A stretch of 64,000 nt of DNA from Octopus vulgaris. Taxonomy: Eukaryota. The notes beneath the pieces are model-generated. The model had not been told where the DNA came from. It saw only the letters and a list, made by a program, of their open reading frames with translations, and ran no database searches. The stretch is from contig OX597817.1 of the NCBI GenBank assembly GCA_951406725.2, positions 109,864,001 to 109,928,000 of the forward strand, read 5' to 3'. The position numbers and the translations under genes were made by a program. How positions within the stretch are numbered: position 1 is the stretch's first letter; every line of letters begins with the position of its first letter. This document shows positions 1 to 64,000 of the stretch, piece after piece.

Positions 1-179
1 ATCAGTTTGCAAACACATAGCTCTGGATTCAATCCTACTGAACTTTATCTTCGGTAAACATCTTCTGCTGATGGTTTCAGAGTCAGATTAAAGTTTGGTT
101 GAGTATAACCTGTACGCGAGCGCGAGCTCATAGGACATACACACACAGCTGTTCGTGCGTGCGTGGGGGAGTCGCGTTA

Positions 180-300
180 TTGAAGATGCATGGCTTAATG
201 GTTAGAGTATTCGGCTCAAGATCGTAAGGTCATGATTTCGATTCCTGGAGGCGCGCTGTGTCCATGGGCATGACACTGCATTCTATGTTGTTTCAGTATC
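180..300 (+). mobile_element. SINE family C 5' fragment
   Basis: GCATGGCTTAATGGTTAGAGTATTCGGCTCAAGATCGTAAGGTCATGATTTCGATTCCTGG resembles the head of the copy at 32318. Confidence 0.65.
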
Positions 301-369
301 TTTGATCATGGAAAAAAACGACAACAACTCTAAAATTGAACTCAGATCCCTTCCTGGTGATAAATGAAT

Positions 370-772
370 CTTTTATGTATTACTTGTTTCAGTCATCAGA
401 CTGCGATCATGCTGGGGCACCACATTGAAGGATTTTAGTCGAACGAATCGACCCCAGTACCATTTTTCTTTAAAACCTAGTACCTATTACATCGGTCTCT
501 TTTGCCGAACCTTTAAGTTACGGGGACGTTATCACACCAACACCGGTTGTCAAGCGGTAATAAGGGACAATCACGGACACAAAAGCACACACACACACAC
601 ACACATATATATATACGATGGGCTTCTTTCTTTTTGCATCTACTAAATCCGCTCACAATGCTTTGGTCGGCCCGATGTTATAGTAAAAGACACTTGTTCA
701 AGGTGCCACGCTGTGGGACTGAAGCCGGAAACGTTGTTGGGAAGCAAACGTCCTACCACACAGCCACACCTG
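370..772 (-). mobile_element. SINE family A (tRNA-derived head, internal (TA)/(TG) microsatellite)
   Basis: Reverse complement carries an A-box/B-box-like head (GGCTGTGTGGTAGGA...GGCTTCAGTCCCACAGCGTGGCACCTTG), body GAAGCCCATCG+(TA)(TG)n and 3' end CAGCATGATCGCAGTC..TGACTGAAACAAGTAA; collinear with more than 10 other copies in the window. Confidence 0.9.
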
Positions 773-1578
773 ACGAAGACTGTCGTTACATTATACCCGA
801 GGAGATAACGTTTCGTTTTATTAAAACTCAATTCAGCGGTGGTGCCTTACAACAATAAGACGAAGAAAAAAACCAAGAATGAACGAAATGATGTATGAAT
901 ACATACTAAGGAGAGAGATATAAACATCCGAATATGCTGCCGACAGAAACATCAAGTAAATGATTTTATAAACTAACGTTAACACATTGAATCCTTAAAA
1001 AATGCAGCCTGAGCTAAGAAGTCGACAAAAGGAAGCCGTTTCATTACTGAAAACTTGAAAACTGGAAAGCAACGGATGTGAAGTTGTCTCTTTAGATATT
1101 TCATATGAAAATAAAAGAAAAACATTATCAATGATATATTATATGTGTATATATGTGTGTGTGCACGTGTGTTCACATGCATATGTGTGTGTGTATACAC
1201 ACAGATATATGTAGATGTAATTATGATTATTTTTGTGTATATATATGTGTGCGTATATATATATATGTATACACACATGTGTAGATGTGGTTATTTGTGT
1301 GTATGTATATATATATACGTGTGTGTGTATATATATATGTGTGTATATATGTATATATGTAAATATGTATGTACATATGTATGTATACACACACACGTGT
1401 GTAGATGGGATTTTTTGTGTGTATATAGGTAATGCTTTCATACATGCATATGTACATATGTATGTGCAGGTATAAATATATAATCCATGTGTACGTGAGT
1501 GTATGTGTATACGTATGTATATATGTGTGTGAGAGTATTAGAGTGTGCTTACAAGATTTGATATTTGATATCAATAAT

Positions 1579-1790
1579 AAGGTGGCGAGCTGGCAGTACC
1601 GTTAGCACGCCGGGCAAAACGCCTAGCGATATTTCGTTCTTTTCTACGTTGCGAGACCAAATTCCGCCAAGTTCGACTTTGCTTTTCATCATTTCGGGGT
1701 CGATTAAAGAAGTACCAGTTGAACACTGAGGTCGATGTCATCGACTTAGCCGCTCCATCCGAAGTTACTAACCTTATGGCAAAATTTGAT
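1579..1790 (+). mobile_element. SINE family B (tRNA head + Deu/Nin-like core)
   Basis: GGTGGCGAGCTGGCAGTACCGTTAGCACGCCGGGC head followed by CTTTGCTTTTCATCATTTCGGGGTCGATTAAAGAAGTACCAGT, resembling the Deu/Nin SINE domain. Confidence 0.88.
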
Positions 1791-2005
1791 ATATACATGC
1801 TGCTGTTCTGTGTCTTTCTGCCCCTCTCTCTACACGCACATATACACACATGTCTATGTCTATAAATATGTGTGTGTATGTCTATATGCATTTATTAAGT
1901 TTATATATGTATGTATATATGCATATTTATCTATTTATTTATATATATATGTATGTATACATATATTTATATTTGTATATAATTGCATGTGTCTGTGTGA
2001 ATGAA

Positions 2006-2059
<54 letters not shown>

Positions 2060-2540
2060 AATGTATGTATGTGTAAGCATATATTGTGAGTGTACGTTTA
2101 AATATATCTATAATATACTGTTGAACATACAACATATATCTGTCGTCAAATTTCATGGCAGTCTAATCTTGACGTACATCAAAAGAAACAAGACATTGGA
2201 AGAGACAATAAAATTGTCAGTTGGAAGATGACATCTATTTCTTAGACTTTCTAATAACACACTTCCGCCTTTCTGTCTCACTGTAATATGTCCTATGTTA
2301 ATTTTTTTGTGACATCCTTATAACATTCTTCCGCTGGCAGATTGAATACAGTCGCAAGCCATCTCCAAACTGGTGGCTAATATCACGTTCCATAGTTTCA
2401 CGTCTCAGACGATTTGACATAAATGTTGCTTAAGTAATTGGCATCATGTAACCTATTATCTTCTGTTAATGAAATGTACGGAAGATGGCTTAATTAAATA
2501 ACATTTAACTGATCTCTCTCTCTCTCTCTCTCCCTAATAT

Positions 2541-2834
2541 TATTTGTTCCTTCTCGGGCCATGCCTGGCTCATATAGCCGGTTTCCCGGTTTCCTTGGCG
2601 TATAGGTTCCCCACCTGGACGTGAGGTCTGTCCGTCGCTGCAAGATGCAGGAGGAAAGAGTGAGAGAAAGTTGTGGCGAAAGAGTCAGCAGAAGTTCGCC
2701 AATACCTTCTGCCGGAGCCGCGTGGAGCTTAGGTGTTTCGCTCATAAACACACACATCACCCGGTCTGAGATTCGAACCCGCGATCCCTCGACTGCGAGT
2801 CCGCTGCTCTAACCACTAGGCCATGTGCCTCCAC
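2541..2834 (-). mobile_element. SINE family D, full length, 13-bp TSD
   Basis: Minus strand: GGAGGCACATGGCCTAGTGGTTAGAGCAGCGGACTCGCAGTCGAGGGATCGCGGGTTCGAATCTC (clear A and B boxes); tail GAAACCGGGAAACCGG..ATGAGCC shared with family C; TSD CTCTCYCTAATAT at 2528-2540 and 2835-2847. Confidence 0.9.
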
Positions 2835-3074
2835 CTCTCTCTAATATGGCGTAGATATTTAAAAAAAGCCAGGCTAGTACTGAGGTCGATAGAATAGACC
2901 TACCTAAATCAAAACCACGATATTAACGTTAATTTCACGATATCAACATAAATATATCTTAGACAAAACTTCATCATGCATAAACAAAACGATAATAAGT
3001 TTCAGTGAATTGTTTTAATTCACGATAATGAATGTTTTTGTAAATTGTTTTCTAATTCCACAATTGCTGTATAT

Positions 3075-3420
3075 TCTTTATATTTTACTTGTTTCAGTCA
3101 TTAGACTGCGATCATGCTGGGGTACCACCTTGAAGAATTTTTAGTCAAATGAATCAGCCATAGTACCTAAGCCTGGTACTTATTCTATCGGGCTATTTTA
3201 TCGATCCGCTTAGTTGCGGGGACATAAACATATATTTACACGTGCGCGCCTACATATGCGATGGGCTTCTATCAGTTTTCGTCTATCAAATCCACTCACT
3301 AAGCTTTTGTTGGCCCTAGGCTATAGTAGAAGACACTTGTCCACGGTGACCACGCACGCATCGGGATTGAACCCGGAACCATGTAGTTAGGAAGCAAACT
3401 TCTTACCACATAGCCAATCT
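3075..3420 (-). mobile_element. SINE family A
   Basis: Collinear with family A (TACTTGTTTCAGTCATTAGACTGCG...GAACCCGGAACCATGT...CTTACCACATAGCCA). Confidence 0.88.
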
Positions 3421-3490
3421 TTGCTTGAAAACTCATTCTGGTTCGAGAATGACACCTGACGGTCAGAGATATGGCACTTGTTATAATACA

Positions 3491-3802
<312 letters not shown>

Positions 3803-4183
3803 TTAAAAAATACATTTAGATTTTTAAGGCATTAAGTCTACAGTCAGTTTCCATGCCATTGTTGTATTGCTTTCACCGGTCTTCCGCCTCTATAGAACAT
3901 CAAGTCACAAATTTAACAACTACAAGTTGGGCCACAAGTCGTTGACATCATGAAGAAAGAGGATGCGTATTTGAAATTCGAGAATGATTCACATACTTCC
4001 TCTCACTTCATTTTATCAAATAAGTACCATTTAAATAGTTTATTTGTATAAAACAACAATATTTACTAATTTTTGCCATTGACATCACGCAAAATTTCAA
4101 AATGAAGAAGCTAGGTTAATGCTTGTAAATATCTTTAAATTGTGTATACTTAAAATCATAACTTAATGCATAGCTTGTTACTC

Positions 4184-4322
4184 CTTCTTCTTCTTCTTCT
4201 TCTTCTTCTTCTTCTTCTTCTTCTTCTTCTTCTTCTTCTTCTTCTTCTTCTTCTTCTTCTTCTTCTTCTTCTTCTTCTTCTTCTTCTTCTTCTTCTTCTT
4301 CTTCTTCTTCTTCTTCTTCTTT
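4184..4322. repeat. (TTC)n microsatellite
   Basis: Pure TTC run; source of the poly-E ORF. Confidence 0.98.
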
Positions 4323-4708
4323 TTTCTTGGGATTTTCTCTCGTAATAAACATTGAGTTAAATGTGATACTTTACATTATTAGACAGTTGTAGAACAGTCG
4401 ATCTTCTTGTTGCAAGGTCGCTACAATATATGATTTGAAAGTGAAAGTTACGGAGTGTGAGTTTATAGCAATAAAACTCAGAATGTGAGATATACTTAAC
4501 TGAAATTTCACTAGACGCACCTGTTCCTTTCTGTTTTATACGCTAAGCTAATGCTCGTCAATGCGACATATAGTTTATATATAAAACTTTCACTGTTGAC
4601 GTATAACCTGTTTTAGATAGAGACACAGACAGACGGACGGACGGACAGACAGACAGACAGACAGAGAGAGAGGCAGACAGGCAGTCAGGCAGACAGACAG
4701 ATAGATAT

Positions 4709-5030
4709 GTTTCTTTATTAGCCACATAGGGCTGCACACAGACAGGACAAATTACAAGGTAGAGCTTTTCTTTTGGGGGTAAAAAAAGGGGGTTTGGTTT
4801 TCGATCAAAAGGGATCGTAAAAGGGAAGAAAGAGGACAAAAAAGGAGGGTGGATAAACATTTTTTTAAAAAAAGGGGGAAAGGAAAAAAATTGATCAATA
4901 GGGATCGTTATCACAGAAATGTCAATATAAAGTGTAAAGGGGAGGACAGGTGAGGTTTACCCGTGGAAAGAAAAGCCTACGGAAAAGGCCACGGTAACCT
5001 CGGTCAATGAAGTCACATGTTATTTTTTTT
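4709..5030 (-). mobile_element. Tx1/L1-clade LINE 3' UTR fragment inserted in a (GACA)/(GATA)n tract
   Basis: Close match to 10789-11125 (TTTCTTTATT.GC.ACA.AGGGCTGCACACAGA..GGACAAATTACAAGGTAGAGCTTTTC...CACGGTAACCTCGGTCAAT); flanked by GACA/GATA repeats on both sides. Confidence 0.9.
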
Positions 5031-5492
5031 TAGATAGATAGATAGATAGATAGATATACGTATGAATATATACATGCAAGTGTATATATAGAGAGTTAAA
5101 AAGCATATGTGGAATTCTTTCATATAGAATGATGACTAATGTATTGAGGTAAAACAAAGCAGTGTCTGTATTTATATGTTAATATCTACGCAACAAACTA
5201 CCTATCTATATATTTGACCATTGTGTCTAACTCTTTATAATTGTCAGTCCGTCAGCCTAGTTAGTTGTGCAGTAATATATGTATGTACATGCATATGACT
5301 ATATCTATAAATCGATTTATCTATTCGTATAAAGTATGGATACGCAAATCTATTATCACAAATATCTATATATATCTGCTTTTCTGTTAATCTACTTATC
5401 TCTCTAGTTGTGTATTTTTCCCTAACACACTTCTTATATCGTTCTATCCCCCTGTCAATGAACGCATTAATGTATGCGTATACATACATAAA

Positions 5493-5839
5493 TCGACCCC
5501 AGGACTTATTCTTTGTAAGCCTAGTACTTATTCTGTCGGTCTCTTTTGCCGAACCGCTAAGTTACGGGGACGTAAACACACCAACATCAGTCGTCAAGCG
5601 AAGTTGGGGGGGGGAGACAAACACAGACACACAAACACACAAACACACACACAAAATATATATATATATACATATATACGACGGGCTTCTTTCAGTTTCC
5701 GTCTACTAAATCCACTCACAAGGCTTTAGTCAGCCCGAGGCTACAGTAGAAGACACTTGCCCAGGGTGCCACGCAGTGGGACTGAACCCGGAACCAGGTG
5801 GTTGGTAAGCCAGCTACTTACCACATAGCCACTCCTGCG

Positions 5840-5842
<3 letters not shown>
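5493..5842 (-). mobile_element. SINE family A, young copy lacking the extreme 3' end
   Basis: Near-consensus: GGCGCAGGAGTGGCTATGTGGTAAGTAGCTGGCTTACC...GGGTTCAGTCCCACTGCGTGGCACC on the minus strand. Confidence 0.92.
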
Positions 5843-5935
<93 letters not shown>

Positions 5936-6454
5936 ATGATACACATGTTGTATAACTCTATATATCCACATTACAACTGTCAATAATATATACCTAACTG
6001 AAAACGTTGGTTCTGCATGAGAAGCAAGAATTGGAACAGCTATCAAAAGGACTTTAGTAATAATAATTCGAATTATGTTTTCCCATGTTTTCTCTTTGTC
6101 CCTACTATTCTCTCCTTCCCTATCTCCCGCTCCTTATCCCTCCTTCCATTTTTCTCTTTCTCCTTCTCTATCACTCTCTCTCTCACTCTCTCTTTCTCTC
6201 CCTCCATCTATCTATCTATCTACCTACCTATTTCTATTTCTCTCGTGAATATTTTCTCATTCAGCTTCAATATGCGATCATATAATACATGTGTGTGCAT
6301 GTTCGCATACGTAAGTGCGTCTTACTGTAGACGTTCAACGAATAAAGAAGCAAAAATTTCACGTCTCTTTAATTAAATGAGCAGCATATTTCCCTCCAGA
6401 GTATGCTTACAATGCTCAAATGCTATACATCTTCCTTCTTCAATGTCTACAGAT

Positions 6455-6532
<78 letters not shown>

Positions 6533-6693
6533 GATGTGTGTATGCGTGTTTGTGTGCGTGCGTATGTGTGTACGTGTGTTTATGTGTGTGGCGGGGTTTA
6601 TGTGTATATATATTATGCACACACATATACACATATATATTTATGTATATGTATACTTCAACTTGTGAATGAAAGCATGCATGCATATGCATA

Positions 6694-6814
<121 letters not shown>

Positions 6815-8009
6815 ACATATATATATACATACATATATATATATTAATAAATATGTATACATAATATACATATATAAATATATAATATATATATGTATAT
6901 ATACACACTCACACACATATACACGTATATATATATATATATATATATATTAAGTTATTAATTTCTGCTTCTATATTTCATCGACGACGCTGATTAGCAC
7001 CATTTTGTTTCATTATTTCTGCTCCACTGCCGCACATTTTAGTAAATGATGTTTTAATTTTACTTTTGTTTCCTAATTTTCATGTATTCAATTTTCAAAT
7101 ATTCTTCGTTTTATTCATTTATTAGGAGTGCACTTCATTTAATGTAAAAGTGCAGTATAGTCGAACGTTTGTCATGTGATGTAATTCATATCAATTTGCT
7201 TGCATCTGCAACTGACTTCTCTAAAATGTTTAGTGGGGGAGGGGCTTTCATTGTTTGCTTTTATAAATTACACTGTGTAACACAATTTAGGGGTAGCAAC
7301 TGTTATCTCCTATTTGCTTACCCCGAGAATGTGTGAAAAATGGCTAACATTTTCTTCAAATTTTGCACGATATTTATCTCGCTCAGCACATGAGTATGAT
7401 GCTCCCCAACTAATCCTGCTCATGATCAGAGATGCATATATTGGTAACTATTTAGGGACATGCTTGAGTGGTTTAGATCAAGTATCAGTCAGGCAAATTT
7501 GTGGTACTGAGCAGAATATTTGCTATAACAATATTTCTGCTTCAGTATATCAGCGCTGAATGTGTCTGTAATGTAATGGAAAATGGGTCAGTTTCAAAAC
7601 ATCGATGTCCAAGTTAAAAAAGCAAAGCTTGAAGGGAATAGTAACCATTTCCTTTAATTTCTAGCAAGTAGGAAATAACTCTTGCTGGCCAATGACAAAA
7701 AAAAAAGATACAAATCCTGTTACAATGTTAATTGTTCCCCTGATTTTCCGTAGAATATACACCTGGCGGTCGATAGTAGCCCCCAACTTACAGTTACATA
7801 ATCCTCAATCAATTTACAAAGACATACTTTTGTCTATACGCTAACTAAATTAACACCTTTTGCTAAAACAATCCACAATACTGTACGATTTTCAAAACAA
7901 ACATACCACGCGCTTGTGTGTATGTTTGATGCGTATGTGTGTACATGTGGGTGTATAGAGAAAAGGGAAAAGGAAAGTGAGACAAGAGGAGTTGTTTGGT
8001 TTATATATA

Positions 8010-9100
8010 GGCGCAGGCATGGCTTTGTGGTAAGAAGTTTGCTTCTCAATCTGATTCTGTACCGGATTCAGTACCACTGCATGGTAACTTGGGCAAGTAT
8101 CTTCTACTATAGACCTGGACCGAAAAAATGTTTTGTAAGTGGATTTCGCAGGCAGAAACTGAAAGAATTCCGTAGTATATATATCTATATATACTTATAT
8201 GTGTACGTCATTGTTCAGTTTTATTTCAAGATTTCTTGCCAATAGAGAAAGAGCCGGTTTCTAACCTAGATCCATGGCGCCTTCATCAGAATTTCAACAT
8301 CAACAACATGGTATTTTTTTGTATGTATGTATGTATGTATGTATGTATGTATGCATGTATGTATGTATGTATGTATGTATGTATGTATGTATGTATGTAT
8401 GTATGTATGTATCTATGTATGCAGATTTGTATGTTTGCTTTATGTATGTATTCTCATGCATATAATTGCACATCTAGACATGCTCATATATATTTAAATG
8501 ATAAACTTTTGGAAAATTTTACTGATTGTTACAGTTCCAGTGATGGATTGGATCTGCAATCTTCGTATTAGCTTTCTTCTTTCTGGTTTTGAGAAGCCTA
8601 ATTTCTCAAGGTTGATATTTAGACAGTGTGTTACATATCCTAGGGCCCCAGTAATTACAGGTATAAACCTAAACTTGTAATCTGGATAAAGTAACTGCAG
8701 ATTTCTCAACAGTTCAGCGTTGCTATTCTCTTTTTCATTGATCTTCAGCTTTATGTTAACATCCGCTGGGCTGCTAATTTCCACAACTGTACACAGTTTC
8801 TCTTCTCTATCCCAAATCATTATATCAGGTCAATTGTGCTTACATTTTATTGAGGTCATTATGTATGTATGTATGTATGTGTGTATGTATGTATGTACCT
8901 ATGTGCGTGTGTATTTGTGTGTGTATTTGTCCAGTACCATCCCTTGGCAGCCGGCGTAAGCTAGCGGTTCGACAAAAGAGACAATAAAATAACCGCCAGG
9001 CTTTTAAAGATTACAGGATCAATTTGTTCGACTAAACCCTTCAAAGTGGTGTCCTAGCATGACCGCACTCCAATGACTGAAACAAGTAAAAGATAAAAGA
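8010..9100 (+). mobile_element. SINE family A split by an R4/Dong-like LINE insertion
   Basis: Head 8010-8175 (GGCGCAGGCATGGCTTTGTGGTAAGAAG...GAAACTGAAAGAA); tail resumes about 8905-9100 (TAGCGGTTCGACAAAAGAGAC...AATGACTGAAACAAGTAAAAGA). Confidence 0.85.
8205..8860 (-). mobile_element. 5'-truncated R4/Dong-like non-LTR retrotransposon (RLE domain + 3' UTR)
   Basis: Translation CKHN*PDIMIWDREEKLCTVVEISSPADVNIKLKINEKEN..AELLRNLQLLYPDYKFRFIPVITGALG is a PD-(D/E)xK restriction-like endonuclease; the R of RPD is mutated to a stop. The 3' UTR contains (CATA)n and ends AATAAAACTGAACAATGAC. Confidence 0.85.
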
Positions 9101-9253
9101 TTATCAAAAACAACACGCCTAAATTAAATGTTGATTCCAACTTTACGGTAACTTCTTTTGTATATCATTACTATTTTCCGTGCAATCAGCTTCTTTGAAC
9201 GACTATATTCGTTAGCAATCTGAAAATAATATGCGTAGAGAGATGGGTATAGT

Positions 9254-9374
<121 letters not shown>

Positions 9375-10263
9375 TTGGGTACAGAGAGAGAGATGATACA
9401 TTAAACATGTACGACCTTTCACAAGGGTGAAGCAACTAAGTTTATACTCACTGTTCCAAGACAGTAATTATGTTTCCAAAGGTCAAGCTGCATTTCGCAA
9501 GAAACCATCTGCTGGAATTGCCATAAAAGTTCGAAATTTCTGAAATGATTTCCAAGAATTTTATCACAGCTATAACTTCACATCGTTATTCGGAAGCTTC
9601 TTCGTTGATTAAAGTTAATAAAGCTACAATGTTGCGGCCGTAACTTTTAACACATACGTGCGTACATACATGCGTATATATACAAGTTATCATATATATG
9701 TGTGTGTATGTGTGTGTGTGCGAGTGTGCGATTTTGTGTGTGTGTGTGTTTATATATATATATGTAAAAAAGAAGTTTGAAAACGCCACTATATTAGATA
9801 AATTTTAATTTTCTTATGAATTTTACATGTTTCGATTCTTGAAAAAACGAACCTTATCAAAAATATTATACAAAATGAAAATTGAAAAGCTCATAATCGT
9901 TTCTTACTGTTCTCAATAGAATCCATGTGGTGGCGTTTTGTCGGTAGTTGGTATAATCGCTATATTCCTGTTGAGTGTATTGAAGAAGTCCATTCTTGCT
10001 GGTATTAAAAGGAACCGCTTTTTTGTTACCTTGTGTTCCAATGGTAGCAACAGTAGTGATTGTTGGTCGTAGTAGTTGGTCGTAATTTTGGCAACCTAGT
10101 GGTGGTTGGGGTTAGTAGTAGAGGACTGTTGATCGAAGCAGCAAAAGTTGTGGGTTCACTGGCACTGTTCACTGACGTCAAATAATTCCAAACCAATCAA
10201 AACCAAACTTCAACGAATACAAGGTAAAGACCCCCAACTGTATCCTGTAAGGATACAGTTGGG

Positions 10264-10432
10264 AGTGGTGGCGAACCCTGCTGTACTCTTTCACCACAAC
10301 TTTCTCTCACTCTTTCTTCCTGTTTCTCTTGTACCTGTATTTCAAAGGGCCAGCCCTGTCACACACTCTGTCACGCTGAATTTCACCGAGAACTACGTTA
10401 AGGTTACACGTGTCTGTGGAGTGCTCAGCTAC
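10264..10432 (+). mobile_element. Internal fragment of a SINE related to family D
   Basis: GGCGAACCCTGCTGTACTCTTTCACCACAACTTTCTCTCACTCTTTC matches the body of 2541-2834. Confidence 0.7.
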
Positions 10433-10530
10433 AGATTAGGAATGACCTGGGACCATTGATGCCCGTTGTGCTGAATGCAGTGGAAGATCTAAGAGCTAAG
10501 GGCGCAGCTTGATTTTCTATGAATATGTCT

Positions 10531-10616
<86 letters not shown>

Positions 10617-10788
10617 GCATATATGTATGTATTATGTATGTATGCATGCATGTATGTATGTATGTATGTATGTATGTATGTATGTATGTATGTATGTATG
10701 TATGTATGTATGTATGAATGTATAAAAGGTTAAGAGGTTTGATGCAACTAAGAAAATGACTCTCTCCAGACACAATAGTATATAGATA

Positions 10789-12129
10789 AGTTTCTTTATT
10801 GGCTACACAGGGCTGCACACAGATGGGACAAATTACAAGGTAGAGCTTTTCTTTTGGGGGATGAAAAAAAAAAGTGGCGTAGGTTTTCGATCAAAATGGA
10901 TTGTGAAAGAGAAAAAGGAAAAAAAGAAAAAAAAGGAAAAGAAACAAATGAAAGAAAAAAGAAAAAAGAAGAAAAAAGAGGAAAAAAGGGGAAGAGGAAA
11001 AAAAACGATCAATAGGGATCGTGTATCACAGTGTCATGAAGTACGGTGTAAAGGGGAAAGCAGATAAGGTTTATCCGTGGGAAGAAAAGCCTACGAAAAA
11101 GACCACGGTAACCTCGGTCAATATTGTTATATGTTACCACATTTGTTTGCAAGTGGGTAACTCTCTGTTTTCAATTTCTGGGTTCATAGGATTATGCTCA
11201 AGGTGACTTCGTCATTCATACGTGCCATCCTTGCTACAATCACCCATCTTTTTTTTAAAACATTCGCTAGACAAAACTTGCCTCTCTAGTCTCACTTTCC
11301 TTTTCAAGTGGTACTTGAAGAAGTTGATGAGAGATTGACCAGAGAGGAAAGTGTTTGTCTCCAATCCTTTCAGACACGTCCACCAGATACATTCTTTCGT
11401 CATAGCCACAAGGATGATGAAAATAGCTCTTCCTTCCCGTTTGAAGGAAGGAGGCGTGACAATATTGACGATAGACTCAGCTGATAAACCGACTCGTCCC
11501 ACACGTGACAGCAGTTGTTCGACATAAGCCCTACAGGTCGGAAATTGTTGGACACTGCACGAGTGCGTGCAGAACGGTTTCGTCGCTCTGACTGCATCTC
11601 GGGCAGGTCGGCCCCGTGTTTCTCGAGCCGTGTCTGTAGAGCTTATCCCGAACGGGTAGCGCTTCTCGGTAGCACTGCCAGGCCAGGGATCTCTGGAAGT
11701 TGTCCATGGACCCTGGCCCGAAAGTCGTCCCGAACAGGCGGGTCAGGTATTCCTCGTCGACGTCCAGGTTCGCACCGAGCTCGTCGTCGTGCCTCCCCTC
11801 CACTAATCCCCTATAGAATGCTTGGGTTGTGATGGAGTCAATCAGGGTCGACCCGGGACGGCAGAGTTGCTTGAGAGCAACGCGACACTCGCGGTGCCAT
11901 TCGCCCTTCCCTGGCATCTTTTTGATCCACGACTGCAGTTTGGTCATGGAGACTAGCTGCGGGAAAGCGCGACTCACAAACGGTGACCACACCTGTTCAC
12001 CGTCGTCTACGAAGAGCCTGAGATGTTGCAGTCTCAGCGCGTGTCTGCGCATCATCAACCACGGCATGCCCAGTCCTCCTTTTAACGGGTTTTGACAGCA
12101 AATGGATCGCCTGACCATCGGGACGCATC
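10789..12129 (-). mobile_element. 5'-truncated Tx1/L1-clade LINE (ORF2 C-terminus + 3' UTR) with 16-bp TSD
   Basis: ORF 11531-12118 has KGGLG and zf-RVT-type AW...LPVRDKL..CPRC...DETVLHALVQCP motifs and continues past a stop into 11212-11502. Perfect TSD CAATAGTATATAGATA at 10773-10788 and 12130-12145. Confidence 0.93.
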
Positions 12130-12138
12130 CAATAGTAT

Positions 12139-12139
<1 letters not shown>

Positions 12140-12214
<75 letters not shown>

Positions 12215-12215
12215 T

Positions 12216-12289
<74 letters not shown>
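12140..12289. repeat. (GATA)n microsatellite
   Basis: Directly visible. Similar tracts at 6452-6533, 9297-9373, 10530-10616, 12909-12994 and 17874-18040. Confidence 0.97.
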
Positions 12290-12908
12290 TAAATATATTC
12301 TGTTAGATATTTCGGCGATTGAATAATAGAGTTTGAAGTGTTGAGAATGTAGCTTTCTCTGGAAGTGAGAATGAATACATTAAACCAACTTCAAATCGGA
12401 AAGGATTCAACCGAAACCGTGAACCCGTTGTAATATACAGAGCGATTTTTAGAACAAAGAAAAGAAACGAAAACAAAAAAAAATTACAACCAGCATTATC
12501 TCTGAATCTTCAATAAGTTCAAGGTAAAAATCATGCATACGTAGTGATTTATGAAAAGAATGTATAAATCTTTGTTGTTTTGTGTAGAAGACATAACTTA
12601 ATATTACCACACACACACACACATACACACACATACACACACACACACAAACGCACACGCACACACACACACACACACACATACATGCACATACAAATAC
12701 ACACACGATAATCGTATTTCTAATTCTCTATTCATCACGAGTGCTTAAACTTTGAGGTGTTTTTTAACATCAACAAAGCTTATCTCCCTCATTTTACACG
12801 GTTTCGATTTGCTTGGTGACTCACAGAGTCAATCTACCGTGTAAACCGAAAGACAACTATGTGAGTGTATATATAAGTGTATGTGTGTAAACATATATGT
12901 ATGCATGT

Positions 12909-12991
<83 letters not shown>

Positions 12992-13102
12992 GATACATAC
13001 ATACATACATACATGCATACATACGTACATACATATGTATTATGCATATGTGTATATGCACATATACGTGCATGTATACATAAATGCCATACACAAGCAC
13101 TC

Positions 13103-13178
<76 letters not shown>

Positions 13179-15189
13179 ACATATATATGTGTGTGTGTGT
13201 GTATCATGCAAATACCCTCTTACTGTGATGCATATGAGAGTGCGGGCACAGGTATTTTGTGTGTGTATGTGTATGTGTGTGCGTGTGTGTGTGCGTGCGT
13301 GTAGTTGCTGCATGTTCATTAGCTTACATGCATGTATTTCTGAACCACTACATTCGTGTATGTCTCATAGTACGTAGTTAAAGCAGCTTTAATTTCAGCT
13401 TAAACATCAATGGACGTTTATTAGATCAGCAAATATTATCCATCTTCATTGGCGATATGAATCAGAGAAGACGAGAAATAAAAATAAATATATGTTAAGC
13501 AAAAAACAAAACATGATCCTGCAGAGTCAATAATCCAATCAATGTTCTCCAGGCAACCGCAACGTTCTTTGAAAACTCTACAGCTTCAGTCTTTAAAAAA
13601 AATTAGTGTCGCATACAAAATAATTACCTAGGGAGCGTATAGTTGCATTTCAAATTTTTATGTACCCTGTTTCTTTTGACTGTGTGCAAGAATACTACCC
13701 GTTATGGAGTAATGAATTTCTTTTAGAGAACTATGTTAGATCCGGTTCCAAACGAATGATTTTTCTGTGTTCACTGGTGTTATATCTCGTCAGATAGATA
13801 CTCTCTTATTGTTGTGTAGGCAGCCTAAGTACGGGAGGAAACACAATCGTCGGATCGATAGAGAAAACTACCTGCAATATTTAATTAATTGCGCTTTAAT
13901 TAATTTCGGTCTTGCCTCAATTGCCTTTGACTTTCATCCATCCAAGGGTAAATAAAATAATTACCAGTCAAGTACGGAGGTCGATTTAAATGGGTGCCTT
14001 GTGTACTAAAATGTGTGGAGCCTTATATATGCCATTGTTAGAAATCTATGGCGTGAGAACGGCATAGTAGCAGGATTATTCACAGACTGATTGCTTAATT
14101 ATTTAATTTGCTCTTCGCTACTCTTTTTCTCAGGGGTAGATAATCATTTTAAGTTTCGAAACACATTATACATTAGGTAATTGAACTAGCAGGAAATGTA
14201 TTGTCAAACATTACATTTCCCGATGGGATATCGATACGCCTCATTTTCCTCATTATTCAGTATCAATGGAAATAGTAATTACTATTGTTAATTACTAATT
14301 ACGGGTTTAATTCAATTGATAAAACACACCCTTTCATTCAGAAGTCTGGCCTTAGCTTTATACCTCGCCTTTTAATTAAAATCTATCCATGTTAATAATA
14401 TTGTAAAGTGGCCGAAGGAGCAGAATGTTGCAGCTTTATGTTCGTAGTTGCCTAATATAGGCTACAAATTTTGGTTTGAAATTAAAGAGCCAAACGTCAG
14501 ATTTACTCGAAAAATCATACAGTGTGAACGTGTTTTTTTTCTCTTTTTTTTAACCAGCATGTCGAAATTTTTGCTTCTTTAATAATCCTTTTATCGAGGT
14601 ATCACTTACATGTATACAGGTATTTTCGTGCTCGCTAAATATTTTTGATTGACTAGCTTCTTATAGCATAATTTTACCAGCAGATTTTAATTTTCTTATA
14701 TTGTTTATTTTTCAAAGTATTACATGTGCCACCTAAAAACCCGAGCGCACTGACATGCGCGTCTTAGGTAACCATCACATTATACAGACTGTAAAGAGGA
14801 AAACATTTCAGAACCAAATACAGTGAATTATGATCCCCACGGCAAGATTTCCTCTGAACAATTACATCTGTTATATCAAACTGGTTATATAAAATCATTC
14901 ATCAAAAGTCAAACCACATAATTTTCGAGGACACTTTTCTCAGTTTCACAGTCGTCATATCTCCATAGTAAATGTCGTTGACACCAGTTCAATATCAATT
15001 AATCCAATGTTGTTGCTTTTGTTGCTCTTACTACTACTGCTCCTTTTGTTATCGTTGTAACTGTTGTTGTTGTTGTTGCTGCTGCTGCTTTTAGCCCGTT
15101 TAAACCTCACTGAGAAAACCTATCATTAGTGGTGCTCCAGTTGTGATGAACATCCAGTCCTTTATTGTTTTCATTGTTTTAAACGGTAT

Positions 15190-15850
15190 AGACGCAGGCG
15201 TTTGTGTGGTAAAAAGATTGCCTCAAAATGGTTTTATATGTAGTCAATGTAAGAGGTATATCGCCTCCTTAATGTGTTTTTGTAAGAGGTTTGTTGCCTC
15301 AAAATGTTTTATAAAAGAACAATGTGCTCGGTATACAGAAATCGGCGGGCATTGCTCTTGCCCTCATTTTTCACCATTTCATTTGTCATTCATATCATTA
15401 TGTGTGTCCAGCCCGCAGCTTCCATTCTGTGTAAGGCCCTTGTGGCCAATTAAATGAATAAAAGAAGATTGCTTACCAATCGCATGGTTCTGGGTTCAAT
15501 CCCACTGCGTGGCACCTTGAGCAAGTGTTTTGTACTATAGCTTCGGGCTGACCAAAGCCTTGTGAGTGGATTTGGTTGACGGAAACTGAAAGAAGCCCGT
15601 CGTATATATATATATAGCTGTGTGGGGGTGGGGGTCTTTGAGTCTGTTTTTGCGCCCCACCACCGCTTGACAACCGGTGTTGGTGTGTTTAAGTCTCTGC
15701 AACCTAGTGGTTTGGCAAAAGAAGACCGATAGAATAAGTACCAGGCTTAATACAAAAAATAAGTACGGGGGTTGATTCATTCAGCGAAAAGAAATTGGTC
15801 AAGGCGGTGCCCCAGCATGGCCGCAGTCTAAAACAAATAAAATACAAAGG
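15190..15850 (+). mobile_element. SINE family A interrupted in its tRNA-derived head
   Basis: Head starts GACGCAGGCGTTTGTGTGGTAAAAAGATTGC, resumes after the insertion as AAGAAGATTGCTTACCAATCGCATGGTTCTGGGTTCAATCCC and runs to CCAGCATGGCCGCAGTC. Confidence 0.88.
15222..15461 (+). mobile_element. Tx1-like LINE 3' end inserted in the SINE-A head, 11-bp TSD
   Basis: Ends TCTGTGTAAGGCCCTTGTGGCCAATTAAATGAA, homologous to the Tx1 3' terminus at 10789; TSD AA(A/G)AAGATTGC at 15211-15221 and 15462-15472. Confidence 0.72.
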
Positions 15851-16960
15851 TAAAATTTGGTTTTAGTGCTACGACTTCTAACAAGTTGATCACTTCTGCG
15901 TTGGTCGGTCAATACTGTTAAATATCTTGTCTATGAGCAGGTCCTTTTAACGCTTCTACACCAGGCAGATAATATTATCAAAAATATATATAACAAAAGT
16001 GAATATAACGGTATATGTGTGTTTTAAATGGCTATCACGATTTTACTATGATGTAATTAGTTTACATTCAATATACTGTTTTCGATCACGTCACTTGCCA
16101 AAAAATTTGATTCTATCATTATAAGTGGATTCAATACAAATGAATACATTTTCAAGAATTACTTTCTTATGCAAATCTAAATTGACTTATATTAATAGAG
16201 AAACGTGATAGCCTTTGAGGTTTAAAATTGATAAAGGATAACTGATTTATGTATATTAGAAAACAATATATCATATATTATATACATGTGTGTATGTATT
16301 TGTATGAGCATGACTGTATTTGATGATTGTGCGTGCGTGTGTGTGTGTGTGTGTGTGTTTATGCATGCATGCGCATAAATGAAAAGTTGAATATTTCTTC
16401 CATCAATACAATAGCTATATAATATCAACATAAATTCACGAATTCACAACCGATATTTTCCTTAAACAAAATTTTGTGTATTAAATTACTGGTACATTAA
16501 CAGCGTTCTGTTTCGTTGTTATATAAAGCGCCATAGAACATATCTATAGATTTTCTTCGTCAACAATCTACATTACGATGATTGTAAGCATCACATACAT
16601 ACATACATACATACATACATACATACATACATACATACATACATACATACATACATACATACATACGGACGTATTCGCGCACAGAGAAAGAAGGAACGGT
16701 TGCATATACATATTACAATTTTGTTTTTAGTTCATCAGCAACTGTGTACCTTCCTTAACTATCCACGAACACACTGCCCATAAAGTCACTGATATTAGTA
16801 GCGAAATTAAACTGTACATACGAATTTGCATATTCAACACTTTTTATGCTTGATTCACCTGCAAACTGAAACCCGAAAATACCCTACATAACTTAAAATA
16901 GAGGCAAAAAATAAAGCGTGCAATGCTTTATCCAACAGCGTAGTATAGTGCATATCACCT

Positions 16961-17308
16961 TTTCTACTCTAGGCACAAGGCCCGAAATTTGGGAGGAGGG
17001 GCCAGTCTATTAGATCGACCCCACTATGGAACTGGTACTTAATTTATCGATCCTGAAAAGGATGAAAGGCAAAGACAACCTCGGTGGAATTTGAACTCAG
17101 AACGTAACGGCAGATGAAATACCTATTTCTTTACTACCCACAAGGGGCTAAACACAGAGAGAACAAACAAGGACAGACAAACGGATTAAGTCGATTACAT
17201 TGACCCCAGTGCGTAACTGGTACTTAGTTTATCGATCCTGAAAGGATGAAAGGCAAGGTCCACCTCAGCGGAATTTGAACTCAGAACGTAACGACGTGCT
17301 AACGTTTC
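16961..17308 (-). mobile_element. Composite SINE-B: Tx1-tailed SINE-B unit joined to a normal SINE-B unit
   Basis: Two Deu/Nin-like cores in tandem. The first ends TCTGTGTTTAGCCCCTTGTGGGTAGTAAAGAAAT (17123-17186) instead of the usual GGCCTTGTGCC tail. Outer TSD TGCATATCAYCT at 16949-16960 and 17309-17320. Confidence 0.85.
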
Positions 17309-17746
17309 TGCATATCATCTGTAAGGTCAATGAATTAGCTTCTGCACTGCCGTTTGACTTACTAGAAATAGTAGCTAAAGCTCCCTCAAACCACTCCTTA
17401 GTACCTTAAATCTGAATTCTCCAATTAAAGTTAGAACGTCGTTGATTATATATCGCTAGATCAGGGTTAAAAATAATAACAATTAGAACATCTTGTCTAA
17501 GCTAGAACGAAACCCTTTCGAAGAAACGAATATGAACTAGTAACAGCAAACATTGGAAATTACCAAGTCTTTCATTTTGCCTTCTGGCTACCATTTTAAT
17601 GACACATCTATTATCTGTTCACCAAATTTATTGCAGTAGTTGTCAAAAATATAAATATTTATTAAACACAAACACTTCATTGTTAAACGCTATATTTATG
17701 AGAGAATGTATTTATACGCTTATGTGTGCATTTGTATATGCAAATT

Positions 17747-17788
<42 letters not shown>

Positions 17789-17844
17789 CATATGCGTGTA
17801 TGTCTGTACACACGTGTCCATAGATAAACAGACAGGCAGACAGG

Positions 17845-17927
<83 letters not shown>

Positions 17928-17948
17928 TTAGATAGATAGTTAGATAGT

Positions 17949-18040
<92 letters not shown>

Positions 18041-18172
18041 AAGAAAATAAAAGCGATAAAAGATTATTTAAACCCTTCTTTATGTATTCAGTGTGCCCAC
18101 TCTAACCTATTTGTACATATGCGCGTTGCACACTCACACACACACAGTCACGCACATACATGTGTGCGTGTG

Positions 18173-18228
<56 letters not shown>

Positions 18229-18289
18229 CATATATATATAGAGAGAGAGACAGAGACAGAGAAAACAGACAGATAGACAGACAGACAGG

Positions 18290-18790
18290 ATGACTGTCGA
18301 CCTCCTGAACGAATGCAAACATCATGAAAATACATCAACTGATCTTGGAGGACCGTCACCGAAAAATTGACGCACTTGTTGGTATGACTGGTGTATTCTG
18401 GAGCTCTTGCCAACGATTTTGAGCGAGGAATTGCAGATGAAAAGGGTTGCTCACGAAAGATCAAAAGCAGCCAAGACTGAATGCGTGTCTGAATGCATGA
18501 ACTGAAAGAACAGTTGGGAGTTGATCCGGAACTTTTTTTCGAAGGTCATCACTTGTGACGAAAGGTGGTGCAACGGAATTTGCAGATGTAGAAGAGGTGA
18601 AGAAAAAACCGACGGAGACGTTAAAAGACACCACTTCACAAGAGTTTCAGCACTGCTTCGAATAGTGGAAAATGCGCCTGGACCGATGCATTGCTTCAAA
18701 TGGAGAATATTTTGAAGGCGATAAAAGTATAAAAATGTAAAACTAAGTGAATAAAATTAATATTGCAAAATTCCTGTTTCTTTTGTGTAC

Positions 18791-18792
<2 letters not shown>
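18290..18792 (+). mobile_element. Internally deleted mariner transposon remnant
   Basis: Frameshifted translation gives KIHQLILEDRHRKID, FSKVITCDERW and EFQHCFE*WKMRLDRCIASNGEYFEGDK (mariner C-terminus); TIR-like end TTCCTGTTTCTTTTTGTGTACCC followed by (TA)n. Confidence 0.88.
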
Positions 18793-18836
<44 letters not shown>

Positions 18837-18871
18837 TTATTTACTTATAGTTATATATATATATATATATA

Positions 18872-18960
<89 letters not shown>

Positions 18961-19011
18961 ATATATATATATATATTTATTTATTTATAGTTATATATAT
19001 ATATAATATAT

Positions 19012-19062
<51 letters not shown>

Positions 19063-19586
19063 TATGTATGTATGTATGTAATAAACGCAAGAGAACGTCA
19101 GCAATAAACGTAAAGCATGAGATTTGATGATATGTTGTTTTTCTGAACGTCTTTAAGCATGCTGGTTGATGTCTGTATGTAATTAATCTTAATAAACTGC
19201 TGTGTATACAGGCTATTTATAGAAACTGCCTTTAAATCCCCGTGATATAAGAAATACCTACATCGTTAGCGTTTATTTAGGTGCTTGCGTACGAATCTAC
19301 TTTTGTGTGCGCGTATGTGTGTGAGAGAGAGAGAGTGTGTGTGTAAGTGAAAGGACTTTGCGTGGTTTTCTTGGTGCAACACGAAACCTGAACTAAATTT
19401 CTCGCTAAATATAAATAGCAATTAGTGTAACATGTAGCGCTCAGTAACTTATCGCTCATAACATACTCTACCTGATGTAAACATACTTACATACATACAT
19501 GTGTGCGCGTGCGTGTGTATATATGTATATACATATATAAATATATACATCTATATATATATATACATATATATACGCACACACAC

Positions 19587-19631
<45 letters not shown>

Positions 19632-19642
19632 CCTCAGGTGAA

Positions 19643-19679
<37 letters not shown>

Positions 19680-20119
19680 AATAATATACACAAAGATATA
19701 TATATGTATGCAAGGCAAGTATATATATGTGTGTGTGTGTGTGTGTGAGTGCGTGTGTGTGTGTGTGCACCTACGTACACAAATTCATATATACATACGT
19801 ACATACTTGCATATAGATATAATATGTGTGTGCATTTATGTGTACCATGTGAGTACGTGCGTGTGCATGATGTCATCCTGAAACATATGGCGGCATAATT
19901 ATTGCTGCAAGAAACGGTGTTAGTAGGTGTGCAACTGGATATTCGTGTGTAGTATACATGAGCATGTGTATGTGTGGCTATGTATATGGGAATGTATTGT
20001 ACGACTGTATTGTATTTATGTGATATGGAGTTTATATGGTGTTTGTAGTGTCAGTATACGTACACACATGTACATGCATGTATGTACAAATATATGTATA
20101 CGCATGCATTTGTATATGC

Positions 20120-20150
<31 letters not shown>

Positions 20151-20248
20151 TGTATGTATGTATGTATGTATGTATGTATGTGAATATAGCTATTTATGCG
20201 TTAGTGCATAAACACAGGTTTCTATCTATGAATTTCTGATTTGTGCAT

Positions 20249-20288
<40 letters not shown>

Positions 20289-21527
20289 GGAATTTCCAAA
20301 CAAAAACATAAGACGAATACGGGTGTGTGTATATATATATACATACATACACACATACATATATATATATGTGTGTGTGTGTGTGTGTATGTGTGTGTAT
20401 GTATGTATAGATAGATATGTATATACCTGTATGTGAATGTATGTTTATATATGCGCGGGTACGTGCGTGTTTCTGTGTGTGTGTGTATTTTCTAACGATC
20501 TCGTACAAATGGATGTTTAGATCGTTTGTTTTGTTTTGTTTTTTGGTGGTGGGGGGGGGGGGGTCTTTGTAATTACGATGGAATTATCATTAATTTCTTT
20601 TAACATTTCATCAAAACAAAACAAACGATCTAAACATCCAGTTGTACGAGACCGTTAGAAAATACACATCATCATCGCCATCGTCATCGCCATCGTCATC
20701 CCCAATCATCGTCTTTTTACTAAAATTATTGCTGTTCTTTTTCTGTTGTTGTTAGTATTATGAGCTGAACTGTGCTTAGAAAATATTTTATTTTTATTTT
20801 CGCCAACTAACAACTGGGGAATGTTTGAACGTCAAAGCCTATTAGCCAGGAGTAAAAAATAATAATAATAATTCATCCAGAGATGTATTTATTGGGTAAC
20901 ATAATTCGGCAAGCATACATGGTGTTTTGTTTATTAATAACTCAATATGGCTACCTGTGGTGTAGCGAAGGGAATTGTTAGCTAAAAGTTGATAACAACA
21001 ATTAATCAGAAGCCATGTGTTGAAGCAGAAACAGGTACATCGTGAAATATTTGCTTTTTGTATATTTCTTAGTAGTGTGTAGAATATTATATACGCTAGT
21101 TTATGGGAGAGAGGCTTAGAATACAACCTGAACTGCAGTTTCGGTTTCATCAGCTCTTCGATCACCCATATACTTGGAAAAGTAAAGAATTAAATGGTTC
21201 GCTTGCTCCCTTCTCTTCCCATTTTTTCTCTGAAGTAGGGGAAGATATTTAAAGACGGGGGTGGGAGATATTAATAAGTTATATGTTGATTGGTTGAAAC
21301 TGACCCTGAAAACCTGCAACGAAAATATCTTATTGGATGATTTATGTTACCGTTCTAAATATAGATGTATGAATGGGAGTGGCTGTGTGTGTGAAGATTT
21401 TTTTTTAACTTATACATAAATATAGAGTTCTGGGTAGGTGTGGTTGTGTGTTAACTTATCCATAAATTAAAGCTAGAACAAGCACAAGAAAAGGGGGTGG
21501 AGAAAAAGAAGAGAAAAAGAAGGAGAT

Positions 21528-21619
21528 GGAAGAAGAAGAAGAAGAAGAAGAAGAAGAAGAAGAAGAAGAAGAAGAAGAAGAAGAAGAAGAAGAAGAAGAA
21601 GAAGAAGAAGAAGAAGAAG
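21528..21619. repeat. (GAA)n microsatellite
   Basis: Pure GAA run. Confidence 0.98.
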
Positions 21620-22479
21620 ACATGGTTCCACTAAATAAAAATACATTTAGTCTGTATATAATACGATATTATTTTATGCCAATAAGAATTCTCATCCCCC
21701 ATTTAACACTCTTCCTAGTATAATTTCTTCATTATCTACGGATAACTACCGTTTTCTTCTCATTACTACAATAAAACGCGCCAAAACAGTGATTTTTCAG
21801 GTAAAATTTAATTTATAATAACCTTCACCATCTCAAGGTGTAGAAATACATCCAGAAAATCATATGGTTTAACCCAACTTCCAGCTTAGATGTAAAACCC
21901 AGTATAATTTAGTCACATTTCCCATGCCGACGTAAAAGTGAAAAGAAACTATCTTATGTTATCTATGTTCGTTGTAAAATCTTTACTTCTATTAATCTGT
22001 TACACTATAATTCCGAAAAGGTTCTTCTTTATCAGTGAAATTGTTTTCTGTACCCACCTTTATTTGTATTAATCCTAGCATCAATTCTCTCACTGGAAGA
22101 TGCCTGTCTCACTCTCCCTCTCCCACATGCATCTATTATTTCTTCCCGGCCATTTTTCCTTCATCCTCAATCTCCCCACTCCTTCCTGCCTCCGCTTATT
22201 TCATTTTAATATTTTCGGGAAATTTTATCGAATCCTTTCCAGTTTTATGTGCTAATATCATCTAATCAAAATTCGGTTTCATTTCTAAATATTTCATTCT
22301 TTTCTACCTTATTAACGTTTTCACTATCGTCCTGTTTTCACTATCGTCTGATTATCGGAAACGAGAAATTATGTGTTTCTTACAATCAAGAGAAAAAAGC
22401 AATGCATATGGCATTTTACTGGCTCGTTAGATTATGTAGATGTTTCTACACCTTGAGATGTTGATGCTGATTATATCCT

Positions 22480-22985
<506 letters not shown>

Positions 22986-23314
22986 AATTATTTTTAAAAA
23001 ATCTGTTTTGGCGCATCTTATATTCATGACAACCGGTGTTGGTGAAGGAAACGGTAGTACGCTTTCTTGTATTAGAATGTTTAACGGAGAAAGAAAGGAA
23101 GATATCCTCAAGCTGGAGATCTGGCTCCAAAACTTGCAACAAAGTGTAGTTCGCTAAAAGCAACCAAAACGCCAAGTTGTAGTGCTAAATTAGGTAATGG
23201 ATTAAATGTACCACCCAAGTAGGTCATGGTGAGATTTGAACTCAAGGCTCAAAGAGTCAGGACGAATAGAGCAAAACAACTGGTCTGAAGTTCTTTTAGT
23301 TTGTATTAACCCAC

Positions 23315-23470
23315 CTCCCTCGACTGGTACTATTTTATCGCCTGGGGTACAGAATAAAATGCAAAGCTGTTATCGACTTCGGCAGAATTTGGTCTCAGAG
23401 CGTAGGGAGTCGAACACATATCACGAGCCCTTCTATCCGATGCCTTAACGACTCTGTCAATTCGCCATCC
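23315..23470 (-). mobile_element. Degenerate SINE family B
   Basis: CTGGTACTATTTTATCG...GACTTCGGCAGAATTTGGTCTCAGAGCGTA...AACGACTCTGTCAATTCGCC. Confidence 0.6.
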
Positions 23471-24356
23471 AACTGGGAATATTGATCTGGGAAATTTTAG
23501 CTTCAAATGAAATGCTTTTAGCATTGTGTACACGTCTTCATCTTATTCGCATTCAGGTGTTTGCTTTGCCTCTGATAAATTTTCTTTTCCAGTGCTGTTG
23601 AAGGTTTTACTTTTCGTACACCTGTATACCAAGCTTTTGATGTAGTTGCGTTATATATTATCTGACGAGGCTTCGTGCTGCTGGTCTTGGCTGTTAGAAA
23701 AAAACAACTAACGCTTCATATTAGTCTGTTCTTCAAAGAAATTTCTATTACATATGTGTTGTAAATCTGGCAATCCTGTAACACATTAGTTGTTCACTAT
23801 CTGACACTCTCCAGTCTGCCAAAGAAACCACACTTAAGAGGTACTATTGTAAATATATGGATGCAGTCAGTTAAGCAAATGTTATCATATAAGCAGGTGT
23901 ATATACTTATGTATAAATGTGCTCAGATATTTGAATGGATGTGTGCATATATGTTTGAACACACATAAGTACTTAGGTTCATATACCTGTATGCATTTTT
24001 GTATATATCTATGTTAGTTGTACTTATAATAATATGCACAATTTTTCGGAGACTAATATTGAATCTTGTTTTTTATTATTATGAGACGTTTGCGAAGAGT
24101 AGACTTTCACTTACATACTGTTCCTCTGTCCCTCCCTCACACTCTCACTCTCCTTCCCAAACTCTCTCTCTCTCTCTTCCGAACTCAATCTCTCTTCCTA
24201 CCTAACGCTTTCTATCAATATCTATCTATCTATTTATCTATTTTTCACTCGTTCTCCATCACTTCACTCTGCTTCTCTTTCGCTTCCGGTATATACGTGT
24301 GAGTGTGTGTGAGAGAGAAACAGAGAGAGAGAGTGTGTGTGTGTGTATGTGTGTGT

Positions 24357-24392
<36 letters not shown>

Positions 24393-24895
24393 TCATGTAT
24401 ATCTGTACATATACGGACATAGACGCGCGCACACACACACATACATACACACACACATGTATGTATGCAATGTATGTAATGTATGTAATGTATGTATGTA
24501 GATATGTATGTATGTATGTATGTATGTATACATGTATGTATGTATGTATGTATGTATGTATACACACATACATTTACAATCGAAAGAAATACGTTCTCAA
24601 AACAGTGTGTAGTGGTTCTGTTCAATAGGAATCACTCAGTTAATGATTCACGTTATTGCTACTGTTAAGCTCCAAGTTGCATTGGAGTAAATCATTAACT
24701 GTTTCGTTCTATATACATAGATATATATATACATATGTATATATATATATCTATGTATATAGAACGAAACAGAACCACTACACAGTATTTTGAGGACGCA
24801 TCTCTTTCGTTTGTAAATGTAAATACATACATACATACATACATACATACATACATACATACATACATACATACATACATACATACATACATACA

Positions 24896-24927
<32 letters not shown>

Positions 24928-25231
24928 CATATATTGTAATGTGGTGATTGACGATTTAAAGTCTATTCTCAGCATATTAGCATAGAATTTTTTTCTTTTG
25001 CTCTTGTTTATAATTGTATATATATATATATATATATATATACGCATATACATGTATATACATTTATATAAACACGCATATACATAAATATAGATATACT
25101 TATATATGTATGTATACGTATATATTTATGAATATATATGTATACACACATACATATATAGGTGTGTGTATGTTTGGTGTGTGTGTACGTGTGTGTGTGT
25201 ATGTATCTATGTATGAATGTATGTATGTAAG

Positions 25232-25262
<31 letters not shown>

Positions 25263-25279
25263 GTATGTATTTATGTATG

Positions 25280-25310
<31 letters not shown>

Positions 25311-25634
25311 TGTATTTGTATGTGTGTATGTGTATCTGCATGTGCGCGTAAGTGTGTACATAAATAGATCTTAAATGTCATAGCAGTTGTTTCCACTGTC
25401 AATGTCATATCAACTGTAAGTTGGAATACGGTTTTGGAAAAAAAAAATCATCAAAAAAATTCGCAATAGATTTCCAAACATCATCTATCTGGCAGTTTTC
25501 CGGCTTTCTGCCACCTAAAGTTTGTCATATTTCTGCACTTTATATATATCGGGGATGGAGTGATCTCCATAGGTTTCTACGACTAGTATTCAGTTTTTTC
25601 GATGAACTAGACTACATTCTCATTAATTTAACCT

Positions 25635-25862
25635 GTAAGCTGGCAATGCGGGGAGCTGATAGAATCGTTAGCACGCCGAGCAAAACGCTTAACGACATTT
25701 CGTCCGTCTTTACGTTCTAGGTTCAAATTCCGTCGACGTCGAATTTGCCTTTCATCCTTTCTGGGTCGATAAAGCAAGTACCAGTAGGGCACTGGTGTCA
25801 TTGTAATCGCCTTCGTCCTTCCGTTGAAATTACTGGCCTTGTGCCAAAATTTGAAATCAATA
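25635..25862 (+). mobile_element. SINE family B
   Basis: AGAATCGTTAGCACGCCGAGC...GTTCAAATTCCG...TTTGCCTTTCATCCTTTCTGGGTCGATAA...GGCCTTGTGCCAAAATTTGAAATCAATAT. Confidence 0.88.
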
Positions 25863-26639
25863 TATTTTACGAAATCTAACTTTTCAAAAATAACTAGTAC
25901 CATTGAGTCACTGCGTCATATGTGTAGTATAAGGTTCACTTTCATCCAGTGTTTCTATTGAGACATCATTTCTAGGCGCTTGCCGGTAAGACATAACTAT
26001 ACCCTGCCAAATGTCAATCTAGTCTTTGTACGGTTTTCGCTAAAAAGCCATAATTTTGAATAGGGACAAATAATAGCTATATGTTACTACAAAATAGTGC
26101 TTTGCCTATGATATAGCTATCCTTTATAACACTCGCTGGTATTTTACCTTTTGAGTCTCACCAATTATAACCCATTAACTAATACCGCTCTTGCAATTTA
26201 TATCTCCAAATACAAATATCTTATAGTCTATTATATTAAGATATCATTTAGCATAGTGCAGATAGGATAGCCTTAGATATAGATGTCAGTCAAATGTTTT
26301 GCTTGACCAATTTACCTCCACTGAATAGGCCCACAAATGTTTACTGCATTAATTCTTGAGAAATGAACCAATGGATCAAAGAGATTATATTCTACGAAGC
26401 TTCTAATTCATGTAATCATTACAACGAAATCTGTTCCTGTTTCCTATCACCCTCTAGTTTTATAATAGAGGACAACATGTTTCATGTTCTAATCTTTTAG
26501 TAGGATAATCAGCAATGAAAATATAAAACTTTCAGCTAGAATATCGATTGGGTGGTACTTTATTCGACTATCTTTGTGCGGAGTTAAAAGCTGATACTTA
26601 ACAACAACTACAACAAAAATAATTATTAAACTCAACCAC

Positions 26640-27230
26640 TTCCACAACTAATCCATTCCATAGACATTAAAACCCACAAGATCCTAACATCAACGGGAAA
26701 GTTCTACAAAAACTATAGTGTGGACAGGCTCTATCCAAGATGAAGAGGCTTGAGGTCAGTGCAGACTGCCTGCAAATGTCGTATACATCCAAAGGCTGTC
26801 TCCCAGACAGCACCAACTAAACAGCACTACCAAAAATAAGTATATAAGCCTAGTGCTAAAAATCGAAGATGACATCCTACATGTCAGCAGTAAGATTCTC
26901 AGGAAGTACTTTCTTCTTGAAGGCCTCCCATACAACCCCAAAGCATCTGGACTAAAATACCTCAAAAAAGACCTTAATGTGAGCCGCTCATCATACTGTA
27001 AAAACAGTATGTAAAAGTATGTTTCCCCAAGAATTGAAGAAGTTAGTAATATCGACATGAAGCGCAGTCTCTCTTGGACTTGTAACTGCTACATCAATCA
27101 CATCATAACTCGAACTTCAACATGTGACATTATTTTATATTAGTTATCTACATTCCAACGATGATGCTTTGTATCTTTGTTAGAAACGAGCTCTTTCCTT
27201 ACAGGAATACTTCAAATAATTAAAAACAGA
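26640..27230 (+). mobile_element. Old, degenerate R4/Dong-like LINE 3' end
   Basis: Broken frames give TIVW..LEVSA..PANV..KNKYISLV..LLEGLPYNPK..TVKTVCKSMF, paralleling the RLE of the 8205-8860 element. The 3' UTR at 27150-27227 aligns with that element's 3' UTR (GTTAGAAACnnGCTCTTTC). Confidence 0.6.
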
Positions 27231-28759
27231 AGAGAACATATACGTACGAGCATAAGCAAGAAGGATGGTAGGTCTGTTGAGTTGGTAAATGGGCTGTCCA
27301 AATGAAATATGAGTGTCCACTGCTACTTCCGTTCATTGGCTGAGAGAACACAGTTAAGAGTCAGCTGTGTTTCGTGAGAGAATCACAAGATATTCTCTCT
27401 CAAGTCATATTGATACAGTGCGAGATGCGATTAGTGTTGCCAAGTAGTCTGGAATTTGTGGAGACTTTAATACCAGTAAATATTATAGTGCCATGCAAAT
27501 AGTTATTATTGATCACTATATTTTCATATTTATTTTATTCTGATTTTATTTTTTACTTTTCTTAGACTTGACGAGTGGAAAGCGAAAGAGAGAGGGAGAA
27601 AGTGATTTTAATCTTCACCACATTCCATTACCAGAGTTTATGTCCCATATGCCTTTTGTGTTGGGTTGTTTTGTTTTTTATTGCTGTTTTTAGCCAAACA
27701 AGTGACGTTTTACAATCAGCAGTTTTCACCCAGTAGGATATCATTTGTCATTGAAGAACCATTTCTTGTTAAAGCTTCTAAATAAATAAATTTGTTGAGG
27801 GAAAAATAAAATAGTGATATATTTTGCCTGAGCACATGATTTTATAAGGAGTCATTGAATATTACAGGCATCTCTTTTATTGATCCTAAAGGTGATATGG
27901 AGGTTATATGGAAATTATTTAGTGATATTTGATATCTGGATGCAATATTTAGCATGTTCAACTGTTATTTCGATAGCTTCTTTGAAGGTTAATACATAGG
28001 GGATTTCTGACTGAAACGATTCTGCTCTGGAAATCGAAGGCTTGAATTCCTAAGATTATAGAGACATTTATTCAAACACCTCACTTTTTAATCTTGGCAA
28101 AAAACAAGGACTATTACATAGTGAGTCCAATAGATGTCGCATGGACGGTAATGTGCGCAAAAGTCCGCTTGGCGTCGAACAAATAAAAAAAAATCAATTC
28201 TTCTCAATTACAATATTTATAAATTATAGTAATGAACAGAGTTTAGCAGACATTCAAGCATGGGTATTCACAAAATACTTGTATTTTTTCAGTAGTACGC
28301 ATCTTTCATCCTAACCTACGTCTAGAATGTTTGAGCAGCTTCAATGCATGGAATTCTAACAGTGAAGAATAGTTGTTTATTTACAATTCTGCTAGAAATT
28401 TACAATTTCTGGTAGAAAACTTTCTCCTATACCATACGTGACATCAAAATACAAATTTTATTGCATAAGTTATTTGCAACTTTACTAAATTGAAATTCAT
28501 GAGATGTAGAGCTCATGTAGTAAGTATAGGTAGCAAAACCGAGGGTTTCATACTGAGTAGCAAAGTGAAGAGAGCTAACCGTCTTCCTCTGAAGGAGACG
28601 AATCATTTAACATATTCCTGTTAACAACAATAAATCATACTTGATGTTCAAGTAACACATACTCGATAACTTTCATGTACAACTTTTAATCAATTATATA
28701 AGACTTTATAAAACCGACTTTATTTCCCTCCTCCATATAAAAATGGAAAGGCTTGTGTG

Positions 28760-29060
28760 TGGAGGGAGGTGGCCTAGTGTGCATGAATATATACAGCGTG
28801 TATGAACAGATCATGGTTTCAATTCCTAGACAGATCGGTGCGTTGTGTTCTTGAGCAAAACACTTCATCTCACGTCGCTCTGCGATCACGTAGACACCTA
28901 ACGCGTGGTATACAGTACACCTGTTCATACAACGTCGATTTGATGGAGAGCGAACTAATGTACAGCACGAATATTCGGTCACTATAAACAAATCATTTGC
29001 ATGGATCGTTGGGCAAAAACTTAACTCTCATACGTCTTCTTCGATGGGAGAGGCCATCAC
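28760..29060 (+). mobile_element. SINE, family C-type head with a different tail
   Basis: GTGGAGGGAGGTGGCCTAGTG...GGTTTCAATTCC...TTGTGTTCTTGAGCAAAACACTTCATCTCACGT matches the 32318 head and core. Confidence 0.75.
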
Positions 29061-29067
29061 ACAGACA

Positions 29068-29102
<35 letters not shown>

Positions 29103-29188
29103 CAAGTTTGTATGCCTGTCTGTAAGTATATAAACGCAGAGGTCGTAGCTGTGTATGCATTTATAAAGTATTATGATTATATAGAATA

Positions 29189-29353
29189 TAGACGTAGAAC
29201 TGGCTGTGTGGTAAGTAGCTTGCTTACCAACCAACATGGTTTCGGGTTCAGTCCCACTGCGTGGCACCTTGGGCAAGTGTCTTCTACTATAGCCTCGGCC
29301 GGACCAGAACCTTGTGAGTGGATTTGGTAGACGGAAACTGAAAGAGGCCAGTA

Positions 29354-29418
<65 letters not shown>

Positions 29419-29610
29419 TGTGTCTGTGTTTGTTCCCCCAACATCACCTGTTTACGTCCCTGTAACTTAGCGGTTTGGCAAAAGTGACCGATAGAATAAG
29501 TACTAAGCTTACAAAGAATAAGTCCTGGAGGCGATTTGCTCGACTAAAGGCGATGCTCCAGCATGGCCACAGTCAAATGACTGAAACAAGTAAAAGAGCT
29601 TAAAAGAGTA
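29189..29610 (+). mobile_element. SINE family A, near full length
   Basis: Head, internal (TG)n and 3' end AATGACTGAAACAAGTAAAAGAG. Confidence 0.93.
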
Positions 29611-29658
29611 AATATATACAAGCACACACACGCGCACACGTACACACTCACGCACTCA

Positions 29659-29694
<36 letters not shown>

Positions 29695-30016
29695 CAAAGT
29701 CGAAGCAAGAACAGCGTATCTCATCCTAATAAGTGATAGGCAGACGCAGTGAAGCTGGTTTGCAATGACAGCTGCAACTACTGAAACACAAGTAAAAGCA
29801 TTACTTCGACAACCACTATCCCACCAAATATTTGATTTATGTATTGTAAGAATGCTACTGAAAATACTACTAAGATGCTGAAGTGAAATAAATGTGAGAG
29901 GTGGTGGGCAAAAAGTACTTATAAGTCAACTACGAAACATGACAGCTGATGAAAACGATGTTATTTTAAAAGTGTTGTTATTGCTGTTGCTGTTGATGAT
30001 GGTGATTCAATTGTAC

Positions 30017-30044
30017 TGTTGTTGTTGTTTTTTTTTTGTTGTTG

Positions 30045-30076
<32 letters not shown>

Positions 30077-30123
30077 GGTGGTGGTGGTGGTGGTGGTGGT
30101 GGTGGTGGTGGTGGTGGTGGTGG

Positions 30124-30154
<31 letters not shown>

Positions 30155-30657
30155 GGTGGTGGTGCTGGTGGTGGTGGTGCTGCTGGTGGTGGCGGTGGCG
30201 GTGGTGGTGCTGGTGGTGCTGGTGGTGCTGGTGCTGGTGCTGGTGCTGGTGATGCTGGTGGTGCTGGTGGTGCTGGTGCTGGTGCTGGTGGCGGTGATGG
30301 TGCTGGTGGTGCTGGTGGTGGTGGTGGTGGTGGTGCTGGTGGTGGTGCTGGTGGTGCTGGTGCTGGTGGTGCTGGTGGTGGTGCTGGTGCTGGTGCTGGT
30401 GGTGGTGGTGGTGGTACTGGTGGTGGTGGTGGTGGTGCTGGTGCTGGTGGTGCTGGTGGTGGTGCTGGTGCTGGTGCTGGTGGTGGTGGTGGTGCTGGTA
30501 CTGGTGCTGGTGCTGGTGGTGCTGGTGCTGGTGGTGCTGGTGGTGGTGCTGGTGATGCTGGTGGTGCTGGTGGTGCTGGTGCTGGTGCTGGTGGCGGTGC
30601 TGGTGCTGGTGGTGCTGGTGGTGGTGGTGCTGGTGGTGGTGGTGGTGGTGGTGGTGG

Positions 30658-30688
<31 letters not shown>

Positions 30689-30818
30689 GGTGGTGGTGGT
30701 GGTGCTGGTGGTGGTGGTGGTGGTGCTGGTTGTGGTTCTGGTGCTGGTGGTGGTGGTGGTGGTGGTGCTGGTACTGGTGGTGGTAGTGGTGGTGCTGGTG
30801 CTGGTGGTGGTGCTGGTG
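30017..30818. repeat. Long compound (GTT)n/(GGT)n/(GCT)n trinucleotide repeat
   Basis: About 800 bp almost entirely of GGT/GCT triplets; produces the Gly/Ala, poly-Val and Trp/Cys ORFs. Confidence 0.95.
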
Positions 30819-30936
30819 TAATTGTTAATTTCTGCGTTCTTATTGCTGGTGTATTTGTTTTACTCTATCCACTGCTGCTTCGCCACTTTGCGTTTTTGTT
30901 TTTTGCTTTTTGCTCTTTTTTAATGATTCTCTTCGA

Positions 30937-31400
30937 GTTGCTGTGTGGTAAAAAGCTTGATTCCCAACCACATGGTTCTATGGTTCTGGGTTCAGTCCCA
31001 CTGCGTGGCACCTTCGGTAAGTGTCTTCCTCTATAGCCTTGGGGTGACAAAGGCCCTGTGAGTGGATTTGGTAAACGGAAACTGAAAGAAGCACATCGTA
31101 TATATATAAACATATATGTGTGTGTGTGTGTGTGTGTATGTGTGTATTTATATATGTGTGTGTGTATGTATGTATTTATATGTTTGTGTGTGTGTGTGTA
31201 CCCTGCCATCACTTGACAACCGATGCTTGTGTGCTTATGTCTCTCGCAACCTAGCGGCTCGGCAAAAAAAAACGATAGAATAAGTACCAGTCTTACAAAG
31301 AATATGCCCTGGTGTCGATTTCTTCGACTATAACCCTTTAAAGCGGTGCTCCAGCATGGCTGCAGTCGAGTGACTGAAACAATTAAAAGAATAAAAGAAT
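30937..31400 (+). mobile_element. SINE family A
   Basis: GCTGTGTGGTAAAAAGCTTGATTCCCAACC...GGGTTCAGTCCCACTGCGTGGCACC...TGACTGAAACAATTAAAAGAATAAAAGAAT. Confidence 0.92.
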
Positions 31401-32317
31401 ATTAATTGTTTTTATTTAGTGGCTGTCATTGTGTTGTTAGTTCCATTGTATTATTTCTGCTATTGTTTTTTTTTTCTTTTCAAGCATTTTTCTATAGTTC
31501 CTTTAGTGTGTTGTTCCTAACCTTTCCGTGTATTTTATTCTTCCTTCTGGTTTATTGTTTCAGAATTGAAATTTTTGATAAATATTTCCTCCCAACATTG
31601 TCTTTCAAGACGTGTAAGCTTGAGAGTAATTTAACTGTTGATTTTTGTATAGTGGCAGTGTTTGTATTGGTGATGATGGTTGATTGGTCGTGTGGGTGAA
31701 GACAGTGTTGTTGGTTTGTTGAGAATGGTAAAAATGATTTATGGAAACTTAGATTTAGATGCGTTTAGAGTTGATAAAATTGTAATTGATTTATGGTGTT
31801 TCTGTTATTTAGTTGTTAGTGGTGGTGATGATAGTGGTGACGTTGCTGCTGCTGTAGCTGCTACTGCTGCTGGTGATGATGATGCTGATCATCATCATCA
31901 TGATCATGATCATGATGATGATTAGCTTTCAGCTAATCTTGATCAAACAGATCTCTGCTCAAGGCGACTAAACAGAAGATACCCAGCCTTGAGGGAATAG
32001 TGTGTACACATACACACGCGCGCACAACACACACACATACCTGCACACACACACACACACATAAACCCACACGCATACACAAATATGCATATACACACAT
32101 GTGTGTGTGTATGACTACATTGTCCAATGTACCTTTTTTATTTTAAGATTTTTAAGAGATTTGAAGACAGTAAGGCGAAATTTGGTAGACTTTGGCTACT
32201 ATTTCAAGCAAGTCGAGGACTGTGTAATGGCTTCCACGTTGGCTCGTTGACGGTTCTCTAATATAGCATACAATTAGTAAGGAAATACCCCTTTTTGCCT
32301 CCTCTATATACCTCTTC

Positions 32318-32580
32318 AGTGGAGGCGCGTGGTTTAGTGGTTAGGGTGTCAGCATCATGATCGTAAGATAGTGGTTTCGATACCTGGACCGGGCGACGCG
32401 CTGTATTCTTGAGCAAAACACTTCATTTCACGTTGCTCCAGTCCACTCAGCTGGCAAAAATGAGTAACGCTGCGATGGACTGGCGTTCTATCCAGCTGGG
32501 GAACACATACACCATTGAAACCGGGAAACCGGGCCCATGAGCCTGACTAGGCTTTAAGAGGATGAATTTATTTTTATTAT
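32318..32580 (+). mobile_element. SINE family C, full length, perfect 13-bp TSD
   Basis: tRNA-like head GGAGGCGCGTGGTTTAGTGGTTAGGG...GGTTTCGATACC; core CTTGAGCAAAACACTT..TGCTCCAGTCCACTCAGCTG and CTGCGATGGACTGGCG (V/Meta-SINE-like); TSD TATATACCTCTTC at 32305-32317 and 32581-32593. Confidence 0.93.
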
Positions 32581-32821
32581 TATATACCTCTTCTACCAGC
32601 ATTATAATGGCTTCTGTTTCTCTGAGCTGATGGACTCATCATAGCTAAAGCATTCCCAACCTATTGGTTTCTCCTCTTCTCATCATCTGTCTTATGTTTA
32701 ATCCTCTAGTACACACACTAAACACTACGCCCATTCGATCCTTACCAGAACGTCAATCTTCTGGATTTCCCTCCCTGCTCATATCTTTCTGCGTTGTTTA
32801 CTTGCAAAGTTTCATGAGAAT

Positions 32822-32970
32822 CATTAATGGCATCAATCTCACTGGTTTGGTAGAGCTATTTGCAGCGAAGAACATTAATGGTGTTAATTTCACTAGTTTG
32901 AGAGAGCCATAGGCAGTAAGAAACATTAATGATATCAATCTAACTGATCTGAGAGAGCCATAGATAGTGT
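32822..32970. repeat. 51-bp minisatellite, about 3 copies
   Basis: CATTAATG at 32822, 32873 and 32924, each followed by similar TYAATYTMACT..TYTG..AGAGC.AT. Confidence 0.85.
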
Positions 32971-34269
32971 CCAAACAAATAAAAATATACTTTAGTGTTC
33001 CTTTTTCCTTGGAACCATTTCTTTTTAATAGAATTTACCTTTCAGTAAGTTTGAGTGAACAGTGTTCAATGAAAATACCGTTAAAGCTTCGTTCAAGGAA
33101 GCAATGACCATTGTAATAACAAGTGATACAGAAAATTTACACTTCAAAGTGTTGACAGAGAAACTTATAAATGCAATAAAGAGTGAACTGTTAGTTGTTA
33201 TCGTTTAGTTTAAACAGTGTCAAAAATATCAAACTTAAGGGTAATTTACCATAAATACTCTTATTCGGGACATAACATCGATGGGATTGAAATTTTTGTT
33301 TGCCTCTTGAGAACAATGTCTTAATTAATAAATAGCTCGAAACTGCTGGATTTCCTTGTTAACGATGCAGGTTAGGAAGATGTGTTGATTTATTCATCTT
33401 CTTGCTTTAGCTATTATTTGTATGGGTTCTGTAGCTATTCTGACAGCTGTCATCGTCACTAAACCCACCAGCGTGTGTTTTGTTCCATAATTATACCACT
33501 ACTGATGTTTTACCTTATTGAAACTTTTAACTGCCCAATTATACTTTATTCCATTCTAATAATTCTTATTAATCATTCTCTACATTAAACGGTGGTTTGA
33601 CAGCCTGCAGCTTCCCCATTCGTTCGAATATTATGTGGCGGTTGCATCAGGAAAGAAAAACAGGAAGAAATTCAATGTGTTAATTTCGTTTCTTCCGCAT
33701 CATACACTATCCTCGAACTCTAAGTGTGTTCTATAGACTGTACACGTAAGTGCACATACGACATTAGTTCTAACATTGATTAGGTTATGCATCTAACCGA
33801 TGTATAGATTTCTTCAACGAAGCACTATTTAGCTTCTTATATTACCGCTTCTTTATCGCTTCAATTCACCTTCTCCGGATCAAGTCCGTATCGTTAAGAA
33901 CTTCCGAAAGAATTCGGAATTAATGTTCCACCACTTCACACTGGGTGACTTTCTCTGCATTCCCATAATTGACCAACTGTTGCTTTTCAGCTGGTGGTGT
34001 TTGTCTAAACAGTAACACCCTTCTATAATTGATCAACTGTTGTTTCGTATTAGACTTAGTGGAACCAGTCTTATCTTTGCTATGGCAACTGAAGATTTTC
34101 ATTGGAACAAATTTGTTAGCACCAATTGCCTCAATTTTACATTTATATAATTGTATCAAATATAGAATAATGCGATAGTTTGTATACTACATGATAGAAG
34201 TGATCTGATACACACTCGCACACGCACGCACACACACACTCTCTCTCTCTATCTCTCTCTTTCTCTCTC

Positions 34270-34336
<67 letters not shown>

Positions 34337-35233
34337 AAATTTTATGATCCCAATGGGGACTGTAGCTTTATCGTGGACAATCATAAATACAGAAATTTCC
34401 AAATTGTCTCAATAACCTCTCGTGAGTTTTTAAAACATAATTAAATTGTAAATGTGTATTTATGTGCTTGTATGTATAAATTTTAATGTGCCTATGTGTA
34501 GTATGCTCCTAAAAAGATGGGATGGTCTGTTTGAGCAACATTTCTAATGTGACAATTATTTGACGTTTTCTGATTTGAACAACCTATTTTGAGGGCAGGG
34601 AATTAGTCGATACCATCAGCATCGGTTCTTGACTAGTACTTTATGGTATCGACCCCTAAAGAATGAAAACCAACGTTGACCTTAGAAGAACCTTGCTACA
34701 GTCATGCAAAAGAAAAAAAACTATACCTGGTTTCAATGCATTTAAGGAGTGTAACTTTTTTAAAGAAAAATGTGTCTAGAATTATAATTCCACTTCTTAT
34801 ATATTACCGTAGCCTGCGAATGGTTCAAGAATGTTTGCAAGCACACATTTACCTGTTAGCTACAACCACAACAAAAAATCATGGATAACTAAACGAGTCT
34901 TTGAAGATTGGTTCTTGTACAGCTTTGTTCACCAGCTAAAGAAATATTGAAATAAGAAGAAAATTACATTCAAAATGTTTAATTTTAGATAATCTCATAG
35001 CAACCAATTCGTGTTACCGAACGGTTTCATGTTGAAGAACCTTCCGTGTCTAAAAGGATGGACTGTGCCTGTAATTTAAAGATTCAATCGTATCATTTTA
35101 CATCATGCTAATTCGGCTTGAGATACTGTGACTATGGAATGTTAGGTTACTTACATGCTAATTTAGTGATGTCAATTTGATCGAATGAATGGTTGCCGAA
35201 GCCAGCGGAGATCCATTAATACGTACGTGTGAG

Positions 35234-35267
<34 letters not shown>

Positions 35268-38200
35268 TGTATGTATGTATGTATGTATGTATGTATGTAT
35301 GTATGTATGTATGTGCGTATTACACACAAATCTCAAGTTGAAAATCTCTTCAAAGTATCAAAATACATTAAAATAGTCTCCAGAAAATGTAATGTTCAAC
35401 TGTGAGAAAATATATTTTTGTTCATTCGAACGGCAATAACTAAACTGAAATATTATGGGATAGATTTGGGTTTCAGGAAAATAAATTAACAGTTTTATTA
35501 GTTTTATGAAAGGAAATATTCTATGATGAAGAAGGAAATAGTTTGTTTTTGTTTTGTTTTGTTTTTTTTTTTGCTTTGATTTCTTATTCATAGACAATTA
35601 TCTATTTAATGTGATGAGTTTCTTTACTAAATAAAAATGTTGCCAAGATGGCGGAAACAATATTTTGAATATCTTATTCCAAGTTGTATAATGCCCACAG
35701 CGTTTCTTGGTAAAGAATTTTAGAAAAAGAGGTTTTAAATGTAGTCAAATATTTAATGTTTAAGTATTTAATGTTTATTGAGATGTAGAGCAGAAAAATT
35801 ATGATCATTTATACTTTTGATATAATATACACGTAGCAATAATAACAGTAATAGGTAAGTAACTAATGATATAATAATGTTTAACATAGCTCTAAGTGCA
35901 GACGTTTTGAGGGTAAGTATAGTCGACTAGATTGAATTCAGTTCTAACGCTAGTGACCATCGAAAGGTTGGAAAATAAAATCAACCTTGATGAGCTCTTT
36001 TCTTCTTGTTTGCTATTCTATTGCTATTCGCATCAAGGGTATTTTATAAGAATATTAAATTGACACTAGTAATTGACTAGTACTTTATTTTATCGTCTTC
36101 AGAAGAGTTAAAGGCAAAGTTTACCTCAGCAGGATTTGAATTCAGCTATTTTATCCGAAACCGTAAGGAGTCTATTAGTCCACGGCACCGGGCTGATAAA
36201 AAAAAATATGATAGAAATATAAATGAGATAGAAATATAAATAAAATAAACAAAAAATGAATAACATCTAAGAAGATCGGTGGCAGTTAGTGTCAGAAAAC
36301 ATTGTATTTATTGATATAAAAGGAAAATTACTTATGTTAGTACGCCGTTGTGTTGATGAGCCGTTTCCGACGTTCCGGTCAAAGTCCTTCCTCGATGAGT
36401 GAGAAAAATATTAGTATGTTTTTACCATTAAGGATCACGACAGAGCAAAAGAGGCGGGAAGTAGTAGTTGTTTACGTGTACATGTAAGAGAGGAAAGCAC
36501 TCGGGGAGAGAGAGAGAGGGTGAAAGAGAAGTGATGGAAGACGGAAGAGAGAGCATAAGCAGCATCTGTAATATATACGTTAGTCAGTGTCTTCGGAAGG
36601 CTTCAAATTTCCATGACAAAACTCATGGTTACATTTTATTTAGAAAGAATAAAGTTTGTCTTATATTCCTTGAAATACAATGCATGCAATTTTCTATGAC
36701 CGACATTTAACAGCATTTTTTATCTGTACAAAACAGTATTATCATTTCTTTTCTGTAGCAAGTTCTTAAAACTTGCGAAACACATGTATTTAAATACTTC
36801 TGAGCGTCAAAATTAATCTTATAAGAATCAATGATTTACTTACAAATAGTCCACTTAATAACAAGTTATGGAGACATAATTATATCAAACTACATAGTAT
36901 TTATCAAGGAAATGTATACAAATAACAGAAGTTCGATAAATTAGAATTTTTCATCAAACGACAGAAAGAAATATTTTGACACGTTGAGGATTTCATATCA
37001 TTGTTATTTTTGCTTTACTTTTTAATGCAAAAGAGAAGAAAATATATTTAACATTATATTGCAAAATGCACGTTACGAGAAGTAATATCTATTCTTATTA
37101 GTTATAGTTTGGCAACTTAAGACCAGCTTATTAATGCTGTACTTAAAGAAGATTGATAACTTTCATGCGGCGATCAAATTGATGTCCATCATATCAATCT
37201 TTTCACTTGAACAAAATAGACCAGGATACAGAAAATATAATAAGCTTATACGAAAAGTATCTAGAGAATAACGGTGAGAATATGAGAAGGTATCTCATTA
37301 CAAACAATAATGCTTTATTGAATTTTGAAGAGAAATGAGGAGTTTTAGGTGAAACTAATGACATACAATTGTATTCAATTCCAAATGACTATTCATGTAT
37401 GTGACAATATTAAAGTCAATATCTCACCAAATCGTCTCTTTAATGGGGAAAATCCAAGGAATGCGGATGGGTATAAACAATCGCTCACTCAAATTCGATA
37501 GGAGAAAATTGTATCTAAAGATAATTTTCAGGTATACTTGGTGACAAGTTTTCAATTACTAACTACTTTATTTCATTAAATTTGTCATGAAGATAATACA
37601 TAGATTGGGTATCTTTGCGGGCTGGACAAGACATTAATGAAATGAATGATAATGATACAATGATGATAGGGAGGAGAGAAGACAGAAAGCGCCCGCCGAC
37701 CCTCTGCTTCTCTATAACATTGTTCTTTAACAATAATTAGATGAGTCAATGAACCTCTTACAATTCGTCTAAAATGACAACAATATTAATCATTATAAAT
37801 ATATATATATTTCGGCGCTAAGCCTATTCTTCTTCGCCCCTGACCAGGCTGTAAGCTGCCCCTAGGTACTGTTAGCCATTTTCTGTTTGTGGCGTGTTTA
37901 ATTTGTGATCGACTGGTACCTAGCAGCCATGATAATCAGCTTTGTAATTAGTGTCATGGACTACACTCAGTAGATGAACGAGAAAGTTGCTGAATCTTCC
38001 CTGAAGCTGAGCAGTGAAGTGACTTTCCTAATATTCTCCAGATCCATGAAAATACTTGAAATTAGTACAGTAAGCTAACGAGACAGTCATTAATTACGCA
38101 GTACATACAAGTACGTAGATTAAAACAATAGGAGTAATGTCTTAGCCAATTAACCAACAATGGTGGGATCGAACTGTAGACACTGTGATCACCGTTTAAA

Positions 38201-38754
38201 GATTTCATAATTATCTCTTTATAATGTCTATTTACATGTAAGTGAACTAAGTCACTGAAATTTAAATGTTATGATAAAAATAAATCATTGATAAAGGAAT
38301 GTGGAACATATACCATTCGAATAGTGGATATTTTATTTCATTGATTCCCAGTGCAGCGAAACACAATTTATCATAGATTCATATTTATTCGAATACACAC
38401 ACGTACACATACACACACACACACGTATGTTTATATGAAACAGATGTATGCGTGTATGTTGGCATGCAGCTCTGTGTATTTCCATAGATGCTTTTTACAT
38501 ATTTAGGAACTTTTGTGTGAATAACTATGCAGCTATATACATACTTTTGTAGCATAGAAAATATCCATTTGTGACGTAAGAAGTCTATGTACGGGTGTAT
38601 ATATGCATATATATATACATGTATATATGCATATATATACATACATACATATATATATATATATTCTGTGAATATGTATGCAAATATATGCAGACACATG
38701 TGCATGTATGAATATATATATATATACACACACACGCGCACACACACAGAGACA

Positions 38755-38833
<79 letters not shown>

Positions 38834-38837
<4 letters not shown>

Positions 38838-39688
38838 GGTGCGGAGAATAAACTGTCGTCTATATTTCGCAAAAAGGAAAATAACACTGACATCTCATTT
38901 TAACAAATATATTGACTAAAATTACATAAAAACCTCTTAAAATACTAAACAGTAAATTTATTCAATAAAAATCGCCATTCGCGTCTACCAGGGTCTCCAG
39001 ACGACTTCAGAATCTCCTGCAACCCTTCTGGACGGTCTCCTTGTTTAAGTTGGTGACTGCTACTATAATCTTTGCTTTCAGTTCATCTTTGGTGTTACAA
39101 GGAGTTTTGCTGGTTTCTTGCTCAACTGCACCCACACATGATAATCAAGGGGGTTAGGTGGCTAAATGTTAGGAGTGATGTGGTCGCAGAAATTGTCTGA
39201 AAGCCATTACTGAGTGTGTGGCATGGTGCAGAGTCTTGTTGCCAGACATAAGGTATTCCAGTAGCCACCCACTTGATCCATGGTAGCACTACCTCATCCA
39301 GATACTTGATGTAAGCCTCTGTGTTGAGTCTGAGGCCGTGTGGGAAGATGAATGGAGGCATAACGTCGCCATCACTAGTAATCACTCCAAACACCATGAT
39401 GTTGACTGGATATTTGATTTTTATCACTCTCGGTACATGTCCTCAGATTGCACTATCCTCAGATTGACACCCAAACACTCTGTAATGTTCGTATTGGAGC
39501 TTCCAGTGCGAATGCCAAGCAGTACAGCATATCGTTTCCAAATTTATGGCAGAGTGAATTGCGTTATGGTGCTGTTTTTCTCACAGATGGTGCCCAACTG
39601 ACCTTACTATACTGTGTATTCGACAAAATCAAAAACAATGCGCAAAATTAGAAATATCAAATGTTGACAATTCACCCATCGCAGTCTG
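38834..39688 (-). mobile_element. Internally deleted maT (DD37D-type Tc1/mariner) element
   Basis: MVFGVITSDGDVMPPFIFPHGLRLNTEAYIKYLDEVVLPW..YVWQQDSAPCHT..PLDYHVW.AVEQET. Imperfect TIRs TA|CAGGGTGCGGAGAATAAACTGTC and (reverse complement) TA|CAGACTGCGATGGGTGAATTGTC. Confidence 0.87.
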
Positions 39689-39691
39689 TAA

Positions 39692-39735
<44 letters not shown>

Positions 39736-40079
39736 GCATGCATTCATTCATGAATACACGTATACATAAATGACTTTTCTGGAATGAAAATGTACACATG
39801 TGTGTAGATTGTACGCCCATCCCCACTACCACCACCCACGCGCTCTCTCACACACACGCACATGCACAGTGTAATCGCACACACTTTTATACTATAATGA
39901 GAGGGATACCTCCATGACATAACTGCAAGTATATTCACAAGTTCACTTACATATTCACAAACCGTGAGACTGTCTAGACTCAATAGAAAAAAAAGGCTTT
40001 CTAACAGCTTCAATTCTGTGAAAAATAAGTTAAATAAATAAAAACACATCCGGAGTTACATACATATGTATACGTATGC

Positions 40080-40112
<33 letters not shown>

Positions 40113-40692
40113 CATACATACATACATACATACATGCATACATATACAACCGATCTTAAAATACTATGAGTCAACTCAACCAGTAAAGCCAACTCCGCCA
40201 TCATTAATACTATCATTGTCGATGCTAGTGGAAGTGATGTTATCATTTCAATCGTAGTTATTTCTACGTTATGTTTTATATAAAGGTCAGTGTACATTTT
40301 TTTTTAATATTCTCTAAGGCAATCAAATTTAAATGATTATGAGTTCTTTTAACGTTTTCAATTCATTGAATAATTACCATTATGACAACACATAACTTTC
40401 GAACGGAATATGTCTGCAAAAAGTCAGACGATGTAACATTGGTTATAGAGTTAAAGCATTACTATAAACAGAAATGAGAATTTTTGATTCGTTACAGAAA
40501 CAGAGTTAATTCAATTTGGCTGTTAGTTTTTAAGATAATTATTCAAATGAAGAAACAAATAAATCTAATGAAATAAATTCATGATTAAAAGAATATAATT
40601 TTTTGCAGAAAAATGAAATATTATTTAAGCTGTGAGGTTATGAATGGGTATGTGCTGATACACACTAATATGTGTATATGCCAACATACATT

Positions 40693-40892
40693 CGTACAAG
40701 GCCAGCAAGTTTTGGTGGGGAGTAAGCTGATAACATAAACCCCAGTGCTCAGCTGATACTTATTTTATGAACCCGAAAGGATGAAAGGTAAAGTCGACGT
40801 CGGCGAAATTTGAACTCGGAACGTAAAGACGGATGAAATGCTGCTAAGATTTTGTCCGGTATGCTAACGATTTTGCCCAACTCGCCGCCTTT
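40693..40892 (-). mobile_element. SINE family B
   Basis: CCCGAAAGGATGAAAGGTAAAGTCGACGTCGGCGAAATTTGAACTCGGAACGTAAAGAC...CTCGCCGCC. A more degenerate copy follows at about 41005-41150. Confidence 0.87.
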
Positions 40893-41306
40893 ACATAGAT
40901 ATATGTATAAGTGTATGTGAGCAGGCATGCGTGTGTGTTCTAGTTAATATAAAAATAAGAAGACAATATTCAATATATATTAAGTTTAAGAAATGCTTCT
41001 AATATAAGAACAAGGCCAGAAATTTGAGGGAGAAGTTGGTCGTTTGAATCGATCCCAGAACTTGACATGTACTTTATTGACTCCGGGGGGATGCCAAGCA
41101 AAGCTGAACTCCATAGGATTTCAACTCAGAGTTTAAAAAGCTGGATAAGATAGCACCGGGTCCTTTAGTACCTTTAGCAGAGTCCACTCTGTTGCAAACA
41201 TTCAAGCCAGGGTTCCGGTTGGCGATATCGTCTGTCTTTCATCCCACTAGTCTCAACAGCCTTGAAAAAATCAAATGGCCATGGGTGCTACCTATATCTT
41301 CTAAGC

Positions 41307-42067
41307 CAGGGTCGGTGAACCGGGGTAAATTACCCCAAGTGAGGTAAAAAGGAAATTCTTATGGGTAATGAGGAATCATTAGACCTAAGTAAAATAATAT
41401 AAAAACGTGTTCCTTGTTACGACAGAGATTTTTCTTCAGGCAATGCTGCATTTATTTTTGGAAGATTGTGAAAATATTACTGTTGGCGACACCAAGGATA
41501 CAGTTATAAGGCATTTTACCAAATTTAAAGAACTCTTCTCTGATTACTTTCCCGATCTTATTTCTCACACTGTCAGTTGGGTTGTAGATCCCTTTAAATG
41601 TGAAACTGCTGATGTTCCAGAAGAGTCTCAATAATGAAGCAAGTATCGAATTCGAAAACAATGCAGATCTGTCACATCAACGGCAACAAAAGCTTTCAAA
41701 GCTGACCATGAGGAGACAGTCAAAAGGTTGCTGCCTTTTGCAACAACCTACCTTTACGAACAACGATTTTCTAATCTGATGAACATATAAATAAAGTAGG
41801 CAAATCGATTGGACTCTGAAGACTGTGTCCAAATTGCTCTAGCATCAAAATGTCCCAATTTTGATGTAATTGTAACAAAAATGAAGCAATATCATTTCTC
41901 CAAAATCTGAAGTTTCATAATGAGGATAGCAATTTATTTTATCGCATTTTTTTACACTCTTTATATTTATAATTGTATTTTCCATATAAACAGATTCAAT
42001 AAACCTTTTGAATTCAAAGAATCTGTTATTTTGGAGTAATTGGTTAAAAAAAGTTCCCCGACTCTTG
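41307..42067 (+). mobile_element. Non-autonomous hAT Buster/Charlie-type DNA transposon
   Basis: TIRs CAGGGTCGGTGAAC / GTTCCCCGACTCTTG; 8-bp TSD TTCTAAGC / TTCTAAGG (nnnTAnnn); residual transposase C-terminus FSDYFPDL..WVVDPF and LLPFATTYLYEQRFS.LMNI..K..NRLD. Confidence 0.9.
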
Positions 42068-42996
42068 TTCTAAGGGGTTAAAAACGAAGCTTCTTGCCTA
42101 TTTATTCAATCTCCTAATCTTCATGTTTTCATGTTTTCAAGGTCTCTAAGTATCAGTAATATTTTGAGTTCTGTAGTGGATTTAACTAGCTGTATCTATT
42201 AACATCAGTGACGAAGACAACTCGATCCAATAAGGAAACCTCTTTGTGGTTGTTTCGCCGGCTGTAAGTAACAGCGAAACATCCCTTATATCACACACAA
42301 CAAAAAGGAAAGACACATGAGATAATGTAGTTCCTAATACAGTGTATCTAACAATGAAAATAGCAGATATAGCATTTTCTGTAGGAACCAAGACTCAGAA
42401 CTAACTTGAATCTATGTAACACCAAAAACTTGACATTGTCCATGATAACGAATAGTTGGATAGCTGCAACGATACAGTGACGGATTAAATTTCCTTTCAG
42501 TTACGTCTCTTTACACTCTTGTCTTAACTTAACCTCGTTCTATATAAAATATGTAACAGTTACGTACTGGGTTTCATCTAATTTTGGCCTACTGCCTATT
42601 CCAGAAATCAATATTAAATTGAAATAGAAGTGCTCAACAAATTTCAACCATTTGAAAAATCGCTTACAAATATGAACTGTTTTTCTTAGCTTTATTTTAT
42701 ATTGTTTTTTTTTTCTTTTTAATTGAAACATTTTTTTTATATTTAACTAAGATTACTGTGAAATTGTCCATGATAACGAATAGTTGGATAGCCAGAAGCG
42801 AAGTTAAATTGCTGTAATGAGAAATAAATATCTTTCATCATGTTCCTTAACAAGTGGAGAAGAAGACTAGGAAACAAACAAAATGTATCAAATGCAATTA
42901 TATTTTTACAACACTGAAAACTGACAACGTTTCACTGGTTCTTAATTGGCGATAAACAAGAAATAGGTTTTATATATGTATGTGTATGTCTGCATG

Positions 42997-43083
<87 letters not shown>

Positions 43084-43227
43084 ATATATATATATGTCTG
43101 CATGTGTGTGCGAGCGAATGAATACATGTTTGTATATGCATGGATATGTACCGATATAGATACATACATATATATATATATGCACATATATGTATGCATA
43201 TATGTATATACATATATATATATATGC

Positions 43228-43259
<32 letters not shown>

Positions 43260-44037
43260 GAATATATATGTGTATAAACATAGCTACATGTAAATGTATG
43301 AATGAAGAAGCATAGAGCTATTCTACACATATAAGAACTATAGCGTGGGTGTGCGTGTGTGTGTGCACAAAGTAATGGGAAAAGGAAACATATAGAGATA
43401 AATACGCATGAATAAAACTAAATATATATATATATATATTTATAGATACATATGTCTATACATATATATATATAATGTACATTTATGCATATATGTGTGT
43501 GTATGTGTGTGTGTGCGTGTGTGTGTATAAGTCTGTATGGTTTTGTGTGTACACACAAATTAATACATACATATCTACACATACGCCTACACAGGCACTT
43601 GAGAGCTGCGTTTTTGAGGACACAAATATGGGTCAAATCTCTAGCGTGTGTATCTTCATTACTTTTATTGACACGCTTTTGCGACTAAATTATAGACTAT
43701 ACGCTTAGGATTATTCTTATAATACCATTATACAGATTATTGTTATAATATCATTATATAGAGCAGAGGAACTATGTGAACGTCTTGACAGCCTAACTTC
43801 GAAAACAGTGAGTGATTCGTTTTTTAACAAAATAATTTTCAAAGTAGCTGCACCGATGTTGAGAAACCTTGAACCAGACCGTAGATTATTTTTTTGCAAT
43901 CGTAGCCTCATGGTCCCGCTTGATGTATCGTTGTACCAAATCATTAGAAGTATTCCTGATAATGTTCGTTGTGGTATTTCTGAGATGCGAAAGTGTCTAA
44001 ATCTTTAAGTGTGCTGGCGGCCAAGCTATTCATTCAT

Positions 44038-47000
44038 TGTCAGGAACTGCAGCATCCAGTTAAGCCGTTCGTGCACGCGATTGTTTATGTTTAGAAACTG
44101 AATAGCTCAGCTTTCTGACATCGAACTGGTAATGACATAAAATAATTCAATCACGTATAATCAGGTAACACGTATGCAAAGCTACAATTAATATGAGATA
44201 AAATTAAGGTGGCGAGCTGGCAGAATTGTTAGCGCATCGGGCGAAATGCTTAGTGGCATTGTTTTTGTCTTTATGTTCTGAGTTCAAAAACCGCCAAGTT
44301 CGACTTTGCCTTACATCCTTTCGGAGTCGATAAACTAAGTCCCAGTTGAGCACTAAGGTTGATGTCATCGACTTAGCTCCTTCCCCGAAATTGCTGGCCT
44401 TGTACCAAAATTCAAAATCAATATTAGATGACAATAATATCACATCACCCAGAAACGATTTAATTTAATTCTTCTCATTATTCGAGAACTAATATTATTT
44501 GAAATGTTTCTTCTTTCAATCATGTGTCATATTCCTTCCTTTATCAGTGGTGAAATCACAATTTTTATTAATATTATTCAAAGCTATGGGGTCTGATTCT
44601 GTATTTTATTCACCATCAAAATTTATGCCATTGTTTCTTTTTCTCGTATCTCCATAATCAGATAAAATATAAAATATATCTGTTCACTCTTAAGAATCAT
44701 AGTTGTATTTTTATCTGATATAAATCTAGTTTGTTATCGTCATAATTTCTTCTGTATTATCCCAAACTGGGATAATATAAGTCATTGTTAATAGTTATCA
44801 TGGATATCTGTTCATGAAAACTGATTGATTGAGAATTCTTTCTAGATGAAGACTTATCCGATAACTCAAATGCATTCGGTTAAAATAGAAATTAATCAAG
44901 CTTGTACTTAGAGTATATGCTTTAAAACTCATTTTAAGACTTGCGAACATTTTTTTCGGCAATTCCTTTTGATTCTGGCTGATTTTCTCTTAACCTGCTC
45001 TTAATCATGTATTCATCATGAAATTCAAAGACATTGTCAACTAATAATGCTTCTGGAATGCCATTTCTAGAAAACACAGTTCTTAACGACTGCCTAGCTG
45101 TTTCTGCTTACTTTATTACTAAGTATTATTACTTCTCGCCACCAAGAATATGTATAATCAATAAATCTTGACATAAATGTGATCCACAACACACGTATCC
45201 CTGCTTTATATTTTTTTAGGCTATAACTTCAGTTTTCTTCTAGCACATGTTAGATATCGCACATATTGTCCTAAGACTAATTTCAGCTGAGTTTTTGCTG
45301 TCATTGAGCCATGATGTACGTCATCATGCATAGTTTTTGTCATCAATATTCTCAAATTAATTCTCCATTCCAGAAAATGCCATTGTCAATTATTATCATA
45401 TTTTTCTATAACTTAAAAGGCCTTTTAACAATATAACAATTGCATCAGTTATAGTTAAAAATCCAGAAAATCATTGTGAGTATTCAGTTCCATATTATCA
45501 CGCTTTCTAACATCAGTTTCTACATCAACATCAAAAGCATATTCTTCCAAACTAGCGTTATAAATAATTTCCAACCGTGATATTACATCAAATGTGCTAT
45601 TTCAGTTTCTTTTATATAATATATTTCGTAATCAATGATGTCATTTGTAAAATACCAGCAGATGCTACTTTCGGTAAAGCGTAAGTTTTTCTAAAAATAA
45701 ATTCTACTGGCCTAAGATCTGAGTCCGATTTAAATGTGTAGTCAAGCAAAAACATATACTTTTCAAGTACAGCTTTCAACGACCAAAGCTTTCCTTTCTA
45801 TATTTCAATATCTTGTTTTAGATGTGGTTAATACTCTTGACACATCATAAAAATATTCCTTATGTAGCCTTTTTCACTTGCATCACTTGTTAGGGAAACT
45901 TCTTTTGTGACATCACAAATTTGTACCTCTGATTTTGACACTAACATCAATTTTATACCCCTATGAAAATGGGATACCACATTTATGAAGAGATGCAAAG
46001 AACGATGTCCTGTCTGAATAATGATCAATACGTTGCTTATAAAAATGATAAGACAAGAAAATATTCTAATTCCCTTTTCTCTATCCTTTAGAGGTTTGAA
46101 ATTCATAATTTTTTCTATTAAACAATGGTCGCATGATATACTATTTTTGTCCACATATATCACATAAAATGGCAATTCTTCAGTCTTTTACTGACTTTGC
46201 TTGATTGATCCCCATGTCTGATAATTTTGATTTGTTCTTATTGATCCTATCCACCTTAATATGTAATCTTTCCACATTTTTAGTACCTAGACATACATTA
46301 TCTTGAAAAATAATATCATCAATATCGTTTTCAACATGTTCGGTTATTATAACTGTTATTATACCATGTGAAAGACATGTCCATCTTAAAAGGTCCATTA
46401 ATGTATTTATTGTAACTTCTTTCGTTTGAAAACCCATTTCTATCATATTTTATCTGGTAAAATAATTCATACCAGAAAGAATCTAATATTCAATATTTGA
46501 AGTTGGATAAGATTCTGAACAAATTCGTTCATTTACGCCGACTTTACAGCCTTCGCATATACTGAGATCTACATCAACATCTCACGCAACCACGAAAGAA
46601 GAGGTCCATTTACTACCCCCAGGAGGAATCGTTCCTAAAAGCCCATTCATTAGTTTCCTCAGTTTTTGTTAAGACCTCGAAATAAAATGGCCTTCCTAAT
46701 CTCCTAATCTCCATGCCATATAAGCAATGATTTTATTTTTTTACAGATTCAGCAACATCAACAACACTCACAACATATATTCTGTCATCAATTTCCATTA
46801 ACGCTTCAAACTTACAAAAATTTTCAATGAGTGATCCATCAAACTGTTTGAATTTGAAATCACTGACTTTTAGCTCTTTTAAACTTTGATCTATTCAAAT
46901 TCATTCAGAAATATTGAAGCATTAACAGTTACCTGACTGACAGCGTCAACTTGTTTCTTACCGATAAAATTATTGAGTATCGCATTGAATATTGTATCTT

Positions 47001-47981
47001 TATGTCAATTTCATAAACACTTAACATTTTCTTCAATTTTCTAAACATTTCTCTTGGATTGGATGCAAATTTACATATTTCTTGAAAGTGATTCTTTATT
47101 CCACATTTAAAACAAGTTATACCAAATGTAGGACATTTTGATGGCGCCTGCTTTTATCTGCAAAGGCGACAATTAGAGCCAGATTTATGCCTTTTTCTAT
47201 CAACATATGACATCATTTTTTATATTTGTGTTCGTTTCTTTTTACCTTTCAATCAGTAGAACTTTTGGAAATCATTTCAAGTTGTTGAATGCATGCATTA
47301 AACTTCGGATTCAATTGATTGACGGCATTATATGCTTTTATATGATGCTCAAACGATAGCATGCTATGTATGAATCTCATTTGAATCATATCATCTTCTG
47401 TAACAGTCTGGCCTTTACTTCCAATTTATTTTTCAATTTCACGAAAACGAGCTAACTCACGTAATCTCTGAGCGTAGCATTAATCGATTCGGTTAGACTT
47501 TGATGTTGTAACACACTGACCCATTCAGTAATTTTTTTTTGTCATTATCACAAGTCTCTTATTACTACAATTTTTTTTTATATTTACAATTTCCAGAGAT
47601 TTTTACCATCATAGAAACTTTTTGTATGTTTAACATATCTGCTATGGAGAAAAATAAAATCTGTGATTTGATTATAATCGTTAGTGTTCAGTTGTATGTC
47701 CGGCAGTAGCAGCAAGGCATCACAATCAATCCTTCTCTCATATCTGGACCATCCAGTAGAAGTTCATTATTATTTGGCGTCGCCATTGTCGTGTTCTGTT
47801 TATCCAAGTAAAACCGTTGTCGCACGCGATTGTTTGTGTTCAGAAGCGTTTTTTTGTTTTTTTAAACTGCATACCCAAGATCTTAAACACCAAACCGGAG
47901 CCATCTTAAAAGTCGCGATGACATGAAAGCATGATAAACGCATGCAACAATAAGTAATTTCGGCATAACAATGATATTACA
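44038..47981 (-). mobile_element. Decayed Gypsy (Mag-like) LTR retrotransposon with both LTRs
   Basis: LTRs 47787-47981 and 44038-44444 (TG...CA, shared GCACGCGATTGTTTRTGTTYAGAA). PBS TGGCGACG at 47778-47785. Gag knuckle CPTFGITCFKCGIKNHFQEIC (CCHC at 47073-47114). RT TINTLMDLLRWTCLSHGI..IDDII; RNase H SLTSDASEKG; integrase LRTVFSRNGIPEALLVDN..PESKGIAEKNVR. Order is RT-RH-INT. Confidence 0.88.
44205..44425 (+). mobile_element. SINE family B inserted in the Gypsy 3' LTR
   Basis: GGTGGCGAGCTGGCAGAATTGTTAGC...GGCCTTGTACCAAAATTCAAAATCAATAT. Confidence 0.9.
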
Positions 47982-47991
47982 GTCTTAAGAC

Positions 47992-48360
47992 TCTTTTATC
48001 CTTTACCTTTCACTTGAAGCACAACCTTGAATTGTTTAGTCGTACAAATGGACTCTAGTACTTTTTTTATCAGTTACTTTTATTATCGGTCTCTTTTTAA
48101 CGAACTGCTATGTTACGAGAACGTAAACAAGCCGACACCGGTTGACGAGCGATATTTGTGCATACATACACACATATATTTATTTATTGATTCGACGGGC
48201 TTCCACGCAGTTTCTGCCTACTAAATTCATTCACGAAGAAATGATCGTCTCAGAGCTCTAGTACAAGACACTTGCCCTAGGTGTCGCGCATTGAGACTGT
48301 ACCTGAAACTACATGGTTACAAATTGATCTTCTCAAATGCACAGCCATACTTGCAACCTG
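47992..48360 (-). mobile_element. Diverged SINE family A
   Basis: TATCGGTCTCTTTT..GAACTGCTATGTTACG..AACGTAAACA...GACGGGCTTCCACGCAGTTTC...AGACACTTGCCCTAGGTGTCGCGCA. Confidence 0.75.
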
Positions 48361-48874
48361 TAAAACGAGATTCTCAATCACAAATATGTGGAGAAATCCA
48401 TGGTTCGAGACAGCATCTTTTATTAATAACAAATAATATTAACATTTACTTTAACAAATTTAATATTTCTATTTTTATATTTAATAATAACTATAGTTTT
48501 AATGTGAATAAGTACTGCCTAATTTACACACGTCTTGCTAAGAATTGCTGCCAGATTTTCCCAATTCAAATCCTACTGTACAATATAAGGGAAGGACACA
48601 TTAGATAATACAGCCCAACATGTCCCTTATAAAGTGGAATTGCCACAGTTGAAATGACTATGATTATTGACGGTTGGAGTGATATTGAACAGCAATAACT
48701 CAGATGTTTACTGGTGCATCTGATGTTTTTCTATATACAAAGAACCCACTTGGAACGTGTTATTTAAATTATGTACATATCCAATACTTCGAGATAACAA
48801 CTATAAAATTACATGCACATACGCGCACGCACTGACACACATACATATATAAGTATATACATATATACATATAA

Positions 48875-48932
<58 letters not shown>

Positions 48933-49041
48933 TCATTTCATTGTATCTGCTTGGATTGTTTTTATGGATTCTTTCTCTCTCTCTCTCTTTCTCTCTCTCT
49001 CTTTATCTCTCTCTTCTCTCTCTCTCTCTCTCTCTCTCTTT

Positions 49042-49072
<31 letters not shown>

Positions 49073-50099
49073 GAATTCGAGACAAAGCTACCCTTTATAA
49101 ACTTGCCTTTGTTTTGATCGGCGAAACCTCTTCCATCTTTAAAAATAAATCTCTGCTTTAAATCCATCAGTTAGAAAACTATATGCTAAGCCTTTCGATT
49201 AAGCATATTACTTAGCGGTCGATAAATTTGTGTAGCTTAGAAGTCTTATTTACTATCTTATGATAGTTAAATCATAAATCACTTTTATAATTCAAGAGAC
49301 TACATTACCCTTTAATTTTTTTATATTTCATTTTATTTTATTTTAGTAGAGTGAGTGGATCAGAAACCAGATAAATGTAAACATAAATATGTTCTGTCCA
49401 TCTTTAAAGTTTTCTTCAGTAATACGAAGAAAATATTCTGTAAACGTATCGAATCACTTAAACGATTTCATATACCTGCGTTTGACATATATCAAACATC
49501 TTTTCATACAATTTCATTTTTGATATTTTGAATCTGTATAATGGCGAAGAGCACTGCTGCAATAATCTTAAATGTACAGTTACTACTCAAAATGTTTTGT
49601 TCGTATTATTTGCATTATTTGCTTGAACTACGAATCCCTAAGCCACTAAGATTCAGTGAACGAGTACAAGCCAAAATATTTTCTTGTCACTCAAAGTTTT
49701 CATGAAAATTGTTTGGTTCGAAATTTATTTCAGGAGTAGGGATCAAAATAGCTAACATTAATAGAATGCTTTGATCAATAAAGTGCTTTGGTAAAATAAT
49801 TTCTGCGAATAAACTATCTCTATACTTTATTCATCTTTTTATCATTCCACAATCATGTCGCCTCTGAAATACATAAAAGAGACGGGAAAGAATGAACATC
49901 GACTCGTTTTTTTTTGGGGGGGGGGATTTATATCTGCATAACTGCATAAAAGTCCACCACCACCACCACTACCATCACTGATTGCAGATATGGCTAAGAA
50001 GCTCGACTCGCAGGAAGAAGGTGCGCAGTACCTTGGGCAAGTATCTTCTGCATAGTCTTGTATTTACCAATTTCTTGCCAGTGAAATTTGTTCGACACA

Positions 50100-50188
<89 letters not shown>

Positions 50189-52377
50189 TGTGTGTGTGTG
50201 CCCACGCGTGCATAAATATGTAGTATCATGCTTGATAAATACTATCAAAATATCCCCCAGAATATACAGCGTCTGAAAGTGGGGTGTAGAGTAATAAATT
50301 TGTATTTATAACAATTTTATATATAACAATATGTTTACTCACTTACATATCATGCGGACTACCTTGGGTTTCATGCTCAGCAGTCATTCAGGTTTCACTC
50401 GGGGAAAGATTTAATCGTTACTGAGAATTTCGATAAAACGATGCTTTCGAAGAAAATACCTTATATGATATTTGTTTCGGCCAAGCTGGATATCCTTTGC
50501 CACATCACTCTGACCATTTTAAATGCAGTAAGCCCGCAATTTATCCGCTGGAAATTCGTAACCAACGCGATATATAAAACGAAAACAAAAATAAGCACAA
50601 ATTATATGAGATACCTAGTAACTTCTGCCATTTGTGATATCGTAATATTAATGCATCAAACGTCAAGAGAGTCTTTGTTTAAATAATAATTCAGCGTGTT
50701 GATCTTAACCTTTGAACTTCACTGAACGATTTATCTATATCCGATACAACAAAATGTAAAATATGAGGAAACTGACGTTGGTCTATGTTGGCAAAAATCA
50801 ATTAATCAACAGGAAAGTTCAAAATAGATGAAGATCATTTGTCGTGAGGTGTGTAAAGTGTAACAGTTCGCGCCTTAAACGTCATCTAAGAGTGAGCAAA
50901 GAAGAAGGGGTGTTGTCGCTTGATTTAGAAGGCACGTCCCGAAACGTTGAACTTTTCATGATAATTTAATTGCCATTACTTTAGCTTTCTTCCGATACTA
51001 TTTTATATTACATCAGGATTTGAAAATATCTACTAAATCACCAACTGAAAAATATAAACTAAATATTTTCTTTTTCTTTTTTTTTCTTTTGGTGGGGGTA
51101 TTAACTAATTCTATTTGTGATTTAGAATGTATGTTTTTGCCTCGGTTTATCTAGCTGTACAAGAAATACTGTGGATTTTCTAAAATTGAAACCCTATGAT
51201 AGATTATCGGTCTATTCAGCGAAGAGGCAATTTCTTATCTCTTTCTTATCAATTCAGAACAACAAATTCAGGGCTTAATTGTATTCTTATAGACTCCTGG
51301 CGTGGTGGAATGATATATCGAATATTAATATGTGCATCGTGAGGAAAAGAATGATCGAGAGAGAGGTATAGTCTGAGACAGGTAAGGTTAAGAGACTGAG
51401 ATAGAGTGAAAAATATGAAGAAGGAATAAGTGAGAAAACGAAAGGAAAATTAAAGAGAGCAAGTAAGCTGGATAGAGAGAATAAGAGGAAGAAAGATATG
51501 CAAATAGAGAGAGAAAGGGGGAGGCTAAGGTCAGAGCTAAATTTAGGGTTACAAGCGATGTCATTGAATTCGTTGGGCAGATAGATGGATATAAGGAATG
51601 AGAGAGAAAGCTAGGGAGAGAGAGAAAATAAATTACACCTATGATTAACTACACCATAGCATTGCACACGTTAAATCTTCACATCATAAATATAGAGATT
51701 CGAGATGCTTCTGAGAAATTACGATATTAGGATTAATGTTGCATCGGGTCGAGTTGACTTTCACAATAAATCGAGACGTCAATCGAGCGTTTGTGGTACG
51801 CCCTTTTACTTTTGTTACAAGTTATTTTATTTGCTTCTGTGCTCTTCTGTGTATTTTTGTCACCATAGTAATTGAAAAGCGGAACAGGCAGACAGACAAG
51901 TATAAATATTTAAACAAACATTATATCACACAAAACATTAATGTGTTTGAGTTGGATGACAAATATAGAAAACATGGAAAACAAAACAAAAAGAAATAAT
52001 TGTAAAAATTTTTATACCAGTGACAGAGATATTTTACACGTTTATCAAAATTCAACAAGTCATAGAGAAAGATAGATGGATAGATTAGATAGATGTTCGG
52101 GGGTGTATGGGAGTGTTATGTATACATACATACATACATACATACAGAATATATATGTATAACCCGAGGTGTCGCCGTATCAATCAACACTGAAATTAGA
52201 TTTACACTCCCGCAGTATGTTCATTTAAATTCTAATGAATATAAATTACGGAGTTCCTTCCCTTGTCCCTTCTTAAAAATATTATCATTAACTCTCAATA
52301 CGCGAGTAATTTCGGGCAAATAAAATTGTATTAAATATGCTAACCTGTACATCTCTCTCCCCCCTCTCTCTCTCTCC

Positions 52378-52433
<56 letters not shown>

Positions 52434-52780
52434 TACTCTCTATCTATCTATTTCCGTAACACCAGGATTTTATAAAAACAATTCGACTTTGAATATATAT
52501 ATATATTTTTCCTTTTTTTATCCGTTTATATACACATCAAATCTACTAGCTCCTCGGAACTAGAATGACTTTGAATATTATGCGTTTAATACTTTATCCA
52601 ATATCAGAAGCTTGTCAATAGGGTACCCAATCCACACAGTATCAAGGTATGATATAATATAAGTAAGCCTACTTAGCAGACATGTCAAATTAACCAATTG
52701 GTTGAAAATATGATGAACAGCCTCTACTAATTTTCGGTCTTTAATGAGGCTTCATCAGTGGTGTCTACATCACTTGACTA

Positions 52781-52811
<31 letters not shown>

Positions 52812-53227
52812 TGTATGTATGTATGTATGTATGTATGTATGTATGTATGCATGCATGCATGCATGTCTGTATTATAATACATATAAATTTGATTGATGCT
52901 GACACAAAGTTCTAAAGGTTGGTGGTGGGATGCGGAAACTACATTTATGTAAGATTGAACAACGCACATAACTGTCACTTAATTTCATCCACAGTGGATC
53001 AACGTGTACGCTAAGCTCGACTCTCGGGGAATATGAAATTAGAGTGCACAAAAACGAAAATAGTCCTAAGCATTTAGTGTGACACACTATAGTTTCTGTA
53101 GGTAATATTCTATATATGTTTGCATGCGCCTCTATGCGTGTGTTCGCATGCATGAGAGCGCGTGTGCGTCTGAGTGTGCGTTCGAGTATATGTGTGAGGG
53201 AAATACATATAAACATACATACATGCA

Positions 53228-53273
<46 letters not shown>

Positions 53274-53427
53274 CTACATATAGAACTAATTCCTGGAATG
53301 TTAAGCAAATCAATACTGTTGCACTGTTCTTCTTGTCCTCTAAGAAAAGTAAATAAAAATAAGCTGCTCATCCGTATTAAATATATTCTCATTCGTGTGT
53401 GAAGATGAATGGCTTTGAGTACCTCAC

Positions 53428-53478
<51 letters not shown>

Positions 53479-53610
53479 GATTATTATTATTATTTTTATT
53501 TCTATTATTATCATCATTATTATTACTGCTACTACTACTACTACTACCACCACTACTACTACCACTACTACTACTACTATTGTTATTATTATTATTATTA
53601 TTATTATTTG
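53428..53610. repeat. (ATT)n/(ACT)n compound microsatellite
   Basis: Directly visible; source of the poly-I/T ORF. Confidence 0.96.
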
Positions 53611-54434
53611 GTTTGTGTATATTCTAATTCATTTCGTTTCTGCAGTAGACATTTCGGTTAATTTTCAGATTAGTATCGACAGAAAGAAAAAGATCAAGCC
53701 AACTTTAAATTCTCTCTCTCACTCTTTCTCTCTCTCTCACTCTTTCTCTCTCTCTCCCTCCCTCTCTCTCACTCTCTCCCTCTCTCTCTCTCTCCCTCCC
53801 TCTCTCTCACTCTCTCCTTCTCTCTCTCTCTCTAGCACCATCTGTCTATCTATCCAGCTCTATCCATCTAATACTTAAGTATCTTTATTAAAATAATCCA
53901 CCATTCTTAAAGCCTCTATTTGGTTGCTCGATTTTTTCGAAGTAGCAATAAAATCTTTAATTTACAAACTCACCATCCTAGAAAAGGACACATTGATTAA
54001 TGTGATTCAGGGTTTCCTGCATTCACAAGCGAAAAACGGAATCGTCACGGTTGGAATGTCCTTCGATCATAAATCTATTTCAGTAAGGTTGACCTGTCAC
54101 TAAACAATAACAACATCGACTTAATGTTAATGTACTAAATATTAAAATTATAGAAAAACGAATCGTTGAGGAAGTTTCTATATGATCAACCTACCATCTA
54201 AAATATAAGGAAAATGTCCTTAAATCACATCAGTTGTCTTGAAACAGAAAGGAACATATTAGGATAATACAGTCATCGTTATACTGTGATGAAGAATACG
54301 GTCGTTGCTAAAACTGCTTTAAGCATCTATTCAATCATGGCTGAAAGACAACAGCAACTGCAGTAAGAAGTATGACTTGCTTAACAAGAAGATAATATTT
54401 TACAAAAGGCGCGATTTAACTTGTAAATATTTTG

Positions 54435-55115
54435 TCGATGTGGCTGTGCTGTTAAGAAACTCACTTTGCAAAAACATGGTTTCGGGTTCAATCCCACTGC
54501 GCGGCACATTTGGCAAGCTGCTTTTACTATAGCTCCGGGTTGACTAATGTCTTGTGAGTGAATTTAGTTGACGGAAACTGTGCAGGAGTTCCTTTTTATA
54601 TATGTGAGCGTGCGTGTATGTTTGTCTTCGTCTGTCGTTACGTTCTGAGTTCAAATTCCGCCGAGGTCGACTTTGCCTTTCATCCTTTCGGGGTCGATAA
54701 ATTAAGTATCAGTTGCGTACTGGGGTCGATCTAATAGACTAGACCCTCCCTCAAAACTTTGGGCCTTGTGCCTAGAGTAGAAAAGATTCTGTTTGTACCA
54801 CACACACACACACACACATACACTTGATAACCTGTGTTGGTTAGACTTGCAGTTTTATAGGAACTGACATGGCAGCGAGCAGGCAGAATCCTTAGCAAGC
54901 CGAGTAAAACGCTTAGAGGCATTTCCCCCGTCTTCATGTTCTGAGTTGAAATTCCGCCGGAGTCGACTTGGCCTTTCATCCGTTCAAGATTGATAAAATA
55001 AGTACCAGTTGAACTCTAGGGTCGATGTAATCGACTTAACCCCTCCCTCGAAATTGCTGGCCTCATGCCAAAATGTGAAACCAATATCATTGGCATTGAT
55101 CAAATAAGTACCAAT
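54435..55115 (+). mobile_element. SINE family A carrying two nested SINE-B copies (54628-54787 and 54870-55086)
   Basis: A head to about 54600; a 5'-truncated B; A body resumes CACTTGATAACCTGTGTTGG (54821); a full B; then a short A-like remnant GATCAAATAAGTACC. Confidence 0.8.
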
Positions 55116-55502
55116 TACGTTCTAGCTTTATTCAATTCAATTAATTAAATTTGTCCCATTCAAATATGAGACCGAGCGTTAATGTAAAAATCACTTAGAC
55201 TTTAGTCGTTCAGATATGAAATCAATTCCCACTGAAAGAGATTTTGCTTTACATTCGTCCCAGATTGATTCAAATGACTAGAGCCATCCCCAAAACTGAC
55301 TTCTCTAACAATGGACAAACAATCAATACTGCTTGTGATATCAATGTTATATCTGCTGTGCGTGTTTTACTAACTCCTATTTTCAGTCTGATTTGAAGAA
55401 AACTTCATAAAAGGTCGACATAAAGCATAGGATAATTCATTGATTATAATCATTCTATTAATGGTGCCCTTCTCTCTCTCGCTCTCTCTCCCTTTCTCTC
55501 CT

Positions 55503-55534
<32 letters not shown>

Positions 55535-58080
55535 GAGAGGTTTGAAGACTCTAAAAACTTCTTCACTCAGGAAGTGGTTCTTTTTCTAGTAAATGTAGAA
55601 TATCATTGACTACTTCCGTTGATTGGAAGGCTAATACTTCTCATATGATGGTTAAACAAATTACCGATTCTACACTTCAAGCCTTTGTACCAGTTTTTCA
55701 AAAAAGGAAAGTCTGGAGAGAATTTACTGACACTGTTACCGGAAATGTGAGACAAGCTAATCCGAAGATCCACTTTTTGATGACAGGACAGAGTTAATAA
55801 CAGTTGGCACTTCTAGTTACAGCAATTTCTTGAGAGTTATTATCTCTTCTCAAATGAAATTAGTAAAATATAATTTAGAACAACTTTATCTCAATTGAGT
55901 TTAAATTGATTAACTTTTCTCTTTGTTGAAAAGGAATTGGCAGAAAAATTTTGAATTTTTTGGATTGATTAAAGTAAAAGAAGTTTCTTCTCTCATAAAA
56001 TTTGCTGCATTTGAAATTAATAAAAAAAAGTAAGCTTCTGTGATTCTTGTAAGTAGTTAAGACAGAGACATTCGTTGTCTCAGTCTATAAGTAATTGCAT
56101 AAATAATACTGACACTGTAATGACCCAATATACGTTGATAACGCATCACCGTCTGATCTGTAAGATGGAGAAGAGAAAATAGAAAATTTTTGTTTTCTCT
56201 TTTCATGATAAATAAGAATGACAGAACAATGTTCTTTCATTGTTAAGGTCTAACCTTTGTTTTTCAGAAAAATATTTATTACAGCTGCATTTAATCTGAG
56301 ATCAACAACTCCAGTTCACATCAAAATCATTTCAGTCATGTTCACCAAGTCTCTTAGAGGACCCAAGGTCTACATTACTTAAAATTTCTTTCTCTATTTA
56401 GATGTGGTAGAGTATGAAGTGAGGGATATTCAGAGTTATTTCTAGCAAGCTGTATGTCCCCGCAGAGGTTCCTTCATGTAAACCTAAGGTTATAGGCCTT
56501 CTTGCTATGACTACTGCATTTTTTTCAGTCTCAGTGTATTTTCTACTTCATTATCCAACATGTCCTTAATTTCTTAATACACTACTAATTATTTTATCGT
56601 CTCCAGAAGGTTCAAAAGCATTCTTAACCTCCGAAAGATTTGAATTCAGAACACAAAAGGTCGTAACTAGAGCAAAGGATTTTGTCGGACGCTTTAGCGA
56701 TTGCGCCAAATCCAACTCCGATAACTAGATTTTAAGTATATAAATGATGTTACTTTCCAGTAATGGACAGTATTAGTTTAATAATGGATTATTACGAAGT
56801 TTGGCTGTACGTAAACTTTTCATGTATTAAAATACTTAAAGGGCATCAACGTGTTTTAAAAATCAGTTTTGCTTTTACATTATGCTGATATTGTGCGTAT
56901 CGGTCAGCTTGGGCGGAGTCACGTGAGGATTCGTAAATCACTTATTTTACAGGGATAATTCAATCAGAAATTCTTATTGATCATTTAATGAATTTTACTC
57001 CGGAATTTCATTGACAAAACGGAAATGACAGGGAAAAAAAGGAAAGAAGAAAAAAAAACAAAAAAAAAACAAGGGGGAAATACGAAATTGTGCATTAAGA
57101 TGAAGAGATTTTTTCTGAAATTAATGAGGTTAGCCAATTTATTTTTAAAATGATAAGCTGTTAAAATGTACACATAAGCCAGAGATACACACATTGTTAA
57201 ACACGCTCGCAAACACATATACATGCATACACACACACATATATACACACACACAAAGAAAGAAAGAAAGGAAGAAAGAAAGAAAGAAAGAAAAAAAAAA
57301 GAAAGAAAGAAAGAAAGAAAGGATGACTGACTGAATGAATGAGAAATGATGATCGTATTTCTGCCATGTTAGAACTGATCCAAGATTAAGCAACGATGAC
57401 AGAACCCCAATGGACTTTGTTCTTGAATATCTGTTCTTGAATTCTGTTCTTAAATATCTCTACACAACAAAATTTGATTAGAGCATCAAATTCTCGACTA
57501 CTTTATTTGAATATTTAAAGCAACGGTTTTCAAGAAAGAAACTGCTGCTATAAATCTTTGAATAAGATCAAAAGCCCACTGGGTGACATTAAGAACTCGA
57601 AAAAGGCAATAAACAAATTATATTAGAGGGGTTTTAGAAGGCTATTGGATTATGTTATGAAATCATTAGAGTAACTTCTGGTTCGGGTGGCTTGTAGCAG
57701 AGTTTCTTGAAGCTGGTACCGTGAGATAAGAAGCCTTTTAATAAAATTTAATAAAAATAGTAATGGCGTCATAAGAATTTTATAAACTTTCGAGAGAACG
57801 TGAAATAATTTATTTTTGGAATCATGGTTCTCGAACCACATCATATACAGCGATAAAGAATGGCATGTAAATATTGAGTTGAAAAACCCTTTTAGTTATA
57901 AAAAAATGTCGGATTCACGAACCATTATTCTAAAAGAGAATTTCTTCATGCTCGCTCGAATGTTTTTTTAAATTCTTATGACATCAACAACCTATAATAC
58001 TCGTGGAAAATAAAACAGTTTCTAAAGTGGATTGAGAAATTCAAAGGGTTGCTTTGGTCTAATAAAAATATATTCGATAT

Positions 58081-58225
58081 AGGCGCAAGCGAGGATGAGT
58101 GATAAGACTGGGTTCAGTCCTACTGTGTGGCACATCAATGTATTTTCACTACAAGCCTCGACCAATGTCTTGTGAGTGGATTTAGTAGACGGAGGCTGAA
58201 AGAAGCCTGTCTGCTGCGTTTGTGT
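58081..58225 (+). mobile_element. SINE family A 5' half
   Basis: AGGCGCAAG...GGGTTCAGTCCTACTGTGTGGCAC...TTGTGAGTGGATTTAGTAGACGGAGGCTGAAAGAAGCC, then (TA)n. Confidence 0.82.
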
Positions 58226-58249
58226 ATATATATATATATATATATATAT

Positions 58250-59015
58250 ACATACCTACATACTCCTATACGCACATACATACACACAGACATACACACA
58301 TACACACTCACACAAACATACACACACACATACTTACACACACACTCGCCTGCACGCGCACACACATGCATGACAAACACCCATACAGTCACACTCAAAT
58401 ACGCACACACCAACATAAACACGCACACGCACACACACACCTACACTCCCACACACATACATACACACATACATTACACACGTACACACACACCTACACA
58501 CACACCTACATGCACATGCATACACACACACACACAAACATGCACGGACACACCCAGACATACATACATACACCTATACACACACGCCCACACACCTACA
58601 TACACACACATACATACACATACATACACGGACACACCCATACATACTTACATACATACACCTATACACACACGCCTACACACCTACATACACACACATG
58701 CATACACACACACACACATGTACGCACATACACACACATATACGCACATACATATATACCCACACACATGCACACACACACACATACGCACATGCATGCA
58801 TGCACACGCGCACACCTACACGCATACATGCATACACACACACACACGCACGTACACATACATACATACACACACACATACATACACCCATACACATACA
58901 TGCATCCTACACACACATACATACACACTCATACATACATACACACACACTCACTCACACACCTGTATGTACGCGCACACACATGCACATACACGCACTT
59001 CCACACACCCACACG

Positions 59016-59064
<49 letters not shown>

Positions 59065-60060
59065 CTATGCACACACATATATACACACATACTCACATAC
59101 ATTCATCGGACACACTGACACCCAGACATACACACAGACACACTCACACATCCACACACATACATACTTACGCACACACTCGCAGGCGCGCGCACACACG
59201 CGCTTGCGCCGGTTCGCGCACGCATACGCGCATGCATGCACCTCGCTCTTGGACCCGACGGGACCTCCCGCTCGTTCCTGGGGCCGTCGCCTGTCCTTGG
59301 GTTCTCCCACGCCCGTGTCCGCGGGACCACTCTTCCATCTTCCCCTCAGCTGGAGTCCTTTTTCCTTATAACCCCCCCTTTTTTTGTTACACACACGCGC
59401 ACCCATACATACACCCACTCACACACACACATTGCTTAAATATATACATTACTCTTACACACACTTCAATCTACTCGCCATTAATACAACCACGACACTG
59501 GACACACACACACACTACTACTCAACACACGCTGGCACGTTACATACGCCCCCACCCCTTCCCCTCCCTCCCTTCCTCCTTCCTTCATTTTCTTACTACT
59601 GACCACTGTCTGCTACCTACTACTGTTCGCCCTACCTCACACGCCTACACACAGACGCACACACTAACATATACATATATTTTTTGTTTTTTTATCTCGC
59701 CTCACACACACATACACACACGCACACGCACACACTCACACATACACACACATCTGTTGCGTTACCAACCCTGTCTCCACTCTTTTGGCTTTAAAAACCT
59801 ACTTTGCTCTTGTTATCGTAAACTTCCGCCTTTCTCCATGTGTACTTCGTAAACACCAGTCGTTTTTTTTTCTCCATCTCTTGTTGCCCACTTTGGGATC
59901 TTTCTTTCCTCTCTCTTCCTTCTTTATGTTTCCGACGAAGAGCTCCGCTCGAAACGTCATACCTTCCTGCTTCCATATTTCCTGAGCGCCTATTAATAAT
60001 AATACTGTAATTGTTCCACGTGTTGTTGTTTTTTTGTTTTCCCGTTTGGATTAAAATTAT
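58250..60060 (+). mobile_element. Penelope-like/retrozyme-like remnant: cryptic (CA/CATA) array, GC-rich segment, pLTR-like end with hammerhead motif
   Basis: Bounded by (TA)n at both ends; C/A-rich array, GC-rich island at 59190-59380, pyrimidine-rich tail containing TTTCCGACGAAGAGCTCCGCTCGAAACGTCA. Confidence 0.6.
59926..59963 (+). ncRNA. Minimal type-I hammerhead ribozyme-like motif (U4->C variant)
   Basis: GTTT-CCGACGA-A-GAGC-TCC-GCTC-GAAA-CGTC-ATAC: core boxes, perfect 4-bp stem II, palindromic ACGT stem III, GUC cleavage triplet, stem I GTTT/ATAC (3 of 4 pairs). Confidence 0.65.
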
Positions 60061-60119
60061 ATATATATATATACCACAGAACCGCACAATCCCAAAACTA
60101 GAAACTTTTAATTAAGTAT

Positions 60120-60270
60120 ATAAACGATGGGCTTCTTTCAGTTTCCGTCTATCAAATCCATCCACAGGGCTTTGGTGAGAGGATGATAGGGGTATATTAG
60201 AAAACATTTGCTCAAGGTGCCATACAGTGGGACTATATCCAAGACCACATGGTTGGAAAGCAAGTTGTTC
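60120..60270 (-). mobile_element. SINE family A 5' half
   Basis: CGATGGGCTTCTTTCAGTTTCCGTCTATCAAATCCA...CAAGGTGCCATACAGTGGGACT..ACCACATGGTTGGAAAGCAAG. Confidence 0.82.
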
Positions 60271-60309
60271 CTAAATTTTCTTAAATGTACATTGTTTATT
60301 AATAAATTA

Positions 60310-60590
60310 AAATTATTGTGATGGCAGACATTGCATACTAGTATAACGAAAATGAGATTAATTAAGATAATACACATTGTTTACTAATATGATAAAGAGG
60401 AGACTAATTAAGATAGCAGACTCTGTCTGTTAATGTTACAAAAATATATTATATTGGTAATTCAGATAGCAGATTGTTTATTAATATAACTGAAATATAA
60501 GTAATTAAGACAGTAAACTTGGTTTATTAATATCATTAATATATAAGTAATTAAGATAGCAGACATTACTTATCAATGTGACTGAAGTAA
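60310..60590. repeat. Degenerate 45-50 bp minisatellite
   Basis: TAATTAAGATAGCAGA-like unit recurs about 5-6 times. Confidence 0.7.
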
Positions 60591-60594
60591 CAAA

Positions 60595-60816
60595 GGCAGT
60601 GAGCTGGCAGAATCGTTAGCACATGGGGCAAAATGCTTGGCGGTATTTCGTCCTTCTTTACGTTCGTTCTGAGTTCAAATTCTGCCAAGGTCGACTTTAC
60701 CTTTCATCCTTTTAGAGTCGATGAGATAAAATACCAGTATAACACTGGGGTCGATGTAATTGACTTAGCCCTTCCCTCGAGCTTGCATGCTAATATGTCG
60801 TGCCAAAATTTGAAAC
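60595..60816 (+). mobile_element. SINE family B with about 21-bp TSD
   Basis: Family B consensus; TSD CAATRTGACTRAAGTAACAAA at 60574-60594 and 60817-60837. Confidence 0.9.
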
Positions 60817-61155
60817 CAATATGACTAAAGTAACAAAATTTAAACCAGACGTTATTTGTTGATTTGATCCCTATTGCTGATGACCACTAGCAAGTTCTGC
60901 AATATTTCGTTCCAAGTTTAATAAAAGAAAATCATAAATCCCCACACAACATTAATTCCACTAGTTATAATTTGGGTTACTTCACCATCTTGTACCACAA
61001 GAAAACTTGAGTTACTGCGCTTAAACCAAGCACCACTGGAAAAACATTAAAAATTAATTTGACTTTATTTCACAACAAATGGAATTTCATACAGCATTGT
61101 TACATTTCACACAAGCCTAGATTTTTAAAGATCATCTGTACTTCTTCATTTAAAC

Positions 61156-61523
61156 CAGTGATTCTTAACCGGGATCTATATAACCTCTGGGTGTTCACAT
61201 AAGATTTCTGGTGGGGTACGCGAGCAAAATAGTAAACTGGGGGTCCACAGTAGTATTGTAAGAGTCCATGGAAAAGATTTAGTACAAGACATATTTATGC
61301 ATTGCGTGAAACAGCTAAATTTCTTTCTCTAATGCTTTACATAATTCAACATGCTTCCGGTTTCTGAAGCATGTTCTCACAGAGAGTGTTATTGCAAATC
61401 TACACAAATGAATGAGAAAAAATAGGAATTTAGAAAGACGTGTCTACAAAACTAGTTTTTAAATATAGAACGGCTACGAGGGACCACTAAGGTAAAATAG
61501 TCCATAATGTCTAAGAACCACTG
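61156..61523. mobile_element. hAT-type MITE
   Basis: TIRs CAGTGATTCTTAA / CTAAGAACCACTG; 8-bp TSD ATTTAAAC / ATGTAAAC (nnnTAnnn). Confidence 0.85.
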
Positions 61524-62207
61524 ATGTAAACTATACTGTTTAAATTCTATACACTACATTGCCACATTTTCATTTGGCCATCTACAGCAACACATTTGTT
61601 ATCAATTTTAATTAGTTTCCAATGATCGACAGTGGTATTTATTTTACGAAATCCCCTGAAGCTTGTTGTAAATTCATTTATTTGAAACAGGGCCGACTTG
61701 CACTAAAATAAGCACAAATATATTTTACATAAGTTTCTTGCTTAGGAACAAATTGACGTGTTTATCGATGGAAAATAAAATTTTGCGTTGATCATACTTC
61801 TTCCTAAATATTAACGGCATGAGTGAAATACGCTAACTGGTTCAAGAACCGAAACTATATAGCGGATATAGTTCGCTGACAACTTCCAATTCAAGGAGGA
61901 AGATTGTCAGCATTGTTAGAGCGTTGGATGAGATGCATTGTAATATTTATGGCGGCTCTTTGCGTTCGCTGAGTTTATGGGGGTGATATATTTAATCTAT
62001 CGTCCGGTTTTACAACTCCATTTTGTCCATGGGTGATTTCAACGGAGTTCGCTCTTTTGAAGTATTCGGGCCAGGATTACGTTTCTAGTCCTAGAAAATA
62101 ATTAAGTGCCATAGATGCTCCCCAACCATCTCTCAAAAACTAAATAGTAAAAAATTTCAGATGCCGTCATAGTCGACTCTGATTTTTATTCCCTCAAAAA
62201 CAATGAA

Positions 62208-62425
62208 ATATTGGTTTCAAATTTTGGCACAACGCCAGCGATTTCAGGGAAGGGGCTAAGTCGATCACACCGACCCAGGTGCTCGACTGATACTAATTTA
62301 ACGACCATGAAAGGATGAAAGGCAAAGTCGACCTCAGTGGAATTAGAACTCAGAACGTAAAGACGGTCGAAATGCCGCAAAGCTCTTTGACCGGCGTGCT
62401 AGCGTTTCTGCCAGCTCGACGCCAG
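62208..62425 (-). mobile_element. SINE family B
   Basis: ATATTGGTTTCAAATTTTGGCACA...GAAAGGATGAAAGGCAAAGTCGACCTC...GTGCTAGCGTTTCTGCCAGCTCG. Confidence 0.88.
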
Positions 62426-62990
62426 CGAAATCAATAAAATATTGACAAAAAACATATACAGAAACAAAACTACAGACAAAGCATATATAGAAATAAACAA
62501 TTTGTGACCTTGTGTCAGTGCAAGAAACCGTTATTATAATTGCTGTCAGTTGTAAAGCTAGATCATAAAATATGTATTCCATTGAGGATTAGTGTGTCAA
62601 AATGTCCTGCACATCCTGTCTAAATGTTTAAATGCAGATATTAATACGATAATAATTTTTCTACAGAGCGGAAATTTTTTATTTTCTCATATCTATCTAC
62701 GCTACGTTACTATTCATTTTATTTCTGATCAGCAAGTCTCATTTCCGAATGTGTACACGGTACCGAACTGGATGCACACTAAAATCCTCTAAGACACCAA
62801 ATAACGATCGGAGATAGAAACGTGATATAAATATTACAAATTGTTTATTTTCTGAACAAGAGGTTAATAGTCTGAATACTTTTAGTCTTAAAACAATTAA
62901 GTTGTCCTTTCTTGTTAACTTTTTTTATTTTTTTTTAAGATGTACTTGCATAGCAGGTGATTTGATCTGAGATCGTGTGCTGAAACGAAG

Positions 62991-63180
62991 ACAATTGCAG
63001 CGTGGAAGGTGTTTGTAAGCCATTTAAGAAACACACAAAAGCCGTTCGATTCACTTCAACATTTAAGTTTAATTTGTCAATTAATTTGTTAATTAAACTT
63101 AAACTTAAATGTTGAAGTGAATCGAACGGCTTTTGTGTGTTTCTTAAATGGCTTACAAACACCTTCCACGCTGCAATTGT
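62991..63180. repeat. Perfect inverted repeat, 82-bp arms, 26-bp spacer
   Basis: 62991-63072 is the exact reverse complement of 63099-63180. Confidence 0.97.
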
Positions 63181-63271
63181 TTTTTTTTTATATATATGAC
63201 AAAAGAATAAAAAATTTAATTCCTTTTCCCTGAGCTCGTTCCTGCAAATGTATTAAAATTAATAATAATTA

Positions 63272-63482
63272 TTAGTTTTTCAGTCGCGTTTGTTTGTTTG
63301 TTCGTTTGTTTGTCTGTGGACAAAATATCTCAAGAATCGCAGGATGAAACTTTCAGGAATGTTTGGCCTCGTGATTTTGGATCAATCGAGTACCGGACAA
63401 GGATTCTGGATTATTTTTCCGATTTCTTTACTTAATTTTTGAGAGTGGTCGGTTTCATTTTTAGTATTCACGTTTGTGAGAG
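63272..63482 (+). mobile_element. Probable non-autonomous Helitron/Helentron (DINE/HINE-like) fragment
   Basis: TTTTCAGTCGCG(TTTG)n TCTGTGGACAAAATATCTCAAGAA..GGATGAAACTTTCAGG resembles the GTYT-microsatellite architecture of these elements; termini not seen. Confidence 0.5.
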
Positions 63483-63957
63483 CAGGTGTTTATGAATGGT
63501 TAAAGGACCAAATCCAAGCTTCTCTGCTAGTTCCTCAACATTTATGATGGGACTTTGTTCCACCAAGGTTTGCAGGACGTACTTGTCGAGCACTACAGAT
63601 CTTCCAGAACGAGTCTTGTCTTCTAGGTTGTACTTTCCGGCTCCGAATTTCTGGAACCAACATTGTCATTGGCTTATGCTTTTTGTCCGATCCCCATATA
63701 CTGCATTAATATTCTTCGCACTTTCTGTTGCGTTATTGCCTTTCTTGAACTCTTAAAGAAAAATATGCCGAATATGCTCCTTCGTCACTTCCATTATAGC
63801 TTTAAAGAAATAACTATTAAGATCAAAATTTGCAATAAGAACAAGGTAAAATTACTACCTGCTTTTATAGCAACTTGATGCAGGTAGTTTATCCCGTCCC
63901 CCTCCCACTTTTAGTTCATGCAATTGAAAATACCGCTTTATTAATGAGATTACCCAA
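63483..63957 (-). mobile_element. Mariner transposon 5' part (N-terminal HTH, pseudogenised)
   Basis: From ATG at 63794: MEVTKEHIRHIFL*EFKKGNNATESAKNINAVYGDRTKSISQ*QCWFQKFGAGKYNLEDKTRSGRS..LVEQSP..VEELAEKLG...TIHKHL; TIR-like end near 63935-63957. Confidence 0.9.
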
Positions 63958-64000
63958 AAATTAAAATTGGAAATAGGTTGTTTGCTTTAGGGTTTTGTTT

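What the first reader, a model, noticed from the sequence alone, without database searches (positions are those of the whole stretch)
16949..17320. Tail-swapped SINE: Deu/Nin-type SINE-B carrying a Tx1 3' tail, joined inside another SINE-B head
Seen: on the minus strand a SINE-B core ends not in the normal GGCCTTGTGCC tail but in CCTTGTTTGTTCTCTCTGTGTTTAGCCCCTTGTGGGTAGTAAAGAAAT, which aligns with the Tx1 LINE terminus CCTTGTAATTTGTCCCATCTGTGTGCAGCCCTGTGTAGCCAATAAAGAAAC. It is followed directly by GTATTTCATCTGCCGTTACG, the middle of a second SINE-B head, and the composite has a 12-bp outer TSD. Known: SINEs acquire LINE 3' tails to use that LINE's RT. Inference: a SINE-B subfamily has switched partner to a site-specific Tx1 whose target is the SINE-B head itself, a self-targeting loop that would generate SINE dimers or multimers.
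Basis: partly seen in the sequence, partly recalled or inferred. Interest (0 to 1): 0.75.

Follow-up and report, generated by a model that had tools for sequence, protein, structure and literature searches.

The report
Octopod SINE that nests in itself
A very abundant short jumping element, in what looks like an octopus-type genome, ends in the tail of Tx1-type retrotransposons and has repeatedly inserted at two exact spots in older copies of itself, likely because bases read past its end pair with the landing site; this would explain its tens of thousands of dimers and short arrays.

Summary
The tail is Tx1-derived. Real self-insertion exists: 28 of 39 examined head-before-head loci at the core start (J1) and 6 of 16 at a second site (J2) carry an inner duplication, against 0 of 16 at a control position; hosts are older than inserts. 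Most one-head dimers, like this one, look retroposed whole from many nested sources (young head, old and unrelated 3' units); long arrays also grew by local duplication. A three-base tail variant predicts the first bases of the landing site in unique DNA (p about 3e-6), which points to pairing of read-through RNA with the target. The scan noted this system before elsewhere in this genome, and some notes report such a LINE; I could neither confirm nor exclude it. The Nin label is not supported.

The parts
17309..17320 (-). 5' copy of the 12-bp outer target-site duplication (last 3 bases shared with the head)
17295..17311 (-). 5'-truncated tRNA-like head (positions 13-29 of 47), followed by a 31-bp deletion between 4-base microhomologies; promoter of this copy probably dead (inferred)
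   Evidence: deletion read by eye
17189..17295 (-). first core (B-box region plus central domain), young T-subfamily type, 91% to the reference module
17124..17188 (-). Tx1-derived 3' tail (T, 65 bp, TAG variant), 97% to the reference module
17004..17123 (-). second core, starting exactly at junction J1; 88% to the reference module, N2-type 3' end
16961..17003 (-). ordinary N2 tail of SINE-B
16949..16960 (-). 3' copy of the outer duplication (11 of 12 identical)
10790..12135 (-). 5'-truncated Tx1-A LINE (zf-RVT, E 2.7e-07) with the related tail; 5' flank is (TATC)n, not SINE-B
4709..4990 (-). 3' end of a second Tx1-A copy, followed by microsatellite

Best explanation
A young subfamily of a tRNA-derived SINE carries a Tx1-type 3' tail and is likely copied by Tx1-type enzymes that nick loosely defined sites, with the final choice likely set by pairing between the few RNA bases read past the tail and the nicked DNA. 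Shown: tail homology, tail-ended insertions with duplications of about 16 bp, nested insertion at two head sites (J1, J2), and a link between tail variant and landing-site bases. Inferred: a copy that landed at J1 or J2 makes RNA whose 3' extension is SINE-B sequence, so its progeny prefer those words, including J1/J2 of other SINE-B copies; polymerase III reads through (no run of four T in the consensus), reverse transcription can start at any tail, and one-head dimers and multimers are retroposed whole from many nested sources; some arrays then lengthen by local DNA duplication. The window copy is such a retroposed dimer.
For: Tail identity 36/43 to 47/57 with six of seven other LINE-type ends tested and 41/55 with the seventh, all above 1000 shuffles. 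36 of 91 tail-ended one-head elements have a duplication starting at the first base after the tail, commonest length 16. Inner duplication in 28 of 39 J1 and 6 of 16 J2 loci vs 0 of 16 control loci, p 4e-7; it matches the after-tail copy better than the insert's own copy in 27 vs 4 cases, and host heads are 0.23 vs insert heads 0.08 diverged, n 21. Landing site starts GG after 37 of 59 TAG tails vs 4 of 39 CAA tails, and AG/AA after 2 of 59 vs 26 of 39; 27 of 49 vs 3 of 38 after removing 11 SINE-derived flanks; this mirrors the junction each variant forms in multimers (TAG 96 J1, 0 J2; CAA 3 J1, 6 J2). In 36 multimers ending in N2 the last core is older than the first (0.094 vs 0.064, p 2e-5) and no two last cores are closer than 0.073; heads (0.068 vs 0.115) and outer duplications (25/331 vs 22/196 mismatches) are young. 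Two-unit arrays are as unlike as random pairs (0.115 vs 0.110), while 20 of 38 neighbours in longer arrays fall under the 5th percentile. Precedent for RNA-target pairing: SART1Bm and R1Bm (PMC7265360, passages).
Against: No Tx1 with the exact SINE tail was found, so the mobilising LINE is unidentified. Two partner LINEs with different nicking preferences would give the same variant-target link. Some landing sites of both variants start with TA (10 of 59, 5 of 39), so pairing is not obligatory. Nested share (3 of 115 by eye; about 1,800 J1 events estimated) is above the 0.6-0.9% expected from the five-letter word alone, on small numbers. The old-type base at head position 19 is commoner in simple dimers than in monomers (10 of 21 vs 7 of 41, p 0.016), which fits some in-place head collapse; the duplication-age difference alone is not significant (p 0.16). 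No RNA or enzyme data. Many loci came from the first 3.6 Mb of C1 and were chosen on exact matches.
Confidence: 0.6

Rival explanations
1. A dedicated, SINE-B-head-specific Tx1 exists; its endonuclease recognises J1 (a sister recognises J2), and the SINE is a relaxed passenger.
For: Insertion is base-precise at two sites that share flanking letters. The genome holds Tx1-type families with other fixed targets, including one stacking at one site. Four earlier AI notes on this genome report such a LINE (unchecked). J1 sits at the loop of a predicted 13-bp hairpin.
Against: None of about 170 LINE 3' ends read lay at J1/J2; Tx1-A tail followed by the J1 word gave 2 hits, both in (TATC)n; 20 of 20 candidates were SINE tail mutants. 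Most tail-ended SINE insertions are in unrelated DNA. The survey covers a small, non-random part of 6,856 Tx1-type motifs.
Confidence: 0.25
2. One-head dimers form during reverse transcription by template switching between an old-type SINE-B RNA and a tail-bearing RNA, or by in-place collapse of the two heads after nested insertion, not by read-through of nested loci.
For: Template jumping seems to occur: control loci carry short head-plus-core pieces in front of a full element. Several last cores look chimeric (by eye). Head position 19 excess.
Against: In-place models predict shared first core bases and an old 5' head: core 9-16 is not shared (0.286 vs null 0.289) and head 5-17 is young. RNA-level switching is not excluded by any test here.
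Confidence: 0.12
3. All dimers descend from one or two retroposed master dimers, with arrays made only by unequal crossing-over; no self-targeting.
For: Only two junctions dominate (39,941 and 3,877 exact); near-identical neighbours in long arrays.
Against: De novo nested insertions with private duplications; last units belong to three subfamilies, are older and star-like.
Confidence: 0.03

Closest known systems
SINEU with Tx1-Mar LINEs of crocodilians (Kojima 2015, PMC4494074; parts 1 and 3 of 5 read)
   Same: SINEs attributed to Tx1 machinery, preferential insertion at fixed positions in another repeat, tandem insertion, 5' additions by template jump.
   Different: There the target is a Mariner transposon, heads are snRNA-derived, and LINEs sharing the target were shown. 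Here the target is the SINE's own head, the preference is weak (about 2-3% of insertions) and no LINE sharing it was found.
SART1Bm and R1Bm priming by RNA-target annealing (PMC7265360, passages)
   Same: A few 3' RNA bases matching the target raise accurate initiation; R1Bm needs downstream target sequence.
   Different: Autonomous R1-clade LINEs with sequence-specific endonucleases; not a SINE, and no inheritance of target choice between tail variants described in the passages seen.
SINE-derived satellites and tandem SINEs (Vassetzky et al. 2023, PMC10702118; parts 3 and 4 of 5 read)
   Same: Arrays of a SINE-internal unit with terminal SINE parts, more homogeneous when longer; Dip/B1 multimers and dimeric SINEs are cited.
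   Different: Attributed mainly to DNA-level duplication; here the unit boundary is an insertion junction and dimers appear retroposed.
Microsatellite- and transposon-targeting Tx1 families: Kibi, Koshi, Tx1 in Tx1D (as summarised in PMC4494074)
   Same: The window's Tx1-A is a microsatellite-associated LINE of that habit.
   Different: Repeat unit TATC; clade membership not confirmed by a tree.

Membership tests
tRNA-derived SINE | short, dispersed, high copy, flanked by target duplications | tested here: met
   (22 of 33 monomers with score 9 or more vs 8 of 300 random pairs)
tRNA-derived SINE | tRNA-related head with A and B boxes | tested here: inconclusive
   box-like motifs by eye and paired ends of the first 90 bases, but ARAGORN and Rfam find no tRNA
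tRNA-derived SINE | polymerase III transcription | not testable with these tools
   only the absence of a four-T run in the consensus
Stringent SINE-LINE pair with Tx1 | shared 3' tail | tested here: met
Stringent SINE-LINE pair with Tx1 | one LINE family with the same tail and the same target | tested here: not met
   best ends are about 75-87% identical and have other targets; survey incomplete
Stringent SINE-LINE pair with Tx1 | conserved tail stem-loop | tested here: inconclusive
   z 0.01, 0.92, 0.45 for three tails
Tx1 clade (partner LINEs) | ORF2 with endonuclease, RT and C-terminal zinc domain | tested here: met
   L326 1132 aa: PF03372, PF00078, PF13966; window fragment PF13966
Tx1 clade (partner LINEs) | RT phylogeny with named Tx1 elements | not tested
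Site-specific element by Kojima's criterion | more than 20% of insertions in one repeat | tested here: not met
   3 of 115 full-head elements nested by eye; criterion from PMC4494074
Nin-DC SINEs | Nin central domain | tested here: not met
   no likeness by eye to Lottia_Nin, Lsa_Nin, Nla_Nin in supplement 4 part 3 of PMC4758252; no alignment computed
DeuSINEs | Deu central domain | not tested
   no reference sequence obtained; tRNA-Deu and tRNA-Core are named as main octopus SINE classes in PMC8967140 (passages)

The most novel reading that the evidence does not exclude
The SINE inherits its target preference outside its own sequence: each copy's landing site becomes the 3' guide of its RNA, so tail lineages remember where their ancestor landed. 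One lineage locked onto the SINE's own head, turning hundreds of thousands of old copies into landing pads and into read-through sources, a self-feeding loop that turns a SINE into multimers and satellite seeds, possibly shared with a Tx1 LINE that targets its own passenger.
Probability: 0.4. Interest if true: 0.75.

Novelty: new variant of a known kind. Interest (0 to 1): 0.52.

Why it matters
If right, it gives a natural, countable case of how target specificity of non-LTR retrotransposons can begin without changing the enzyme, through RNA read past the element's end, and a route from a dispersed SINE to tandem repeats. It also extends the short list of SINEs with L1/Tx1-type tails (PMC3747384 passage: 3 SINEs with L1 tails in its survey) and bears on annotating one of the commonest repeats of this genome. 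Each ingredient has precedent, and the scan has noted the system before.

Tried and rejected
Seamless in-place insertion as the main source of dimers: rejected, with one contrary hint. Rolling-circle copying of a circular RNA: rejected for two-unit arrays, whose units are unrelated. Search for a SINE-B-targeting LINE: Tx1-A ends, Tx1-B (75-78), C-terminal motif surveys, short-spacer junctions (92-94, all 20 fetched were SINE), the lineage with the longest tail match: none found; a further planned distance search was not run, so the question stays open. ARAGORN and Rfam: nothing useful. Tail folding: no signal. ESM Atlas gave no answer. RNA: no RNA holder listed; contigs cannot show RNA ends; X11 laid nothing. 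Scripts 27 and 28 timed out; script 106 stopped after the lines cited. Paper searches listed no description of this octopod arrangement; the library lacks most subscription papers, Repbase and Dfam, file 1 of the supplements of PMC4758252 and PMC4824008 could not be searched, and the repeat library behind PMC13282606 was not seen, so the family itself is probably already catalogued.

Full report
1. Observation. The first unit has a 31-bp deletion (by eye). The window holds about a dozen other SINE-B cores, none with T, and two LINE 3' ends with a related tail. Contigs of two public runs bridge J1. A LINE homologue named from Argonauta hians at 60% identity and the repeat content suggest an octopod genome; that is inference.

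2. Family. Exact counts in G000: J1 junction with the TAG tail variant 39,941, tail 86,814, second junction J2 (tail followed by head position 15) 3,877; controls 0. Module parsing of the fetched loci gave three SINE-B subfamilies by tail, with core divergence 0.157 (N1, n 14), 0.121 (N2, n 24) and 0.060 (T, n 42). Of 111 complete T-bearing elements 70 had one tail, 26 two, 8 three, 6 four and 1 five; these loci were partly chosen on junctions, so the shares are not genome-wide. Monomers ending in T have their own duplications (22 of 33 vs 8 of 300 random pairs), so T is a working 3' end.

3. Tail origin. The consensus T aligns with all eight LINE-type ends tested above 1000 shuffles. The LINEs have the EN/RT/zinc architecture; I did not build a tree, so Tx1 is a working name. 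Tx1-A ends (30 + 30 + 2 loci) run into (TATC)n-like or unique DNA. A young family, Tx1-B, stacks head to tail at another fixed site. Of 6,856 C-terminal motifs I read 23, 18 and 35 ends (3 and 5 rows had no readable tail, 7 of 30 loci were not printed) and 2 more. None of these about 170 ends, some counted twice, lay at J1 or J2. No LINE had the exact SINE tail.

4. Self-insertion. Patterns for a host head followed by a new full head gave 162 (J1), 81 (J2) and 50 (control in mid-core) matches. I examined 40, 20 and 20 of them (39, 16, 16 after duplicates). An inner duplication starting right after a tail was found in 28, 6 and 0. Because multimers carry J1 anyway, I also tested private variants: the upstream copy is closer to the after-tail copy than to the insert's own in 27 vs 4 cases, and host heads are older (0.23 vs 0.08). 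Correcting for pattern sensitivity gives roughly 1,800 J1 and 200 J2 events and under about 20 in the control window. Among 115 full-head T elements not chosen for this, 5 abut SINE-like sequence and 3 are nested at J1 by eye. So self-insertion is real and base-precise but rare per insertion.

5. How dimers arise. In 36 multimers ending in N2, the last core is older than the first and the last cores are mutually distant: not one master. First and second cores do not share their first bases; the 5' head and the outer duplication are as young as in T monomers: mostly not formed in place. Against this, head position 19 leans to the old type in simple dimers (p 0.016) and the duplication-age contrast alone has p 0.16. 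Read-through from nested copies is the simplest source: the consensus has no four-T run and inner units lack the A-box part. RNA-level template switching remains possible. Arrays of three or more units often have near-identical neighbours (down to 0.000-0.005) while 5-7% from consensus, showing later local duplication.

6. Target choice. Among 123 tail ends not followed by SINE, position 4 is A in 84% and positions 3 and 5 are mostly T, a loose enzyme-type preference. The first two bases follow the tail variant 12 bases upstream: GG after TAG, AG or AA after CAA, the same letters that follow each variant in multimers. These bases are in both copies of the duplication where one was found, so they were in the target. 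I infer that RNA read past the tail pairs with the nicked strand, as proposed for SART1Bm and R1Bm (PMC7265360, passages). About 11 of 290 occurrences of the J1 five-letter word in 224 kb lie at SINE-B J1 (partly by eye), predicting 0.6-0.9% nesting against 2-3% seen; longer pairing could supply the rest. Two partner enzymes would explain the same link.

7. Known systems. Closest is SINEU with Tx1-Mar (PMC4494074, parts 1 and 3 read); arrays resemble SINE-derived satellites (PMC10702118, parts 3 and 4). PMC13282606 (part 1 and passages) lists active L1-Tx1 and 893 unclassified SINE families but not this structure. Nin does not match by eye; Deu was not tested. Eight paper searches listed no account of it.

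8. Earlier scan notes. Searches show the system noted several times in this genome. Three notes report a LINE that inserts in the SINE carrying its tail; they prompted my survey, which did not find it and does not exclude it. One note left open whether the extra head is avoided or lost; my tests favour a third route, whole retroposition from nested sources.

9. Verdict. Real, large, and a new variant of known behaviour. Best explanation 0.6, dedicated SINE-targeting Tx1 0.25. Interest 0.52.

Noticed in passing
L293-L342 (e.g. L326, G000:C3:34861001-34867000): Young Tx1-type family (copies 97-99% alike, intact 1132-aa ORF2) stacked head to tail with shorter one-ORF elements at one fixed site; two loci (L307, L340, same place) suggest the target is a different SINE.
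   Followed up: partly
L161-L180: Full SINEs preceded by a head plus the first about 68 core bases, ending at a three-T run, sometimes repeated; looks like template jumping onto short transcripts.
   Followed up: partly
L087 + near 3250: SINE with a short 5' inversion, resembling twin priming.
   Followed up: no
L375-L380, L382, L402-L404, L407, L410, L413: Further Tx1-type families ending in (ATC)n or (ATT)n, or sharing other fixed 3' flanks.
   Followed up: no
SINE consensus positions 31-60: Predicted 13-bp hairpin whose loop ends exactly at J1.
   Followed up: no
L083 +, L088 -, L105 -, L153 -: N2-tailed copies also join the head at the J2 position, so J2 attracts more than one subfamily.
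   Followed up: no
run X19 laid on window 16930-17340: The T-tailed SINE is present in another organism's contigs with different tail variants.
   Followed up: no
L271-L272: Truncated Tx1-A copies in tandem at about 4-kb spacing, separated by (TATC)n.
   Followed up: no
window 567-730, 5665-5819, 15462-15630, 29240-29403, 30981-31142: Copies of a second abundant repeat family, probably another SINE.
   Followed up: no
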